A stretch of 64,000 bases of DNA from a virus (Duplodnaviria > Caudoviricetes): the IMG/VR virus record IMGVR_UViG_2721755587_000002; one strand, given 5' to 3'. Below, one piece after another: positions 1 through 64,000 of the stretch. Position numbers and translations under genes: made by a program. Below the pieces are notes generated by a model. It had not been told where the DNA came from. It ran no database searches and was given only the letters and a program-made list of their open reading frames with translations. Position 1 is the first letter of the stretch; each line of letters starts with the position of its first letter.

Positions 1-1005
1 ATGGCACACTTTACGAAGTCGGCATCCGGCTGGCGCGCGCAGGTGAAGGTGAAGGGCGTACGCGATTCCCGCATGTTCGACACGAAGGCCGAGGCGCAAG
101 CTTGGGCGGCCAAGCGCGAGACGGAAATGCGCTCGATCGAGTCGGGGATGGGCAGCAAGACCCACACGGTCGGCGACGTCCTGGACAAGTACCAGAAGGA
201 CGTCAGCCCGAAGAAGCGTGGCAGCCGGTGGGAGATCCTGCGGCTCGAGCTGATCGGTCGGAAGGAGATCGAGGGCAAGCCCTTCCGTGATATCCGCCTC
301 ATTGACCTCAAGCCGCATCACATCACCGCCTGGCGCGACGCCCGGGAGCGGGAGGTGGCAGGGGCCTCTGTATCGCGGGAGATGTCGTTGCTGTCGCACG
401 CTTTGAAGGTGGCGCGCGACGAGTGGGGCTTGCTCCTGACTGACCCGATGAAGACGGTAAGCCGTCCGCCGGACAGCCCGCCGCGCGAGCGGCGCATCAC
501 AGATGCCGAGGCAGGGTTGATCGTCCAGTCGCTGGGATTCCGGGAAGGGTTGCCGGTTGAACTGCCGGTGCAACGTGTGGCAGTCGCGTTCCTGTTCGCC
601 ATTGAGACGGCCATGCGGTCCGGCGAGATCCTGGGGCTCACCAGCCTGACGGTCGACAAGGTGGCCAAGGTGGCGCATCTGCCGTTGACCAAGAACGGCG
701 GCGCGCGCGACGTTCCTTTGTCATCGCGGGCGATTGAGTTGCTCGAGCTGCTGCCGGCGGTGGAGGCCGGCGAGCCGCTGTTCAATCTGTCGGACAAGAG
801 CAGGGATGCGCTGTTCAGGAAGGGCCGCGATCGGTCGGGCCTCAAGAACCTGACCTTCCACGACACACGGCACGAGGCTATCACGCGCCTGGCGAAGAAG
901 CTGCAGCCGCTGGCCCTGGCCCGGATGACCGGGCACACGGACCTGAATGAGCTCATGACCTACTACAACGAGTCGGCGACGGACATCGCCGCCATACTCG
1001 GTTAG
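1..1005 (+). CDS. int: Tyrosine recombinase (phage integrase)
   Basis: Catalytic motifs MRSGE, TKNG, HDTRH, MTGH and TYY. Confidence 0.95.
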   Translation: MAHFTKSASGWRAQVKVKGVRDSRMFDTKAEAQAWAAKRETEMRSIESGMGSKTHTVGDVLDKYQKDVSPKKRGSRWEILRLELIGRKEIEGKPFRDIRLIDLKPHHITAWRDAREREVAGASVSREMSLLSHALKVARDEWGLLLTDPMKTVSRPPDSPPRERRITDAEAGLIVQSLGFREGLPVELPVQRVAVAFLFAIETAMRSGEILGLTSLTVDKVAKVAHLPLTKNGGARDVPLSSRAIELLELLPAVEAGEPLFNLSDKSRDALFRKGRDRSGLKNLTFHDTRHEAITRLAKKLQPLALARMTGHTDLNELMTYYNESATDIAAILG

Positions 1006-1328
1006 TCGGTCCGGCGGGGGCGCCCGACCACTTTGTCGCGGTGCCCCTCCGTCCACGCGATCACCTCCGCCGCCTTCCACAGCGGCAGGCTCTTGCCCTT
1101 GTCCTTTTCCTCTTCGACACCCGCCTTCTTGGCGCGGGCCGCTGGCAGGCGGATAGCCTTGGGGAAATCGGGCAGCGTGACGATGCGCTCGCCCACTACG
1201 CGCGGCGAGCGTTGCAGGTAGGCGCCGATCATCTCCAGGTTCCACAACTGGACTGCCAAGGGCAGGGCGGGTTTTACCCGGGCGGCAACTGCGGCGGCCA
1301 GGCGCTCGATCAGATCCGACTCACTCAT
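1002..1328 (-). CDS. Excisionase-like DNA-binding protein
   Basis: Last gene of the leftward operon, convergent with int; wHTH-like 'FPKAIR...LWKAAEVIAW' and basic GRPR tail; GGAG before ATG 1328. Confidence 0.65.
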   Translation of the reverse strand: MSESDLIERLAAAVAARVKPALPLAVQLWNLEMIGAYLQRSPRVVGERIVTLPDFPKAIRLPAARAKKAGVEEEKDKGKSLPLWKAAEVIAWTEGHRDKVVGRPRRTD

Positions 1329-1388
1329 GCTGTTCTCCAATCCGCCAAGCCTGGCGGGTCAATTCGATGATTCGTTTTGCTGCGTCGT

Positions 1389-1604
1389 TCATTTGCCCTC
1401 GAATACGGCTCTGAGGCTGGCCGCGAGGGCGCGGTACTCGTCGCGGTCTCCCTTCTGGGCTTCGCTGCCCTCCCAGCGCCGGCCGCGCACGAATGTTTCG
1501 TCCATTTCACTGGCCAGGCGGTCCATCAGCTCGGCGGCGCGCCGGATTGCCTTTTCTTGTGTCGCGGTCATTCTTGTTTCACTCATCAGATTGGTAAATG
1601 CCAT
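1389..1604 (-). CDS. Hypothetical phage protein
   Basis: Abuts the DUF1643 gene in the operon; start uncertain. Confidence 0.5.
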   Translation of the reverse strand: MAFTNLMSETRMTATQEKAIRRAAELMDRLASEMDETFVRGRRWEGSEAQKGDRDEYRALAASLRAVFEGK

Positions 1605-2156
1605 TTACGCGTGTGATAGGTATCCACTGGCATCTGGCGTGAATGGCTGCGGCCGGACCTTGGCCGCGATGTACAGGGGGTGCTTCGGGCTACCGTCCTG
1701 GTTCAGCCCGAGGTGATGGAGCAGGGTGCCGCGCCCGCACATCCGGACGATGCGCAGCACCTCGGTCGCGCGCGCCGGCGCCGACTTGTGCGCGCCCCAG
1801 GCGCAGATCACCAGCGAGCAGCGGTCGAGCGCGTCCATGATGGCGCAGTCGTTCCGGTCGGCCTTGTCGCCCAGCGGTGCGGGGTGGGTCAGTAGGCCGG
1901 CTGGATCGGTCGAGCGCAGCGGGAACAGGTTCACCACCTCCAGGCGGCCATACTTGCCGGCCAGCGCGCGCTGCAGGCACCGCGTGATGGTCGGGTCGTT
2001 GACTTGGTGGTCTGCCGTCGACGGGTTGAGCATGATGAAGCCTAGGCCGGGGCGGCTGCGGTCCCACTCGCGCCAGAGGCGGAAGCGGTATTGCTCGCAG
2101 TCGGAGAGGATGGCGCCGGCCACGCCGTCGAGGGTCTGGGTCGTGAGGTGCTTCAT
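1605..2156 (-). CDS. DUF1643 family protein
   Basis: Motifs YRFRLWREW, FIMLNPSTAD, DPT, VNLF, AWG, PKHPLY. Confidence 0.9.
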   Translation of the reverse strand: MKHLTTQTLDGVAGAILSDCEQYRFRLWREWDRSRPGLGFIMLNPSTADHQVNDPTITRCLQRALAGKYGRLEVVNLFPLRSTDPAGLLTHPAPLGDKADRNDCAIMDALDRCSLVICAWGAHKSAPARATEVLRIVRMCGRGTLLHHLGLNQDGSPKHPLYIAAKVRPQPFTPDASGYLSHA

Positions 2157-2188
2157 GCTACGATCCTTTGAAACGAGGGGAGACGGCT

Positions 2189-2443
2189 ATGCATGAGAAG
2201 ACGCTTGCTTACAAGGGATTCACGGTCAAACTCGCCATTCCGGAGGCGGGTGCAACCGGAGGAACTCATGGCTCGGTGCAGATCTCCGGCCCAGAGACAA
2301 GTATCGGCGTTCGGTTCACACCGGACTGGATGCAGGCACCCAAAACGACTGAGGAAGCGGAAGCATGGCTCTTTGCATACGCGGCCGGTGCCATTGACTG
2401 TGAGTTGGCTGGTGGGTTCGGCATGGATCTCGGACATGAGTAG
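2189..2443 (+). CDS. Hypothetical protein (counter-oriented accessory gene)
   Basis: GAGGGGAG SD before ATG 2189; fills the gap between two minus-strand genes. Confidence 0.6.
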   Translation: MHEKTLAYKGFTVKLAIPEAGATGGTHGSVQISGPETSIGVRFTPDWMQAPKTTEEAEAWLFAYAAGAIDCELAGGFGMDLGHE

Positions 2444-2445
2444 GT

Positions 2446-3189
2446 TCACAGACGGACCTGCGTGAACTCAACCACCCACACCCATGGGTTCGCCGCCCAT
2501 GCGCCGGCGCCGTTGATGCTGTTCCACAGAGTGCGGTACGAATCGACCGGGTTCACGCACATCTGGCAACTCGGGTTGCCGTAGTCCGTCCAGCCGTCCA
2601 GTTCCGGCGCAATGCCTTCGGCGATCGCATCGGCCTCGCTGCAGTCGTTCAGCCGCTCGACGCGCACGCCCGTAACCTCCAGAAGTAGGCGCGATGCCCA
2701 GCGCGGCATATGCAGGGAAGGAACCTGCCGCCCTTTGATGGCCGCTTGCGGCATCGTCCATTCGTCTGCGACTTTCTCGCCATAGAACGTTTTGCCGTCA
2801 CCCCCGGCCTGGTATTCCACCCGTACCGTTTCGCAATCACACGCCATGTCGAAACAGGAATGCACGATGCGAGGATTCCATGTCTCGCGCACCCACAGGC
2901 GGTCGCCGGGGACGCCATAGGGTGAATGCTTCTCGGCGAACTGCTTCTGTCCCATGCAGTGATAGATGCCAGGCCGCTCGCATTCGGCTAAAACGCTGCC
3001 GCGCGCCGAGGTGGTCGGGGCGAAGTCCGGACAAACAAAAACGTCTCCTGCTTCCACGTCGCTAAAGCGCGGCGGGTTCGAGACGCTAACGTAGGGTTGG
3101 CGCTTCATTACGCGCCTCGTTTGCGCCTTCCGGCCGTCGAGGATGGCGCGTACCATGGCGCCAGAAAACAAGATCGGGAGTTCACGCAT
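2446..3189 (-). CDS. ASCH/PUA-like phage protein
   Basis: PILFSGAMVRAILDGRKAQTRR, GDRLWVRET, PSLHMPRWASR, WAANPWVWVVEF. Confidence 0.85.
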   Translation of the reverse strand: MRELPILFSGAMVRAILDGRKAQTRRVMKRQPYVSVSNPPRFSDVEAGDVFVCPDFAPTTSARGSVLAECERPGIYHCMGQKQFAEKHSPYGVPGDRLWVRETWNPRIVHSCFDMACDCETVRVEYQAGGDGKTFYGEKVADEWTMPQAAIKGRQVPSLHMPRWASRLLLEVTGVRVERLNDCSEADAIAEGIAPELDGWTDYGNPSCQMCVNPVDSYRTLWNSINGAGAWAANPWVWVVEFTQVRL

Positions 3190-3727
3190 GTACGCTGTCC
3201 TCTATTGGCTTGAGCAGCACGATAAGCTGTCTGGGTGGGTGCAGTTCCTTGGTGCCATGATCGGAATCTTTATCGCGATCGCTGTGCCGGCGGTGCAAAC
3301 GCATTCCTCGAAGAAGATGGATCGACGTGATAAAGCGCAAGCTCTTCGCGCAACGGTGGAAGTTATCCGGATCGGCGCCAAGCTCGCGACGACGGCGCAC
3401 ACGGCAGTGAAGGGTCCCACTCAGGGACGTACGTACTTCCCGAACGACTACGATCCGTCCCATTTCGCGCATGCGCTGCAGCTCCTCGATGGAATTGAGG
3501 TTCACCGTCTGCCGACGCCCGGTGCCGTCAAAGCGGTCGTGGATGCGCGGCACAGAATGAGCACATTCACAAATGCTGTAGGGGAGGGTTTTAGAGAGTT
3601 CGGTCATATTAATGAGGTATCTCAGGCCGTTTTGGACCGACTGGACGAGGCCCATACGGGGTTGGTGAAAGACGTCAACGAACTTTTGAACGAGTGCAGA
3701 GTGATCGAGCTTGGCCGCGCAAAGTGA
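3188..3727 (+). CDS. Hypothetical membrane-anchored protein (counter-oriented)
   Basis: N-terminal TM segment WVQFLGAMIGIFIAIAVPAV; lower GC; start uncertain. Confidence 0.65.
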   Translation: MYAVLYWLEQHDKLSGWVQFLGAMIGIFIAIAVPAVQTHSSKKMDRRDKAQALRATVEVIRIGAKLATTAHTAVKGPTQGRTYFPNDYDPSHFAHALQLLDGIEVHRLPTPGAVKAVVDARHRMSTFTNAVGEGFREFGHINEVSQAVLDRLDEAHTGLVKDVNELLNECRVIELGRAK

Positions 3728-3759
3728 TTCGTGCGACAACGCCAGAGTTGAGGTAGCCC

Positions 3760-4647
3760 TCATCGCGTCGCCTCCGGGAATCCATCGTGCTGCGCGCCGT
3801 CGAGCAGGCGGCCGGCGGCCTTCTTGCCCACGCGGGCAGGCGAGTCGCTGGCGTTCAGCTCGATAGGGTCGTGGTCATGGCTGCCGTCTTGGCCCGGCCC
3901 GAGCCACTCGCCCCACTGCTTGAATAGGAACGCCACGCCGGCTGCCGCGCATTGGTCGCGCAAGCTCCGCGCCCAATCCGGATGCATCGGCCGCGCGCCG
4001 GCGCCGCTCTCGCCGCCGACAATCACCCAGCCAATCGGCAGTGGTCCCCGCCAAGCGGCACGCATCCACATGCGCAAATCGACCGGCCCCAGCAGCGGCT
4101 CCATGCTCAGGAATCGCACCGACGCCGGCACCGCCAGCAGCTTCGGAATGTCGCGGTCGGCTTCCTCCTGGTTGCAGATGGTGGCGCCGAGCCAGACGTT
4201 GGGCAGGTAGTTGTCGCGCCAGCCCTCGCGGCCAACCGTGAGCGCGCGCATGGCCTGTTCCAGCATCTCCGCGGCGTTGCCGATGCGCTTCGTCAGCAGC
4301 AGCCAATCCAAGTTGGGGGTCTCGACGATCAGCCGGAGCAGGTCAAAGCGCCATTGCGCGCTGACGGCGTTGTCGAACACATCAGCCAAGCTGGCGCAGA
4401 AGACGCGCCGACGGCGGCCATGCGTAGCGAAGAACGCGTCGTGCTGGGCGTTCCAGCGGTGCGGCAGTTTCCAGTTGGCGGCCGATGTGCGGTGGCGGTC
4501 TTCCTTGGCGCCCCAGGTCACGCCCAGCGCGCGCGCCGGCGTCGAAACTTCGGCATAGCAGTGGTCGCACGCGGGCGAAACCTTCGTGCATCCAATCCAC
4601 GGGTTGAACGTGGCGTCGGTCCACTCGATTTTGGTCGTTTCACTCAT
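3760..4647 (-). CDS. DUF5131 / Gp37Gp68 family protein (radical-SAM-like three-Cys motif)
   Basis: TKIEWTDATFNPWIGCTKVSPACDHCYA, LLTKR, VRFLSMEPLLG, WVIVGGESG, FKQWG. Confidence 0.92.
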   Translation of the reverse strand: MSETTKIEWTDATFNPWIGCTKVSPACDHCYAEVSTPARALGVTWGAKEDRHRTSAANWKLPHRWNAQHDAFFATHGRRRRVFCASLADVFDNAVSAQWRFDLLRLIVETPNLDWLLLTKRIGNAAEMLEQAMRALTVGREGWRDNYLPNVWLGATICNQEEADRDIPKLLAVPASVRFLSMEPLLGPVDLRMWMRAAWRGPLPIGWVIVGGESGAGARPMHPDWARSLRDQCAAAGVAFLFKQWGEWLGPGQDGSHDHDPIELNASDSPARVGKKAAGRLLDGAQHDGFPEATR

Positions 4648-4682
4648 GACGGCTCCCTCAAGGTTTGGACGCCACAGCCGAT

Positions 4683-4979
4683 ATGGCAGGCATGGACGAA
4701 ATTCACAAAGAACTGGCCGATCTGCTCGGCCAAGAGCAGGCGAGCCTCACCATGGCCAAGGTCGACGCCCTTTCCGACATACTGAAAGCGGAGATGGGCA
4801 GCTTCAATGCCATCCGAGTTGCCCAAGGCAGGCCCACTCTCCAAGAGGAAATGGATGAGGCAATCGCCTATGTTCGTGAGATGGTCGCCAACGGAGAGGC
4901 CCGCAAAGAGGACTATCCCGAACTCTTCGAGGATGAGTGCCCGGATGCCGATGAGACGGGATCCGCCGATCAAACATAG
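4683..4979 (+). CDS. Hypothetical acidic protein (counter-oriented)
   Basis: Fills the gap between minus-strand genes; start may be 4683 or 4692. Confidence 0.55.
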   Translation: MAGMDEIHKELADLLGQEQASLTMAKVDALSDILKAEMGSFNAIRVAQGRPTLQEEMDEAIAYVREMVANGEARKEDYPELFEDECPDADETGSADQT

Positions 4980-4981
4980 CT

Positions 4982-6766
4982 TCACGCTGCCTCCCCCACG
5001 TTTGCCACACTCAACGCCACCGCCACCGGCCGCACCCAAATCGGCGTGGCTGACAACCTGAACGTATCTCCAGTCTCGGCCAGCAGCAGGGTCGTGCCCA
5101 TCACCTCCGCGATCGCCTGTGCGGCGTCGGGCGGTACCGCATTGCCGATCCGCTCGCGCCAGGCCTGATCGCTCAGGCCGTCCAGCTCGAGATATTCCTC
5201 TGGCTCAACCAGCGACTGCAGGCAGGCCAGTTCGAACGTGGTGAAAGGGCGGTGCCAGGTGCCGTCCAGCGCGCGGATGATCGCGATCAGCTTGTCATTC
5301 GCCGCGGGCAGACGCGGGTCCGCCACCGACCAGCGGCCATTGTCGTGGCCCGCAGCCGCGGACACCGCGCCGCTCGGCTGTTCCCAACCCACCACGCCAT
5401 AGTGGCCACCGGTCAGGTAGTGGTCGCCGGGCTCGCGGCGCATGCCGGGGCGCGGATCGGCAACGGCATAGGCGCCCTGACCTGTCGTGCTGCCAGAGAT
5501 CACCGTGCCTGCGGCGCTATCCCAAGGCGTCACCGCGTACTTGCCAAAGGTCGGCCCGGCCCGGCGCGGGTCCTGTACACACTGACCTGTTCCGTGAGCA
5601 CTGGTGACCGCGCCGGCAGCCTGGTCCCACGGCACGATCCGGAACTCGTTGTTGTGCTTGGCCGGACCCGGGTGGCGCGGGTCGGCCACGCTGAACGTCC
5701 CCTGGCCGGGCGACTTGACGCCGATGATGGCGCCGGACGTCTCGCCCCAGCGCAGCACGCCATACTGCTGGTACTGAGCAGCGTTCGCCGGGCCGCGAGG
5801 ATCCGCTACGCTGAACGTGCCGTTCGTCGGCCCGCTGCGACCAGCGACGGTTCCGCTGGGCTCGTCCCATCGATTCACTCCCATGTAGCCGTCGCGATAT
5901 TCCGGCACGATCAGGTAATCACGCAGGCGCCCATCCTCGACCGCCAGCTTGTTCAGGCTGCGCCAGTCGCTGCCGGCCTCGACAAACGCGAGCCGCACCC
6001 ACGTCTTCCACTGCAACGATGGCACCCGGTGCATCGGCCCCGCCGCGGTATCGCCGGGCATCGGCATGCGGCCCAACACTGTGCCGACGCCCTGCAGACG
6101 GTGAATCTCGGGCTCGTACAGGAACGCCGGCACCTGTTCCATGTGCCGCGCCACCATCAGGAAGCGCTTGCGGCTCTGGGCCAGCTTGCCGATCTGGCCA
6201 CAGTCGTGGGTCGTCTCGTTCACGGCATAGCCGTAGTACCGCAGGATTTGGTTGATCTGGTCCAGCAGGTGCCGGCCCCGCGTGGCGAGCCGCGGCACGT
6301 TCTCGAAGACGATCAGCTTGACGGGATTGTCCTTCCAGGCTTCGCACATCAGCCACACGCAGCGCAGCGTCAACTCGTTGAGCGCCTGGTACTTCGGCGT
6401 GCGGCTCAGGGCCTCGGACAGCAGCCCGGATGCGCCCTTGCACGGCGACGAGATGAACACGCAATCGGGCGTCTCGTTGCCGGCGGCGCGCCGGATGTCG
6501 GCGGCCGTGGCCTCACGCCAGCCTACCGGCGGCTCTTTGCCGTGGAAGGCGGTGTACATGGCCCGCGTGAACAGGTCCATGACCGTGCACTTCACGCCGA
6601 CGAGCTGCTCGAAGTCACGCGCGGCAGCTGGGTCGACGTCGATGCCGCCGATGCACTTCCAGGTGGCCACCATGTTGCCCACCTGCGAGGCAGCCTTCTT
6701 GAAGCCCTTGGCGCCGCCACCGAGTCCGCAGCAGAAGCCGAACGTCTTGTATTCGCGGCGGATCAT
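4982..6766 (-). CDS. C5-cytosine DNA methyltransferase with repeated variable region
   Basis: Motif I FCCGLGG, motif IV SSPC, motif VI ENV, motif VIII QSRKR, motif X IGNAVPP. Confidence 0.92.
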   Translation of the reverse strand: MIRREYKTFGFCCGLGGGAKGFKKAASQVGNMVATWKCIGGIDVDPAAARDFEQLVGVKCTVMDLFTRAMYTAFHGKEPPVGWREATAADIRRAAGNETPDCVFISSPCKGASGLLSEALSRTPKYQALNELTLRCVWLMCEAWKDNPVKLIVFENVPRLATRGRHLLDQINQILRYYGYAVNETTHDCGQIGKLAQSRKRFLMVARHMEQVPAFLYEPEIHRLQGVGTVLGRMPMPGDTAAGPMHRVPSLQWKTWVRLAFVEAGSDWRSLNKLAVEDGRLRDYLIVPEYRDGYMGVNRWDEPSGTVAGRSGPTNGTFSVADPRGPANAAQYQQYGVLRWGETSGAIIGVKSPGQGTFSVADPRHPGPAKHNNEFRIVPWDQAAGAVTSAHGTGQCVQDPRRAGPTFGKYAVTPWDSAAGTVISGSTTGQGAYAVADPRPGMRREPGDHYLTGGHYGVVGWEQPSGAVSAAAGHDNGRWSVADPRLPAANDKLIAIIRALDGTWHRPFTTFELACLQSLVEPEEYLELDGLSDQAWRERIGNAVPPDAAQAIAEVMGTTLLLAETGDTFRLSATPIWVRPVAVALSVANVGEAA

Positions 6767-6879
6767 GTGCGTGCCTCGTTGTAGGAGAAATTCTCGTTGT
6801 GGGCGAGCTCATTTCCTACATCCGACCTGCAACCCAAAGCGTATCCTGAAGGAAGGCGTAGGTTGAATAGGAGAGTCTT

Positions 6880-7080
6880 ATGAAGCCCATTCTTGTGTTG
6901 CTGGCCGCCTCCGTTGCATTGCTGAGCGGCTGCGTTGTGGCCCCCTATGGAGACGAGCATCGGGGTGGTGGTGGGTATTACGGCGGCGATGGCCGAGGAG
7001 ACCACGGCGATCGCGACCGGGGCGATCACCGGGACTACGGTGGTGACAGAGACCGGGGGCAGGGCGGGCAGCGCTATTAG
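6880..7080 (+). CDS. Small Gly/Asp/Arg-rich lipoprotein
   Basis: Lipobox LLSGC; AGGAG SD. Confidence 0.75.
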   Translation: MKPILVLLAASVALLSGCVVAPYGDEHRGGGGYYGGDGRGDHGDRDRGDHRDYGGDRDRGQGGQRY

Positions 7081-7106
7081 CGCCGCACTAGCGAGGACGT
7101 TGGGAG

Positions 7107-7631
7107 TCACGCGCGGTCCTTTTTGTTGAGCGAGTAGGCCACGCCGGCGCACTTCGTCCTGTACTGAAGCGGCTTCGGTAGGTGCTGCATGTCGACCGTC
7201 GGATGCGCCAGCGCGTCGATTTGCTCGCACGGCCACATGCGGTCAGTGTCGCGCTCGCAAATGCTTGTCGCCTCGTCTAGCGTGTACTTGCCTGCCTCGT
7301 TAAGGCGCGTCACATAGCCGCTGCGATTCTTGCCCCACCACATCACGCAGTTGCCGACGAACTGGCGGGTGTCCTGCACGTAGAACATCGACTCTACGGG
7401 CGACGGTGCTTGGCGTGGCGCCGGCTCGGCCTCTGACGGCGCCCGGTGGTTCCAGGCGGCAATGGCTTCGGCTTCCGACCTGTATTGCAGGGCGATGGCC
7501 TGCCCGTAGCACAGCACGCCCGGGGCCATGTAGGTTGTGCAGCCAGCGGCGTACCAATCGCCGCTTGTTTTCGTGGCAGCCGGTTGTCCGCAGAAGGGGC
7601 ACGGATTCAGCTTCTGCGCGTGCTCACTCAT
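7107..7631 (-). CDS. lar: Lar-family restriction-alleviation domain fused to an unknown C-terminal domain
   Basis: LNPCPFCG...C...C...EAIAAWNHR pattern; GGAGG SD. Confidence 0.75.
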   Translation of the reverse strand: MSEHAQKLNPCPFCGQPAATKTSGDWYAAGCTTYMAPGVLCYGQAIALQYRSEAEAIAAWNHRAPSEAEPAPRQAPSPVESMFYVQDTRQFVGNCVMWWGKNRSGYVTRLNEAGKYTLDEATSICERDTDRMWPCEQIDALAHPTVDMQHLPKPLQYRTKCAGVAYSLNKKDRA

Positions 7632-8229
7632 GGCCGCCTCCATCTGCAGTTGCGGCATCGACGCACTTCCGAACCGTCTCGATTGTGAGCTTCCCTTGGC
7701 CCCGGAATGCTGCGCGAATGCGTTGCTGCCTTTCCGTCAGTGATTCACCGTTCGCGTCGGCTACCAGGGCGCCGACGAACGCCACGAAGCGCTTCGCGTC
7801 GCGGTTGGTCCCGGTGGGCTGCTCTGCCCCTGACTCAGCCGCTTCGATGGCCGCATAAGCACGCTCAACGGCAGGGCCTGTACTGGCTTCCAGCGGGTCT
7901 TCGTAGAAAACGTCAAGTAGGTCCTTGATAACCGTGACGAGGGCACCATGGGTGGCCACCTTCGCCAGAACGCCGGCCGCGTCCGGCCGATTGAACAGCA
8001 TCATGGCGAAGTTACCGACATCGACAGGGTCACCCTTGGGAACGTGGTCCATGAGCAGGTACGCCAGGCGGTTCGGCGGGCACTGCGCAGGGTCGTCCCA
8101 GCCACCGCGCCCCTTCGCGCGGCTTGCGGCCATCTTTGCCTTCATGGCGACCGCGAAGCGGTCCACGGCAGCATCATCAGGATGCTGCGCGCTCGCCGTC
8201 AGTGCTTGGGTATCTGTTTGCTGGCTCAC
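7624..8229 (-). CDS. Hypothetical phage protein
   Basis: GTG 8229 with AAGGA SD; motif HPDDAAVDRFAVAMKAKM...KGDPVDVGNFAMM. Confidence 0.75.
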   Translation of the reverse strand: MSQQTDTQALTASAQHPDDAAVDRFAVAMKAKMAASRAKGRGGWDDPAQCPPNRLAYLLMDHVPKGDPVDVGNFAMMLFNRPDAAGVLAKVATHGALVTVIKDLLDVFYEDPLEASTGPAVERAYAAIEAAESGAEQPTGTNRDAKRFVAFVGALVADANGESLTERQQRIRAAFRGQGKLTIETVRKCVDAATADGGGHE

Positions 8230-8348
8230 TTCGGTTCCTTGTTGTCGCCTGCCATCTTCTTGAGCAGGCGGTACTGGGCGTAGCCACCGATCACCAGGCA
8301 GATGAGCATGCCGGCGACGGTGACGACCAATGCAACGTGGCAGTTCAT
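8226..8348 (-). CDS. 40-aa single-TM microprotein (not in ORF track)
   Basis: MNCHVALVVTVAGMLICLVIGGYAQYRLLKKMAGDNKEPK; ATGA/GTGA overlaps with both neighbours. Confidence 0.7.
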   Translation of the reverse strand: MNCHVALVVTVAGMLICLVIGGYAQYRLLKKMAGDNKEPK

Positions 8349-8962
8349 GCCGCCGTGGAGAGATGCCGCTTGATGCCGTAGTACACGGTGCGGCATGCTG
8401 CCAGGTCGACGGCGGCGTTGTGCGCGCCCACCAGCTCGGTGCCGGTGAAGTGCCTGAAGGCCTCGCCCAGGTTCGGCGACTTGGGCGTGCGCCGGCCGGC
8501 GGCCAGCATCTTCTCGGTCGGCGGCAGGTTGATGATCTTGGTGCTCTTCGACTGCGTACAGAACGCGGGGGCGGTCTTCCAGTCCTCGTGGATCGGCGCG
8601 TCATGGTCGAGCTGGCGCATCATCTCGATACGCACCATCCGCATGTCGAATGACTCGTTGTGTGCAACGCGCAGATCCGCTTTGCGCCACAGGCCAAGGA
8701 AGAGCGCCAACGCCTTCTCGATGGGCACGCCGAACTGGACGGCCTTCTCGTTGGTGATGCCGGTCAGCGCTTCGAGTTCTTCGGGGATCGTCCAGCCATC
8801 GGGCTTGATCAGCAGGTCCATGAAGGCCAGCGTGGTCCCGGTATCTTCGTCGTGCAGTTCGGCCGCAATCTGCGTGATGTGCGGCTGGCTGGGGTCTTCG
8901 CTGGGCAGGCTCCATTGCGGCAGGCCGGAGGTCTCGGTGTCGTAGAAGAGGATGGGCGTCAT
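8345..8962 (-). CDS. DEDDh 3'-5' exonuclease (DnaQ-like)
   Basis: ExoI DTETSG, ExoII AHNESFD, ExoIII AHNAAVD. Confidence 0.92.
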   Translation of the reverse strand: MTPILFYDTETSGLPQWSLPSEDPSQPHITQIAAELHDEDTGTTLAFMDLLIKPDGWTIPEELEALTGITNEKAVQFGVPIEKALALFLGLWRKADLRVAHNESFDMRMVRIEMMRQLDHDAPIHEDWKTAPAFCTQSKSTKIINLPPTEKMLAAGRRTPKSPNLGEAFRHFTGTELVGAHNAAVDLAACRTVYYGIKRHLSTAA

Positions 8963-9019
8963 GATCTCGTTCCTGTGGGGGTAGCGGTGGTTGGTGCTGC
9001 TGTTCTCTCGGCGCCTGTC

Positions 9020-9334
9020 TCAGCGCCGCACGGTCATGCAAAGCGCTTCAAAGTGGCGCAGGCCAGCTTCCCAGCCCTTGAGTTCGCCGCGACCGACAAT
9101 GCGTTCGGGTCGCGGCTCGCTGCTGCCCGGCGCGGCGACGAAGAACACGCGGGTGGTGCCGTCGACGCCGCTGCGGATCAGCTCGTTTGCGTGCAGGTCG
9201 TCCAGCACCTCGCGCGCCTCGGCGTTGCTGCGCTTGAAGTTGTTCGCGATCTGCGTCGGCGTGAAGTGCTGGCCCGTGCGTTCCTGCAGATAGGCCAGCA
9301 CCGACTTGCGGGTGAATTTCATGGCGCGCGGCAT
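9020..9334 (-). CDS. Winged-HTH protein
   Basis: FTPTQIANNFKRSNAEAREVLDDL; TGATG coupling to alpA. Confidence 0.6.
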   Translation of the reverse strand: MPRAMKFTRKSVLAYLQERTGQHFTPTQIANNFKRSNAEAREVLDDLHANELIRSGVDGTTRVFFVAAPGSSEPRPERIVGRGELKGWEAGLRHFEALCMTVRR

Positions 9335-9537
9335 CAGTGATCTCCCCGCGTGGCTTTGATCTGCGCGTCGATCCACGCTTGGATCTCTTCCTCGATCCAG
9401 CCGCTGGCGCGGCCGAGCTTGATCGGGGAAGGAAACTTCTTCTCCCTGATCCGCTCGTGGATGGCGCCCTCGCTCAGGCCGACAAGGGTGCGGACCTCGG
9501 GCATTCGGATGATTCGACGTTGCGGTGCCGTGTTCAC
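9334..9537 (-). CDS. alpA: AlpA-family regulator
   Basis: IIRMPEV...GLSEGAIHERIREKKFPSPIKLGRASGWIEEEIQAWI. Confidence 0.9.
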   Translation of the reverse strand: MNTAPQRRIIRMPEVRTLVGLSEGAIHERIREKKFPSPIKLGRASGWIEEEIQAWIDAQIKATRGDH

Positions 9538-9716
9538 GAGAAGTGCCTCCCATGCAGTTCGTCCAGCTTGTCGACCTGGTCGCCGCTGAGCTTCGTCACC
9601 TCGCCGGCGTGCATGCGTGTCGCAAGCGAGCGCACGAAGCTGGTTTCCCGGGCGTTCAGGTCTTTGGTGCCCAACAGCCCTTCCAGGCGCTGGATCATCA
9701 CGGTCGTGCTCACCAT
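9534..9716 (-). CDS. Hypothetical phage protein
   Basis: Coupled at both ends; MVSTTVMIQRLEGLLGTKDL... Confidence 0.7.
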   Translation of the reverse strand: MVSTTVMIQRLEGLLGTKDLNARETSFVRSLATRMHAGEVTKLSGDQVDKLDELHGRHFS

Positions 9717-11461
9717 CACGCGGCCTCCCGCACAGTGCCCACCTCGTGGTCGGCGATCCAGAACGACGTGATTGACTCGGGCAGTGCCCCCGGGGGCGAT
9801 TTGAGGCTCATGAAGATCAGCGCGGTGTCGATCGCGTCGGCGGTGGCCAGGTCGTCGAGCCAGTAGAGCAAGCGATCGCGCTCCGGCCCGATCAACACGT
9901 CCGCGCGGTCCAACACCAGCAGACGCAGGCCAGTCAGGCGCGAGATGGCCTCGGCGATCATCGCGTCGGCACGCCACTTCTCGGATTCGGACAGCAGCGC
10001 ATACGGGCGCCCGCAGGTGGCGGTGATGCTCATGTCCTTCTCGATGCCGATGCGCATCCATTCGGATTCATTCGCGGCGGCAGCCAGGCGCTCGTTGATG
10101 GGGTCCAGCGCCTCGGACAGCAGATCGGCGGGGATGCCGCTTGGACCAAGGGCTTCGGCGAGCGCGTCCCATGCGGCCACGTCGGCGTGGTGTTGGCCGG
10201 CCCGCTTGGTGATCTCACCGGCCTGGGCGGCTGCGCGCTGCGAAGCGCGGGCGGCGTCCAGATCCTTGCCGAACTGGGTGATGCTGCATTGGATGGCTTC
10301 CAGCCGGCTCGCGATGGTCTGGCGCTCAACGTCGTCGGCGCTGTCGGTGGCCTCGCTCTTGGCCTCATCCAGCAGGAGGGCCAACTGCTTCGCCGCGGTG
10401 TCGGCTGCGTCGCGCTCGGCGGTGCGGCTCTTCAGCGCGTTTTCCAGCACGGTCAGGCTGCGCTCGTATTCCGGCAGGCGGCCGGCGGCTTCCGGATCGA
10501 CCTTTGCCGGCTCGTACTTGGCGAGCTGGCCAGCCAGGAAGAGCAGGGCGGCGCCGCAGTCGGGGCAGGCGCAGGGCATTCCCGCGACCTTGCCGCCGGC
10601 GGCGGCCCGCAGTGCTTCGACCTTCGGCAGGAAGGCGTCGCGCTCGGCCAGCGCGCGGGCGGCGGTGTCCTGTGCCTTGGGCAGCAGCTCGGCTTTGGCG
10701 CGCAGTTCGGCGATCTGGCTGGTGCGCTGCGCGCGCTGGCGCGCCGAGGCGTCGATATCGCCCAGCTGGCGCTGCAGCTCGCCGGCCTCTGTGGACAGAA
10801 CCTTGATGGTGTCCTCGGACTCGGCGATCAGGCTGGCGAGTTCCTCGGGGTCCTCGGCGCCGGCGGGCAGCGGGGCGACCCAGTTGGCGGCCTTGACGCT
10901 GCCATAGGTCTCGCCGGTCAGCTCGCGCCAGGCGCCCTTCGCCGCGGTGGCCTTGCCGCCGGCTTCCTTCGCGGCGGCGTCGAAGCCGGCGCGCACCAGC
11001 GGCAGCACGGCTTCGATCTTCTTGGCGTCGCATTTGCGCGCCAGCAGGCGCTCGCGCACCAGGTCGGTACCGAGCTTGAGCCCCATCAGGTCGAACAGGA
11101 ACGAACGACGCTCTTTCACGTCCATGCGGGCGAAGCGCTGGGCGTCCAGCACGAACGGCGTGCGCGCGTCGGTGGGGATGGCCTTGGTGGCCTTGCCGGA
11201 CGGCAGCACGATGCTGTTGGACTGCGGACCAACGGATACCACTATAGAACCGGATTCGGTGCCGGTGCGCAGCAGTTGGCCGTATTCCTTCTTGAGCCCG
11301 ACGCGCACGGTTTCCTCGGTGAGCGCCATGCGGACGGCTTCTTGGATCGAGCTTTTGCCCGCGCCGTTCGGACCACAGACGAGACTGATGGGCGTGGCCG
11401 GGATGATGTCGGCCGCCCGGATGCCGAGGAAATTGCGGACGTGGATGCCGGTGAGTTGCAT
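9716..11461 (-). CDS. SbcC/Rad50-like ABC ATPase
   Basis: Walker A GPNGAGKS, coiled coils around a central CPDC hook, signature LSESEK, Walker B LLVLD. Confidence 0.88.
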   Translation of the reverse strand: MQLTGIHVRNFLGIRAADIIPATPISLVCGPNGAGKSSIQEAVRMALTEETVRVGLKKEYGQLLRTGTESGSIVVSVGPQSNSIVLPSGKATKAIPTDARTPFVLDAQRFARMDVKERRSFLFDLMGLKLGTDLVRERLLARKCDAKKIEAVLPLVRAGFDAAAKEAGGKATAAKGAWRELTGETYGSVKAANWVAPLPAGAEDPEELASLIAESEDTIKVLSTEAGELQRQLGDIDASARQRAQRTSQIAELRAKAELLPKAQDTAARALAERDAFLPKVEALRAAAGGKVAGMPCACPDCGAALLFLAGQLAKYEPAKVDPEAAGRLPEYERSLTVLENALKSRTAERDAADTAAKQLALLLDEAKSEATDSADDVERQTIASRLEAIQCSITQFGKDLDAARASQRAAAQAGEITKRAGQHHADVAAWDALAEALGPSGIPADLLSEALDPINERLAAAANESEWMRIGIEKDMSITATCGRPYALLSESEKWRADAMIAEAISRLTGLRLLVLDRADVLIGPERDRLLYWLDDLATADAIDTALIFMSLKSPPGALPESITSFWIADHEVGTVREAA

Positions 11462-11467
11462 GATGGC

Positions 11468-12355
11468 TTACTCCGTTTCTTCGGTGCTCTTGAGCACGTT
11501 GCGGTTGCCTTCGAGATCCACCGAGCTGACGACGCCGTCGGCTTCCATCTGCTCGATCAGGCGCGCGGCGCGGTTGTAGCCGATCTTGAAATGGCGCTGT
11601 ACCAGGGAGACGGACACGCGTTGCTTCTCGACGACGAGGGCGACGACCTGGTCGTACAGCGGGTCGGCGCCTGCCTGCTCTTCGTGCCAGCGCTTCCAGC
11701 CCTTGACCCAGGCGATGCACAGCGATCCGGCCAGCTTCGGGCAGTCGCTTTCGGGCTTGCCCTCGCTGGCGGCCTTGTGGCCGGCCTCGTGCGCGGCTTC
11801 GAGTTCTTCCTGCAGGGGCTGCTGCTCGATGACCAGCGGCGTTTCGGTGTACTCGGCGTCGACCACGTTGTCGTCGTCGGCAGCAGCGTCGCCGGCGGGC
11901 ATGCCGTCGCCATCGCCGTCGGTGTATTCCTTGCCGAGGTCGAACGCGCGCTGATCGGCCTCGCCACGGACCTCCTCCATGCCGGTGGTGAATTCCTCGT
12001 CGCCGCTCAGGACCAGCATCACGGCTTGACCCTCGGCATCTACCAGGCCGTGGAGATTCGGCGCCGATTTGCCGATCTTGATCGTTGCCTGCGCGCCGCC
12101 TTTAAAGGTCACCTTGTCCAGGTCGCCCACCACGACGGTGCGGCCGTTGCTGGCGATGAGGTGAACGGCCATCTTCACCGACGAGTCGACGCGGTTGCGC
12201 AGGCGATCGAGGATGTCGTCTTGCTTCTTCTGCGACAGCTTCACCCAGGTGTCGGGCATCATCTTCAGTTCCAACACGAGAGCGGACAGCAGATCCTTGC
12301 CCAGCGTGCCGGCGGTCATGTTCAGGGTGTTCTTGAATTCAGGCGATTGGTTCAT
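11468..12355 (-). CDS. Protein with an RMF-like segment and a C-terminal FtsK gamma DNA-binding domain
   Basis: DPLYDQVV...[30 protein letters not shown] (FtsK gamma); [22 protein letters not shown]...WVKGW (RMF-like). Confidence 0.8.
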
Positions 12356-12381
12356 CTCTGTGTCCTGTCAGGTGTTGGGGT

Positions 12382-12459
12382 GGGGTACTCGCTGCTTCCG
12401 CCGGCCTTGCTGCGCCGCCTTCCGGTCGACGGCAGACTCCGTGGCATCCGCTTTCCCCC
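12382..12459 (-). ncRNA. Putative structured RNA hairpin with a loop-E/S-turn-like internal loop
   Basis: Minus strand reads GGG-GAAA-GC-GGA-UGC...UCUGCCG/CGGCGGA...GCA-GC-GAGUA-CCC. Confidence 0.45.
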
Positions 12460-12467
12460 GTGATCGT

Positions 12468-13643
12468 TCAGTCCGCGTTGATCGGCGCACGGGCGCGGCG
12501 GGCGGGCTGGGCCGCGGCGGCGGGCTCATCGGGCGGCGCCAGTTCGCGCATACGGCGCGCTGCGACCGAGTTCAGCGTGGCCTTGGCCTTCTCGTCGGGG
12601 ATCTGCTTGATGAGGCTGCGCGCGTAATCCAGGTCCTCGATGGTGTTGGCGCTCAGCAGCTCGCGGTTCACGTCCTGGAAGGAGAGGGCGGGCTCGTCGC
12701 CGGCGGCGTCGGGGTGGCCGTCCTGCTGCCCATGGTCCAGCGGCAGTTCGCCTTCGGTCGCCTGGTCGGCGCTGGCTTCCGGTTCCACTTCCACAGAAGA
12801 GGCGCTGGCCGCAGGCTCTGACGTCCGCTCGACGACCTCGGCGCGCTGGGCGGGCTGGGCGCGCGGACTTCCTCGCAGCTCATCCACCGAGGTGCTGGCC
12901 ACCGTGTACGAGCCGTCCGGGTTGAGGTCGATGATGTCCTGCGCTTCCTCGACGGATTGCAGGCCCATCAGCAGCTCGGGCGCATACAGCTTCCCGAAGA
13001 AGCTGGCGGTGCGGTAGCGCAGCATGACCTCGTCCATGGTCTGCCACTTGCTGCCGTTCTTCGTGTACCAGCCTTCCTTGACGGCCATCTCGATGGTGAC
13101 CGGCGGCGATTCCAGGCGCTCTTTGGTCTCTTTCTCGATCGCCCAGGCCACGGCAACCTTGTCGATGATCTCGACCTTCTTCGTGACGGTGCTGCGGTCG
13201 CCGTTCTGCCAGACGGTCTCGATGCGCTCGACGGTCTTCTTGCCCAGCACCTGGATGTCGAAGCGCAGCGGCGAGAAGCGGCCGCAACCGTTCACGGCGG
13301 CGATGATCCACTGCGACGACCAGGACGGACGGCCCTCGACGATGTAGAGGTTCTGCATCACCATGAGCGGATCGGCCCCCATGCGCTGCGCCATGTTGAG
13401 CGCCACGACGCTGTTTGCCAGCGCATTGGGGTTCTCGCGTGATTCCTTCACGTTGCCGTACTTGTCGAGCTTCTCGATCACCTTGCGGTAGGCCGCCGGC
13501 ACCAGGGTGGACGATGACAGCAGGTTGGCGGCGCGCTGCATCAGCTCGAAGGATTGCGACGAGCCAAAGCCCATCGACACGTTGAGGGCGGGTTCGCGTA
13601 CGACGGGCGCGCGCATTTGGTCGAGAGTGGCGGATGCGGACAT
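12468..13643 (-). CDS. recT: RecT-like single-strand annealing protein
   Basis: AQRMGADPLMVMQNLYIVEGRPSW, KWQTMDEVMLRYR; adjacent to an exonuclease. Confidence 0.75.
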   Translation of the reverse strand: MSASATLDQMRAPVVREPALNVSMGFGSSQSFELMQRAANLLSSSTLVPAAYRKVIEKLDKYGNVKESRENPNALANSVVALNMAQRMGADPLMVMQNLYIVEGRPSWSSQWIIAAVNGCGRFSPLRFDIQVLGKKTVERIETVWQNGDRSTVTKKVEIIDKVAVAWAIEKETKERLESPPVTIEMAVKEGWYTKNGSKWQTMDEVMLRYRTASFFGKLYAPELLMGLQSVEEAQDIIDLNPDGSYTVASTSVDELRGSPRAQPAQRAEVVERTSEPAASASSVEVEPEASADQATEGELPLDHGQQDGHPDAAGDEPALSFQDVNRELLSANTIEDLDYARSLIKQIPDEKAKATLNSVAARRMRELAPPDEPAAAAQPARRARAPINAD

Positions 13644-13678
13644 GTTGGTGGTCTCGGTCAGGATTCAGGAATTGGGGG

Positions 13679-14473
13679 TCAGGACTTGTAGTGGCAGGTG
13701 GCGTGCCGCGGGCAGTACTTCGCCGAGCACAGGACGGATTTGCCGTTGCCGTAGAAGGCGCCGGAATGGATCAATCGTGATGCGTGTTGCAGCAGACCGG
13801 GCTGCTCTTCGGTGCCCAGCAGCATGGCGCGCGGCGATTCGATCTCGCCCATCCCCACGCGCTGTGCGGCCGCCGTCTTGCCGGTGTTCAGGCCGATGAT
13901 CTGCGCCGGCGCGGTGATGGGAATGCCGACCGCATGCTCGGCCAGCAACTCGTAGACGCCCAGTTGTGGGCCGTGGCCGGCAGTGACGGCGATGCCGTCG
14001 GCACCCACTGCGCGTCCGCCCGATTTCAGGTCGGAGATGCCCGCGCCGGCGGCGGTGGTGCGCACGCGGTCGGTGGTGCCGGTCAGCGCGATGCCCAGTT
14101 CGGGGATCTCCAAGCGCTCGCAAGGGACCTCGACGCCGATGTAGCGCTGACGCGGCGCGATCTCGGCGCAATAGCGGGTGTGCAGCGCCAGCCCGATGCG
14201 TTCGGCATCGGCCGGGTTGACGTCTTCCCAGTCCACCTCGGCGTTCTTGTCTCGCAGCGTGGAAACCATTGCGCTGGCGGCGTCGTCGGCGGTGATCGGT
14301 GCGCCGTCCAGTTCGGCCTGGTCGAACGCGGCCGTGCCGGCATGGATGGACGTGCCCAGGTGGGCGGCGGGACCGGAAGGCATGCGCATGCCCAGGAGGT
14401 GCTTGGCCTCCCAGCGCGCGGGGCAATCAAACAACTCGGCCAGCGAGCTGGCGCGGATGGTGACAATGTTCAT
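13679..14473 (-). CDS. PD-(D/E)XK exonuclease (RecB/Cas4-like with Fe-S-type cysteines)
   Basis: IRASSL..LFDCP, GTSIH, GTTD..ISDLKS, QLGVY and three C-terminal Cys. Confidence 0.88.
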   Translation of the reverse strand: MNIVTIRASSLAELFDCPARWEAKHLLGMRMPSGPAAHLGTSIHAGTAAFDQAELDGAPITADDAASAMVSTLRDKNAEVDWEDVNPADAERIGLALHTRYCAEIAPRQRYIGVEVPCERLEIPELGIALTGTTDRVRTTAAGAGISDLKSGGRAVGADGIAVTAGHGPQLGVYELLAEHAVGIPITAPAQIIGLNTGKTAAAQRVGMGEIESPRAMLLGTEEQPGLLQHASRLIHSGAFYGNGKSVLCSAKYCPRHATCHYKS

Positions 14474-14604
14474 TGCTGCGGCTCCTTGATGAAGTCGATT
14501 GCGATGCAGATGGCATCGACCGGGTTGGTGGCGAGCACGGTCAGATCGAGGCCGGCGCCGTGCACCTGATAGCTGCGGCCTGGCACGATGGGGCGGGCGA
14601 TCAT
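14470..14604 (-). CDS. Small hypothetical protein
   Basis: MIARPIVPGRSYQV...; coupled to both neighbours. Confidence 0.6.
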   Translation of the reverse strand: MIARPIVPGRSYQVHGAGLDLTVLATNPVDAICIAIDFIKEPQQ

Positions 14605-14765
14605 GTGAGCTTCCGGTGGGCGGTGGGCTTGATGGGGCTGCTCTTGGCCTGGGCCGCGTCGTAGACGCAGAACAGGGCGGCCATGGCCACGGTGGTGCCG
14701 ATCCAGAGGGCGAGCAGTTGGGCCACCGGGTGGCGTGCTAGCTTGCGCAGGCGGGTGGTGTTCAC
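14601..14765 (-). CDS. 54-aa TM microprotein (not in ORF track)
   Basis: MNTTRLRKLARHPVAQLLALWIGTTVAMAALFCVY...; GTGA/ATGA overlaps. Confidence 0.6.
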   Translation of the reverse strand: MNTTRLRKLARHPVAQLLALWIGTTVAMAALFCVYDAAQAKSSPIKPTAHRKLT

Positions 14766-14992
14766 GCCGCCCTCGCCACGTGTTGTTCTGCGCTCTCGGC
14801 TTCAGCCAGCAGTTGCTCGGCATAGCCCAGGACTCGCCACTTGTCGATCTGGCCCCAAACCGTGCGGCGCTGTGCCGCGGCGATGTAGTTGCGCAGCAGG
14901 ACCTTGCGCGTCAGCTGCCCGCCCAGGTGCTTGAGGAACGCCAGTTCGGCGGTGGTGCCGTAGGCGTTGGGGGATTCGGTGGTGGTGCTCAT
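14762..14992 (-). CDS. Hypothetical phage protein
   Basis: AGGAG SD; coupled. Confidence 0.7.
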   Translation of the reverse strand: MSTTTESPNAYGTTAELAFLKHLGGQLTRKVLLRNYIAAAQRRTVWGQIDKWRVLGYAEQLLAEAESAEQHVARAA

Positions 14993-15345
14993 GCCACGCT
15001 CCTAGCAGCATCAATCACGTCACACAGGTCCTGCTCGGCGTACGACTGCTGGATGGCGGCCCGTGCCTCGGCGCGCTCTTCCGCGATCGACTCGGCGGCC
15101 TGTTCTTCCAGGTGCGCGACGAAGTCGGGATGCAAGTTGTCCAGCATCTCGGTGGTCTCGCTGCCGTCGTCGCTGATGAGGCGCACGTCCGAGGCCACGA
15201 ACTTGGGCGTCTGGCCCAGGGCAGGGGTGGTGAGCTCGCCGGTGACCGACCAGAACAGGCCGGCGGCGGTCACCACGGCTTGCGCCTCGTCGGCGCGCAG
15301 GCGCGGCTTGCGGAAAACTCGGGCGTAGGTGCTAAGGGAGGGCAT
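14989..15345 (-). CDS. Hypothetical phage protein
   Basis: AAGGA SD; lies in the operon. Confidence 0.7.
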   Translation of the reverse strand: MPSLSTYARVFRKPRLRADEAQAVVTAAGLFWSVTGELTTPALGQTPKFVASDVRLISDDGSETTEMLDNLHPDFVAHLEEQAAESIAEERAEARAAIQQSYAEQDLCDVIDAARSVA

Positions 15346-15354
15346 GGCTGTTCC

Positions 15355-15567
15355 TTAGCCGTTGATGGCGAGGTCGAATGCCAGGCGCTCTTGCTCGTTC
15401 CAGCGCGGCTCGTGGTTTCCCTTGGGGCCAGCCTTGCGGCCACATACGCGCATGGTTTCCTCGTTGCCGCCGTATAGCCGGTCGAGGACGATGCCCATCT
15501 GCGCGGCCACGACATGGGCCCGCGGCAGATCGGCGCTGAAAATCTTGAGGGACTGGTTGGCTTGCAT
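15355..15567 (-). CDS. Hypothetical phage protein
   Basis: Lies in the operon. Confidence 0.6.
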   Translation of the reverse strand: MQANQSLKIFSADLPRAHVVAAQMGIVLDRLYGGNEETMRVCGRKAGPKGNHEPRWNEQERLAFDLAING

Positions 15568-15579
15568 CTCGATCCCCGC

Positions 15580-15891
15580 TCAGGCAGCCATCAGCTCGGC
15601 GGCGAGCTTGGCGGTGGCAATGACGCGGTCGGCCTGCTCAGCTGCGCGGCCTTCGGCGACGGCGCGCAGGCGCTTGGCCTCGGCAACCATCTCGCGGGCT
15701 TCGTCGGCTTCGATCTTGGAAATGCCGTTGTGCGGCACGAAGGCATAAAACTGCTCGCCGCGCACCAGGACATAGGCGTCCGGCGCAAAGTCGCCCGGGG
15801 TCGGGATCTTGGCGATGACGGTCAGGCCGGCCAGGAACCCCACCTTGACCTGTTGACCCACTTCCCACGACTGCTTGGCTTGCTTGCGCAT
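15580..15891 (-). CDS. First gene of the leftward early operon, hypothetical
   Basis: GGAG SD, directly downstream of PL. Confidence 0.75.
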   Translation of the reverse strand: MRKQAKQSWEVGQQVKVGFLAGLTVIAKIPTPGDFAPDAYVLVRGEQFYAFVPHNGISKIEADEAREMVAEAKRLRAVAEGRAAEQADRVIATAKLAAELMAA

Positions 15892-15933
15892 CTCTGTCTC
15901 CGGCGAACCGCTGCGAACTTCAGCGGTGTATGA

Positions 15934-15962
15934 ATACTAGCGATGCTAGTCGTTATCTTCAA
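15934..15962 (-). promoter_or_regulatory. PL early promoter
   Basis: TTGAAG-17bp-TAGTAT on the minus strand, overlapped by operators; hairpin ACCGCTG/CAGCGGT at 15907-15927 just downstream. Confidence 0.75.
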
Positions 15963-16028
15963 TAGCTGTGCTAGTTTTAGGCGATTGTTTGTTTTAATAG
16001 CGGCGCTAGTTTCAATAGCTGCCGCAGT
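15936..16028. promoter_or_regulatory. OL operator array, consensus A(C/A)TAGC-N3-GCTA(G/T)T
   Basis: ACTAGCGATGCTAGT 15936-50, AATAGCTGTGCTAGT 15961-75, AATAGCGGCGCTAGT 15996-16010, degenerate copy 16014-28; same motif at OR. Confidence 0.85.
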
Positions 16029-16119
16029 TTCGTTGGGGTGCGCGACCCAAGAAAGCCGGCTCACGGTGGTCTTGTCAGGCGCCTAGCCTGGTCAGGCGCT
16101 AGCCTTGGGGGAGGGTGGA

Positions 16120-16330
16120 ATGGAACCGGACGACGTGATCCGCCAGTTCGAGCAACTGGCGCTAGATGAGGGAACGGAGCTACCGATCGACGACGCGATA
16201 GCCGGCCTGGCCGTGCTGCTGGCCGATCCGGCTATTCAGGGGGAAGGAGAGGGTGCTGCTGACGGAGGTGGGCGCGACGCTGTACCGGCTGGGGATCGAT
16301 GCGCGGGTGGGGGCGGCACTAGGTTTGTGA
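16120..16330 (+). pseudogene. Small helical protein gene, apparently frameshifted in a G5 run
   Basis: Removing one G at 16239-43 gives ...IQGKERVLLTEVGATLYRLGIDARVGAALGL*. Confidence 0.5.
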
Positions 16331-16422
16331 TGCACACGTTACGATTTCGTAACTAGTCGGCGCGGGGGATCGGGATAGAGTGAACCGTATAGGTCCTCAC
16401 ACGTGGGCTATAGGAGATCGAG

Positions 16423-16926
16423 ATGCGGAAGATCAAGGTGTTTGCCAGCTTGGCGCTGGCAGCGTGTACTCTCACTTCGATTGCGGGCTATGCCCAAGAC
16501 AGGGGGCCGGGCGGTGATGATCGCGGTAGGCCGCCCATGGGGCACGATCAGGGGCGGGAACACGATAACCAGCACGGCTACAACGACCGTGGCCGGGATG
16601 GTGACCATAGCCGCGAGGGCGACCGCGGCCGCGACGATGACCACCGCCAGCAAGGTGACAGAGGTTGGGAAGGTGACAGGGGTAGGGAACAGATGGGCGG
16701 ATGGGACAGTCCTGACCGTCGCGCCGATCGCCCGGGCCCTGGCAGCTGGCATAGGGGTGAAAGGGTCCCCCCGGAATACCGTCAGCGTCAGTACGTGATT
16801 GATGACTGGCGCGCCTATCGACTGTCGCCCCCGCCGCGTGGCTACCAATGGGTGGGTGTCGGCGGAGGTTACTTCTTGGTCGCCATTCCGACCGGCGTGG
16901 TCTTCCAGGTGGTCATCGGGCGCTAG
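16423..16926 (+). CDS. rcnB: RcnB-family periplasmic protein
   Basis: Signal peptide, G/D/R-rich linker, WHRGERVPPEYR..YVIDDWRAYRLSPPPRGYQWV..GGGYFLVAIPTGVV. Confidence 0.88.
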   Translation: MRKIKVFASLALAACTLTSIAGYAQDRGPGGDDRGRPPMGHDQGREHDNQHGYNDRGRDGDHSREGDRGRDDDHRQQGDRGWEGDRGREQMGGWDSPDRRADRPGPGSWHRGERVPPEYRQRQYVIDDWRAYRLSPPPRGYQWVGVGGGYFLVAIPTGVVFQVVIGR

Positions 16927-16938
16927 GTTGCGGACAAC

Positions 16939-16963
16939 AAAAAGCCCGCCGGTTGGCGGGCTT
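16939..16963 (-). terminator. Intrinsic terminator, possibly bidirectional
   Basis: AAGCCCGCC-GGTT-GGCGGGCTT with an A-run on the left. Confidence 0.75.
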
Positions 16964-16984
16964 CGATGAATTGACGACAAGCCC

Positions 16985-17131
16985 TTAGTGCCAATGAATC
17001 AGGTGGTCAAACCAGGTCTGGACGGCACGCTGTTGGGTCGACAGTAGGGTCGGATCGTGCTCGCGGAGCACCCAGACAACGATCGCGCATAGCGCTAATC
17101 CGACGAGCAGGACGACAAGCGAGGCAACCAT
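16985..17131 (-). CDS. 48-aa single-TM microprotein (not in ORF track)
   Basis: AGGAGG SD, TATAGT -10 at 17151-56; MVASLVVLLVGLALCAIVVWVLREHDPTLLSTQQRAVQTWFDHLIHWH. Confidence 0.75.
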   Translation of the reverse strand: MVASLVVLLVGLALCAIVVWVLREHDPTLLSTQQRAVQTWFDHLIHWH

Positions 17132-17196
17132 GGCGGCCTCCTATTGGGTGACTATACAACCAGTGTAGGTCGCTTCCGTCGTGCGCGAGGGGCAAC

Positions 17197-17218
17197 AAAA
17201 AACCCGCCGAAGCGGGCT
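17197..17218 (-). terminator. Intrinsic terminator ending the cI-downstream cluster
   Basis: CCCGC-CGAA-GCGGG preceded by A6. Confidence 0.75.
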
Positions 17219-17239
17219 TATGTGTCTATGGCAGGCGCT

Positions 17240-17572
17240 CTAGTGGATGTTCTTGGTCAGGAAATACACGGCTGCAACCAAGGCGGTGCCGAAGGAACAG
17301 GTGAACGTCACCAGTTTCCAAGTTTGCTCGTTGAGGGCCTTATGTATTTCGGCGCGCATCGCCCCAACCTCTGCACGCAACGTTCCAACCGCTTCCGAGA
17401 GGTCGGCCTTGGTTACGTAGTTTGAGTGTATGACCGCCACGTCTTGCTGCAACGTGACAATGGTGCTCTCGAGTGTTTTTACACGTGCTTCCATCTCGCC
17501 ATTATAGGGAGGTTCTCCGCCGGAGGGCGGCTCGTAATTTCCGTCAACGGGTACCAGGCGACGCTCAGCCAT
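17240..17572 (-). CDS. Coiled-coil protein with a C-terminal TM anchor
   Basis: MEARVKTLE..SNYVTKADL heptads; hydrophobic C-terminus. Confidence 0.75.
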   Translation of the reverse strand: MAERRLVPVDGNYEPPSGGEPPYNGEMEARVKTLESTIVTLQQDVAVIHSNYVTKADLSEAVGTLRAEVGAMRAEIHKALNEQTWKLVTFTCSFGTALVAAVYFLTKNIH

Positions 17573-17810
17573 TCAGCACCTCGTCGTCAAACAGTTCAAG
17601 ATAGCCGCAAATCTGGCAGCGGTGGACGGAGACGGTATAGATTCGACCCGAGGCGAACGAGGCAGAGAGCGCTCGATTGACCGGGCTTCCAGCCGTTAGT
17701 GGAGCGATGGTCACTCCAGCCAGGCCCCATCGATGATCCGACGGGATTTGCTCAATCTGGCTCAGCGGGCCGTGCCCGTACCGACATGTCGGCGAGAATT
17801 TTTCGGACAT
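17565..17810 (-). CDS. Zn-ribbon-like small protein
   Basis: CRYGH...CQICGYLELF; overlaps the next gene by 8 nt. Confidence 0.7.
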   Translation of the reverse strand: MSEKFSPTCRYGHGPLSQIEQIPSDHRWGLAGVTIAPLTAGSPVNRALSASFASGRIYTVSVHRCQICGYLELFDDEVLNG

Positions 17811-17870
17811 TGTGTTCCTGTTGGTCAATCTGGCCGCCAGGCCGAGGGCTTATTCGGGCGCGACGAGAGC

Positions 17871-18155
17871 CTACGCCTTCGGCGCGGCCACACATTTGAA
17901 TGTCAGTTCCGACTCAAGTGGAGTCCATCCGCGAGCGCCGTGGGTCTTCATGTCGACGGACTCCATCTCCTTGCCCTGGCCCTTGCAGTACTCGTCGGCG
18001 CGACGCAGGCTGCTGGCCATAATTTCCTGCCACGAGTCCACACCGCCCATGTGGCGGGTGCCAACTGTGAAATTGCCGTTCCCGGCAGGGCTAACCTCTG
18101 AAACTGTGGTGCAGCCTGCAAGAAGCGCGACAAATGCGAGTGCGACTATGCGCAT
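17871..18155 (-). CDS. Lipoprotein
   Basis: Lipobox LLAGC plus two further Cys. Confidence 0.8.
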   Translation of the reverse strand: MRIVALAFVALLAGCTTVSEVSPAGNGNFTVGTRHMGGVDSWQEIMASSLRRADEYCKGQGKEMESVDMKTHGARGWTPLESELTFKCVAAPKA

Positions 18156-18220
18156 AAATCTTTCCCGTTAGTAGTTCTTTGCGTGGCCGGCCCGCCCACG
18201 CGCGGCTTCCCCGGTCAAGG

Positions 18221-18841
18221 CTAGATTTCCGAGATAACCTTGGCCTTAATCGTCTCGTATTCGGAATCGCTGATCAGCCCGCTATCGAGCATTTCCTTGG
18301 CGCGTTTCAGGCGCGCCGTCAGATCTCCCTTGCCGGAGCCTGCTTCGTCGCTACCAAACGACACATCGCGTGGGGATTCCGCCTGGAAGCCGCCCGACTT
18401 GGCCCGCAACTCTTCCAGCTCACGAAGTCGCCGCTTTTCGCGCCATGCTTGTTCCTGCGCCTGGCAGGCACGATATACCGCTTGCGCGTCAGCCTTCCTG
18501 AGTCCGGTAAATTGGAACGTGCGCACTGTTCCGCCGCTCGCCAGGTCAGGCTGGGTGAGAGCTGTGATGGTAATGTCGCTGCCGAAAATTCCCGCTTTGA
18601 CGTTGGCCGTTTTGACGTCTTGCCAGCGGATGTCGACTGGCGTGAATCCGCCGATCAAGCCCCGGTTGATGCCGATTAGCCGCCCGGAGGTCGCCGCCAC
18701 CATAATCCGGCGGTGGAGAAGCGCAAAGAGCCGGCGCTGCACGGCGTAGCACTGTGCAACTTCGTTCGGGACCAGCATGGAGTGGAGCTGGGAAAGGGCC
18801 TTCCTGATACCAGGATCAGACGAAGTTACTGAGGGTTCCAT
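18221..18841 (-). CDS. Bacterial PH-domain plus SHOCT-domain protein
   Basis: VAATSGRLI..DIRWQDV (bPH); LKRAKEMLDSGLISDSEYETIKAKVI (SHOCT). Confidence 0.8.
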   Translation of the reverse strand: MEPSVTSSDPGIRKALSQLHSMLVPNEVAQCYAVQRRLFALLHRRIMVAATSGRLIGINRGLIGGFTPVDIRWQDVKTANVKAGIFGSDITITALTQPDLASGGTVRTFQFTGLRKADAQAVYRACQAQEQAWREKRRLRELEELRAKSGGFQAESPRDVSFGSDEAGSGKGDLTARLKRAKEMLDSGLISDSEYETIKAKVISEI

Positions 18842-18910
18842 TTTTCCAAGCCGCGTTGTTGTGTGAACTTTGAGTGAATGGCGCGGAATCTCTCGTCTGC
18901 GCTGCCTTCG

Positions 18911-19915
18911 TCAGTCCGGCCGCCAGGCCGACGCCTTCACAATGCCGCCAACGTAGTGCAGCCGCTCGATCTGGTCCTGAGGGACGCGCAGCATGCCGTG
19001 GCGCTCATTCACGGATGACAGGTGCACTACACCGTCGCGGACATAGGCCAACTCCTTCACCATGACGCGGCCGTCCTGGGACTTCACCAGGACCTCGTCG
19101 CCGTTCGTTATTGCACGGTTCGGCTCGATCACGACAAATTCGTTGTGCTTGATGCGCGGCCGCATGGAGTCACCGTTGCAGCGCAGACCATATGCGTCGG
19201 GGTCATTCGTGGGGAACGTTAGAAAGCCATCGCCATGGCCGACGGGATACTCGATGTCCGAGAAGTGGCCGTTATCGCCGAGTTGTGCCATGCCAACCAC
19301 TGGAATGCGCCGGAAGCTGTTTGGGGGGATTTCAACGATGTCAAAGGCGAGGCTAGGTTCGTCGAGCTCTGGCTCGATTTGGCCGGAAAGCTTGCTATCG
19401 CCCTTGCCGTTCGCTAGCCACTTCGGGCTGTAGCCGTACGTCTCCTGCAACTTCACGATGTGGTGAAGGGGCAGTTTGGTGCCATCGCCCTCGAGCCACG
19501 CACGAACGACGGCCGCCTCGACGCCCAGTACCTTGGCGAGGGCTGCGGGGTCGAGCTGTTGCTCGGCCATAACAAGAGTGAGCCGGTCGACAGGGCGTCC
19601 GGAGTCCACCGAGGTGGCTGCAGGTACGGGCACTGCTTCGGTGATCGAATTGGACGCTCGCCGGATCTCTTCTGCCAGGCGCGGGCTGAACGTGTCGACG
19701 TCAACCCCCAGGCCCCGAGCAAAGCCGGTCGCGGCCTTGATGTTCAGCGGGCGGCGCGCATTCAGATACTGCCAAACCATGCCTTGACTGCCGATCTCGA
19801 ACCGGCTGCCGAATTCCTCCTGGCTCATTTTGCCCTTGCGCTCGTTGTATAGCGCCTTCAGTCGAATGGAGTCTTCGACTTGCCACTGCTCCAGAGAGTT
19901 ACTTGCTCGCATCAT
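18911..19915 (-). CDS. cI: CI repressor (two HTH-like domains plus S24 peptidase)
   Basis: N-terminal HTH, second HTH (LDPAALAKVLGV..VVRAW), GDSM and VKEL catalytic motifs; divergent from cro. Confidence 0.92.
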   Translation of the reverse strand: MMRASNSLEQWQVEDSIRLKALYNERKGKMSQEEFGSRFEIGSQGMVWQYLNARRPLNIKAATGFARGLGVDVDTFSPRLAEEIRRASNSITEAVPVPAATSVDSGRPVDRLTLVMAEQQLDPAALAKVLGVEAAVVRAWLEGDGTKLPLHHIVKLQETYGYSPKWLANGKGDSKLSGQIEPELDEPSLAFDIVEIPPNSFRRIPVVGMAQLGDNGHFSDIEYPVGHGDGFLTFPTNDPDAYGLRCNGDSMRPRIKHNEFVVIEPNRAITNGDEVLVKSQDGRVMVKELAYVRDGVVHLSSVNERHGMLRVPQDQIERLHYVGGIVKASAWRPD

Positions 19916-19922
19916 GCGCGCG

Positions 19923-19990
19923 AGTTTAGCAACGCTATTAGATTCCACAACGAGCATAGCTATTCCTTTATTAACTAGCTATGCTAGTAT
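19923..19990. promoter_or_regulatory. OR operators with divergent PRM and PR promoters
   Basis: Operators 19925-39, 19950-64 and 19974-88; extended -10 TGcTAGTAT (plus) and TGcTAAACT (minus). Confidence 0.85.
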
Positions 19991-19997
19991 TGTGCTT

Positions 19998-20297
19998 ATG
20001 AAACTCGCCGAATACCTCGACTCGACCAAGACCAGCCAGGCGGCGTTTGCCAAGCTGCTCGGGGTCTCCCAAGGGCTCGTCTATCAATGGATCGCCGGGA
20101 AGCGCCCGATTTCTGCCGAGCAATGCCCGGTGATCGAGCGAATCACGGGCGGGGCAGTGACATGCGAGGAATTGAACGACAGGGTCGACTGGGCCTTCGT
20201 GCGAGCGTCGCGCGTCGGCGCACCGAGGGATGCACCGGCAAAGAAGTCGGGAAAGCCGAAGAGCGCCGCCCAGCTAGACCATCCCGAGGCCGCCTAA
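19998..20297 (+). CDS. cro: Cro/YdaS-like regulator
   Basis: SQAAFAKLLGVSQGLVYQW..IERITGGAVTCEEL. Confidence 0.9.
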   Translation: MKLAEYLDSTKTSQAAFAKLLGVSQGLVYQWIAGKRPISAEQCPVIERITGGAVTCEELNDRVDWAFVRASRVGAPRDAPAKKSGKPKSAAQLDHPEAA

Positions 20298-20417
20298 AAG
20301 CGACCCGTGGAGAGCGATCCATGAACCGAAACAGCACCGCCGGAGATAGGCACATGAAACCGCTTTGCGATTCCGTAGGCAGCCGCCTGGTCGCGCGCCG
20401 CCTCTCCATCGGCGGAA

Positions 20418-20663
20418 TCAGTTTTTCTGTCCTTGCTGAGCCTGATCCCACGCCAGAAGAGATCGAGCTTGCTCGGCGAGTCGCACAGCGAGCTGCTGCG
20501 CGACTTCGGGCGGTAGCGCGTACCACTGTGAAGTGAGTTTGCCGGCTGCTGCGTCTTCTGGCGAGTTTGCCAAGGAGAGCTCTAGCAAGACCAAGCCGCT
20601 TTCCAAATGCAGGCCGGTCTTCGCGTTGGCAACAAAAGCTGCCGTGATGTCTTGTTCTTTCAT
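20418..20663 (-). CDS. Hypothetical protein (counter-oriented)
   Basis: GGGGGA SD; competes with the overlapping plus-strand ORF 20321-20536. Confidence 0.55.
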   Translation of the reverse strand: MKEQDITAAFVANAKTGLHLESGLVLLELSLANSPEDAAAGKLTSQWYALPPEVAQQLAVRLAEQARSLLAWDQAQQGQKN

Positions 20664-21001
20664 GCATCCCCCGTTTGTGGGCAGTTGGGAAGGTCAGATG
20701 TCTTGATTGTTCCACAGCTGAGGGGATGCGCCAGATAGATGGCGCGCGGGGTGACTCGCGCTTTATTGAACGGTCCCGATAGGGCCCGACCGGGGGAATC
20801 ACCATGCTGCGACGTACGCAGATGGCTGCACATGACCGAAGCAGGCGCGCACGCGCCGGCCGGGCCGCTTTCTGCAGGGGCACCCGGTGATGGCATTCGT
20901 TTCCCATTTTTCCCTCTCTCTGTCGGCGGCCTCGGCGCGCCAGCTGCTTTGTCTCGTTGGAATGAATCTTATGGATCGGTTGAAGCACTCGGGAGCACCG
21001 C

Positions 21002-21268
21002 ATGCCTAGCCTGGAATCGATGGTTTTGAACCGCGTTGCTCCCATGACCCAGAAGCGCGTGGCCGAGCTGATCGGCGTCGAGCCGACGAACTTCTCGCGC
21101 TTCCTGAACAACAGCGGGCACAACCTGCCGTTCGCGAAGGTCTGCCAACTGCTCGACGTGCTCGAGCTGGACGTCGTCGCCCCCGGTGATGGCAGCACGG
21201 TCTGCCTGCCGCGCGAAGAGTACGAGGCGTTGAAGTGCTTGGCCAAGAAGGCATTGGGGGGCGTGTGA
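21002..21268 (+). CDS. cII: CII-like transcriptional activator
   Basis: TQKRVAELIGVEPTNFSRF HTH, LLDVLELDVV, EEYEAL; position after cro. Confidence 0.75.
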   Translation: MPSLESMVLNRVAPMTQKRVAELIGVEPTNFSRFLNNSGHNLPFAKVCQLLDVLELDVVAPGDGSTVCLPREEYEALKCLAKKALGGV

Positions 21269-21345
21269 TGGACGACCTCGTGAGCGGTTGGGTGCTGGTG
21301 GTTCTGATCGCGATGGTGGCGATCACGATGGGGATGCGGCCATGA
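21268..21345 (+). CDS. 25-aa hydrophobic peptide (not in ORF track)
   Basis: MDDLVSGWVLVVLIAMVAITMGMRP; TGATG and ATGA coupling. Confidence 0.5.
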   Translation: MDDLVSGWVLVVLIAMVAITMGMRP

Positions 21346-21641
21346 GGATTTACGTTGCCGGCCCCATGACGGGCTTCCCGAATCTGAACTTTCCGGCATT
21401 CCATGAGGCCGCCCGCCGCCTGCGCGCCGCCGGCCACGAAGTTGTGAACCCGGCCGAGATCAACGCCGACCCCTCAACGGGATGGGTCGAATGCATGCGC
21501 GCAGACATCCGCGAGCTGGTGACCTGCGATGCGATTCACTTGCTGCCGGGCTGGGAACGCTCACGTGGCGCCACGCTGGAGGTGCACATCGCCAAGACTC
21601 TGGGCTTCGAAGTTACAACGCACGAGGAGGTAACTGCATGA
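21342..21641 (+). CDS. DUF4406 family (nucleoside deoxyribosyltransferase-like fold)
   Basis: IYVAGPMTG..NFPAF..VVNPA..CDAIHLLPGWERSRGATLE. Confidence 0.88.
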   Translation: MRIYVAGPMTGFPNLNFPAFHEAARRLRAAGHEVVNPAEINADPSTGWVECMRADIRELVTCDAIHLLPGWERSRGATLEVHIAKTLGFEVTTHEEVTA

Positions 21642-21721
21642 CCTGTGCCAACTGCGGGAGCACCGGCCACACCGCGCCCCACTGCCCGCTGAAGTACGTG
21701 CGGATTGCGAGGCCGGCATGA
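21638..21721 (+). CDS. 27-aa CCHC zinc-knuckle microprotein
   Basis: GAGGAGG SD; CANCGSTGHTAPHC = CX2CX4HX4C. Confidence 0.7.
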   Translation: MTCANCGSTGHTAPHCPLKYVRIARPA

Positions 21722-21912
21722 GCGCGAACCACGGGCATTGCTACAAGTGCCGGAAAGAGGTTCAGGTGTTCGGTTCGCGCTGGTGCGCGCATTGCCACTA
21801 CCCCGGCATCGACGAGGACTATGCGCAATACCGGGATCTGATCGAGGAAGGCTACACCCGCTATCAGGCGAAGCTGATGGTCGGCTGGGCAGATCCACCG
21901 GAGGAAGGCTGA
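21718..21912 (+). CDS. Small CxxC-CxxC zinc-binding protein
   Basis: CYKC...CAHC; coupled. Confidence 0.7.
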   Translation: MSANHGHCYKCRKEVQVFGSRWCAHCHYPGIDEDYAQYRDLIEEGYTRYQAKLMVGWADPPEEG

Positions 21913-22040
21913 TGACGTTCACCCTGGACGCCTGGCAGGTCCTGGCGATTGTGCTGCTGTCCGGCGCCTCAGGCGCGGCGGCTACGGTGATGTTTGTGGC
22001 GTCCTATGCGGCGCGCCGACAGACGCTGGAGGGCAATTGA
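21912..22040 (+). CDS. 42-aa TM microprotein
   Basis: MTFTLDAWQVLAIVLLSGASGAAATVMFVASY; coupled. Confidence 0.6.
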   Translation: MTFTLDAWQVLAIVLLSGASGAAATVMFVASYAARRQTLEGN

Positions 22041-22495
22041 TGACACCACATAAGCAACTGATCTCGCACGACCCCGAGCACGGTTTCTGGGGCGATTGCT
22101 GGCGGACGTGCATCGCCTGCCTGCTCGACATGGCGCCGGCAGAGGTGCCGAACTTTGCGGCCGGCGGCGACCAGCCGGCGGCGGACGTGGTGTGCCGTGC
22201 GTGGCTCAAGGCCCGCGGCTACAACCTGGTCAAGTTCTGCATGTTGGCGGAACACGCGCACGCAGCGGCCGATTGGTTCGACGACACGCTTTACATCCTC
22301 TGTGGCGCGAGCCCCAACATCCCCGGCGTGGGGCACTGCGTGATAGGACGCGGGGCATTCGAGGTGGTATGGGACGTCGCGCGAAGCGGCGCAGGCCTCG
22401 CCGGCCCATGGGAAGACGAGAGCGGTAATCGGGTCTACTGGATCGAGTTCATCGTGCCGACGCAGTTGGCTGGCGAGCAACGGGAGGCGGCATGA
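22040..22495 (+). CDS. Hypothetical protein, possibly papain/C39-like peptidase fold
   Basis: GDCWRTCIACLL...GHCVI...VWD. Confidence 0.6.
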   Translation: MTPHKQLISHDPEHGFWGDCWRTCIACLLDMAPAEVPNFAAGGDQPAADVVCRAWLKARGYNLVKFCMLAEHAHAAADWFDDTLYILCGASPNIPGVGHCVIGRGAFEVVWDVARSGAGLAGPWEDESGNRVYWIEFIVPTQLAGEQREAA

Positions 22496-22851
22496 AGGTC
22501 GCGGATCTGGAAGGGGCGCTGTTGGCGCTGTGGGTCGCCAAGGCTGAGGGCATCGAGCAGCCCTTGGGCGTGAAGTTGTACGCCTCCGGCCCGTGCCTCT
22601 ACAAGGAAACGCCGTGGGGCGGCGGCGAGCCCTTCGATTTCCGCCCGGACAGCCGCTGGGCGCATGGCGGCCCGATCATTGATAGGGAGAACATAGGCAC
22701 GATGCCTTTCTTTGAGGGTGGGGCACGCTACTGGATGGCAGCTCACGCGAGCGCTCATCGCGGCATGAAAGGCAATACCCCGCTGATCGCCGCCATGCGC
22801 GTGTACGTCGCCAGCAAGTTCGGCGAGGAAATCCCTGAGGTGCCCCTGTGA
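22492..22851 (+). CDS. ninX: NinX (DUF2591) family protein
   Basis: LEGALLALWVAKAEG, WAHGGPIIDRE, GNTPLIAAMR. Confidence 0.85.
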   Translation: MKVADLEGALLALWVAKAEGIEQPLGVKLYASGPCLYKETPWGGGEPFDFRPDSRWAHGGPIIDRENIGTMPFFEGGARYWMAAHASAHRGMKGNTPLIAAMRVYVASKFGEEIPEVPL

Positions 22852-23120
22852 ATTGCAAGCCTGGCGATCTCGCCTACATCGTGCGCGACCCCTATCCCGA
22901 GAACCTGGGCCGAGTCGTCAAAGTCGTCGGCGCGCCACAGTGGATCGATGACGGGCCCGCCTGGTTCTGCCAGGCAACCGGCGGTCCGCTGCGCGTGATG
23001 AACATCGACCGGCCACGAGAAACGCTCAGGGATACTGAGTTCGATTGCTACGACAGCGACCTGCGCCCGATCAGCGGCGTGCCGGTTGAGGATGAGGTTA
23101 GCGACGAGGTGACTGCGTGA
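22848..23120 (+). CDS. Hypothetical phage protein
   Basis: MNCKPGDLAYIV...DSDLRPI; coupled. Confidence 0.75.
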   Translation: MNCKPGDLAYIVRDPYPENLGRVVKVVGAPQWIDDGPAWFCQATGGPLRVMNIDRPRETLRDTEFDCYDSDLRPISGVPVEDEVSDEVTA

Positions 23121-23128
23121 CGGACTAC

Positions 23129-23347
23129 CTATTTCGAGCCCAGATCCGAGCCATGACCGAGGGCGTTAGACAGGGCTTTGTATTTCCGGTACGCGTCCGA
23201 ATATTGCAGGTTCAATCGCTGAAGATGCGTGCCGTCTACGCCGCCGAGTCTGCACCGCTCCTTCTCTATCTCAAGGAGTCGCAGCGCCTCATCGCAATCC
23301 TTTTTCAGCGCGTCAAGGAGCTTTTTATCTCGGTTCGCACGGCTCAT
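23129..23347 (-). CDS. Hypothetical protein (counter-oriented)
   Basis: Fills the gap between plus-strand genes. Confidence 0.5.
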   Translation of the reverse strand: MSRANRDKKLLDALKKDCDEALRLLEIEKERCRLGGVDGTHLQRLNLQYSDAYRKYKALSNALGHGSDLGSK

Positions 23348-23382
23348 ATCAGTCTCTCTGGTCGTTGGTCGGAAATCCTAGC

Positions 23383-24237
23383 ATGACCTGGACCCACGAC
23401 ACCCTGCAGGAAGACCTGGCGCAGTACCTGCGCGACAAGACCCAGCGCATGGTCTGGACGAACATGCAGATGGGCCCGGCCGGCTCGCCGCGGCCCGACG
23501 CCTACAGCCTGCCGTTCAGCTTCACCCGTTTCACGCCGCTGGCCTATGAGGTCAAGATCTCCGTGGCCGATTTCCGGCGTGACGTGACCGCCGGGAAGTG
23601 GCAGAGCTACCTGCGCTACGCCGCTGGCGTGACCTTCGCCGCGCCGGCCGGGCTGATCACGAAGGGCGACATCCCTGACGGCTGCGGCCTGCTGCTGCGC
23701 AGCGAGGCCGGCTGGCGCGCCGCCAAGGCGCCCACGCTGCGCCCAGTGGAGAACCTGCCGCTCGAGGCCTGGATCAAGCTGCTCATCGATGGGCTGGAAC
23801 GCCAGGTGAAGTTGCGGTTTCCGCAGGTCGCCGACGAGTACTCGCTGATCCACCGCGTCGAGCAGCGTCTCGGCAAGGAAGTCTCGCGGCTACTGCACGA
23901 CCGGCGTGCCACGCGGTACCGCTACGAGCAAGCCACAGAGATGCTGAACAAGAGTGCGGTCGCGGCGGAAGCCGAGTACCGCAAGACCCTGGACGACGCG
24001 CGCAAGAATGCCGAGCGCGACGCCGCGCGGATTGACGGCGCGCGCGCCGAGCTGGCGCAGGCGCTGGGTCTGGCGTCCGACGCCAGGACGTTTGAGATTA
24101 CCAACGCCGCGCAGGCAGCAGCGCGGCGACTGGAAGCTGATGCTGAGGTGCAGCGGCTAAGAAGCCTGTTTGAGCGCGTAGAGAGCGCCATAGCGAGCGT
24201 AGACCGGCCGCTGCCGGAGATTGCGAGGGCAGTATGA
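23383..24237 (+). CDS. MmcB-like PD-(D/E)XK nuclease with a coiled-coil tail
   Basis: RPD...AYEVKISVADFRRD..KWQSY. Confidence 0.75.
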   Translation: MTWTHDTLQEDLAQYLRDKTQRMVWTNMQMGPAGSPRPDAYSLPFSFTRFTPLAYEVKISVADFRRDVTAGKWQSYLRYAAGVTFAAPAGLITKGDIPDGCGLLLRSEAGWRAAKAPTLRPVENLPLEAWIKLLIDGLERQVKLRFPQVADEYSLIHRVEQRLGKEVSRLLHDRRATRYRYEQATEMLNKSAVAAEAEYRKTLDDARKNAERDAARIDGARAELAQALGLASDARTFEITNAAQAAARRLEADAEVQRLRSLFERVESAIASVDRPLPEIARAV

Positions 24238-25340
24238 AAAGAGATCGCCCCTGGATGCCGTTCTACACGGCTGACTGGCTTTCCAATGTGAAGCTGAAGC
24301 GCTGCACGCATGAAGAGAAGGGGGTGTGGATGGACATCCTTTGCCTGATGCACGAGAGCGAGGAGTACGGCGTTTTGCGCTGGGATTTGAAGGAAATTGC
24401 GCACGTCGTCGGATGCGCGACGAAGACCCTGAAATCGCTGATTTCGAAGGGGGTTTTGAAGGGCGCAGAGCCGAGTGAAATCTGCCCGGCTTTGCAGTTC
24501 ACGCCGACCCACGCCCGCAAGCGCCTTCCGGCCGTCACCATCCTTGAGAGCCAAGCTGGGCCTATCTGGTACAGCTCGCGCATGGTGGAAGACGAGTACA
24601 AACGCATTGCAAAGCAGGGTGGAAATGTAGGGTCCGGTGCGGCACCAAAGGCACCACCGAACCCTTCACCAAAGCCCCCCTTTGGTGAAGGCTTTGGTGA
24701 ATCACCTTACCCACCACCTGACCCATCACCACCCACGCGGGCGCGCGAGACAGAGGACAGAGGACATATAAAAACAAAAGACATAGGCGGCGGCGCTAGT
24801 GACTCAACCGTGGGTGGCCCTGTGGATAACTCGGCATCGCCGCCGCCGCTTTCCGCCGATGAAATCGGCAACCACCTGGTTGGGCTGGAAGCCGATCGGG
24901 GCAAATCGCTGGCGCTGTCCTCGCGCGCGCACGAGGCGTTGCTCCGGGTTGCAGGCCGCAACATCGCCATGCCCGTGTTGCTCCGGGCTCATGCCCTCGC
25001 GTGCGCGCGACGGACGGCCGACGGGGACCCTGGCCCGGTGAACCCGGGGTTCCTCGAGCCGTTCGTGGACGAGGCGCTCGCCGAGCAGCGCAGCGCGCCT
25101 CCGGCGGCCGGCTGGGACGAAACCCCCGAGGGCGTGCAGGCCAAGGCCGACGAGCTGCAGCTTGCGCCCCAGCGCGCCGATGAGCACCCGATCTGGTTCC
25201 GCCGGCGGGTCATCAAGGCCTCAGGCGATCAGCACCTGGTCGAGCGCGAGGTCAGCAAGGCCGAACGAATGAACCCGAACGAGTTCGAGGTCGTGTACCG
25301 ATTTTTTCACGGCGTGACGCCGGGGCAGGTGGCCGCATGA
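24234..25340 (+). CDS. Replication initiator (DUF1376/YdaU-like N-terminus)
   Basis: PWMPFYTADWL..EKGVWMDILCLMH; contains internal origin repeats. Confidence 0.8.
   Translation: MKRDRPWMPFYTADWLSNVKLKRCTHEEKGVWMDILCLMHESEEYGVLRWDLKEIAHVVGCATKTLKSLISKGVLKGAEPSEICPALQFTPTHARKRLPAVTILESQAGPIWYSSRMVEDEYKRIAKQGGNVGSGAAPKAPPNPSPKPPFGEGFGESPYPPPDPSPPTRARETEDRGHIKTKDIGGGASDSTVGGPVDNSASPPPLSADEIGNHLVGLEADRGKSLALSSRAHEALLRVAGRNIAMPVLLRAHALACARRTADGDPGPVNPGFLEPFVDEALAEQRSAPPAAGWDETPEGVQAKADELQLAPQRADEHPIWFRRRVIKASGDQHLVEREVSKAERMNPNEFEVVYRFFHGVTPGQVAA
24643..24829. promoter_or_regulatory. Putative phage replication origin
   Basis: CACCAAAG iterons including a perfect 12-bp inverted pair (24663-74/24680-91), an A-rich tract at ~24747-85 and a perfect DnaA box TGTGGATAA at 24821-29. 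Confidence 0.7.
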
Positions 25341-25552
25341 ACCAGCTCGAGCAGTGCGACCTGTGCCGGGCCAAGGGCGGCCGCCTCGACTTCAACCACG
25401 TCTGCTGCCGCGTGCGCTTCCTGCTGAAAATGCCTCACGTCGAAATCCGGCGGGCATGGATCGACTACTGGCGCAAGCGCGACGGCGACTCCATGGCGAC
25501 GCGCATCGAAACCGAGGTGCAAGCCCGTTGGGCGGAAAGGAACCGAGCATGA
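25337..25552 (+). CDS. Hypothetical Cys-containing protein
   Basis: Coupled at both ends. Confidence 0.7.
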   Translation: MNQLEQCDLCRAKGGRLDFNHVCCRVRFLLKMPHVEIRRAWIDYWRKRDGDSMATRIETEVQARWAERNRA

Positions 25553-25914
25553 ATTTTCAGAACACCGCGAAGCGCCGCATGCAGGCGCTCGGGCGCCTCA
25601 AGTCTGGCGAGATGAACAAGACCGAGAAGGCGTACGCGGATTTCCTGGAGGCGAGGCGCGTAGCCGGCACGGTGGCCTGGTTCAAGTTCGAGGGCGTCAA
25701 GCTGCGCTTGGCCGACAACACGTTCTATTCGCCGGACTTCGCCGTGATGCTGGCCAGCGGCGCGATGGAGATGCACGAGGTGAAGGGGCATTGGCAGGAT
25801 GACGCCCGCGTGAAGATCAAGGTCGCTGCGGAGCTATACCCGTTCCGCTTCATCGCGGTGCGGCCGCGCCTGAAGCGCGAGGGAAGCGGCTGGCAGCAGG
25901 AGGTGTTCGAGTGA
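25549..25914 (+). CDS. DUF1064-like PD-(D/E)XK nuclease (putative resolvase)
   Basis: MNKTE, YSPDF, EVKG. Confidence 0.8.
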   Translation: MNFQNTAKRRMQALGRLKSGEMNKTEKAYADFLEARRVAGTVAWFKFEGVKLRLADNTFYSPDFAVMLASGAMEMHEVKGHWQDDARVKIKVAAELYPFRFIAVRPRLKREGSGWQQEVFE

Positions 25915-26603
25915 GCTCACTCAAGTTTCGCGGCGTGTATCCGCACAAGGACAGCGGGTGGACTGCGGCCATCGGGCACGAAGGAAAGCAGGTCTACCTT
26001 GGTTGGTTCGCGGACTTCGAGTCTGCAAAGGCAGCACGTCTCGCGGGCGAGCTGCGCCTGTTCGGCCAGGTGTTCGACCGGCGCGAGATCGAATGCGACG
26101 GAGTAACGGCAAAGCTGCCCTTGCACGGCCAGGGTGGCGTGTTCCACGGCTGGGCGCTTATCGACGCCAGCGACCTGGACGCAACGCGAGACATCGCGTG
26201 GACGAAGGACGCAAGAGGCTATGTTGTCGGTCGCCCGCCCGGCTCTACCAACAGCGTCACCCTGCATCGCTGGCTACTGGTTGGGGGCGCCAAGGGGCGG
26301 CTCATTGTTGACCATGCCAATCGGGATCGGCTCGATAACCGGCGCGGGAACTTGCGGTGGGCGAACTCGAACGGCAACGCCCAGAACACCAGCCTAGCGA
26401 AGAACAATTCGAGTGGCTTCAAGGGCGTCGCGCGCGCCGCGCGCGGGAAATGGCGGGCTCGCATCTGGGTTGACGGTAAAGAGCGGTTCATTGGGCTCTA
26501 CGACACCAGGGACGCGGCTGCTGCGGCCTATGACGCGGAGGCGCTGAGGCTGCATGGGGAATACGCATCGCCGAATGCTGCCTTGGACGTGAGCGGTGAG
26601 TGA
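25911..26603 (+). CDS. AP2-HNH-AP2 homing endonuclease
   Basis: FRGV..WTAAI..YLG; VDHANRDRLDNRRGNLR; SGFKGV..WRARI..AAAAYD. Confidence 0.9.
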   Translation: MSSLKFRGVYPHKDSGWTAAIGHEGKQVYLGWFADFESAKAARLAGELRLFGQVFDRREIECDGVTAKLPLHGQGGVFHGWALIDASDLDATRDIAWTKDARGYVVGRPPGSTNSVTLHRWLLVGGAKGRLIVDHANRDRLDNRRGNLRWANSNGNAQNTSLAKNNSSGFKGVARAARGKWRARIWVDGKERFIGLYDTRDAAAAAYDAEALRLHGEYASPNAALDVSGE

Positions 26604-26679
26604 CCGCATCAGCAAGCGCTACAGCACCGCGCCCGGTGTGTGCGTCAGCGTGGAACAACTGCCGCTCCAAGCGGCTTGA
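26596..26679 (+). pseudogene. Possible C-terminal remnant of a RusA resolvase
   Basis: ISKRYSTAPGVCVSVEQLPLQAA* resembles RusA-family C-termini. Confidence 0.4.
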
Positions 26680-26704
26680 AGGAATGAAATTGACTGGGGA
26701 AACC

Positions 26705-27310
26705 ATGACCGAAGAACGCCTGTTCGATAGCTCTCACGCGGCGCTCGTGTTCGCGTTCAACTTTTCCGGGCAGCAGTACCAGGCGTCGGCGATGAACAAG
26801 GCCATGACGCCGCAGATCGGTTCCGGCAAGGGGCTCGTCGGGGTCGACGGCGCGGCGCAGGCCGGTATGATCCGTCGAGAATTGGGTACGCTGCCCGAGC
26901 TGCATCAGGCGGTGCTGACCGCGCGCGTGGCGCCGCGCGACGTGCCGTGCGAATGCACCCGGCCATGCTGCAGCGGGCGCCTGCCCAATGCCGAATGGAC
27001 CGACGCCATCGTTTGGCTGACCGAGCGCGCCATGCAGCAGCTGTCCGGCTCGTTCTCGCACTACCGCGTGCGTCGGTCGATCCTGGAAAAGATCTTCGGG
27101 GTGAAGGTCAACCTGGCCGACATCGCCGAGGCCTGCGGCGCGCACCGCAACACGGTCAGTGACCAGAACGCGAAGCTGAAGCTGTGGATCGAGGGCGAGA
27201 AGGGGCGTAAGGGGTTGAACGCGGCGCCGGGCGTTGAGGCGGTCGCCTGGATGGCCATTGATGGTCGCCTGAAGGCCGCGCGGATGGTCGGCGTCGAGGA
27301 AGCTGCGTAG
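26705..27310 (+). CDS. Late transcription regulator (antiterminator Q-like)
   Basis: Position, CECTRPCC motif and C-terminal HTH (LADIAEACGAHRNTV). Confidence 0.65.
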   Translation: MTEERLFDSSHAALVFAFNFSGQQYQASAMNKAMTPQIGSGKGLVGVDGAAQAGMIRRELGTLPELHQAVLTARVAPRDVPCECTRPCCSGRLPNAEWTDAIVWLTERAMQQLSGSFSHYRVRRSILEKIFGVKVNLADIAEACGAHRNTVSDQNAKLKLWIEGEKGRKGLNAAPGVEAVAWMAIDGRLKAARMVGVEEAA

Positions 27311-27320
27311 GAGATCGGCA

Positions 27321-27962
27321 ATGAAGGCGACCAAGGAAGAGCGCCGCGAGCGCGCACGGAAAAGACGTGAGGAATGGCAAGCTGAGCTTGCCCGGCTGCA
27401 CTCCAGACAGACGCAAAGCCAGGATAGCGCTGCGAGGGACCGCGCTCACGCGCGCAACAGGCAGTTGCTGGAAGCTGCTCAAGATCAGATGCGTGGCGGC
27501 GCGTTTCGGGCCTGGTATGAGGCCACGACGGGTGAGCCAGTAAGCGAATTCTTGGCCGATACGCTGCTCACCCCGGAGCAGTTTCTCGCGCGATTCGATG
27601 GCAGGATGCGCCAGCTTGAGTGGACGCAGATGCGAATCGAGCGTGTCGTGCAGGACAATCCGTGGACCAACCCGGAAACGAAGGGGCTGTGGGCCGAGCA
27701 GATTAGCTTGACGACCTCGCCGACCGAGCGCCGGCGGATCATCATGAGGTTGGCCACGCCGCGCTGGGCGAATAGGGAGGCGGTGACCGCCGTCTACCTG
27801 GAGCGCGAGCGCATGATCGTAGAGACCGGCATCCTTCATCAGGTCGACCATATCGTTCCGTTGGTGCATCCGCTGGTCTGCGGGCTTCACTGCGAGTACA
27901 ACCTGCGCGTCACCACGGCGTTCGAGAACCAGTCCAAGTCCAATTTTTTTGAGATTTCTTGA
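27321..27962 (+). CDS. HNH endonuclease
   Basis: HQVDHIVPL..CGLH..NLRV..ENQSKSN. Confidence 0.88.
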   Translation: MKATKEERRERARKRREEWQAELARLHSRQTQSQDSAARDRAHARNRQLLEAAQDQMRGGAFRAWYEATTGEPVSEFLADTLLTPEQFLARFDGRMRQLEWTQMRIERVVQDNPWTNPETKGLWAEQISLTTSPTERRRIIMRLATPRWANREAVTAVYLERERMIVETGILHQVDHIVPLVHPLVCGLHCEYNLRVTTAFENQSKSNFFEIS

Positions 27963-28020
27963 CTTATTTCGAGGTCTGCACAAAAATGGCCTCTATTCGA
28001 TACACCTGCGAATTACGTCC

Positions 28021-28050
28021 AAAGCCCGCGCAAGCGGGCTTTTTGCTTTT
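28021..28050 (+). terminator. Intrinsic terminator (tR'-like), just downstream of a TTGACT -35 at 27959
   Basis: AAAGCCCGC-GCAA-GCGGGCTTT followed by a T-rich tail. Confidence 0.8.
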
Positions 28051-28109
28051 CAGAGCCCGCCAGGTTCTCGCCTCGCGGGTCTTTTGCTTTGGGCGTTTCG
28101 GCGTACTTG

Positions 28110-28298
28110 CTACGCGAAATCGCCAAAGCGATCTGGGTCGTCTGGCATCGTCCACTTGATGGATTCTTCTTTGATGTCTACCGCCTTTTTCGGTGGGGGC
28201 AATGTCGTATGTGGTGCGAACGCTAAAACTAGCGCGGACTGTGGCACGTCGAGAACTTCCTCGCCGTCTTCGGACCAGCACCTGAGACTGACAGCCAT
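28110..28298 (-). CDS. Hypothetical protein (counter-oriented)
   Basis: GGAGG SD. Confidence 0.6.
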   Translation of the reverse strand: MAVSLRCWSEDGEEVLDVPQSALVLAFAPHTTLPPPKKAVDIKEESIKWTMPDDPDRFGDFA

Positions 28299-28327
28299 GT
28301 GAGCCTCCGGTAAGTGATTCCAGAAAT

Positions 28328-28700
28328 CCCTACTGCATTGGAAATGCAGAGGGGGCGAACTCCTACCTTAGGCCGACTCTATGACAGTTTGCTGACGTCA
28401 TTGACGACAGGAAACGGGATGCAACTCTGGGGCCAGCCATGTTCCTGCCGACCTACTGTTTCCTGCTGTGGGGTGTCTGGTTTCAGGCGCGCTGGCCACA
28501 GCCCCCTCACGCAGGCCGGTTGCCGGGACTCTCCCCGAGTCGCGAAAAACTGGTAGCCGGCCTGACGTGAGGGCGTAATGTTCTGCCAGGGAATCATTAG
28601 ATTCCTGGTGCCGATAGGGTGCCAAATACGGCACAGCCCAACTAGTGTCTCCTCCACCCACCCCGTGGTGGATTGCCCGGCCTCCCGCCGGGCTATTTTC
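28328..28700 (+). ncRNA. Putative large structured non-coding RNA in the late leader
   Basis: At least eight stems, several needing G-U pairs that work only on the plus strand; ends in a terminator-like hairpin at 28675-700. Confidence 0.55.
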
Positions 28701-28728
28701 TTCCCTGTCCCGCGCATTGTTGTCGTCT

Positions 28729-30111
28729 ATGAAAACATCCAACCAGCTCGCCATCGCCTACCGCGCGGCGGCGGACCTGGTCCGGTACGACAGGAATGCG
28801 CGGACGCACAGCGCCGCCCAGATCGAGCAGATCAAGACTTCACTGCGGCGCTTCGGCTGGACGAACCCGGCGCTGGTCGCCGGCGAAGACCTGCTGGCCG
28901 GCCACGGCCGCATCGAGGCGGCCACGCAGATGTGGGCGGCTGGCGAGACGATTGCGAATTGCCCTGTGCCCGGCCAGGTGCCCACGGTCGACCTGTCGCA
29001 CCTGTCGGCGGACGAGCGGCGAGCTTACATTTTGGCCGACAACAAGCTGGCCGAGAACGCCGGCTGGGATGTGGACCTGCTGGCGATCGAGCTGGCCGAC
29101 CTGCGCGACGCGGACTTCGACCTATCGGTGATCGGCTTCGACGCTGGCGAGCTGGCCGAGCTGCTGGACCCGCCGCAACCTGGTCCACCTGGTGGTGGCG
29201 CCGGCTCGCTGGCCGAGCAGTTCATGGTGCCCCCGTTCAGCACGCTCAACGCGCGCGACGCCGCGTGGCAGGACCGCAAGAAGGCCTGGCTGGCGCTGGG
29301 CATCCAGTCGGAGCTGGGCCGCGACGCGCCGGCGTTTTCTTCGGCGTCCGACCAGCAGAAGGCGGATCGCGGCGCGCCGGCGCAACACCGCACCAGCATC
29401 TTCGACCCGGTGCTGTGCGAGCTGGCGTATCGCTGGTTCTGCCCGGCTGACGGCCTGGTGCTCGACCCGTTCGCGGGCGGCAGCGTACGCGGCATCGTCG
29501 CGGCGCGCCTGGGGCGGCAGTACGTCGGCATGGAGCTGCGCGCCGAGCAGGTGCAGGCCAACCGGGCGCAGCTGGATCTGCTGCGCGCTGACGACCCCGC
29601 CCCAGCCTGGCACGTGGGCGACAGCCGCAAGATCGGCCAGCACCTGGCGGATGTCGAAGCCGATTTCGTGTTCTCGTGCCCGCCGTACGCCAACCTGGAG
29701 CGCTACTCGGACGACCCGGCGGACCTGTCCACGATGGACTATCCGGCCTTCCTGACCGCTTACCGTGAGGTGATCTCCGGCGCGGTGGGGCAGCTCAAGC
29801 CCGACCGCTTCGCCTGCTTTGTGGTCGGCGACGTACGCGAGAAGCGCGGTACCGGCTGCTACCGCAACTTCGTGGCCGACACCATCGAGGCGTTTCTGGA
29901 CGCTGGCACGGAGCTGTACAACCACGCGGTGCTGCTGACCGCGCTGGGCAGCCTGCCCATCCGCGCCGGCAAGCAGTTCAGCGCCAGTCGGAAGCTCGGC
30001 ACGGCGCACCAGCATGTGCTGGTGTTCGTGAAGGGCGACTGGAAGCGGGCGGTGGCCGCGTGCGGTGAGGTGGACGTGTCGGATGACCTATTCCCCGAGG
30101 CGGAGGAATAA
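28729..30111 (+). CDS. ParB-like N-terminal domain fused to an amino (N4C/N6A) DNA methyltransferase
   Basis: NARTHS..FGWTNP..AGHGR..ILADNKLAENAGWD; VLDPFAGG; SCPPY. Confidence 0.9.
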   Translation: MKTSNQLAIAYRAAADLVRYDRNARTHSAAQIEQIKTSLRRFGWTNPALVAGEDLLAGHGRIEAATQMWAAGETIANCPVPGQVPTVDLSHLSADERRAYILADNKLAENAGWDVDLLAIELADLRDADFDLSVIGFDAGELAELLDPPQPGPPGGGAGSLAEQFMVPPFSTLNARDAAWQDRKKAWLALGIQSELGRDAPAFSSASDQQKADRGAPAQHRTSIFDPVLCELAYRWFCPADGLVLDPFAGGSVRGIVAARLGRQYVGMELRAEQVQANRAQLDLLRADDPAPAWHVGDSRKIGQHLADVEADFVFSCPPYANLERYSDDPADLSTMDYPAFLTAYREVISGAVGQLKPDRFACFVVGDVREKRGTGCYRNFVADTIEAFLDAGTELYNHAVLLTALGSLPIRAGKQFSASRKLGTAHQHVLVFVKGDWKRAVAACGEVDVSDDLFPEAEE

Positions 30112-30139
30112 AACGTAGCGCCCAGGGACGCGAAGCTCC

Positions 30140-30538
30140 ATGGCAGGACGCAAACCTTTCGTGCCGACGGCGGCAGACCGCAAGTTGGTCGAAAGCGCCG
30201 CGGCCTTCGGCATCCCGCAGGATGAGATCGCTCGGCTGATCACCAACCCGCAGACGGGCAAGCCGCTGGCGGCCGTGTCCCTGCGCAAACATTTCCGCAT
30301 CGAGCTGGAAACTGGTGCGACGAAGGCCAACATTGCGGTGGCGAACGCGCTCTTCCGCGCGGCCACGGGCAGCGGCAAGGGCGCCGTGACGGCGGCTATC
30401 TGGTGGACAAAGTCGCGGATGCGCTGGCGCGGCGACGGAACGGACCCCGAGGACGAGACCCCGCCGGCGGCGCAGACGTTCACCTTTGTGGTGAAGGACG
30501 CGCGGCGCCCTGCAACCGACCCCGATGGCAGCGAATAG
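30140..30538 (+). CDS. terS: Terminase small subunit
   Basis: Position; GIPQDEIA..LRKHFRIEL..AAIWWTK. Confidence 0.85.
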   Translation: MAGRKPFVPTAADRKLVESAAAFGIPQDEIARLITNPQTGKPLAAVSLRKHFRIELETGATKANIAVANALFRAATGSGKGAVTAAIWWTKSRMRWRGDGTDPEDETPPAAQTFTFVVKDARRPATDPDGSE

Positions 30539-31811
30539 CCCCTCCCTGAACGTCCCGCAGGCTGCCTTCCTGCAGATGCCGCACAAGTTCCGGGCCTACG
30601 TGGCCGGGTTCGGGTCCGGCAAGACGTGGGTGGGCTGCACCAGTATTTGCCAGCATTTCTGGCGGTGGCCGAAGATCAACCAGGGCTACTTCGCGCCGAC
30701 CTACCCGCAGATCCGCGACATCTTCTATCCCACGATGGAGGAGGTGGCAGCCACGATGGGCCTGCGGGTCAAGATCAACCAGAGCAACCACGAAGTCCAC
30801 GTCTACGAGGGGCGGCGGTACCGCGGCACGATCATCTGCCGCTCGATGGAGAAGCCCGAGACCATCGTGGGCTTCAAGATCGGCCACGCGCTGATCGACG
30901 AGCTGGACGTGATGAACCCCATCAAGGCCCAGACGGCCTGGCGGAAGATCATCGCGCGCATGCGCTACAAGGTCGAGGGGCTGCGCAACGGCATCGATGT
31001 GACGACGACCCCCGAGGGGTTCAAGTTCGTCTACCAGCAGTTCGTCAAGGCCATCACGGAGAAGCCGTCGCTGGAAAGCCTGTATGGGCTGATCCAGGCC
31101 AGTACGTTCGACAACGAGCTGAACCTGCCGGACGACTACATCCCGTCGCTGCGCGAGAGCTATCCGCCGCAGCTGATCGAGGCGTACCTGCGCGGGAAGT
31201 TCGTCAACCTCGCAGCCGGGTCGGTGTATCCGAACTTCAGCCGGAAGCTGAACCACACCGACGACGCCATGGCGGCCGGCGAGCCGCTGCACGTCGGCAT
31301 GGACTTCAACGTGCTGAAGATGGCATCGGTGATCTACGTGGTGCGCGACGGCACGCCGCGCGCGGTTGGCGAGCTGACCAAGGTGCGGGACACGCCCGAG
31401 ATGGCGCGGATGCTGAAGGAGCGGTTCAAGGACAAGGGCCATGCCGTCTTGATCTATCCCGACGCGAGCGGCCAGAACACCAGCAGCAAGAGCGCTAGCG
31501 AGTCGGACCTGTCGATCCTCCGGGGCGCCGGGTTCCAACTGCAGGTCAACTCGACGAACCCAGCCGTGAAGGACCGGGTGAACGCCGTCAACGCCCTGAT
31601 CCTGAACGACAAGGGCGAGCGCCGGCTGAAGGTCAATACGCACCTGTGCCCGGAGTTCACCGAGGCGCTCGAACAGCAGCCTTACGACAAGAACGGCGAG
31701 CCGGACAAGTCAACCGGCCACGACCACGTCAACGATGCCGGCGGCTACCCGCTGGTGAAGCTGTGGCCGATCGTGAAGCGCGCCGCGACCGTCCGCCCCG
31801 TGAACATGTAG
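30525..31811 (+). CDS. terL: Terminase large subunit
   Basis: Walker A AGFGSGKT, Walker B ALIDE, TTTP, RNase H GMDFN and DHVNDA. Confidence 0.95.
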   Translation: MAANSPSLNVPQAAFLQMPHKFRAYVAGFGSGKTWVGCTSICQHFWRWPKINQGYFAPTYPQIRDIFYPTMEEVAATMGLRVKINQSNHEVHVYEGRRYRGTIICRSMEKPETIVGFKIGHALIDELDVMNPIKAQTAWRKIIARMRYKVEGLRNGIDVTTTPEGFKFVYQQFVKAITEKPSLESLYGLIQASTFDNELNLPDDYIPSLRESYPPQLIEAYLRGKFVNLAAGSVYPNFSRKLNHTDDAMAAGEPLHVGMDFNVLKMASVIYVVRDGTPRAVGELTKVRDTPEMARMLKERFKDKGHAVLIYPDASGQNTSSKSASESDLSILRGAGFQLQVNSTNPAVKDRVNAVNALILNDKGERRLKVNTHLCPEFTEALEQQPYDKNGEPDKSTGHDHVNDAGGYPLVKLWPIVKRAATVRPVNM

Positions 31812-31838
31812 GCGGCGCACATCATCGAGCAACCTGGC

Positions 31839-33224
31839 ATGACATCGACCGTCCGAGAGCAAACAGCCGCCGTCAAGGCGATGGCGGAGAACTATCCGCT
31901 CATCACCGCGTTACTGGGCGGCACGACGGCCATGCGCGCGGCCGGCATCAAACACCTTCCGCAGTGGCCCAATGAGACTGCCGATGCGTACAAGGCACGC
32001 CTGGCTTCGGCCACGCTGTTTCCTGCCTTTGGCCGCACGTGCGAGGTGTTGACCGGCAAGCCGTTTTCGAAGCCGATTACGGTTGGCAAGGATGTGCCGG
32101 GGCGCATCGCCAATTGGTGCGAGAACATCGACCTGCAGGGCCACAATCTGCACGCGTTCGCTGCGGCGGTGTGCTTTCACGCCATTTCCTATGGCCTGTG
32201 CGGCATCCTGGTCGACTTCCCCAATGCCGGCGGCATTCGCACGAAGGCCGAGGAAGAGGCCGCCGGCGTGCGTCCGTACTTCGTTCACATCCACGCGCAG
32301 AGCATCCTGGGTTGGCGTGCGCAGCGGATCAACGGGGTTCAGACGCTGACGCAATTGCGGTTCTTGGAGACGGTTTCCGAGCCGGACGGCCCATTCGGCG
32401 AACGGGAGATTGAGCAGGTTCGCGTGCTGTACCCCGGGCGCTGGGAGGTGTGGCGCGAGGCTGAGAAGGCAAACTCGGCGGAAAAGGAGTGGATCCTTCA
32501 CGACGAAGGCACCACGACGCTGCGGAAGATCCCGTTCGTGCCGGTCTATGGTCGGCGCATTGGATTCATGCAGGGCGTTCCGCCGCTTGTCGAACTGGCA
32601 CACATGAACGTCGAGCACTGGCAGTCGAAGAGCGATCAGCAGACGATTCTGCACGTCGCGCGCGTGCCAATCCTGTTCGCGAAATTGCTGGGGGATTCGC
32701 CGATCACAGTGGGTGCATCGTCTGCGGTCAATGCCGACCATCCGGATGCGGACCTTCGGTTTGTCGAGCACGGCGGCAAGGCGATCGAGGCGGGCAGCAG
32801 GGAGTTGGCGGCGCTGGAAGACCGGATGCGCCAAGTCGGTGCCGAGCTGCTGGTGATCAAGCCAGGCAATCTTACCGTTGCGCAGACCGTCTCCGACAAC
32901 GAAGCCGGCATGTGCACGCTGCAGCGGATCATCCAGGACGAAGAGGACGCGATCGACGCGGCCCTGCAGCTGGCTGCCGAGTGGGTGAAGGAGCCCGAGG
33001 GCGGCCACATCCAGATCTTCAACGATTTCGGCGTGGCGTCGCTGGCGGAGGCCTCGATGGAGATTCTGCGCGATATGAACGTCGACGGCACCTTCTCCGA
33101 CGAGTCGCTGTTCAACGAAGCGAAGCGGCGCGGCCTCGTTAGCCCGGAACTGACCTGGGAAGACGAGAAGAAGCGCATCGCGCTGAACGCCCCCAAGCCC
33201 GGGAAAGCGAACATCAACGACTAA
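31839..33224 (+). CDS. Portal protein (DUF4055 type)
   Basis: LLGGTTAMRAAG..YKARL..IPFV..PPLVELAHMNVEHWQ; follows terL. Confidence 0.9.
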   Translation: MTSTVREQTAAVKAMAENYPLITALLGGTTAMRAAGIKHLPQWPNETADAYKARLASATLFPAFGRTCEVLTGKPFSKPITVGKDVPGRIANWCENIDLQGHNLHAFAAAVCFHAISYGLCGILVDFPNAGGIRTKAEEEAAGVRPYFVHIHAQSILGWRAQRINGVQTLTQLRFLETVSEPDGPFGEREIEQVRVLYPGRWEVWREAEKANSAEKEWILHDEGTTTLRKIPFVPVYGRRIGFMQGVPPLVELAHMNVEHWQSKSDQQTILHVARVPILFAKLLGDSPITVGASSAVNADHPDADLRFVEHGGKAIEAGSRELAALEDRMRQVGAELLVIKPGNLTVAQTVSDNEAGMCTLQRIIQDEEDAIDAALQLAAEWVKEPEGGHIQIFNDFGVASLAEASMEILRDMNVDGTFSDESLFNEAKRRGLVSPELTWEDEKKRIALNAPKPGKANIND

Positions 33225-33244
33225 GCGAACCAAATTCTTTTCTC

Positions 33245-33284
33245 CAGCCGCACGGCCTCTTCGGGGCCCGCGGCTGCTTTTTTT
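33245..33284 (+). terminator. Intrinsic terminator after the portal gene
   Basis: CAGCCGC..GGCCTC-TTCG-GGGCC..GCGGCTG followed by T7. Confidence 0.75.
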
Positions 33285-33290
33285 GCCGGC

Positions 33291-33347
33291 CCGCGGATGC
33301 GGAACGGCGCGTGGGTCGGATGACCCGGTTCACTGGCTGGATAGCCA
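33291..33347 (+). promoter_or_regulatory. Three tandem GGAU-loop hairpins before the scaffold RBS
   Basis: CCGC-GGAT-GCGG, GGGTC-GGAT-GACCC, TGGCT-GGAT-AGCCA. Confidence 0.65.
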
Positions 33348-33352
33348 AAGGA

Positions 33353-34156
33353 ATGAACGTGAAGCTGAAGATCGATGAACATGGCCACGTCGTGGTCCAG
33401 GACGGCAAGCCGGTCTATGTGCATGACGATGGCAAGGAAATCGCTTTCGATGCCCCGGGCACCGTGGCAACGATCTCGCGCCTGAACGGCGAGGCGAAGT
33501 CGCATCGTGAGCGCGCGGAGGCCGCCGAGGGCCGGGCAAAGCTGTTCGAGGGCATCGAGGATGCCGACGCTGCCCGCAAGGCGCTCGAAACCGTCCGCAA
33601 CATCAAGGACGGCGACCTCATCACGGCCGGCAAGGTCGAGGAAATCAAGGCGGCCGCCAAGCGCGCCGCTGAAGAGCAGGTCGCCGCCGCCAGTAAGTCG
33701 CACGTCGAAGAGCTCGCGCGAGTAAAGACTGAGCGCGACACCCTCCAGAGCACGCTCTACGACGAGCGCATCGGCGGCAGTTTCGACCGATCGAAGTTCA
33801 TCGCCGAAAAGCTGGCCATTCCCGGCGACATCGCCAAGGCCGCCTTCGGCAAGGCCTTCAAGATCGAAGACGGCAAGACGGTTGCCTATGACGCGACCGG
33901 CAACAAGATTTTCTCCCGCGTTCGCCCCGGTGACCTGGCCGACTTCGACGAGGCACTGGAAACGCTCGTCGAGAACTACCCGCATCGCGACCAGATCCTG
34001 AAGGGGTCTGGCGCCAGCGGTGGCGGTGCGAGCGGTGGCGGCTCGTCTGGCGGCAAGCGCGCCTACACCCGGGCCGAGTTCAACACCTTCGAGCCGAGCA
34101 AGCAGGCCGCGGTCTCCGCGGATGTTCGCGCCGGCAAAGCCACCCTCAACGACTAA
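33353..34156 (+). CDS. Capsid scaffolding protein (DUF6651-like)
   Basis: KLKIDEHGHVVVQDGKPVYVHDDGKE; helical; precedes the coat gene; start 33353 or 33359. Confidence 0.85.
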   Translation: MNVKLKIDEHGHVVVQDGKPVYVHDDGKEIAFDAPGTVATISRLNGEAKSHRERAEAAEGRAKLFEGIEDADAARKALETVRNIKDGDLITAGKVEEIKAAAKRAAEEQVAAASKSHVEELARVKTERDTLQSTLYDERIGGSFDRSKFIAEKLAIPGDIAKAAFGKAFKIEDGKTVAYDATGNKIFSRVRPGDLADFDEALETLVENYPHRDQILKGSGASGGGASGGGSSGGKRAYTRAEFNTFEPSKQAAVSADVRAGKATLND

Positions 34157-34208
34157 GCAGTGGCGGCCCTTCCGGGGTCGCTCTGCGGGTCACGCGGTAT
34201 CTAGCCAA

Positions 34209-34246
34209 GCCCTGGATGGGGCACGGCGCTATGGGCTGGATGGCCC
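34209..34246 (+). promoter_or_regulatory. Two GGAU-loop hairpins in the coat gene leader
   Basis: GCCCT-GGAT-GGGGC, GGGCT-GGAT-GGCCC. Confidence 0.6.
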
Positions 34247-34291
34247 GATCAATCCCAAATCGTACCCACCACCCATATTTGGAGTATCCAA

Positions 34292-35458
34292 GTGGCAAAC
34301 ACCCTGACTGGCCTTATCCCGACGATCTACGAGGCACTCGACGTGGTGTCTCGCGAGCAGGTCGGCTTCATTCCCGCGGTGTCGCGCAACAGCAGCGGCG
34401 AGCGCGCTGCGCTGAACCAGACGATCATGATTCCGATCGCGCCCCCGGGCACGATGGCCGACAACACGCCGGCTGTGACCGCCCCGAACACCGGCGACTC
34501 GAACATCGGCAACGTGTCGATGACGATCAGTAAGTCCAAGCACGTCCCGATTCGCTGGAACGGCGAAGAGCAGCGCGGCATGATCAATGCCGGCAGCTAC
34601 GGCGGCGTCCTGATGAACCAGTTCGCGCAGGCCTTCCGTACGCTGTGCAACGCGATCGAGGTCGATCTGTTCACGACCACGTACCAGAACGCCTCGCGCG
34701 CCTACGGCACGCCCGGCACGGCGCCCTTCGGTACCGCCGGCGACCTGTCGGACATCGCCCAGCAACGCAAGATCCTGGACGACAATGGCGCGCCGCAGAC
34801 CGATCTGCAGCTGGTACTCGGCTCGGCGGCGATCGCCAACCTGCGCGGCAAGCAGAACGTGCTGTTCAAGGTGAACGAAGCCGGCACCGACGACCTGCTG
34901 CGCCGCGGCATCATCGGCGAGTTGGAAGGCCAGATGCTGCACAACTCGAATGCCGTTCAGGCGGTGACCAAGGGCACCGGCGCAAGCTACACCACCGACA
35001 CGGCTGGCTACGCGGTCGGCGCCACGGTGGTCAACCTGATCACCGGCACCGGCACCGTGCTGGCTGGCGACACGGTGACCTTTGCGGGCGACACCAACAA
35101 GTATGTGGTGGTGACCGGCGTTGCGGCCCCGGGCGCGATCACGCTGGCGGCGCCTGGCCTGAAGCAGGCTATTGCTGGGTCCGCCACCGCCGTGACCGTG
35201 GGTGCCAGCGCGACGCCGAACGTTGGCTTCAGCCGCTCCGCCGTGCAGCTGATCACCCGCGCCCCGGCCATGCCGGTTGGTCCAGATGGCAAGCCGATGG
35301 ATATGGCCGATGACATGGCGCAGGTCACGGACCCGGTCTCGGGCCTGGTCTTCGACGTCGCCGTGTATCGCCAGTTCATGCAGCTCGTGTACCACGTGCG
35401 TCTGGCCTGGGGCACGCAGGCCATCAAGAGTAACCACATCGCCGTGCTGCTCGGCTAA
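34292..35458 (+). CDS. Major capsid protein (P22 coat family)
   Basis: MANTLTGLIPTIYEALDVVSRE..; GGAG SD with GTG start. Confidence 0.92.
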   Translation: MANTLTGLIPTIYEALDVVSREQVGFIPAVSRNSSGERAALNQTIMIPIAPPGTMADNTPAVTAPNTGDSNIGNVSMTISKSKHVPIRWNGEEQRGMINAGSYGGVLMNQFAQAFRTLCNAIEVDLFTTTYQNASRAYGTPGTAPFGTAGDLSDIAQQRKILDDNGAPQTDLQLVLGSAAIANLRGKQNVLFKVNEAGTDDLLRRGIIGELEGQMLHNSNAVQAVTKGTGASYTTDTAGYAVGATVVNLITGTGTVLAGDTVTFAGDTNKYVVVTGVAAPGAITLAAPGLKQAIAGSATAVTVGASATPNVGFSRSAVQLITRAPAMPVGPDGKPMDMADDMAQVTDPVSGLVFDVAVYRQFMQLVYHVRLAWGTQAIKSNHIAVLLG

Positions 35459-35510
35459 ACGCCGCGGGGCGGCGCAGTGCCGGTCGCCCCGGCTTCCAAA
35501 AGGAACCACC

Positions 35511-35921
35511 ATGCAATGTGAAACCGTCAAGGTCGTTTCCCCGGTGTCCGAGGGGAACCCGCTGGGCTTCATCGTCATCAACAAGTCCGATCTGACCGAC
35601 GAGCACGAGCTGTTCGACGAGGATGGCCGACGCCCAGTGGCCACGCGAGCCGATCTCGATGCGGCACTGGCCAGTCTGCCTGGCGAGTACACCGACGCGG
35701 AATATGTGGTGACGCAGATGCGCGCCTACTTCGGTGGCCTTTTCACTGCCGACGACGAAAGCCACGTGCGCTCGCTGGTCAAGTCGAAGGACAAGAGCCA
35801 GTCCGGTGCTCTGAACGTTGAGCAGCTCAAGGCCGCGCTGACCGAGAAGGCCATCGAGATCCCGGACGGCGCCAAGAAGGCGGACCTGCAGGCCCTGCTG
35901 GACGCATCGAATCAGGGGTAA
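35511..35921 (+). CDS. Head-associated protein with a C-terminal HeH/LEM-like motif
   Basis: GFIVINKSD; LNVEQLKAALTEKAIEIPDGAKKADLQALL. Confidence 0.75.
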   Translation: MQCETVKVVSPVSEGNPLGFIVINKSDLTDEHELFDEDGRRPVATRADLDAALASLPGEYTDAEYVVTQMRAYFGGLFTADDESHVRSLVKSKDKSQSGALNVEQLKAALTEKAIEIPDGAKKADLQALLDASNQG

Positions 35922-35924
35922 CCG

Positions 35925-36320
35925 ATGCTCACAGACGCACAACTGACCGACGTCCGTCGCTACATGGGCTACCCGCTCACCGGGACGACAATGCCCATTA
36001 CCGACTATCAGGACGTGGTGTACGGCTCGTTCGGCATGGTTGTGATGTCGCTGCACCAGCGCTTGACGACGCTGTCCGCGAGCGAAGAGGCCGTTCTGAT
36101 CAATACCTACCTGACGAACCTGGCCACGCTCGAGAGCGCCATTCCGGCGGTCAGCGACAACCTGGACACCGACCAGGCGGCAGTGTGGAAGCACAACGCA
36201 CGCGAGCAGGCCGACCGGGACCGGTTGTTCGACTCGTGGCGCCGGCGCTTGTGCGAATTCATCGGGTTCGCGCCTGGGCCGGTGTTGGGCCGCGGTGGTA
36301 TTTCCATCGCAAGGGGATAG
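35925..36320 (+). CDS. Head-tail adaptor (putative)
   Basis: Position; LTDAQLTDVRRYMGY. Confidence 0.7.
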   Translation: MLTDAQLTDVRRYMGYPLTGTTMPITDYQDVVYGSFGMVVMSLHQRLTTLSASEEAVLINTYLTNLATLESAIPAVSDNLDTDQAAVWKHNAREQADRDRLFDSWRRRLCEFIGFAPGPVLGRGGISIARG

Positions 36321-36329
36321 GAGAGCGCT

Positions 36330-36773
36330 GTGACAACGATCGCATGGGACGGAACGACGCTCGCCGCCGACCGCTGCTCCTGGTCTGGCGGCGTGCGCCG
36401 GCGCGTCCGCAAGATCTACCGGGTGAGGGCACCTGGCGGGCGCGTGTTCCTCGTCGCCTTCTGCGGCAACGGCGATTTCGCCATTGCCATCCTGGCCTGG
36501 ATGCGCGGCGGGGACCGCCCCGACCCGGCGCATTTCGACGTCGACAAGACCAGCACCTGCGCTGTCGTCATCGACGAGCGCGGCGGCGTGTGGCAGCTGT
36601 CAGGCGCGCTCTCCTACGGGTGCCGCATGCGGGAGAGGATTTTCGCCCAGGGCGCTGGCCATGAGTTCGCCTGGGGTGCGCTAGAGGCGGGCGCGACGGC
36701 GCGCCAGGCTGTTTTGATCGCGGCCAAGCGCAGCGACTATGCCGCGCTCGGTGTCGACAGCGTGAGGTTCTGA
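36330..36773 (+). CDS. HslV/proteasome-beta-like N-terminal-Thr hydrolase
   Basis: (M)TTIAWDG..LAAD, conserved K in VRKI, FAQGAG..AWGALEAGATARQAV. Confidence 0.7.
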   Translation: MTTIAWDGTTLAADRCSWSGGVRRRVRKIYRVRAPGGRVFLVAFCGNGDFAIAILAWMRGGDRPDPAHFDVDKTSTCAVVIDERGGVWQLSGALSYGCRMRERIFAQGAGHEFAWGALEAGATARQAVLIAAKRSDYAALGVDSVRF

Positions 36774-37423
36774 TGGACGCAGCCAAGCTTCAGGACCGGA
36801 TCTATGTCGGCTACGCAAAGGCGGCGAAGCGCATCGGCTATGTCTACGACGTCTACCGGCCGGCCAGCGCGGCCAACCCGCTGACGGCTAAGGTGGCGAG
36901 CCTCAACGCCTCGTTCAGCGCGCAGGAATGGACGTACACGAAGGCGAATTTACCCAGCAAGCCGTTCTGGTATTGCCTCATGGACGGGCGCGAAACCCAG
37001 CTGGGCGACTACCTGGTGTACGGCCAGTCGGTGCACTTCATCGCCGGCATGCAGTCGGAGCTGCCGATCCTGACGGTGGAGTGCAACGCGCGGGTGTGGG
37101 TGACGCGCCCCATGGCCTCCAGCGGCTTCGGCGCGCAAGGCTATTCATGCAGCAGCGCGCACACCGACGATTACGTGCTTGGGACCCAGAACGGCGCCGG
37201 CTGGCCCGCTTCGATCCTGTTTGGATCCCGGACGCTGCGCCACCAATTGCTGCCGACCTCGGCTGATGAGCACGGTTACCAGATCTTGCTGCCAATGAGC
37301 AACCCGATTGCGCTGCTTGCTGGTGACGTCATCACCGACGATCTCGCGCGCCGCTTCATGGTCGCGGGCGCAGAGCGTAACGGGCAGCTTTGGCGACTTG
37401 ATATGACCGAATTGCACGCATAG
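36773..37423 (+). CDS. Head closure/neck protein (putative)
   Basis: Position in the structural operon. Confidence 0.65.
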   Translation: MDAAKLQDRIYVGYAKAAKRIGYVYDVYRPASAANPLTAKVASLNASFSAQEWTYTKANLPSKPFWYCLMDGRETQLGDYLVYGQSVHFIAGMQSELPILTVECNARVWVTRPMASSGFGAQGYSCSSAHTDDYVLGTQNGAGWPASILFGSRTLRHQLLPTSADEHGYQILLPMSNPIALLAGDVITDDLARRFMVAGAERNGQLWRLDMTELHA

Positions 37424-37443
37424 CGCAGCGGCGGAGGGATCTG

Positions 37444-38361
37444 ATGGCAGATGTCCAGGATGTTATGGACACGCTGGTGGCGAAGATTGCCGGCGTTGTG
37501 TACCCGAATGGCACAAGCCAGCCGCCAGTAGGGGGCGCTGGTGTGCGCGTGTATCCAGGCTGGCCGATCGCGCCGCAGCTCACCGCTGATATCGCGCTTG
37601 GCATCGTTCATGTGAGCGTATTTCCGGCCGGTCCGGACCGTAATGTCACGCGGTATGCCCCGAAGCAGCACGTCATGGCCGTGCACCCGCCGACGCTGAC
37701 GCTGGTGGGCTCGGCCAACACCGTGACGGTGGGCGGCGCGATGCCATCGCCGTTCCGGCCGCACAACATGGCGGTGCTCATCGAGGGGCGCGCCTTCATC
37801 TACCCGGTCCAGGCGTTGGACACGCTGACCACGATCGCGAGCAGCCTGGCGGCGCTGATCGGCGCCGTGTATCCCGGAACGAGTAGCAGCGGTCCGGTGG
37901 TGAGTATCAACGATGCGGACCTGGTCTTTACATCTGGCGGCATGCAGGTGGTCGACGGGCAGTCGGACGCGATCATTGCCAACGTCGCCCCGGTACCCCC
38001 CTCAGTCGCACGTGTCGGGTCCACCGGCACCGTAACCACCGAGTGGGAGCGGCAGGCGCAGCTATTCCGGATCACGGTCTGGGCACCTGATTGCTCTTCG
38101 CGCAAGGCCGTGGGCGATGCCATCAAGGTCGCGCTGGCGCAGATTTCGTTCCTGACGATGGTTGACGGCTTCGGCGCGCGGATCCTCTATAAGGGCAACC
38201 GGTTGAGCGACGAGGCCGAGAAGGAACGGATCTACCGTCGCGATTTCACATACGAGATTGAATACGCGACCACGGCCAGCCAGGAGATCGCCACGGTCGT
38301 TGCGACTGCCGTTCAATTCGAAGACATGCAGGGCGGCCTGATCGCCTCGCGCACTTACTAG
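37444..38361 (+). CDS. Tail completion/terminator protein (putative)
   Basis: Position before the sheath gene; VRVYPGWP, YRRDFTYEIEY. Confidence 0.65.
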   Translation: MADVQDVMDTLVAKIAGVVYPNGTSQPPVGGAGVRVYPGWPIAPQLTADIALGIVHVSVFPAGPDRNVTRYAPKQHVMAVHPPTLTLVGSANTVTVGGAMPSPFRPHNMAVLIEGRAFIYPVQALDTLTTIASSLAALIGAVYPGTSSSGPVVSINDADLVFTSGGMQVVDGQSDAIIANVAPVPPSVARVGSTGTVTTEWERQAQLFRITVWAPDCSSRKAVGDAIKVALAQISFLTMVDGFGARILYKGNRLSDEAEKERIYRRDFTYEIEYATTASQEIATVVATAVQFEDMQGGLIASRTY

Positions 38362-38370
38362 GAGCCGTCT

Positions 38371-38571
38371 ATGGCAACCGACAAGAAAGACCCCGTGCCG
38401 GCGCTGCCGGCGACCCTGGAAGAGAGTGTGGCCAGGCCCGATTTTCACCTGGTCGTGGTGCACCCGTTCGGCAGCTACAGCCGCGGCGCTGCATTGACCG
38501 GCGCCGACGAGATCGCGACCATTTTGGCCGGCGAGAACGCGCACCACTGTCGCCGGGTCTTCCCGCAGTAA
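38371..38571 (+). CDS. Small virion-region protein
   Basis: AGGAG SD. Confidence 0.7.
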   Translation: MATDKKDPVPALPATLEESVARPDFHLVVVHPFGSYSRGAALTGADEIATILAGENAHHCRRVFPQ

Positions 38572-38593
38572 CCCCTTTCCCATTCCGTAAAGC

Positions 38594-38613
38594 GCCGCCT
38601 TCGGGCGGTTTTT
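38594..38613 (+). terminator. Intrinsic terminator
   Basis: GCCGCC-TTCG-GGCGGT followed by T4. Confidence 0.7.
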
Positions 38614-38632
38614 GCATTTCTGGAGCCTCTAC

Positions 38633-40627
38633 ATGAGCGGCACGATGATTTACCAGTACGGCCAGCTGAACACGGCCGGCGCGATGGCGCCCGGCGCCTA
38701 CGTGCAGATCGTCCAGCCACCGCCGGTGGTGGCAGGTGTGGCAACGAACGGTTACGGCCTCGTCGGTGTTGCCTCGTGGGGCCCGGTGAACAGCCCTATG
38801 CTGACCGGCTCGCCGCAGGCCAACCAGGCGAACTGGGGGCCGCAGACGGTGCGTCAGCGTGACCTGGCAACGGCCATTGCGATCGCGTTCCAGCTCGGCC
38901 AATACAACAATACCGGCGTGCGCGTCAGCGACGGCACCGATACCGCAGCGTCGGGCCAGCTCAAGGACGGCGCGAGCGTCGTGGGCGCCACGCTGACGGG
39001 TTTCTATACCGGCTCACTGGGCAACAGCCTGGTGGCCACGCCCGCGGCTGGCACCAAGCCGAACAGCTACAAGGTGACGCTGGCGCTGCCGGGATTCTCG
39101 CCGGAGGTCTTCGATAACGTCACCCAGGGCATCAGCGGCGCCACCGTCACTGCCGGCACCGGCTACACCTCGGTCCCCGCGGCTACCGTCTCCGCGCCGC
39201 AGTTGGCCGGCGGCGTGCAGGCGGTGGTGGCGCCTACCTTGGCCGTGGTCTCGGCGAACGTCACCGGCGGGGGTGCCAGCGGCGGCACCGGCTATGTCAC
39301 GAACGACACCATCACGATGCCCAATGGCGTGGTGCTGAGGGTCACGGCGTCGAGCGGCATCATCTCCACCCTGACGGTCGTCAACGGCGGCTCGCTCTCG
39401 GGCGGCTCGGTGCCGACCAACCCGGCGGCCCCAACCTCGACTTCTAGCGCCGGCACCGGCGCGCTGGTGAATCTCGTCTGGGGGCTGGGGCAGCCCCAGA
39501 TCGTGAACCCGGGCAGCGGCTACACCAGCGCCACGCTGACGCTGAATGGCGGCGGTGGTGGCACCGGCGGCTCGATCACGCTGGCCGCGAGCGTCTGGCT
39601 GAACCTGGTCAATGCCATCAACAACGGCCAGTCCGGCGTGCGCGGGCCTTCGCAGTTGTGCGTGGCCACCGTCGGCACGTCTGCCGCCGTGCCCGCGTTG
39701 ACGGCCGTCACCCTGGCCGGCGGCACGGACGGCGCGTCTGGCGTCACCGACGCACTGCAGATCGGTTCGAACAGCATGCCGGCCACCGGCATGTACGCGC
39801 TGCAGAGCACCGGGGTGCAGACCGTCAACCTGGTGGATCACCAGACGCAGAGCCAATGGAGCACCCTGGGGCTGTTCTGCCAGCAGTACGGGATGTTCGG
39901 TGCGGCGCAGGGGCAGCCCGGACAGTCCATCGCGACCGTCGCCACGGCGCTGGCAACTGCCGGCGCCGACACCTACGGCCTAAAGTGCTTGGTTGGCGAC
40001 TGGGTGTACTGGAACGATACGGTCAACGGCCAGCAGCGCTTGCTGGGGCCGGCCACCTTCTGGGGCCCGATGCGCGCCAACTTGGCGCCGAACCAGTCGA
40101 CGCTGAACAAGCCGGTGATGGGGATCATCGGCACCCAGCGCTCGGTGCAGAACTCGCCGTACGCTGGGCCGGAAACGCTCGCCGCGGTGCAGGGGCGCCT
40201 GGACTTCCTGGCCAACCCGTCGCCGGGCGGCAACTACTTCGCGTTCCAGACCGACCGCAACACGTCCAGCTATGCCGCCACCAACAGCGAGGCGTACACG
40301 ACCATGACGAACTTCCTCGCGTTGACGCTGGCGGCGAACTTCGGCTACGTGGTGGGTAACCCGCAGACGGTGGACCTGCGCCAGGGCGTCAATGACGCCA
40401 TTACGGCATGGCTGAACCGGCTGTGGCTGGTCGACAAGTACATCGGCGATGTGAACAACCCCACCAAGGTGCCGTTCAAGGTCACACTGAATGGGTCCAA
40501 CAACCCGGATGCGGCTGTGTCGACGGGTCTGATGCAGTGCCTGGCGCAGGTCAAGTTCCTGTCCATCGTGCGCGAATTCCTGATCTCGCTGCAGGGTGGC
40601 TCGACCGTCAACGTCAGCGTGAACTGA
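38633..40627 (+). CDS. Contractile tail sheath protein
   Basis: PGAYVQ..GLVGVASWGPVNSP, LAGGTDG and sheath-type C-terminus. Confidence 0.92.
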   Translation: MSGTMIYQYGQLNTAGAMAPGAYVQIVQPPPVVAGVATNGYGLVGVASWGPVNSPMLTGSPQANQANWGPQTVRQRDLATAIAIAFQLGQYNNTGVRVSDGTDTAASGQLKDGASVVGATLTGFYTGSLGNSLVATPAAGTKPNSYKVTLALPGFSPEVFDNVTQGISGATVTAGTGYTSVPAATVSAPQLAGGVQAVVAPTLAVVSANVTGGGASGGTGYVTNDTITMPNGVVLRVTASSGIISTLTVVNGGSLSGGSVPTNPAAPTSTSSAGTGALVNLVWGLGQPQIVNPGSGYTSATLTLNGGGGGTGGSITLAASVWLNLVNAINNGQSGVRGPSQLCVATVGTSAAVPALTAVTLAGGTDGASGVTDALQIGSNSMPATGMYALQSTGVQTVNLVDHQTQSQWSTLGLFCQQYGMFGAAQGQPGQSIATVATALATAGADTYGLKCLVGDWVYWNDTVNGQQRLLGPATFWGPMRANLAPNQSTLNKPVMGIIGTQRSVQNSPYAGPETLAAVQGRLDFLANPSPGGNYFAFQTDRNTSSYAATNSEAYTTMTNFLALTLAANFGYVVGNPQTVDLRQGVNDAITAWLNRLWLVDKYIGDVNNPTKVPFKVTLNGSNNPDAAVSTGLMQCLAQVKFLSIVREFLISLQGGSTVNVSVN

Positions 40628-40646
40628 TCGACCAACAACGCTTCAC

Positions 40647-40675
40647 GAGCCCGCCGCGCGCGGGCTTCTTGTTTT
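40647..40675 (+). terminator. Intrinsic terminator
   Basis: GAGCCCGC/GCGGGCTT stem followed by a T-rich tail. Confidence 0.6.
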
Positions 40676-40689
40676 CATAGGAGCCGCAT

Positions 40690-41130
40690 ATGGCGGGCAA
40701 CAATACCTTTAACGTCGGGCGAGATGGATACCAGATCACGATCATCGACTCGAATGCCGGACCCGTGAGTTTTAGTGGGATCACCAGCTTCGAGGCGAAG
40801 CCGGCGTTCGTGAAGCTCAAGAGCGTCAACGTGAACGGACGCATCATCCATCGCAACGTGCCGGATGGCCACTCTGGCACCCTCGAACTGGACCGTCAGG
40901 ACTCGTCGTTCGACGACTACTTCGCGAATGTCGAAGCGAACTACTTCGCAGGGCTGCCGCCCGGCGCGGTGTTCATCACTCATACCATCAACGAACTGGA
41001 TGGCAGCGTCAGCCAGTGGCAGTACTCGGACGTCGCGCTTGCGCCGGAAGACGCGGGCACGTGGAAGGGTCAAGACAAGGTCACCGAACGCATGACGTTC
41101 GACGCTGGCCGCAAAATCAGGATCGCATAA
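40690..41130 (+). CDS. Tail tube protein
   Basis: 146 aa, beta-rich, follows the sheath gene. Confidence 0.8.
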   Translation: MAGNNTFNVGRDGYQITIIDSNAGPVSFSGITSFEAKPAFVKLKSVNVNGRIIHRNVPDGHSGTLELDRQDSSFDDYFANVEANYFAGLPPGAVFITHTINELDGSVSQWQYSDVALAPEDAGTWKGQDKVTERMTFDAGRKIRIA

Positions 41131-41510
41131 TGCACGCCAAAGTCACCGTCAACCCCACCCCCCAAACGCCGTCTGAACAGGTCGTGCGGCCCGCGACGGA
41201 CGTCAGCACGGAAGACGCGCGCGGACGCGTCATCGTGCTGCGCAAGCCGAATCCCATTACCAAGCTGCGTTTCATCGAGGCCATGGGGCCGTCGTCGAAC
41301 AACCCGCTCTGGGCTAGCACCGTCTGGCCGCTGATGTTCGTGGCTTCGATCGACGGGCAGCCCGTCCCGACGCCGGCCAACAAGGCCCAGATCGAGGCCC
41401 TGTACCTACGGCTAGACGAGGACGGTCACGACGCGGTCGTGAAGGCCCACGCCGAGCATTTCAATGCCGGTGACGCGGACGTCGACGAGGACCTCGTAAA
41501 AAAATCGTAG
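41130..41510 (+). CDS. Tail assembly chaperone (gpG-like)
   Basis: TAATG coupling; ends in slippery A AAA AAA. Confidence 0.8.
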   Translation: MHAKVTVNPTPQTPSEQVVRPATDVSTEDARGRVIVLRKPNPITKLRFIEAMGPSSNNPLWASTVWPLMFVASIDGQPVPTPANKAQIEALYLRLDEDGHDAVVKAHAEHFNAGDADVDEDLVKKS

Positions 41511-41692
41511 GCGACCCCGGGACGCGCCAGTCGCTATGGCTGGCGCGCCACGGCGTGCCGTTTGATGTGGCTTTCAGCATCGACGACACGACGCGCACAG
41601 CGTGGTCGATCATCTGTTCCGAGCATAGCAACAATACGCGCTTCAACTTCTCAACCCGCAAGTACGAGAAGCTCGCCCAGGACAGCACGTGA
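41498..41692 (+). other. Programmed -1 frameshift and gpGT-like extension
   Basis: A7 at 41498-504; the -1 frame is open (IVGDPGTRQSLWLARHGVPFDVAF...KLAQDST*) and ends at a GTGA overlap with the next gene. Confidence 0.8.
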
Positions 41693-42168
41693 AAGAGTTC
41701 AAGAGCTTCGGCGCCTTCGCGACGCACCTCGCGCGCCTGGCGGCAACCTCTGAGGTGGTCACGCACCACATCGTCGACAAGGCGGCCGAGGAGATTCAGA
41801 AGACCGCGCAGGGGATCATCGGGGACTATCAGGATGCCGTCGGGCCTTATCCGGCATGGGAAGAACTGGCCGAGTCGACGCAGGCCGAGCGGTCGCGCCT
41901 GGGCTATTCCGAAAACGATCCCGGCTACCGCGACGGCAAGATGCAGCGCTCGATCGAGCGCACCGTCGAGGGCAATGAAGCTGTCGTGGGTTCGAATGAC
42001 CCGCACCTGGTGTGGTTCGACCAGGGCACTCCCCACCAGCCGCCGCGGCCGGTCATGGGGCCTGCCGCACTGCACAGCGAGGGGAGGGTGAAGGCCATCA
42101 TCGGCGCCACCGCGTTCGCATGGCTGGCCGGTCGCGGCTGGATGCGGCCCCGGATCAAGTCCTCTTGA
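41689..42168 (+). CDS. Virion morphogenesis protein (HK97 gp10-like)
   Basis: WEELAEST, GKMQRSI, GSND..QGT..PPRP. Confidence 0.75.
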   Translation: MKEFKSFGAFATHLARLAATSEVVTHHIVDKAAEEIQKTAQGIIGDYQDAVGPYPAWEELAESTQAERSRLGYSENDPGYRDGKMQRSIERTVEGNEAVVGSNDPHLVWFDQGTPHQPPRPVMGPAALHSEGRVKAIIGATAFAWLAGRGWMRPRIKSS

Positions 42169-42412
42169 AGTAGATGAAGAGGAAGACCAGGTAGGCGATC
42201 GACAGGTACACGCCGATGACCGGGATAAACAGCATCAGGGGCGGCGGAATCATGGCGACGGCGATCGGCATGCGCGGTCGCTCAATCCACAAGCGGCGCA
42301 GGCCAGTCGGGCGGTTGTCCAGCGGGAATGCGCGCGGCGACGGGTATTGGATGAATGAAAAGTGCTCTGCGAGACACTCATGAATCCGGTAGCGGGTTTT
42401 GGAATCCAGCAT
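42155..42412 (-). CDS. Small membrane protein (counter-oriented)
   Basis: C-terminal TM segment LMLFIPVIGVYLSIAYLVFLFIYF. Confidence 0.6.
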   Translation of the reverse strand: MLDSKTRYRIHECLAEHFSFIQYPSPRAFPLDNRPTGLRRLWIERPRMPIAVAMIPPPLMLFIPVIGVYLSIAYLVFLFIYFKRT

Positions 42413-42460
42413 GATGCTGTGCGCCGAGAGCCATAAAACAACCAGTATAGGCGGCACAAA

Positions 42461-44398
42461 ATGATTGATGCATACGCAATCGGCACAACGCTGAAGTTGC
42501 ACGACCACATTACGCCGCAACTGCTCAAGCTCTCGCAGGAATTCGCCAAGGTCGACAAGCTGGCGCTGCAGGTCAACAAGCGCCTGAAGACGATGGGCGC
42601 CGAGGTGGTTGGCGTGCGCAATCTCGCCGCCGCGGCGCGCCAACTAAACACGGGGCTGCGCGGCATCGCCGACCAGGCGCTGCGGGCCGAGCGCAACCTA
42701 TACAGCATTCGCGGCGCCATCCCAAGCGGCGGCATTGGACTGGAAGCCGAGCTGGTGCGTGCGAACGCGCAGGCCGCTACGCTGCGAGCTCAGATCGCGG
42801 GCATGCGCGGCGCCGGCCGGGTGCCGGGCGGTGGCACCCCGATTCTGCCGGGCGCTGGCGGTGGTGGTGGTGGTGGTGGTGGTCGCCGCCCAGGCCACAT
42901 CCACGGCGGCAACATGCACGTCGGCCCGAATGGCTTCGGCATTGGCGGCGTGGGCATGGGCATGGCCACCAACATGCTGGTGCCGCTGGCCGCCACCGGC
43001 GCGACGATCTATGTCGGTCACAAGTTCTACGAGGCCGCCAAAGACTACGAAATGGCCTTCGCCCGGTTCCGCACACTGAACCTGGGCGAGAAGGTCAACA
43101 AGGATGCCGACGCGTTCGCGACAGGCACCAAGCAGTTCGGCGTCTCGATGACCGAGCGCATGACCATCCTGCGTGACATGCACGAGGTCATGGGCAGCTA
43201 TGAGGAGGCGAAGGCGGTCACGCCGCTGTTCTCGCGCATGCTGGCGGCCAACAAGGGGATCTTCGGCGAGGCTGGTAACAAGTTCGACACGAAGACCTTC
43301 CAGGCGCTGGGCAAGGTCATCGAGATGCGCGGTGGCACGTCCTCCGAAGCCGAGATGTTCCGGCAGGCGGACTTCGCACAGAAGACGCTCACCGGTTCCG
43401 CTGGCCTGGTCACCCCGTCCGATCTGCTGGCCTTCATGAAAACCGGCGGCGTGGCGACGCGCCTGCTGTCGAACAAGGCTTTCTACGAGGAATCGGCGCC
43501 GCTGATCCAGGAGATGGGCGGCTCGCGGTTCGGCACGGCGCTGATGAGCGCCCACCAGAACTTGGCCATGGGCCGCGGCTCGCTGAAGTCGATGAACGAG
43601 GCCGCACGCTTGGGGATCATCGACCCCCGCATGATCGAGTACACCAAGATCGGCACGATCAAGCAGGTGCTGCCGGGTGCGCTGACCAACGACGACCTAT
43701 ACAACAAGTCGAAATTCGAGTGGCTCAAGCAGGTCCTGATTCCGGCCATTCGCGCCAAGGGCGTGCGCGGCAAGGATGGGCTCATCACTGGCGACGCCAT
43801 CACCGATGACCAGATCGTGAACGAGCTGAACACCCTGTTCAGCCAGCGCACGGCTAGCAATGCGTTTGCGCAGATGTTCCTGCAGCAGCACAAGATCGAG
43901 AAGAACATCGCGGTCACCGAGGGCGCGATGGGGATCAAGGAACTGGAAGATCAGTACAAGAAGTCTCCCGCCGGCGCCGAGGCGGAATTCAATGCGGCAT
44001 GGACCGACTTCAAGACGGAGTTCGGCAAGAACATGCTGCCGGCTATCAGTGGAATGTTGACAACTGGCGCGAGCATCTTGCGGAAGATCGCCGACATCGG
44101 AAAGCCGAACCAGGCCGACGTCGAGCTATATCGCGGCGCGCGATTGACTCCGTCCGCGCAGGCGCGCTTAGGGGAGGTGAGTGGCGATCAGAACGATCGT
44201 CGCGCCGCCTCTCTTGCCGATCAATCGGTATCGGCGCGCGGTGCCAGCAGCGATAAGGACATCCACTGGACCGTCAATCTGGATGGCCGCAAGGTCGCGC
44301 AGGGCGTGACGCCCTACATCGCGGCGCAACTGGGCCTGTCGACCAACACCGGCGGCATTGACAGCCACCTGAGCCTGCCGATGCCCGGCTTGAGGTAA
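42461..44398 (+). CDS. Tail tape measure protein
   Basis: 645 aa, helical, A/G-rich; follows the chaperones. Confidence 0.85.
   Translation: MIDAYAIGTTLKLHDHITPQLLKLSQEFAKVDKLALQVNKRLKTMGAEVVGVRNLAAAARQLNTGLRGIADQALRAERNLYSIRGAIPSGGIGLEAELVRANAQAATLRAQIAGMRGAGRVPGGGTPILPGAGGGGGGGGGRRPGHIHGGNMHVGPNGFGIGGVGMGMATNMLVPLAATGATIYVGHKFYEAAKDYEMAFARFRTLNLGEKVNKDADAFATGTKQFGVSMTERMTILRDMHEVMGSYEEAKAVTPLFSRMLAANKGIFGEAGNKFDTKTFQALGKVIEMRGGTSSEAEMFRQADFAQKTLTGSAGLVTPSDLLAFMKTGGVATRLLSNKAFYEESAPLIQEMGGSRFGTALMSAHQNLAMGRGSLKSMNEAARLGIIDPRMIEYTKIGTIKQVLPGALTNDDLYNKSKFEWLKQVLIPAIRAKGVRGKDGLITGDAITDDQIVNELNTLFSQRTASNAFAQMFLQQHKIEKNIAVTEGAMGIKELEDQYKKSPAGAEAEFNAAWTDFKTEFGKNMLPAISGMLTTGASILRKIADIGKPNQADVELYRGARLTPSAQARLGEVSGDQNDRRAASLADQSVSARGASSDKDIHWTVNLDGRKVAQGVTPYIAAQLGLSTNTGGIDSHLSLPMPGLR
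42860..42883 (+). repeat. (GGT)8 repeat encoding poly-Gly
   Basis: Read directly from the sequence. Confidence 0.9.
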
Positions 44399-44402
44399 CG
44401 CT

Positions 44403-45365
44403 ATGACTACCCTAATCCTTGGTGATTTTGTCTTCCAGGACTTCGAGGTGCCCGAGGAGATTTCCTTCGGCGGTTCGCAGCGCCTAGCAATCAAGAAGAT
44501 GGTTGGCGGCGTGCGGGACATCCAAGCCCTAGGCGCGGACCCGAAGCCGATTGCCTGGTCTGGCATCTTCATGCCGACGGAGGACGGCCAGTCGGCGCTC
44601 GATCGCGCGCGTCTGCTTGAGGCCATGCGCGACGCCGGGCTGCCTGTCGCGCTGGAACTGGACGAGATCTACAAGCTGGTCTACATCCGGGACTTCGACC
44701 CGGATTTGCGGTTCGGCAGGATTCCGTACCGGATTGCCCTTGAGGTGCTGAAGGACCTGGCCGCGCCGGTCAGCGACGACACCGCGCCGGATGCAGATGA
44801 CCTGATCAACGGCGACCTGGATGCCGCCAACGGGCTGGCCGACAGTATCGGCGACAGCGGGCTTTCTGGCCTAATGGCGAACGTCACCAGCGCGGTCGGT
44901 CAGGTTAGAAGCTTCGTGGGCGCATCGCTGAGCACCATCGCATCGGTACTGCAGCCTATCAACGCCGCTGTGCGCAGCGTGAGCTCGCTGATCGCCACGA
45001 CCGATTCGGTGCTGGCCAGCGTGGGCGTGCCGGCGGGCGTGCTGCCCTCCGTGCCGCTGGCCGGGAACATCGCGCGCTTCACGGCGCAACTGAACGCGAC
45101 GGCCATGCAGCTTCCGCTGGTGCAGCTGCAGGGTGTGTTGGGCCGCATGTCCACCAACCTCGCGCAGATCAATTCCAGTGGGCGCTCGATCACGGTTGGC
45201 GGTGGCAACCTGTTCGATATCGCTTCGAAGGAATACGGTGACGCCACGGGCTGGACGCAGATCGCCCAGGCCAACAACATCACCGACCCGGAACTGCCAG
45301 GCATCACGACTCTGATCATCCCTCCGTACAGCAGCGGCGCGGGTGGCGGCGTACTCAGTGCATAG
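44403..45365 (+). CDS. Tail tube initiator with C-terminal LysM-like domain
   Basis: LILGDFVF..FEVPE; NLFDIASKEYGDATGWTQIAQANNI. Confidence 0.8.
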   Translation: MTTLILGDFVFQDFEVPEEISFGGSQRLAIKKMVGGVRDIQALGADPKPIAWSGIFMPTEDGQSALDRARLLEAMRDAGLPVALELDEIYKLVYIRDFDPDLRFGRIPYRIALEVLKDLAAPVSDDTAPDADDLINGDLDAANGLADSIGDSGLSGLMANVTSAVGQVRSFVGASLSTIASVLQPINAAVRSVSSLIATTDSVLASVGVPAGVLPSVPLAGNIARFTAQLNATAMQLPLVQLQGVLGRMSTNLAQINSSGRSITVGGGNLFDIASKEYGDATGWTQIAQANNITDPELPGITTLIIPPYSSGAGGGVLSA

Positions 45366-45371
45366 CGACCC

Positions 45372-46496
45372 ATGACCTCATTCACGGAACCAACCGGGCG
45401 CCAGCCGCGCGGGGCGGTGAAGGTCAATGGCGTCCTCATCAATGGCTGGGTTGAGTTTGAGCTCGAAAACAATGCGTTCTATTCAGCCGACACGTTCCGC
45501 TGCACGTTCGCGGGCGCGTTGCTACCGCCAGACCGGGATGCCGCGTGGTTTTCCGAGCAACAGGACATGTTCGTCGAGCTCTTCATCGGCTTCCCTAGCG
45601 ACCCGGTGAACTACGGGCCGTCCGACCTGAAGAGTTGGATCTACGGGCAGGCGGACGATGTCGTGATCGACCCGGTGACTAACACCGTCACGGTGCCCGG
45701 GCGTGACCTGACGCGCGTCTTCATCGACACCAAGACCACGCAGAAATGGCCCAACCAAACAGCGTCCCAGATTGCCACGGCGCTGGCGCAAAAGCACGGG
45801 TTGACGCCGATGGTGGAAACCACCACCACGCGGGTTGGGAAGTACTACGAAATCGACCACGTCAACCTTACCGACGAGCGGTCTGAGTGGGACATCCTGA
45901 ACTACCTGGCGGACATCGAGGGGTTCCGCGTCTGGGTGCGCGGGCAGTCGCTGTATTTCCAGCCGCCCCCGGACCCGAAGACCACCGCACCGTACCGGAT
46001 CGTCTACGAGGTCGCGACCGGCGCCGACGGCGTCCCGAAGGCCAACTTCGAGGCGCTCAAGATGCGGCGGGCCCTGACGGTCTCGCGCGGCATCCAGGTC
46101 AAGATCCGGTCCTGGAACAAGAAGTACGCCAAGGGCTTTGCGGTGTCCTACCCGTCGAACGTGAAGACCATCCGGGTCGGCTCGTCGGCGCTGGGCTCCG
46201 GTGCGCAGATCTACTCGCGCACGATCCCGAACCTCACGCAGGAACAGGCGCTGCAGCGCGCCCAGAGCTGGTACCAGCAGATCGTCGCGCACGAGATGCG
46301 GCTGGAAGGGTTGGCAATGCCGGGCGACAACGACCTGGACACCACCTCGATTCTCGATTTCAGCGGGACTGGCACTGCATTCGACCAGCAGTACTTCCCC
46401 GACACCATCCACCGCTCGATGAACTTCGACGGCGGCTACGACATGACCATCACGGCGAAGAATCACTCGCCGGAATCGACGATTGCGACCATATGA
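45372..46496 (+). CDS. Baseplate hub protein (gpD/Mu gp44-like)
   Basis: ADTF, GRDLT, SEWDILNYLA; position. Confidence 0.85.
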   Translation: MTSFTEPTGRQPRGAVKVNGVLINGWVEFELENNAFYSADTFRCTFAGALLPPDRDAAWFSEQQDMFVELFIGFPSDPVNYGPSDLKSWIYGQADDVVIDPVTNTVTVPGRDLTRVFIDTKTTQKWPNQTASQIATALAQKHGLTPMVETTTTRVGKYYEIDHVNLTDERSEWDILNYLADIEGFRVWVRGQSLYFQPPPDPKTTAPYRIVYEVATGADGVPKANFEALKMRRALTVSRGIQVKIRSWNKKYAKGFAVSYPSNVKTIRVGSSALGSGAQIYSRTIPNLTQEQALQRAQSWYQQIVAHEMRLEGLAMPGDNDLDTTSILDFSGTGTAFDQQYFPDTIHRSMNFDGGYDMTITAKNHSPESTIATI

Positions 46497-47005
46497 GCCG
46501 AGGAGACCACGCGCTGGCGAACGCCATCCGCCAGCAGGCCCGTATGGCGACCAACGACGTGTCGCAGCCGCGGCTGGCGACGATCAGCAGCTACGACGCG
46601 TCCAGTCACGCGGTCAAGGTGACGCTGGAACCACGCGACCCGGGCGTGCCGCCCACCGAGTCCAACTGGATGCCGCTGGGCGCCATCGGGATCGGCAACG
46701 GCTGGGGGGTGGCTGTCGGCCCGCAGATCGGCGACCAGGTGCTGGTGGTGTTCGAGTATGGGGATTTCAGTTCGGGCACGATCGTGTCTCGGATCTTCTC
46801 GGTCGCCCAACAGGCGATTGCGGTCCCGTCCGGGGAAATCTGGGCGGTACACGAGACAGGGAGCTTCGTGAAGCTGGTCACCAACGGCGACGTGGACATC
46901 AATGCTGCAGGGAAGATCACGGTAACCGCGGTGCAGGAGATTTCACTTACCAGCGAGACGAAGGTATCGGTCCATGCGCCGCTGATCAGCATGAACGGGG
47001 CCTGA
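46493..47005 (+). CDS. Baseplate spike protein (gpV-like)
   Basis: OB-fold motif PQIGDQVLVVFEYGD plus a short beta-helix. Confidence 0.88.
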   Translation: MSRGDHALANAIRQQARMATNDVSQPRLATISSYDASSHAVKVTLEPRDPGVPPTESNWMPLGAIGIGNGWGVAVGPQIGDQVLVVFEYGDFSSGTIVSRIFSVAQQAIAVPSGEIWAVHETGSFVKLVTNGDVDINAAGKITVTAVQEISLTSETKVSVHAPLISMNGA

Positions 47006-47008
47006 TCC

Positions 47009-47878
47009 ATGCATTTATGCGCGAGCACGCCAATCCCCGATTTCAACAGCCTCTACAACGGCGCGTTATCGGCGATGACCTTCCCGCCCGGCTCGATCTC
47101 GATCCCCGCGCTGCCGACTCTACCGAATCCAATCTACCCAGACATCTCGAACATCAATGGCGAGATCGTGCAGCTCGTGCAGGAACTGCAGTCCTACCAG
47201 ATGCTGACAACTTTCACCGCGTTCCTGACGCCGCTGACCTCGTTCCTTGGGCTCTCGCTGTCCTCGATTCTTCCGCCGATCCCCGGCACCGCATTGACGC
47301 TGATCGACTTGCTGGCAATGAACCCCGCACCGATCTATTCGGGAATTTCTGCGGCGCTGGCGGCGCACGGGCCCAGCATTTTCCCGTACCTCAAGACGCC
47401 CATCTTCGGAAGCCTGTCGGTCCCCTCTATCGAGCTGGTGACGACGGTGAAGATGGTCGTGAAGGGCTACATGAACAACCTGCTCGACACCGTTTTCGGG
47501 CTGATTAACCAGGTTACTGGCAATTTGCATTTGCCGGCCATGCCAGCACTGCCGACGTTGCCGACGCTGGCCCGCATCGAGGCGATGGTCATTGCCGCGT
47601 TTCCCGGCTTCGGAAGCCTCACGGCGCTGATCAACTCGGGGAACGCGTCACTGAACGCACTGCTGGGCGCCGTGGTGGTGCCCGGCTTCCCTGCATTGCC
47701 CGCGCTGCCGGTGCCGCTGATCCCGAACTACAGCAGCTACGAGCACGAGTTCAACGAGGGACTGAACGTGCTCTATTCATCGCTGGTGGCGTATCCCATG
47801 ACGCTGATCATGAGCTTCGTCACCGGAACGCTTTCGATGCTGGGCTTTAGCTTCCCGACGGTCTGCATCACCTTCTGA
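47009..47878 (+). CDS. Hydrophobic Pro/Leu-rich protein of unknown function
   Basis: Fills the gap between the spike and wedge genes; PALPTLP repeats. Confidence 0.8.
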   Translation: MHLCASTPIPDFNSLYNGALSAMTFPPGSISIPALPTLPNPIYPDISNINGEIVQLVQELQSYQMLTTFTAFLTPLTSFLGLSLSSILPPIPGTALTLIDLLAMNPAPIYSGISAALAAHGPSIFPYLKTPIFGSLSVPSIELVTTVKMVVKGYMNNLLDTVFGLINQVTGNLHLPAMPALPTLPTLARIEAMVIAAFPGFGSLTALINSGNASLNALLGAVVVPGFPALPALPVPLIPNYSSYEHEFNEGLNVLYSSLVAYPMTLIMSFVTGTLSMLGFSFPTVCITF

Positions 47879-47888
47879 GCCTCGCCAC

Positions 47889-48290
47889 ATGATCGATGTC
47901 TACCACTACTACGGTAGCGACCTTTCCGCGTCGCCGTCCGGGGACTTGATGCTGGCCGACCGGCCGACCACCGGCACGCAGCGCGTCTACCGGCGCCTGC
48001 TGACCAACCCGCAGCTCAGCAACGCGGCAGGGCAGCCCATTGCGTCAGCCGACTACACATGGCACCCAACTTACGGCGCCGGCCTGCCGCGCAAGGTGGG
48101 GTTGCCGGGCGACCTGGGCGCTACGAAGGCGCTGATCCGGGGGCAGATGCTACTGGAATCGGCGGTGGCACGGCAGCCGCGCCCGAACGTGAACCTGACG
48201 GACTTCGGTGACGGCATCAGTGCAGCCATCAAGTACACCGACACGAACACCGCGGCGGTGCAGTCGGTGACGTTTGATATCAACAAGTGA
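47889..48290 (+). CDS. Baseplate wedge / sheath initiator (gp25/W-like)
   Basis: GDLML..QRVYRRLLT..YGAGL. Confidence 0.8.
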   Translation: MIDVYHYYGSDLSASPSGDLMLADRPTTGTQRVYRRLLTNPQLSNAAGQPIASADYTWHPTYGAGLPRKVGLPGDLGATKALIRGQMLLESAVARQPRPNVNLTDFGDGISAAIKYTDTNTAAVQSVTFDINK

Positions 48291-48293
48291 GCC

Positions 48294-49418
48294 ATGGCGA
48301 ATCTCAACACTCAGTCGTTCGCGCAGATCGTCTCGAACTTCGCCACAGCGGTGCAGGGGCGGGCGTCCAAGCTGGTGGATTTCACCATCGGGTCGGTCCT
48401 GCGTGCCATCGCGGAGGCGATGGGCGGCGTGTCCCTCTGGCTGCAGGGGCTGGCGCTGCAGGTGGGTGCGCTCACCCGTGCCGCCACGTCCAACGGAACC
48501 GATCTGGATTCGTGGTTCGCGCAGTTTGGCTTTGCCCGGCTGCCGGCGGTAGCTGCGACCGGGCAAGAATCCTTCGCGCGCTACACGCCCACCAACCAGG
48601 CGTTGGTCCCGGTGGGGGCGACGGTCCAGACGCAGGACGGTTCAGTCCTGTACACCGTCGTCGCCGACGCCACCAACGCTGCGTACAGTGCCGCGCAAGG
48701 CGGCTACGTGCTGCCGCCCGGCCAGGCCAGCGTGAATGTGACGGTGCAGTGCACGGTAGCGGGCGCCATCGGAAACGTCTCGGCAGGCGCGGTGAACACG
48801 CTCGGCACGGCCATTTCTGGCGTCGATTACGTCACGAACGCCGCGGCCTTCCAGAATGGCGTGCCGGCAGAAAAGGACGCGCCGGCGCGCGCCCGGTTCG
48901 TGCTGTACATCGCCAGCCTGGAGTCGGCGACGCTGCTGGCCGTCAAGAACGCCATCGCCAGCGTGGGCCTGAACATCACCGGGATCATCACCGAGAACCA
49001 GCAGTACAACGGCTCGACCCAGAACGGCTATTTCACAGTGATTGCAGACGATGGCACCGGCTATCCGTCCTCAACAACGCTGACCAACGTCGCCAACGCG
49101 GTCGAGGCGGTGCGGCCGCTGTGTTCGACCTACGGGGTGCATGGGCCGACGATCCTCACCGCCGCCGTATCGATGGCGATCACCACCGGCACCGGATACA
49201 CGCACTCTGCGGTGGCCGCGCAGGTCGCCGCCGACCTGCAGGCCTACATCAATGGGCTCGGCGATGGGGTGCAGTTGCCATGGGCGTACCTGTCCACCGT
49301 CGCATTCGACGTGGAAGGCGTCACGAATGTCGCGAACGTGCTGCTCAACGGCGGCACCGCCGATATTGTCCCAACTCCGCAGCAGCGCGTCCTGGCTGGC
49401 GTAATTACGGTGACCTGA
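48294..49418 (+). CDS. Baseplate J protein
   Basis: GSVLRAIAEA, GTDLD, RLPAVAATG, AGAIGNV, EAVRP. Confidence 0.92.
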   Translation: MANLNTQSFAQIVSNFATAVQGRASKLVDFTIGSVLRAIAEAMGGVSLWLQGLALQVGALTRAATSNGTDLDSWFAQFGFARLPAVAATGQESFARYTPTNQALVPVGATVQTQDGSVLYTVVADATNAAYSAAQGGYVLPPGQASVNVTVQCTVAGAIGNVSAGAVNTLGTAISGVDYVTNAAAFQNGVPAEKDAPARARFVLYIASLESATLLAVKNAIASVGLNITGIITENQQYNGSTQNGYFTVIADDGTGYPSSTTLTNVANAVEAVRPLCSTYGVHGPTILTAAVSMAITTGTGYTHSAVAAQVAADLQAYINGLGDGVQLPWAYLSTVAFDVEGVTNVANVLLNGGTADIVPTPQQRVLAGVITVT

Positions 49419-49419
49419 T

Positions 49420-50103
49420 ATGGCGACTGGTGATTCCGACGACATCCTGTCGCGACTGAAGGCCTACGTGCCCCGCGGCTGGTTCGGGGGCTGGGCGCAG
49501 GCCCCCATCATCACCGCGGTGCTGGGCGGCATCGCATCTGTTCTGGCGGTGTCCTACGCGCTGATCATGTTCTTCTGGGCGCAAACGCGCCTGCAGACCT
49601 CGACGGGCGGCTGGATCGACATCTGGGCGGCAGATTTTCTCGGAGGGACGCTGCCGCGCAAGCCGAACGAGCTCGATTCCAGCTACATCGCGCGCATCCA
49701 GGTCGCGATCTTCCAGAAGCGGGCCACGCGGCCGGCCATGATCAGTGTGCTGACGCAGTTGACCGGGCGCGCGCCGATTATTTTCGAACCGGCCAGGCCA
49801 CTCGATACCGGCTGCTTCAGCGCGCCCACGTCGCCGGGCTTCTTCGGTGTGGCGCGCTTCGGCTCGATTGCCTGCCCATTCGGCGCACTCATCACGGCGT
49901 ACCGGCCACTGGTGGCCGGGGGCTCGGCGGGCGCCGCCTACCGCAACGCTGCGGCCTGGTCCGCATTCAGCACGCCGCTTTCTCACGGCTCCTTCGGCTC
50001 GCTGTCCGAGCAAACGTCCGTGGCGACCGATGCCGACATTCTGGCGGCCATCAACGCCACGAAGCCCATCGCCACCAATATCGGCGTGCTCATCTCGAAC
50101 TAA
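49420..50103 (+). CDS. Baseplate wedge protein (gpI-like)
   Basis: TRLQTSTGGWIDIWAADF..R..ELDSSY. Confidence 0.8.
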   Translation: MATGDSDDILSRLKAYVPRGWFGGWAQAPIITAVLGGIASVLAVSYALIMFFWAQTRLQTSTGGWIDIWAADFLGGTLPRKPNELDSSYIARIQVAIFQKRATRPAMISVLTQLTGRAPIIFEPARPLDTGCFSAPTSPGFFGVARFGSIACPFGALITAYRPLVAGGSAGAAYRNAAAWSAFSTPLSHGSFGSLSEQTSVATDADILAAINATKPIATNIGVLISN

Positions 50104-50167
50104 CCCTGTTCCTCTCCATCCTTCGAAGGGCCGCCGTGCGCGGCCCTTTCCTATTGAGAATCCCCAT

Positions 50168-51940
50168 ATGCGACGCGTTGAAACGTATGTAGGCAGCCAG
50201 GTGTATGAGTGGTACGACTCTGCGCAGGCCCAGAGCACCATGACGGCGATTGCCAAGGTCTGCGCGGCGATCTTCGGCACCAGCGCAGTCGCCAACGGCC
50301 TTGCATGCACCCCCACGACGCCGGCATCCATAACCGTGCAGATCGGTGCAGGCGAAATCTACCAGGCCGCGCCGCTTGAAGCGACTGCCTGCGGCACGCT
50401 GCCGGCGAACACGACCTACAGCATCCTCAAGCAGGGCATCCAGCTCGGCACGTACACGACCGGCGCCTTTGCGCTGCCGAGCACCAGCGGCCAGTCGATC
50501 AACTACCTGATCGAGGCGCAGTACCAGGATGCGGACATCAGCCTGGACCCGACCACGGGCACCGCGCCGGTCGTGCTGCAGTTCTACAACTCGGCCAATC
50601 CGACGCAACCGTGGGCCGGCCCGAACAACACCGGGGCGACCAGCAACACCTTCCGCGACGGTGTGGTGGCCTACCAGGTCAAGGCGGGCGTCGCCGCGGC
50701 GACGGGGTCACAGGTTACGCCGACGCCCGACACGGGCTGGGTCGGCTTGTGGGTGGTCACGGTGCCGTACGGCGCGGCGTCGCTGACCAGCGCGAATATT
50801 GCGGCCTATCCGGGGGCGCCGGTACTGCCCGGCGGCGTGCTGCAGTCCGCCATCAACGGCAACCTGGTCTATGGGGGCGACAACGGCTCTGCCAACGTCG
50901 TGCAGGCCAGCTTCCCGCTGCCGTCGGCCACGCTCACGGACAATCAGCAGTTCTGGGTCAAGATCAAGGCCGCCAATACAGGGGCAACGACGTTCACGCC
51001 GAATCCTGGTGTGATCAGCCCGGCGCCGGTTGTCGGTGCGGCGCACCAGGCGCTACAAGGAAACGAGCTCGTGGCCAACGGGCGCGCATTGTTCGTCTGG
51101 CGCGCGGACATCAGTTCGTTTGTGTTGTTGGAATGTACCGGCGGCGCACTGCAGGTTGCTGCGGCCGCGCAACCGCAACATGCCGCCCAGCTCGGCCAGA
51201 TCGGCCACGGCCAGTGCCGCCTCTCCGTCGTCAGCGGCACGTCGCTGAAGCTGGCGCCGTACAACGGCAACAACCTCGTCATCAACGGCGTGCCGCAGCA
51301 GGTCTCTGGCGCTGGCGTGACGATTGGCAACGGTGGCCTCGCCGCCTCGACGCTGTATTACGTCTACGCGTACATGAACGCCGGTGCGATGGCGCTGGAA
51401 CTGTCGGCCACGGGCCATACGACGGGCTCGACCGGCATCGAGCAGAAGACAGGCGACGCGACGCGGACACTGGTTGGGATGATCTACACCAGCGCAGCCA
51501 CGCCGGGTCAATTCTCCGGCGCGCTGTGCCATAACTTCTTCAACCGTCGGATGTTGACTGGCGACAACATCACCAACGGGTCTCCGGTCAATTTCACCAA
51601 TACGAGTGTCGCAGAGGTTACTGCGGCGCTCCGCGTCAGCATGCTGTGCTGGGGCGATGAAGGGTTCTCAGCCGCCTGCAGCGGGACGGCATCTGTGGCT
51701 ACGTCTGGCGGCGTCGGATCGCTGGGCCTGGTCGCCGATGGGATTCAGTTCGGCAGCTACGGAAACTTCGGATTGGCGGGCAGCGCAATCTTTGCAGAGA
51801 CTTTCGCCGTCACGGGGGCGAAGACGCTTACAGAAGGTCTCCACATCTTCCAACTATGGGGCGCAGTGACCTCAGGTGGTAGCGCAGCGCTAGGGGCTAG
51901 CAACGGCCAAGTCAACATGTCAGTCACCACGCGAGGTTAA
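50168..51940 (+). CDS. Tail fibre protein
   Basis: Follows gpI; G/S/T-rich; KAANTGATT and AAQLGQ motifs. Confidence 0.85.
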   Translation: MRRVETYVGSQVYEWYDSAQAQSTMTAIAKVCAAIFGTSAVANGLACTPTTPASITVQIGAGEIYQAAPLEATACGTLPANTTYSILKQGIQLGTYTTGAFALPSTSGQSINYLIEAQYQDADISLDPTTGTAPVVLQFYNSANPTQPWAGPNNTGATSNTFRDGVVAYQVKAGVAAATGSQVTPTPDTGWVGLWVVTVPYGAASLTSANIAAYPGAPVLPGGVLQSAINGNLVYGGDNGSANVVQASFPLPSATLTDNQQFWVKIKAANTGATTFTPNPGVISPAPVVGAAHQALQGNELVANGRALFVWRADISSFVLLECTGGALQVAAAAQPQHAAQLGQIGHGQCRLSVVSGTSLKLAPYNGNNLVINGVPQQVSGAGVTIGNGGLAASTLYYVYAYMNAGAMALELSATGHTTGSTGIEQKTGDATRTLVGMIYTSAATPGQFSGALCHNFFNRRMLTGDNITNGSPVNFTNTSVAEVTAALRVSMLCWGDEGFSAACSGTASVATSGGVGSLGLVADGIQFGSYGNFGLAGSAIFAETFAVTGAKTLTEGLHIFQLWGAVTSGGSAALGASNGQVNMSVTTRG

Positions 51941-51942
51941 TC

Positions 51943-52137
51943 ATGGTAACGAGGAAGAGAATCGGATCGAACTTCTTTGCTGATCTCGTCGCGCATGGGA
52001 ATCTCGTGGGCCAGCATTTCAGTTGGAGGGCCGACGGGACCATCGAATTCTTCGACGACACGCCCCAAGATGTGGTGGCCGGAGTGTTGTCGGTATACGA
52101 TGCACATGTTCCGTCGGACCCTGCTGGACCAGCATAA
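51943..52137 (+). CDS. Small tail-fibre-associated protein
   Basis: GAGG SD; VYDAHVP C-terminus. Confidence 0.65.
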   Translation: MVTRKRIGSNFFADLVAHGNLVGQHFSWRADGTIEFFDDTPQDVVAGVLSVYDAHVPSDPAGPA

Positions 52138-52156
52138 ATGCCGGTAGAATTGGGGT

Positions 52157-52975
52157 ATGAAACCTACTCAATTTCTCGCCGCTGGCTTCGTGGCTATGAC
52201 TCTGATCGGAGGCTGCGGCTCTGACCAGAAGGCCGACGCAACGCGGGTTGGCAACGTGTCAACTGCTAGCTACGGGGTTTTGCCAGGGTCTCCGGCAAAG
52301 CCGCTGGCCTTGGTTTTCACCACGGACGTCGCCAATTCGCTGAATGGCACTTTCACGTCAGTCTCGAAGACTTTGCAGGCGGCGGGTTACACAATCGCCG
52401 CTGTCGATGTCACTTGTCACGGTCAAGACCTGCAGGCCGGTGAGACAGCGGGCCTTGGTTGCTGGGCTACTCGCGTTCAGCAAGGCAATGGCGACATCTT
52501 TGCCCCCATGGTTAAACGCGCTTCGGATGCGATCTCTGATCTCGTAGCCAAGGGAGTGGCGAGCGGGGTGGATGTCGTGGCAATCGGCGTTTCGCGCGGC
52601 GGCTATGCTGCCCTTCGCGCGGCTGCCGCGGATTCTCGCATCGGGACGGTGGTCCTCCTGTCGCCGGTGACGGACTTGGCAAGATTGACGGAATTCCGTG
52701 GCATTGTCGTCGATCAGTCGATGTATGGGCTCGCCAACGACTTTGCAAAGTTTGCCGGTCGTCGCATCTTCATGCAGATCGGAAACAGCGACGATCGTGT
52801 AGGCACCGCTGAAGCAATCTCCTTCGGCGTAGGTGTCGTAGCTGCGGGGGCCGGTAATCCTGTGGATTTCACCACAATAATCACCCCGAACAAAGGGCAC
52901 GGCACCGCGTCGCAGGATATAGCAGCCCAGTGGATTCTGAAGGGGCCTGAGTCAGATTCCGGCAATGCGCCGTAG
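52157..52975 (+). CDS. Lipoprotein alpha/beta-hydrolase (esterase-like)
   Basis: Lipobox-like IGGC; nucleophile elbow GVSRGG; SDDRV Asp; GHG His. Confidence 0.8.
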   Translation: MKPTQFLAAGFVAMTLIGGCGSDQKADATRVGNVSTASYGVLPGSPAKPLALVFTTDVANSLNGTFTSVSKTLQAAGYTIAAVDVTCHGQDLQAGETAGLGCWATRVQQGNGDIFAPMVKRASDAISDLVAKGVASGVDVVAIGVSRGGYAALRAAAADSRIGTVVLLSPVTDLARLTEFRGIVVDQSMYGLANDFAKFAGRRIFMQIGNSDDRVGTAEAISFGVGVVAAGAGNPVDFTTIITPNKGHGTASQDIAAQWILKGPESDSGNAP

Positions 52976-53012
52976 TGCCGGAGCGAACCATGCTCCGGAT
53001 TCCCTGTGGAGC

Positions 53013-54131
53013 TTACCGAAACACAGGAAGAATCGAGCGCACGAGTGGGCGGTTCTCAAAGATCCTGGATGCAGCTTTGGAAATCCAAACGATAGCTGGG
53101 ACGAAGCTCACCCCCGCCACGATGCTTAACGCTGTGGAACTTTGAATTGTGGTTTGGAAAATGCCGAATGCGAACAGCAGAAGCGGCATGTGGACGATAT
53201 ACAGCGTGTATGAGTAGGCGGCGGCAGGTGCAAAGGCCGTAGGGACACGTATTGCTCCGGAAAGCAACAGTCCGAGAATCGCCGCGAAGCAAAGCCCCGT
53301 GGTCACGTTGAAGAGCACGAGAAAGTGCCAGGCGCTGCGGGCATCTGCTACGGTCAATGACTTGTACGCGAACGCGGCAGCGGCAACAGAGAAGGCTGCT
53401 GTGGCCGCCCGCAGATACTTGGCAGGCGGAATCCAGTGGCGGTCGTGCAACTCGGACAGCGCGTAGCCGGCCCACCAGACGGGTAGGTAGTAGTAGAACT
53501 GATCGTTGTTCCAGCCGACGTAGAAGAGCGCAGTCGCGGCTGGCACCGACAGGATCTTCCACCATCCTCTCGGCCAAGCAATGATCGCAGCCAGAACGTA
53601 ATACCAGACCTCGATGGAAAGGCTCCAGAGCGGCCCGTTGGAGGATGGGGTGTCCGTAAAGAAGTCATTCAACGCCAGCGCAGCCCCAAGCATCTGAGTG
53701 GGCTCGAAGATGAATGCTTGTCTTGCGAGTGCATTTCGTTCAGCAGGCAGAAAAGCATTTGAGCCGCTTGGAAATACCGCTGGCGCCAGTTGGTACAGCA
53801 GCGCCATCAAAACGACGGAGAAAAGGAGCGGGGGCCAAATACGGATGACACGGTCCGAAAGGTACTTCCGCAAGAGAAGGTTGCCGTCGTGTCGAGCAAT
53901 ATTGCCTTTAATCGACTTGGCAATCAGAAAGCCGCTCATCACGAAGAACACCATTACAGCGCTCTGCGAGAGAAGCCCGAACCATGGGCTTAACTTGTCG
54001 TAGGCAGGCGCAACCACGATTTGGTTCGTATGACCCACCAACACGGCCAGGGCTGAAAAACCACGAAGAGAGTCAAGTTGTTTTGACTCGTTCTCGGAGA
54101 GGGGTCGGAAATTGTGGCTAATGGGCTTCAT
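53013..54131 (-). CDS. Acyltransferase-3 (OafA/Oac-like) integral membrane O-acyltransferase
   Basis: LDSLRG..VLVGH, VFFVMSGF, RVIRIWP, WSLSIEVWYY, SYTLYIVH. Confidence 0.93.
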   Translation of the reverse strand: MKPISHNFRPLSENESKQLDSLRGFSALAVLVGHTNQIVVAPAYDKLSPWFGLLSQSAVMVFFVMSGFLIAKSIKGNIARHDGNLLLRKYLSDRVIRIWPPLLFSVVLMALLYQLAPAVFPSGSNAFLPAERNALARQAFIFEPTQMLGAALALNDFFTDTPSSNGPLWSLSIEVWYYVLAAIIAWPRGWWKILSVPAATALFYVGWNNDQFYYYLPVWWAGYALSELHDRHWIPPAKYLRAATAAFSVAAAAFAYKSLTVADARSAWHFLVLFNVTTGLCFAAILGLLLSGAIRVPTAFAPAAAYSYTLYIVHMPLLLFAFGIFQTTIQSSTALSIVAGVSFVPAIVWISKAASRIFENRPLVRSILPVFR

Positions 54132-54237
54132 CCGTGTTGGAGGGTGTCGTTTTGGTGGTTTCGCGCTGCCAGCGCAGGATATTACTACACGCGCCTATTT
54201 TACTTTTCCAGATTGCCGCCAGAACTGACGGCGCTAC

Positions 54238-54269
54238 AAAGCCCGCCACCGCGCGGGCTTTTCTCTTTT
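54238..54269 (+). terminator. Intrinsic terminator
   Basis: AAAGCCCGC/GCGGGCTTT stem followed by a T-rich tail. Confidence 0.7.
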
Positions 54270-54325
54270 GGGTGACCCGTCCTGACTAAGGTTGACACTT
54301 TTCCCGCAGCAATGAGGAGAGTGTC

Positions 54326-54730
54326 TTGGATATAGATCGGAAACGAACCCAACGCGACTACACGCTGGCTTTTAAGCTGGCGGTCGTTGAGGAAGTGGAA
54401 AAAGGCGAACTGACGTACAAGCAGGCGCAACACAAGTACGGAATCCAGGGGAGGTCCACGGTGCTGGTATGGTTACGCAAGCACGGACTACAGGACTGGA
54501 GCGGCTCGTTGCCACAGGGCGCCCGGTACGCGACGATGGAAAAGCAAGGTAAAGCCAAGCCCCGCACGCCGGAGCAGCGCATCAAGGAACTGGAAGTCCA
54601 GTTGCGCGAGGCGCAGGAGAAGGCGCGACTGTTCGAAGCAGTGATCGACGTGATTCAGAAGGAGCACGGGGTACGCGTCGTAAAAAAGCCTTCGGGCAAG
54701 TCCTCGCGCAAGAGCTCGTCCAAGGGCTAA
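54326..54730 (+). CDS. IS3 transposase OrfA
   Basis: YTLAFKLAVV HTH plus leucine zipper; A6G slippery site at 54682-88. Confidence 0.9.
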   Translation: MDIDRKRTQRDYTLAFKLAVVEEVEKGELTYKQAQHKYGIQGRSTVLVWLRKHGLQDWSGSLPQGARYATMEKQGKAKPRTPEQRIKELEVQLREAQEKARLFEAVIDVIQKEHGVRVVKKPSGKSSRKSSSKG

Positions 54731-55569
54731 GCGTTAGCAGGGCTTGCCGTTACTTTGGCATCAGTCGCCAGGCGTACTACAAGCGCCGCCACAGCGAGCT
54801 TCGACAAACGGCCCGAGACGCCAGGATCTGCGCATTGGTCACCGAAGTGCGGCTGCGCCAACCCCGTTTGGGCACGCGAAAACTGCAGCGGGTTCTGCAG
54901 GCGCCGCTGGCGAAGGCAGATATCCGGGTGGGCCGAGACCGGCTATTTGATGTTCTGCGCGCAGCCAGGCTGCTCGTGAAACCGCATCGGGCGTATCACA
55001 AGACCACTAACAGCCATCACCGTTTCCGGTGCCATCCCAATCTTCTCAAGGAGGGGCCGCAGAAGGTAGTGCCCACGGCGGCCGAGCAGGTCTGGGTCGC
55101 TGACATTACGTACCTTCCCACCACCCAGCAGACCGTCTATCTGAGTCTTGTTACGGATGCCTGGTCGCGCAAGATCGTGGGCTACCATGTCCATGACAGC
55201 CTGCAGACCGAGCAGGTGAGCCAGGCGCTGAAAATGGCACTACGCTCGCGCCGGACCCGGCAGACGCTGGTACATCATTCGGATCGAGGAATTCAATACT
55301 GCGCGACCTACTACCAGGCCATCCATCAGCGGCACGGTTTGACCTGTTCCATGACCGACGGCTACGACTGCTACCAGAACGCCATGGCCGAGCGCATCAA
55401 CGGCATCCTCAAGAGCGAATTCCTGCTGAACCGACCAACTGACCTGCAGCAAGCGGCTCGCATGGTGAAGGAGTCCGTACAGATCTATAACCGTGAACGC
55501 CCCCATCAAGCCCTGAAATACAAAACGCCCGATGAGGTTCATCGGGCGTCTATTACCTTGGAACGCTAG
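54682..55569 (+). CDS. IS3 transposase OrfB (DDE), expressed by -1 frameshift
   Basis: WVADITY, HHSDRG, NAMAERIN. Confidence 0.9.
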   Translation, partial: KKAFGQVLAQELVQGLSVSRACRYFGISRQAYYKRRHSELRQTARDARICALVTEVRLRQPRLGTRKLQRVLQAPLAKADIRVGRDRLFDVLRAARLLVKPHRAYHKTTNSHHRFRCHPNLLKEGPQKVVPTAAEQVWVADITYLPTTQQTVYLSLVTDAWSRKIVGYHVHDSLQTEQVSQALKMALRSRRTRQTLVHHSDRGIQYCATYYQAIHQRHGLTCSMTDGYDCYQNAMAERINGILKSEFLLNRPTDLQQAARMVKESVQIYNRERPHQALKYKTPDEVHRASITLER

Positions 55570-55627
55570 GCGCCCACGGCGCCACAAAACCTGTCAACCT
55601 ATGTCAGGACTTGACAGGGTACCAGAC

Positions 55628-55921
55628 ATGGCCGCAGGCAAGCAGCTCAAAGATTTCCCGGATGCCGCCCCCATCGGCGACGCCGATCTTCTCTACGGCG
55701 CCCAATCCGGCGCGGAAAAGCGGATGACACGCGGCGCCCTGGTCGCGCAACTGTCGTTCCCCACCTTCGCCGCCATGCAGGCCGCTCTGACGGCTGGCGC
55801 GTTCACTCTCCCTCGGAAGGTGCTCGTCATGGTGGATGAGACGTTCAACAGCATCCCGACCGAATACACCATCGACGCCAACGGCCACGGCTACCAAGTG
55901 GCGTCCATTCAAAGGTTCTAA
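55628..55921 (+). CDS. Small virion appendage/adaptor protein (putative)
   Basis: N-terminus KQLKDFPDAAPIGDADLLYGAQSG.EKRMT resembles tailspike attachment motifs. Confidence 0.6.
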   Translation: MAAGKQLKDFPDAAPIGDADLLYGAQSGAEKRMTRGALVAQLSFPTFAAMQAALTAGAFTLPRKVLVMVDETFNSIPTEYTIDANGHGYQVASIQRF

Positions 55922-55924
55922 GCG

Positions 55925-56614
55925 ATGACGACCTCCGTATTTTTCCCTGTAGGCGTTTCAAACCAGTCGACGTCGGGCACGCTGGCGGCGCTGAATGACG
56001 CCGTGACGCTCGCGACCGATTCCCTGGGCTCTGTCGGCGTCAACCTCTCCGGCACGAATGCCGGCGCGACGGTCGTGATCGAAGGGCTTATCGCCGGTAC
56101 GACCTGGGACACGATCAAGGTCTACCCCCTCGTGGCGGGCGCTGCGGGCGTGATGTCCATCACCGCAGCGGGCGATTTTGAATTCAACTGCGCCGCGTTC
56201 AAGCAGGTTCGCGCGCGGCTGTCGGTGGCTGGTTCGGGTTCCTTCTCGGCCACGCTGAATGGGACTGGTGCTGCGAAGCACATGGCGGTGAAGAATGGGA
56301 ATCCGGCGGACATGCAAGTGCAGCCGGTACCGGCCAGCATCCCGCCGACGGATCGCAGTGGTTCGATCGCCGCAGGCGGTACTGCGCAGGTGCTCATGGC
56401 GGCCAATGCCAACCGGCGCGCTTGGTGGATTCAAAACAACTCGTCGGGCGATCTTTGGCTGAATGAGATTGGCGGTACGGCGGTACTTTCGCAGCCGTCA
56501 ATCCAGATACAAGCCGGGGCGCTCTATGAAACCCCTGCGTCCTACTGCTCGCCGTCCGCCATCAGCATCATTGGCGCGACGACTGGTCAGACTTTCACCG
56601 CTCGGGAGGCTTGA
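55925..56614 (+). CDS. Beta-rich structural protein (putative)
   Basis: S/T/G/A-rich; ANRRAWWIQNNS motif. Confidence 0.7.
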   Translation: MTTSVFFPVGVSNQSTSGTLAALNDAVTLATDSLGSVGVNLSGTNAGATVVIEGLIAGTTWDTIKVYPLVAGAAGVMSITAAGDFEFNCAAFKQVRARLSVAGSGSFSATLNGTGAAKHMAVKNGNPADMQVQPVPASIPPTDRSGSIAAGGTAQVLMAANANRRAWWIQNNSSGDLWLNEIGGTAVLSQPSIQIQAGALYETPASYCSPSAISIIGATTGQTFTAREA

Positions 56615-56616
56615 TT

Positions 56617-58110
56617 ATGCCGATGTCGTTTCCGCAAAAAAGGCCTAGCCGGGTGCAAAATTGGGCGCGTAGCTTCAACAAACTGCGCGATCCATACGGC
56701 GTCATGGCCTCGCCCCCAACCATCACCCTTGGCGGCTCATCTTCTGCAATCAATGCCTTCACCTCGGGCAATGTTTCGCATCGATTCGACAATGTCAGCC
56801 TTCGGCATTCTGGATGCGTGGTCATTAATGACGGCACGAATCGCGGGGTTGGCACAGGCACCACCTTTGCCGATGGGTCAAACCAAGCGAACAATAGCCC
56901 CATTCGCACGTGCTTCGTTACGGATGAGCCTGTTTTTGAGGCGTGTTTTCGCGGGACTCAATTCGGACAGGTCGGCATTACCGTCCGCGATCTGTTGGGC
57001 GGTGATCAATATGCCGCAAAGACTCGCGCCATCTCGCTTCCGAACAGTGGAAATCCATGTTACGTCAAGTTTGACTTTGGCGATGCCGCGAATACACGCA
57101 CTTATACTTTGGCGCAGATCAGCAAAAGCGCGGGTGGATCTGGCTACGCAGTAGGCGATCAGATCACGCTAGCTGGTGGTACCGGCACTGCGGCTGTGCT
57201 GAATGTCATTCAGGTGAGCAGCGGGGCCGTCTCCCTGGTGGAAGTTCTTAACATCGGCGCCTACACGGTCGTCCCGACTGGCACCATTTCGCAAGCATCG
57301 ACCACAGGCAGCGGCACTGGCGCGACGTTCGTCAGCCCAATTTGGCTGGCGGCCTACGCCACTCGCCGCCTGCGCGAGATTGAGGTGATCTGGCATGGCT
57401 CGGGCCTCAAGTTGTATGGCATCAACGTACGCTCGCAAGGAAGCATCCTTCCGTACCCGGCGCCCCCGAATCAACCAATTTTGGCTCAGATAGGCGACTC
57501 CATCTCTAGCCTGACCTACGGCAACTATGCCGGCGAGCACATGGGCTACATCATGGCCCAAAGGCTCGGCATGGCTGATCGTTGCAAGGTAAATGCTATC
57601 GGTGGGACTGGATGGGCCACAGTCAATAGCGCAGTTACCCCAAACGGTCCGGCGTGGAGCGACGACAAGCGCATTGCTGATTTCGTTGCTATGAATGCAG
57701 ACGTGTATGTATTTTGGGGGTCGCAGAATGATGCGGCCGCCGGTTCGTCGGTAGTAACTGCCGCAGTTACTAAGGTGTTGTCCGCTCTGCGCGCCAACAA
57801 CCCGGATTGCTACCTCATTGGGCTGGGGCCTATTGTTGCGTCCGGTGCCGCAGCAACCACCTTATCTAGCGCTATCGCTGCTGGTTTTGCGGCGCAGGAT
57901 CAGACGCGTACGGCCTATATCGACTCGACTGCCGAGGGGTGGCTGATGACCACGAGCACCGGCAAGGCGACGGCGGAAACCGGGGTTGGCAATTGGGACT
58001 TCTACGTTGCATCCGACGGTGCTCATCCGGGAGGATTGGGCCGCGACTATCTCAACTATCTGGCGTCCCTGCGTGTCGCAACGACGTTGCAATCACTGGT
58101 TGGCACCTAA
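56617..58110 (+). CDS. SGNH/GDSL hydrolase-domain protein (putative virion esterase)
   Basis: Block I IGDSI, block II GGTG, block III GSQND, block V DGAHP; no signal peptide. Confidence 0.85.
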   Translation: MPMSFPQKRPSRVQNWARSFNKLRDPYGVMASPPTITLGGSSSAINAFTSGNVSHRFDNVSLRHSGCVVINDGTNRGVGTGTTFADGSNQANNSPIRTCFVTDEPVFEACFRGTQFGQVGITVRDLLGGDQYAAKTRAISLPNSGNPCYVKFDFGDAANTRTYTLAQISKSAGGSGYAVGDQITLAGGTGTAAVLNVIQVSSGAVSLVEVLNIGAYTVVPTGTISQASTTGSGTGATFVSPIWLAAYATRRLREIEVIWHGSGLKLYGINVRSQGSILPYPAPPNQPILAQIGDSISSLTYGNYAGEHMGYIMAQRLGMADRCKVNAIGGTGWATVNSAVTPNGPAWSDDKRIADFVAMNADVYVFWGSQNDAAAGSSVVTAAVTKVLSALRANNPDCYLIGLGPIVASGAAATTLSSAIAAGFAAQDQTRTAYIDSTAEGWLMTTSTGKATAETGVGNWDFYVASDGAHPGGLGRDYLNYLASLRVATTLQSLVGT

Positions 58111-58120
58111 ACAAAACCAC

Positions 58121-58148
58121 AGCCCGCCCCGAGCGGGCCTTTTCATTT
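58121..58148 (+). terminator. Intrinsic terminator
   Basis: GCCCGC/GCGGGC stem followed by a T-rich tail. Confidence 0.65.
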
Positions 58149-58160
58149 CCGGGGTCACAA

Positions 58161-58559
58161 ATGTCCGAACCAATCAGCGGCAGCGCCGCAGGCGTAGCCG
58201 GCTGGAAGCTAATCGGCGGTCTCGCCGGTGCGGGGGCCATTGGGGCCGGTCTCGCATCTCTCGTTGTGATGTGCATGATGACGCCACGTAGCAGGAAGGA
58301 ATGGGCGGTAGGGTTGACCTCGACTGTCGTCGGGTCAGCGTGCGGCGGATCTGCCGTGATCATGAAATATGGGCTGCTGGTCTGGGCGCGCGAGTACATC
58401 GGCCTGGTGGCGCTGATCGGATTGGCGTTTGCCTGTGGGTTGCCTGCGTGGGCCGTCGTCCGGTGGACCTTCAACTTCATCGAGAAGCGCGAAGGCAAGG
58501 ATCTGGGCGAGGTCGCTCAGGACGTGCGTGACGCGGTGACGGGGGGCAATCATGGCTGA
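58161..58559 (+). CDS. Holin
   Basis: Three hydrophobic segments and a charged C-terminus; overlaps the endolysin gene. Confidence 0.8.
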   Translation: MSEPISGSAAGVAGWKLIGGLAGAGAIGAGLASLVVMCMMTPRSRKEWAVGLTSTVVGSACGGSAVIMKYGLLVWAREYIGLVALIGLAFACGLPAWAVVRWTFNFIEKREGKDLGEVAQDVRDAVTGGNHG

Positions 58560-59097
58560 CGCACTCGTCACTGCCGCCCAGCTGCACGCCATCATGCCGC
58601 TCGCCGGCGCGCGGGCCGACGTGTTCGCCGTGCCGCTGGCTGCCGCGATGCTGCAGTTCGAGATCAACACGCCCACGCGGGTGGCCGCCTTCGTGGCTCA
58701 GGTCGCGCATGAGTCTGGGCAACTGCGCCTGCTGCGCGAGATCTGGGGACCAACGCCGACGCAGCGCCGGTACGAGGGGAGGGCGGACCTCGGCAACACC
58801 GAGGTGGGCGACGGCAAGCGGTTCATGGGGCGCGGCCTGATCCAGGTCACCGGCCGCAAGAACTACCTGCTGTGCGGGTTCGGGCTGCACCTGGACCTGC
58901 TGACGCATCCCGAGCTGCTCGAGCTTCCCGTGCATGCGGCGGCGTCTGCTGGATGGTACTGGCACACGCACAACCTGAATCGGTTTGCGGATGCCGGTGA
59001 CTTCGTGGGCCTGACGCGGGCTATCAACGGCGGGATCAACGGTATCGCCGAGCGGCGGGCGTTTTGGGTGAAGGCCAAGGCAGTGCTGGGCGCGTAG
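58552..59097 (+). CDS. Endolysin, glycoside hydrolase family 19
   Basis: AAFVAQVAHESG, GRGLIQVTGRKNY, INGG.NG. Confidence 0.95.
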   Translation: MADALVTAAQLHAIMPLAGARADVFAVPLAAAMLQFEINTPTRVAAFVAQVAHESGQLRLLREIWGPTPTQRRYEGRADLGNTEVGDGKRFMGRGLIQVTGRKNYLLCGFGLHLDLLTHPELLELPVHAAASAGWYWHTHNLNRFADAGDFVGLTRAINGGINGIAERRAFWVKAKAVLGA

Positions 59098-59137
59098 CCC
59101 CAGTTTTCCCTCAGCCCCACCACATTTTTCTCATTCC

Positions 59138-59160
59138 AGCCGCCTTCGGGCGGCTTTTTG
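59138..59160 (+). terminator. Intrinsic terminator (near copy of the 38594 element)
   Basis: AGCCGCC-TTCG-GGCGGCT followed by T4. Confidence 0.7.
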
Positions 59161-59176
59161 CATTTCTGAGGCCCCT

Positions 59177-59668
59177 ATGGCTGTCACCGATACCCACGAA
59201 GAGAAAGAGACCCTGGCCGTCGACGTGCTGCTGCCCGGGCACGAGGCGCGCACCACCACGCCGCTGTTCCTGCATTCCAAGAAGACGTTGATCGAGCGCG
59301 AGGGCGGGCGTTGCTTCATCTGCGGAGAGACGGCAAAAGTGAGCGGCCATCCGCTGGAGGCCCACCACCATCCCATCGAGCGCTCGCTGGCCAACATGAT
59401 CGACTGGGCCAGCGTGGCTGAATTCGCGCGCGCCGGCGCGCTGGGCCCGCACGCGGCCACATTCGACTGGGACAAGTTCGACCCGGCCGATCCCTACACC
59501 TTCGTGGACGACATGACGGTCAACGGCCTGCTGCTCTGCAAGGCCCACCACACCGGCAAGGACGAAGGCATCCACGACATGCCGTTCCCGCTTTGGATCG
59601 CACAGAAGTACGCGCGGGAAGGGTACCAATTCACGCCGACGGAGGTGATTCACCATGCTGCTTCTTGA
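59177..59668 (+). CDS. HNH-like zinc-binding protein
   Basis: CFICG..LEAHH...NGLLLCKAHH..GIH. Confidence 0.65.
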   Translation: MAVTDTHEEKETLAVDVLLPGHEARTTTPLFLHSKKTLIEREGGRCFICGETAKVSGHPLEAHHHPIERSLANMIDWASVAEFARAGALGPHAATFDWDKFDPADPYTFVDDMTVNGLLLCKAHHTGKDEGIHDMPFPLWIAQKYAREGYQFTPTEVIHHAAS

Positions 59669-60080
59669 AGCCGTCTGTGCGGCCATCAAAGCCGTCTTCG
59701 CCACGCCCGAACGGATCTTCTTTGCCACCGTGCTGATCATCCTGGCGCTGGCCGGCGGGTCGGTGCTGACCTACCGGCATGAACGCGACGTGGCGCGCAC
59801 GAAGCTGACGCAAGCCCAGGCCGACCTGGTCAAGGCCCAGGGCGACAACAAGGCGCTGGCCGGCTTGGTTGCCACCCAGAACGCGGCGGTGGCCGACCTG
59901 GAGGCGAAGGCCAAGCTGCGGCAGTACCAGGCGGCAAAGGCCGACGCCGAGGCGCAGGCGGCCCAGTCCAAGTACACGCTGCTGGCCGGGAAGATCCAGG
60001 CGCAGGTGCCTGGGTCGGATCAGTGCGCATCGCTGCACGGGCTGCGGCAGACCTTCACGACCGAGCGGGGGAAGCTATGA
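59655..60080 (+). CDS. Inner-membrane spanin (Rz-like)
   Basis: N-terminal TM segment, coiled coil and C-terminal Cys. Confidence 0.8.
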   Translation: MLLLEAVCAAIKAVFATPERIFFATVLIILALAGGSVLTYRHERDVARTKLTQAQADLVKAQGDNKALAGLVATQNAAVADLEAKAKLRQYQAAKADAEAQAAQSKYTLLAGKIQAQVPGSDQCASLHGLRQTFTTERGKL

Positions 60081-60394
60081 ATGGGCAAATTGCGCAAAAA
60101 CGCAATTCTGCGGCGCTGGCGGCACGCAGGAATATTTTGGGAATAATTTGCGCCGCGTTTTGTAGTCTGGCCGGATGCGCCGCCGCGCCGCAGGTGATCG
60201 AGAAGCCGGTGGAGGTGAGGGTGCCGGTGGCCGTGCCGTGCAAGACGGCTGAGATCCCCGAGCCGGACTGGCCGCTGGCGAAGGTGCCGGAGACGACCAG
60301 CGACTTCGAGTGGTTCCGGGCGGCGCTGGCCGAGCTGGCGTTGCGGGCGGGGTATGAGGTCAGGCTGCGGGCGGCGGTGGCGACGTGTCAGTGA
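60077..60394 (+). CDS. Outer-membrane spanin lipoprotein (Rz1-like)
   Basis: Lipobox LAGC; Pro-rich; VAVPC. Confidence 0.8.
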   Translation: MNGQIAQKRNSAALAARRNILGIICAAFCSLAGCAAAPQVIEKPVEVRVPVAVPCKTAEIPEPDWPLAKVPETTSDFEWFRAALAELALRAGYEVRLRAAVATCQ

Positions 60395-60417
60395 ACATCC
60401 ATCCTTGCGACAGATGG

Positions 60418-60456
60418 AAAAAAGGGGTGTAGGCGGCAGGGTAGACGCCTACACCC
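60418..60456 (-). terminator. Strong hairpin, probable terminator
   Basis: GGGTGTAGGCG/CGCCTACACCC preceded by A6. Confidence 0.55.
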
Positions 60457-60684
60457 TCGAGGTTTGGCAACGGGGGTCAATCTGTCGCCGAAATCAATTG
60501 TGGTGCGTTGCAGCAATCTTAGTACCCTTCCGAGGAAGGGATGCGTCGCGGAGCCGCGAGGGGCGGAGGATCTGGAGAACGAGGTGCGGGAGCGGCACGG
60601 GTGACGTGGCGCAGCAGCCTCCGGCGCGTCGCGTTGCCCCTGCGTGGCTTGCTGTGGCATCCTTCGGGGATAACGAGGGGTCAC

Positions 60685-60966
60685 ATGAACAAACTTCTAT
60701 TGCTCGGCGTCGCGGCGGCTGCCGCCTGGTTCTATTTCAAGCAAGCGCCCAAGGCTGAGCAAGCTGCTCAACCTGCCGAACCCATGATTGAAGCGACGAC
60801 ATCTCCTGCAGCTTCGCCGGTCTTTCAGTGCCAGGGGAAGCAGCATTGCAGCCAAATGGCTTCCTGCGAGGAAGCTCGTTTTTACCTGCGCAATTGCCCA
60901 GGCGTGAAGATTGACGGCGACCACGATGGCATCCCTTGCGAAGTGCCACCACTGCAGTGTTCGTAG
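60685..60966 (+). CDS. Excalibur calcium-binding domain protein
   Basis: TM anchor; CSQMASCEEA..DGDHDGIPCE. Confidence 0.9.
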   Translation: MNKLLLLGVAAAAAWFYFKQAPKAEQAAQPAEPMIEATTSPAASPVFQCQGKQHCSQMASCEEARFYLRNCPGVKIDGDHDGIPCEVPPLQCS

Positions 60967-61169
60967 ATGGCGCCGGGCCAGCGCGCGACGTGTGACACGT
61001 GGCTGAAGGCGGCCGTAGCTGCATGCCAGTGAGCTCGTGGATGGTCTAGGATCAAATCGTCGATGACGACATTGGAGACCATCATGCGTATGTCGATGCA
61101 AATTACCGGGCGTGCCGGCCACGCGATACCTGCAAATCCCAATTGGCCGAGCAAGGTGCCTGGACACCA

Positions 61170-61393
61170 ATCAGGCCCCGGCAGAGGCAACAACCCGCCG
61201 AGCAAGGGAAAGTAGATCGGGGCTGGGGCTAGTCGGCGACTTTCTTGGGGTGCTCGCCGACGTGCTCAGCCGGGCTGACCAGCGCGCGGGAATCCTGGCT
61301 GGGTACGCTGACGCCGCCCGCATCGCCGGGCAGGCCTGTGAGCGCGCATACGACGCCCTAAGCGAATCTGGACAAATCAAAGATCTTCAATGA
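61170..61393 (+). pseudogene. C-terminal remnant of a DUF2514-type Rz spanin
   Basis: VLADVLSRADQRAGILAGYADAARIAGQACERAYDAL with no TM N-terminus. Confidence 0.7.
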
Positions 61394-62051
61394 TCTCTCG
61401 CGTGCCGCGAATGAGATCGCCGACATCGCGGAGTTCGATCTTGTCCCATTGTGCATGCAGCGCTTCGTTGCGCACGGCCGCGTGGGCCTTCCAACGTTTC
61501 GCCTTCACCGGTGTGATCGTGCCCTTCTTCACGAGGGCATCGATGAGCGGATCAAGGTTTATCCCGGCCTGGGGGACGCCAGCCTTGTCGGCTGTCTTCC
61601 GGACAGCGTCCTCGAAGACAGCACTCGATAACACGGCCGATTCCGTTATTTTCCCTCGCTTGTGATAGTCCTCAGCATGATCAAGGAACTCATCAAAAGT
61701 AGATGCGGTGTAATAAAACTCCGCAGTACGAAGTAAGCCAAGATCAAGTTCTTCCGCCAAAGACCTCAACAATCCAATCGCCGCGTCCAATGCTTTCGTT
61801 GGCACTCCGGTTATGAGTGAATCGTCGCCAAGGATCTTGGCGATTTCACTTGAAAAATGCGAGTCTGAGGGTGCGGAGATTCGGATCAGATTCTGCGCAG
61901 AGGAAAGCCAAGCCCGGGAATCCTGAATTGCTGCAGTATCAGTCACCCAATATTCTCTACCGTATCTTTCGGAGCGCTTGACCGTCGCCTCGATGGCCAC
62001 GCCTCGCGCGATCAATTCATTGCATCTCTGAGAAATTTCTTCCGATTTCAT
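61377..62051 (-). CDS. DUF4145/HEPN-like protein
   Basis: SAVLSSAVFEDAVR and Rx4H motif RNEALH; lower GC. Confidence 0.75.
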   Translation of the reverse strand: MKSEEISQRCNELIARGVAIEATVKRSERYGREYWVTDTAAIQDSRAWLSSAQNLIRISAPSDSHFSSEIAKILGDDSLITGVPTKALDAAIGLLRSLAEELDLGLLRTAEFYYTASTFDEFLDHAEDYHKRGKITESAVLSSAVFEDAVRKTADKAGVPQAGINLDPLIDALVKKGTITPVKAKRWKAHAAVRNEALHAQWDKIELRDVGDLIRGTREIIEDL

Positions 62052-62109
62052 ATTTCTTTCGTCTCGGGCAGTCAGTGCTGGGTGCAAGTCTACCGCGAAT
62101 GTCTCCTGC

Positions 62110-62350
62110 CAGTTGAACCGCTCCGGAGGCACCGGCCGGCGCATTTGATTTTCACCCAGTCGCGCGGGAGCAGACGCCGGCCCGATAGGTACCACCGGCG
62201 CGCTTGCCGACGATCCCCTCCAGATTCAGCGCCAGCGCATTGGCGTAGAGCCATTTCCCATCGTCGACGTCCTGGGCATACAGCAGGCCGGCCGGCGGAT
62301 CGGCCAGCACCGGTACCCGTAGTACTTTTATGCGCGCCGATTGGACTTGC
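62110..62350 (-). pseudogene. Remnant of an ATP-dependent DNA ligase (LigD-like)
   Basis: LEGIVGKRAGGTYRAG, then RDWVKIK and VPPERF in shifted frames. Confidence 0.7.
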
Positions 62351-62442
62351 AATTGACCGAGGGCGCGCGTGTTTAGCGAGCGTTGGGGCCGAGTCTGCTC
62401 TTGTGGGGCCGGGCTAAATGAGCCGGTGCCATTCGGCACTGA

Positions 62443-63024
62443 TTAGCGGTCCTTTGCTTCCAGTCCCATGGCTCGTGCAACGGAGGCTATAAGTTCGCGC
62501 CCCACGGCGCTAAGCGGTTGCGTGTTGTCCCTATGCATTTGTTCGCGGGCGTTCTCTAGCTCCGAGCATTCCCGTTCCCATCCCGCTAAGGTCTCCTGCC
62601 ATTCCTTGACTTCTTTGTCGTGTTCCTCTGCATTGCGAACCGCGACCTCATGCCTGCTCACAGCATCCCTTTCCGCAAGCCAATAGCAAGCAGCGGCAGC
62701 CAATAGGGCCACGACCGGCCCGAACATTTGCAGGGCAATAGCAGCCACAATCAGGGTCGGAACGATAAGCGCAGCGCTGCTCCTCTTCGGCTCCGGCAAG
62801 GGCGTCGCATCCGGCCGATAATAGGCAGTGTTCGCCTTGAGCATCACTATTGCGAGATCGCAGTACTGTCGACGTAGATTGGCGTCGGTGATAAGTCGTG
62901 CCCGCTCTGACAATCCCATGTTTGGATTCGCGCCGTCCAGGCCCGCCGTCGCCACAAACTCCTTGAAGGCCTTTCTAGCAGCTTGCAAATTCTCATACAA
63001 GGAATCCCGGCTCAGTTGTTTCAT
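62443..63024 (-). CDS. Hypothetical protein with two TM segments and a coiled coil
   Basis: Hydrophobic hairpin ALIVPTLIVAAIALQMFGPVVALLAAAACYW. Confidence 0.7.
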   Translation of the reverse strand: MKQLSRDSLYENLQAARKAFKEFVATAGLDGANPNMGLSERARLITDANLRRQYCDLAIVMLKANTAYYRPDATPLPEPKRSSAALIVPTLIVAAIALQMFGPVVALLAAAACYWLAERDAVSRHEVAVRNAEEHDKEVKEWQETLAGWERECSELENAREQMHRDNTQPLSAVGRELIASVARAMGLEAKDR

Positions 63025-63072
63025 GGCGTACCCCCATGCAACTAGTTTAGCCCGTTCCAGTGGACCCGGGGC

Positions 63073-63558
63073 CTAACGACTCACAAGGCTGATGCCGACC
63101 GCAACGGTGCTGGCTGCCGCTAAGGTCGCCGACATCCATCCACAAAATTGACCAACTATATTAAGAACTCTACCGGCCTTTGGGCGATCGAAAATCCCAG
63201 CCATACTTTCCGACAGTTGCCCTGTAAGCGAGATCCTGTCTTTGACTTCACTGGCCATCCGCTCAAAACTCTTTCCGCCCAAATGCATATTGAGCACGGC
63301 CAGCAGCACTGCGAAGCCGTATCCGAGCAGAGTGGCTGGCCCAATGCATTGCGGGGTGAGCTTGTTGCTAGCCAGAAGCGTCGATACACCAGCGAATCCG
63401 GCGGCGTTGAGAATCACTAAGTGTTTTACAGTTTCCAAGTCCCATATGGACGACATTTTGGCTAACCTCGCCCACCATTCTCCAAGCGAGTCGCGGATAC
63501 GTTGACGGCGAGCAAGCTCCAACGCACACTCGTCCTGTTTCGGGTCTTGCGTGGTCAT
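63073..63558 (-). CDS. Hypothetical multi-TM protein
   Basis: Three hydrophobic segments; ATGA overlap with the SRAP stop codon. Confidence 0.7.
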   Translation of the reverse strand: MTTQDPKQDECALELARRQRIRDSLGEWWARLAKMSSIWDLETVKHLVILNAAGFAGVSTLLASNKLTPQCIGPATLLGYGFAVLLAVLNMHLGGKSFERMASEVKDRISLTGQLSESMAGIFDRPKAGRVLNIVGQFCGWMSATLAAASTVAVGISLVSR

Positions 63559-64000
63559 TGGATTCTCCAAGGTCGCGGCGCCGGCTCGGCCGCCATGAGT
63601 TCGGATGGATAGGGCCGCATGAAGCTCCTCGCCCGCTCCGGATCCCGGCAGGTCAGCCAGTCATCCCACTCCGCCCGCGGCAGGATGACGATCATTCGTT
63701 TTTCCTTGCCCGGGGCGTGGAAGCGATTCATCAGCGGGTGTTTGTCTGAGTTGATGGTCAGCATGGTGAATGAGTAGGCGCCATCCGGCCAATCCCGCCA
63801 CAGGCCCGCGATGGCGAACTCGGGCTCGTCCTTCAGCCAGATCCGCCAGCGCACCGACTTTGCTTGCCCTTCTGCATAGAACGGTTCGTAGAAACTCGAC
63901 GCCGGCACCAGGCAGAGTTGCCCCTTCTTCCACGGCCCCGAGAACGACCGCTTTTCGCCGACCGTCTCCGATCTGGCGTTCGTGGTATCGAACTTGGCCA
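63555..64000 (-). CDS. SOS response-associated peptidase (SRAP/YedK), 5' end outside the window
   Basis: NARSET, CLVPASSFYEP, IAGLW, FTMLTIN, FH..EKRM. Confidence 0.92.
   Translation of the reverse strand, partial: AKFDTTNARSETVGEKRSFSGPWKKGQLCLVPASSFYEPFYAEGQAKSVRWRIWLKDEPEFAIAGLWRDWPDGAYSFTMLTINSDKHPLMNRFHAPGKEKRMIVILPRAEWDDWLTCRDPERARSFMRPYPSELMAAEPAPRPWRIQ

Follow-up and report, generated by a model that had tools for sequence, protein, structure and literature searches.

Closely spaced stems ahead of a prophage packaging operon appear to be separately inherited modules of a late leader that ends in an RF02278-like terminator

The window, a stretch of 64,000 nt, is a lambdoid-type prophage of a betaproteobacterial genome (8.4 Mb, two contigs), and for a neighboring gene the closest relative with a name comes from an uncultured Cupriavidus. 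Directly before its late genes lies an interval, 28328-28700, whose stems follow one another so closely that a sequence-only reading had proposed a ~370-nt non-coding RNA of a new class, nearly continuous in structure, lacking any convincing ORF and perhaps acting as a late antiterminator or attenuator. This raises the question of whether these stems belong to one RNA at all. The stems listed in that reading are present in the sequence at the coordinates it gave, and its placement of them at the head of the late operon holds, as the interval lies on the plus strand of that operon and its terminator stands just before the first late gene. The interval also folds better than shuffled versions of itself, with the plus strand reaching -172 kcal/mol against a shuffle mean of -141 ± 6 (z -5.0) and the minus strand z -3.4. 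Upon folding the interval piece by piece, we traced this excess stability to a rod-like hairpin, the 3'-terminal double hairpin and one further hairpin. The genes and elements on which the following argument draws are, from left to right:

26600-27310, plus strand: p236, a 236-aa ORF, candidate AlpA/Q-lambda-like antiterminator by predicted fold
27321-27962, plus strand: HNH/endonuclease VII-like gene (phrog_26577, phrog_1035)
27959-27987, plus strand: candidate late promoter TTGACT-17-AAAAAT, from the promoter scan and conservation of the unit around it
27994-28020, plus strand: initially transcribed region with conserved sequence, in which a -10-like A/T-rich block (ATTCGATA) precedes GAATTACGTCC
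28021-28047, bidirectional: terminator t1 from the terminator scan, shared with the end of minus-strand small62
28110-28298, minus strand: small62, a 62-aa gene from the ORF list with a GGAGG Shine-Dalgarno sequence, a moron-like insert
28299-28419, minus strand: module A, promoter region and 5'UTR of small62, recognized by its co-occurrence with that gene
28420-28497, plus strand: module B, with a small ORF from ATG 28439 whose frame runs to 28570
28502-28575, plus strand: module C, a 74-nt rod hairpin, from its folding z, compensatory pairs and five copies
28586-28608 and 28618-28634, plus strand: two small hairpins from piecewise folding
28646-28700, plus strand: module D, a double hairpin that includes t2, from a covariance match to RF02278
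28675-28700, plus strand: terminator t2, the second hairpin of D, from the terminator pattern scan
28729-30111, plus strand: first late gene, a ParB-N domain with an N6/N4 DNA methyltransferase (Pfam PF01555, phrog_498, phrog_15396)
30140-30538, plus strand: terminase small subunit (terS)
30525-31811, plus strand: terminase large subunit (terL; Pfam Terminase_6N/6C and phrog_309 are given for both subunits)

The plus-strand order is thus p236 and the HNH gene followed, on the late side, by the ParB-N/methyltransferase gene (hereafter ParB-methylase), terS, terL and a portal gene, the last being a DUF4055-domain protein adjoining the terminase that we take to be the portal. The ParB-methylase gene begins 28 nt past t2, with neither a Shine-Dalgarno sequence nor a promoter of its own found, and on inspection the starts of terS, terL and the portal gene likewise had no Shine-Dalgarno sequence. 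No tRNA or tmRNA was found in the window. A reading of the rod as the mimic of a CRISPR repeat was set aside; a search of the prophage's own genome for Cas1 gave no match.

We looked for homologs of the interval in 78 genomes of the genus, ~400 genomes of the family and a phage collection, and recovered only pieces of it, never the whole; blastn with 28299-28730 against 50,697 phage records likewise gave no match. How these pieces are distributed is telling. One relative (G427) carries 27977-28496 (89% identical) and 28641-28730 (93%) with ~940 nt of other DNA in between; in another (G417) t1 is fused directly to 28420-28730 (70%) and the minus-strand gene is missing; a third (G428) has 28500-28730 alone; two more (G283, G430) retain t1 and 28646-28730, that is D, and nothing else of the interval; and a further three (G431, G403, G404) have 28030-28419 along with the minus-strand 62-aa gene. 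The junctions fall near 28419, 28497 and 28641 and so delimit four modules, whose separate occurrence in related prophages contradicts a single ~370-nt non-coding RNA. Based on these comparisons, the interval is shown to be a mosaic of at least four separately inherited modules rather than one RNA, and its apparently continuous structure comes from parts with separate inheritance; it is best read as the downstream two thirds of a prophage late-operon leader. Two of its pieces, the RF02278-like D and the 74-base hairpin, look like genuine RNA elements.

The leftmost piece goes with the opposite strand. The gene small62 is kept at 71-89% in four loci (L022, L023, L025, L027), is missing in L024 and has a 42% paralog on contig 2; comparison with Pfam and PHROGs gave no family match for it. 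Module A travels with small62 in every case (L022, L023, L025, L027 and L002), and contains the Shine-Dalgarno region of that gene, the hairpin 28328-28354 that opened the list of stems in the sequence-only reading, and a conserved block, TGTCATAGA in the minus-strand reading, which looks like an extended -10. The hairpin is preserved with altered sequence in the two more distant copies (L027, L002), and the piece around it (28320-28360) folds with z -3.0 on the plus strand. Because module A always accompanies small62, this stem is most simply interpreted as the 5'UTR or an operator of the opposite-strand gene.

Module B bears on the statement that the interval holds no convincing ORF, which did not withstand comparison. 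The ATG at 28439 is preceded by a GGGG/GGAG Shine-Dalgarno sequence, and six other loci have kept the first ~20 codons that follow; the product of five of these loci is exactly 24 aa long and ends in N-x-D-G-stop, giving the family form MFLPTYxFLLWGVW..WPxNDG*. One of these five copies, which belongs to a different genus, overlaps the stop codon of the gene before it. Differences among the copies include synonymous third-position changes (GGT/GGC, GTC/GTG) as well as CTG/TTG, and the conserved length together with the synonymous changes shows that the module is protein-coding. In the window the homology ends at 28497 while the frame continues into the rod to give 43 aa, for which reason we regard this copy as truncated or remodeled. 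The second and third stems and the pseudoknot that had been drawn here lost their footing: 28400-28500 has no excess structure on either strand (z +0.49 plus, +0.63 minus), 135 of 200 shuffles folding equally well on the plus strand, and the proposed stems overlie the Shine-Dalgarno region and conserved codons of the small ORF. As for the pseudoknot between 28427-37 and 28491-501, one of its arms coincides with the Shine-Dalgarno region of the ORF, the other with its Trp-Pro codons, and we rejected it given the loss of the pairing in L004, L005 and L006 and the z of the region.

Module C, in contrast, is a conserved structure on several counts. Its 28 pairs include just three that are not Watson-Crick, and all of these are G-U, as had been noticed from the sequence; the plus strand is correspondingly the more stable one (-51.5 kcal/mol, z -8.1, as against -42.9 and z -3.8 for the minus strand). 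RNAalifold, run with two homologs, predicts 30 pairs, at three of which both sides have changed, and a covariance model of the rod recovers five copies in four genomes of the genus, with further pairs altered on both sides in a more distant copy (46 bits). The apical loop (CUCCCC in the window, CUCCCC/CCCC across the copies) is found in all five and the asymmetric internal loop GCGAAAAAC in four. A 4-nt length difference leaves the reading frame unconserved across the rod, which argues that it is non-coding. It is single-copy in its own genome, and in one relative (G402) it adjoins a P22-like coat gene, with a TATACT box just before it and a terminator ~340 nt after it. The rod is absent or truncated in G417 and hence dispensable for the leader, and it is missing from close relatives having the same terminase. 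No Rfam family matched it, the covariance model found no copies outside the genus, and two IMG/VR pattern scans and one scan of metagenome contigs yielded no further ones. We consider the rod a candidate for a new RNA motif of narrow distribution, the only such candidate in the interval, and plausibly a small mobile RNA module. The two small hairpins that follow it are weakly supported as elements: 28577-28645 gives z -2.3 on the plus strand and -2.5 on the minus, and they are conserved only in part in L024.

The 3'-terminal module D is the sole piece between t1 and ParB-methylase that all related prophages have kept. At the Rfam gathering score nothing in the entire window matched. In a permissive scan admitting scores below the cut-offs, the last 55 nt of the interval aligned with RF02278 over the full model (positions 1-64) at 42.0 bits (E 6.8e-7), where the gathering score is 50, and the remark that the family is unrecognized is therefore right only up to a point. 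The copies in seven related prophages reach 35.4-45.7 bits, all eight thus remaining under the cut-off, and the host genome itself has three copies above it (51-70 bits). Other products of the permissive scan, namely isrK (17 bits at 27978-28044), AS-pc02, SorX, Bp1_781 and the Trp/Leu leaders, lie far under their cut-offs, and we take them as chance or generic terminator resemblances. The piece 28645-28706 folds with z -4.4 on the plus strand, and the terminator that had been marked at 28675-28700 is called by the pattern scan as well. In an alignment of 20 elements 96% of the cells are paired and seven of the 11 pairs change two-sidedly, a result that none of 500 shuffles equaled and of which slid controls likewise fell far short, although the alignment was fitted to the covariance model and is biased towards it.

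RF02278, named Betaproteobacteria toxic small RNA in Rfam, comprises Burkholderia sRNAs of 57-92 nt that fold into a double hairpin, are transcribed from start sites of their own and exert their effect through the CU-rich end (PMC5688073). Like the reference members ncS03, ncS05, ncS27 and ncS62 of Burkholderia cenocepacia, D has a single-stranded CU-rich 5' end, UGUCUCCUCC (28646-28655), which is the reverse complement of a ribosome-binding site and stays unpaired until the CC that opens hairpin 1; and like them it continues with a hairpin 1 starting from CCACC, an AUU linker and a GC-rich terminator hairpin with a U-tail. It departs from them in having the loop CACCCC in hairpin 1 instead of a second CUCCUCC, a shorter linker, an interrupted U-tail (CUAUUUUCUU), no recognizable promoter of its own, and a place not between chromosomal genes but within the late-operon leader of a prophage. 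D agrees with host copies of several genera at every one of its first 13 nt (UGUCUCCUCCACC); retrieval by motif and covariance-model searches accounts for part of the seed conservation in the more distant loci. On this basis D looks like a diverged RF02278 member that ends in a terminator and lies below the family cut-off. That terminator, t2, may be weak, given the score under the gathering threshold and the interrupted U-tract. About 5 nt upstream of UGUCUCCUCC lies a junction with variable DNA, and the sequence upstream is unconserved among the prophage copies, which argues that D has no conserved promoter of its own; the host copies, in contrast, have clear -10 boxes. Two further candidates here were discarded: a promoter within D (TTGCCC-15-TATTTT), which by inspection is unconserved in L024 and L032, and a minus-strand ORF using the GGAGGAG opposite D as its Shine-Dalgarno sequence, which amounts to just a 14-codon frame whose sequence varies between loci.

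We then considered where such elements lie. With the model R2, all matches in p236-anchored loci have the sense orientation and lie beyond the p236 homolog (L033, L036, L037, L034/L035, L041/L043), with none in equally long upstream flanks or on the opposite strand. In each of the loci examined for it (L033, L036, L037, L034 and L041/L043) a candidate ORF of at least 60 aa begins 7-60 nt past the match; the translated N-termini of these ORFs suggest a ParB-methylase, an HNH endonuclease and a tail-sheath-like protein. As the loci represent ~5 independent lineages, the pattern is suggestive and does not amount to statistical proof. Nine IMG/VR viral contigs contain RF02278-like elements as well, and in one of these contigs the element follows a p236 homolog. 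A literature search found phage-borne or leader-embedded RF02278 members unreported in the papers searched, which does not exclude their existence.

What could such a leader be for? Here the gene p236, whose true start is probably ATG 26684, is informative. The protein combines a Cys motif (PCxCxxxCC) with a C-terminal helix-turn-helix, and its family has an invariant DGAAQAGMI within a GKGLxGxDGAAQAGMI consensus. Its sequence gave nothing significant against Pfam and PDB sequences. Its AlphaFold (AF2) model (pLDDT 81.7), in contrast, shows an AlpA-like fold: the top Foldseek matches are Pseudomonas aeruginosa AlpA structures (7xyb_G/7xya_G, prob 1.0), and comparison by VIA gives Z 14.7/14.0 over 146-151 residues with AlpA (for 7xya_G, Z 14.7, 146/158 residues, rmsd 3.6) and Z 7.7 with Q-lambda (7ubn_Q), the remaining rows being generic HTH proteins with Z at or below 5.

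Gene neighborhoods point the same way. Among 28 homologous p236 loci, at least 16 from many betaproteobacterial genera (among them Cupriavidus, Rugamonas, Duganella, Burkholderia, Pigmentiphaga, Achromobacter, Advenella, Parapusillimonas and a Rhodocyclaceae MAG) have a promoter-terminator unit within 300 nt of the gene, composed of CTTGAC, a 17-19-nt spacer often containing an inverted repeat, a -10 rich in A, an A/T-rich block (ATTCGATA and variants of it), GAATTGCGYCC and an intrinsic terminator. In five loci (L022, L024, L026, L028, L003) the unit follows directly after the p236 stop, and t1 is 90-94% identical in these same loci. The window has its unit at 27959-28047, split from p236 by the inserted HNH gene, which the relatives lack at that position. 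Among close relatives the TGCAC that adjoins the -10 never varies, and the initially transcribed region 27994-28020 is conserved across genera and may, by analogy with AlpA/Q, act as a sigma-dependent pause site. The window copy contains no hexamer that combines A in position 2 with T in position 6, so that a -10-like pause element is not placeable with confidence; and the left half of the relatives' spacer palindrome has been replaced, whereby the loading of p236 may be impaired. The promoter scan gave no promoter-like site between t1 and the late genes, whose transcription would thus have to pass both terminators.

AlpA and Q both depend on three elements: a site for binding within the promoter spacer, a pause element resembling a -10, and a terminator further downstream (PMC9371919). 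In light of these requirements the locus invites comparison with the Q/AlpA units, lambda Q-pR'-qut-6S RNA-tR' and P. aeruginosa AlpA-PalpB-tB, with which it shares a predicted target promoter placed directly behind the antiterminator gene, conserved sequence in the promoter spacer and in the first ~30 transcribed bases, and an intrinsic terminator tens of bases downstream with the late genes beyond. It differs from them in that p236, which carries a Cys-rich insert, has no resemblance in sequence to AlpA or to Q proteins of any family, in having an HNH gene between antiterminator gene and promoter in the window, in having two terminators ~650 nt apart with cargo genes in between, and in that the second terminator is part of an sRNA-like element. 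Judging from the modeled fold, an AlpA/Q-type antiterminator probably turns on the late operon, and we consider it likely that the locus is a late leader of the lambda pR'-tR' kind, with two terminators and inserted cargo, explained by antitermination through p236.

Under this proposal, transcription would start from the sigma-70 promoter at 27959-27987, which would belong to p236. When p236 is absent, polymerase would halt at t1 and release a leader of ~50 nt comparable to lambda 6S RNA, and whatever leaks past t1 would be halted at t2, ahead of the ParB-methylase and terminase genes. Once made, p236 would load at the promoter, enabling polymerase to read through t1 and t2 into the packaging genes and, en route, to cross small62 in antisense. 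The cargo between t1 and t2 would consist of small62 with its promoter and 5'UTR hairpin, the truncated start of a small ORF, and the 74-nt rod module. Any action of D by pairing with other RNAs would come about at the 3' end of leader transcripts that have terminated, or once the late mRNA has been processed. The late promoter and its start site, like termination at either t1 or t2 and the read-through past them, are predictions from sequence; antitermination, the pause and binding sites and a trans action of D are steps that we infer beyond these. The earlier suggestion of a late antiterminator or attenuator is therefore right in part, given the AlpA/Q-like gene and the promoter-terminator unit upstream, but the new class of ~370-nt RNA is not supported. 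HK022 put RNAs, cis-acting antiterminators, are like D in having two hairpins on the sense strand of a phage operon leader, and differ in that they are not known to have a U-tract terminator such as D ends in; no sequence or Rfam match was found. As a protein antiterminator of AlpA/Q fold is encoded near the promoter, an RNA antiterminator of the put kind would be unneeded.

Against this p236-controlled leader have to be weighed three other accounts. D could instead be an independently transcribed sRNA gene, a prophage paralog of the host RF02278 sRNAs that represses host mRNAs in the lysogen by pairing of its CU-rich 5' end with ribosome-binding sites, its place before the late genes being incidental. 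This would fit the 13-nt seed shared with the host copies and its conservation, stricter than a plain terminator would require, as well as the common layout of double hairpin and terminator, the three host copies above the Rfam cut-off, and the standing of family members as real sRNAs with their own start sites (PMC5688073). We nevertheless consider it unlikely, since no promoter-like site lies upstream of D, where the sequence is variable, whereas the host copies have -10 boxes; in L036 and L037 the element begins ~15 nt past t1, leaving no space for a promoter; its position 7-60 nt before the first late-operon gene is fixed across phage types, which ties it to the leader; and all eight prophage copies fall short of the gathering cut-off. 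That the whole of 28328-28700 is a structured non-coding RNA of a new class, whether antiterminator RNA, packaging RNA, ribozyme or decoy, is scarcely tenable: the overall fold, better on the plus strand than on the minus, the G-U pairs of the rod favoring that same strand and the want of an Rfam match at the gathering score speak for it, but its modules are inherited apart, 28299-28419 is part of a minus-strand gene, 28439-28497 is coding and without excess structure, the 3' module is RF02278-like, and the stability comes from the rod, D and one hairpin.

The inverted repeats, chiefly the rod, could alternatively act as DNA, as a pac or cos site, a protein operator or the scar of a mobile element. 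In HNH-dependent packaging systems, such as those of HK97-type phages, cos sites usually lie between the HNH and terminase genes, and the region here is bounded by just these genes; both strands fold better than shuffles, and the rod occurs in unrelated prophage contexts in the manner of a mobile element. Several observations nonetheless make a role as DNA very improbable. On the minus strand the three G-U pairs would turn into C-A, and folding favors the plus strand by 8.6 kcal/mol; the asymmetric loop is kept in four of five copies; and the rod is single-copy in the genome and lacking in close relatives with the same terminase. Moreover, a Terminase_6-type terminase with an adjoining DUF4055 protein presumably signifies headful rather than cos packaging.

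Returning to D as part of the p236-controlled leader, the conservation of UGUCUCCUCC suggests that it also acts at the RNA level by pairing with Shine-Dalgarno-like sequences. A bolder extension, which we regard as a long shot, is that D is made in bulk from the late leader as an anti-Shine-Dalgarno mimic that sequesters host or early mRNAs bearing Shine-Dalgarno sequences, from which the first late genes, whose starts have none, would escape. D could in that case come from the 3' ends of terminated transcripts or be cut from antiterminated late mRNA, and the CUCCCC loop of the rod would serve as a second such site.

The finding hence resolves into an RF02278-like last terminator of an AlpA/Q-type leader, a candidate hairpin motif and a hidden small gene. 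It carries the caution that dense stems in GC-rich intergenic DNA of phages may be an unrelated patchwork hiding a small gene. It also points to a likely new family of AlpA/Q-like antiterminators, without Pfam match, that appears to control late genes in many prophages of Betaproteobacteria; p236 and its unit together offer a testable model of late-gene switching in them. The 74-nt rod is a candidate structured motif moving between prophage contexts. The chromosomal sRNA family RF02278 has sub-threshold relatives inside late leaders, a new setting for it, which raises the question of a common origin or function of RF02278 sRNAs and the terminators of phage leaders. Were the sequestration of Shine-Dalgarno-bearing mRNAs true, a family of ‘toxic sRNAs’ would be tied to phage late-leader RNAs, and a new, RNA-based form of translational takeover would come into view.

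Prophage homologues of p236, the antiterminator candidate encoded upstream of the late genes (26600-27310, plus strand), adjoin the conserved promoter-terminator unit in many betaproteobacterial genera (loci L033-L060). Across the window and these loci the family shares an invariant DGAAQAGMI block, lying within the consensus GKGLxGxDGAAQAGMI, as well as the cysteine cluster PCxCxxxCC and a helix-turn-helix at the C terminus. The family has no Pfam match, and an AlpA antiterminator fold is predicted for p236. In the window the spacing between this gene and the promoter is altered by an additional gene, at a place where relatives have only about 40 nt:

27321-27962, HNH/endonuclease VII-like gene, between p236 and its promoter

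The -35 box of the candidate late promoter lies 10 nt past the stop codon of this gene, and the left half of the promoter spacer repeat in the window is unlike that of relatives. Strong Shine-Dalgarno sequences precede the HNH gene and a 62-aa gene, unlike the first four late genes: none was recognisable within 30 nt upstream of the ParB-methylase, terS, terL and portal starts (28729, 30140, 30525 and 31839).

Two further small reading frames belong to this region:

28110-28298, minus strand, 62-aa gene, conserved in several related prophages
28439-28497 in the window, L024:1523-1597 and L065 (G288:C12:19164-19235), conserved small ORF, MFLPTYxFLLWGVW..WPxNDG*

No family was matched by the 62-aa product, and contig 2 of the host genome encodes a paralogue with 42% identity to it (L002, G000:C2:2272650-2272716 region). 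The small ORF specifies a conserved, hydrophobic, Trp-rich product of 24 aa and in several prophages is the first reading frame 3' of the late-leader terminator; the window carries a truncated copy, whose frame continues to 43 aa.

Copies of RF02278, the Rfam toxic sRNA family with a sub-threshold relative at the end of the late leader, are found above the Rfam cut-off on the host chromosome, scoring 70, 52 and 51 bits, with weaker copies besides:

G000:C1:589056-589119, RF02278 copy
G000:C1:4195071-4195131, RF02278 copy
G000:C2:2713950-2714011, RF02278 copy

In Parapusillimonas sp. JC17 (L056, 4720-4820), a stretch resembling a tRNA 3' half (T-arm and acceptor end) lies between the leader terminator and an RF02278-like element; ARAGORN called no tRNA there.

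The rod hairpin of the leader recurs in G402, another genome of the genus, where roughly 340 nt of non-coding sequence start with it:

L066 (G402:C11) 270-605, rod-headed non-coding stretch
L070 (G402:C23) 1501-1840, second copy

An internal replacement distinguishes the two copies. The stretch is flanked by a TATACT box and a terminator and is oriented divergently from a P22-type coat gene; folding of 268-712, which includes about 110 nt past the terminator, gave a z of -2.9. The G402 stretch may represent a longer prophage RNA.
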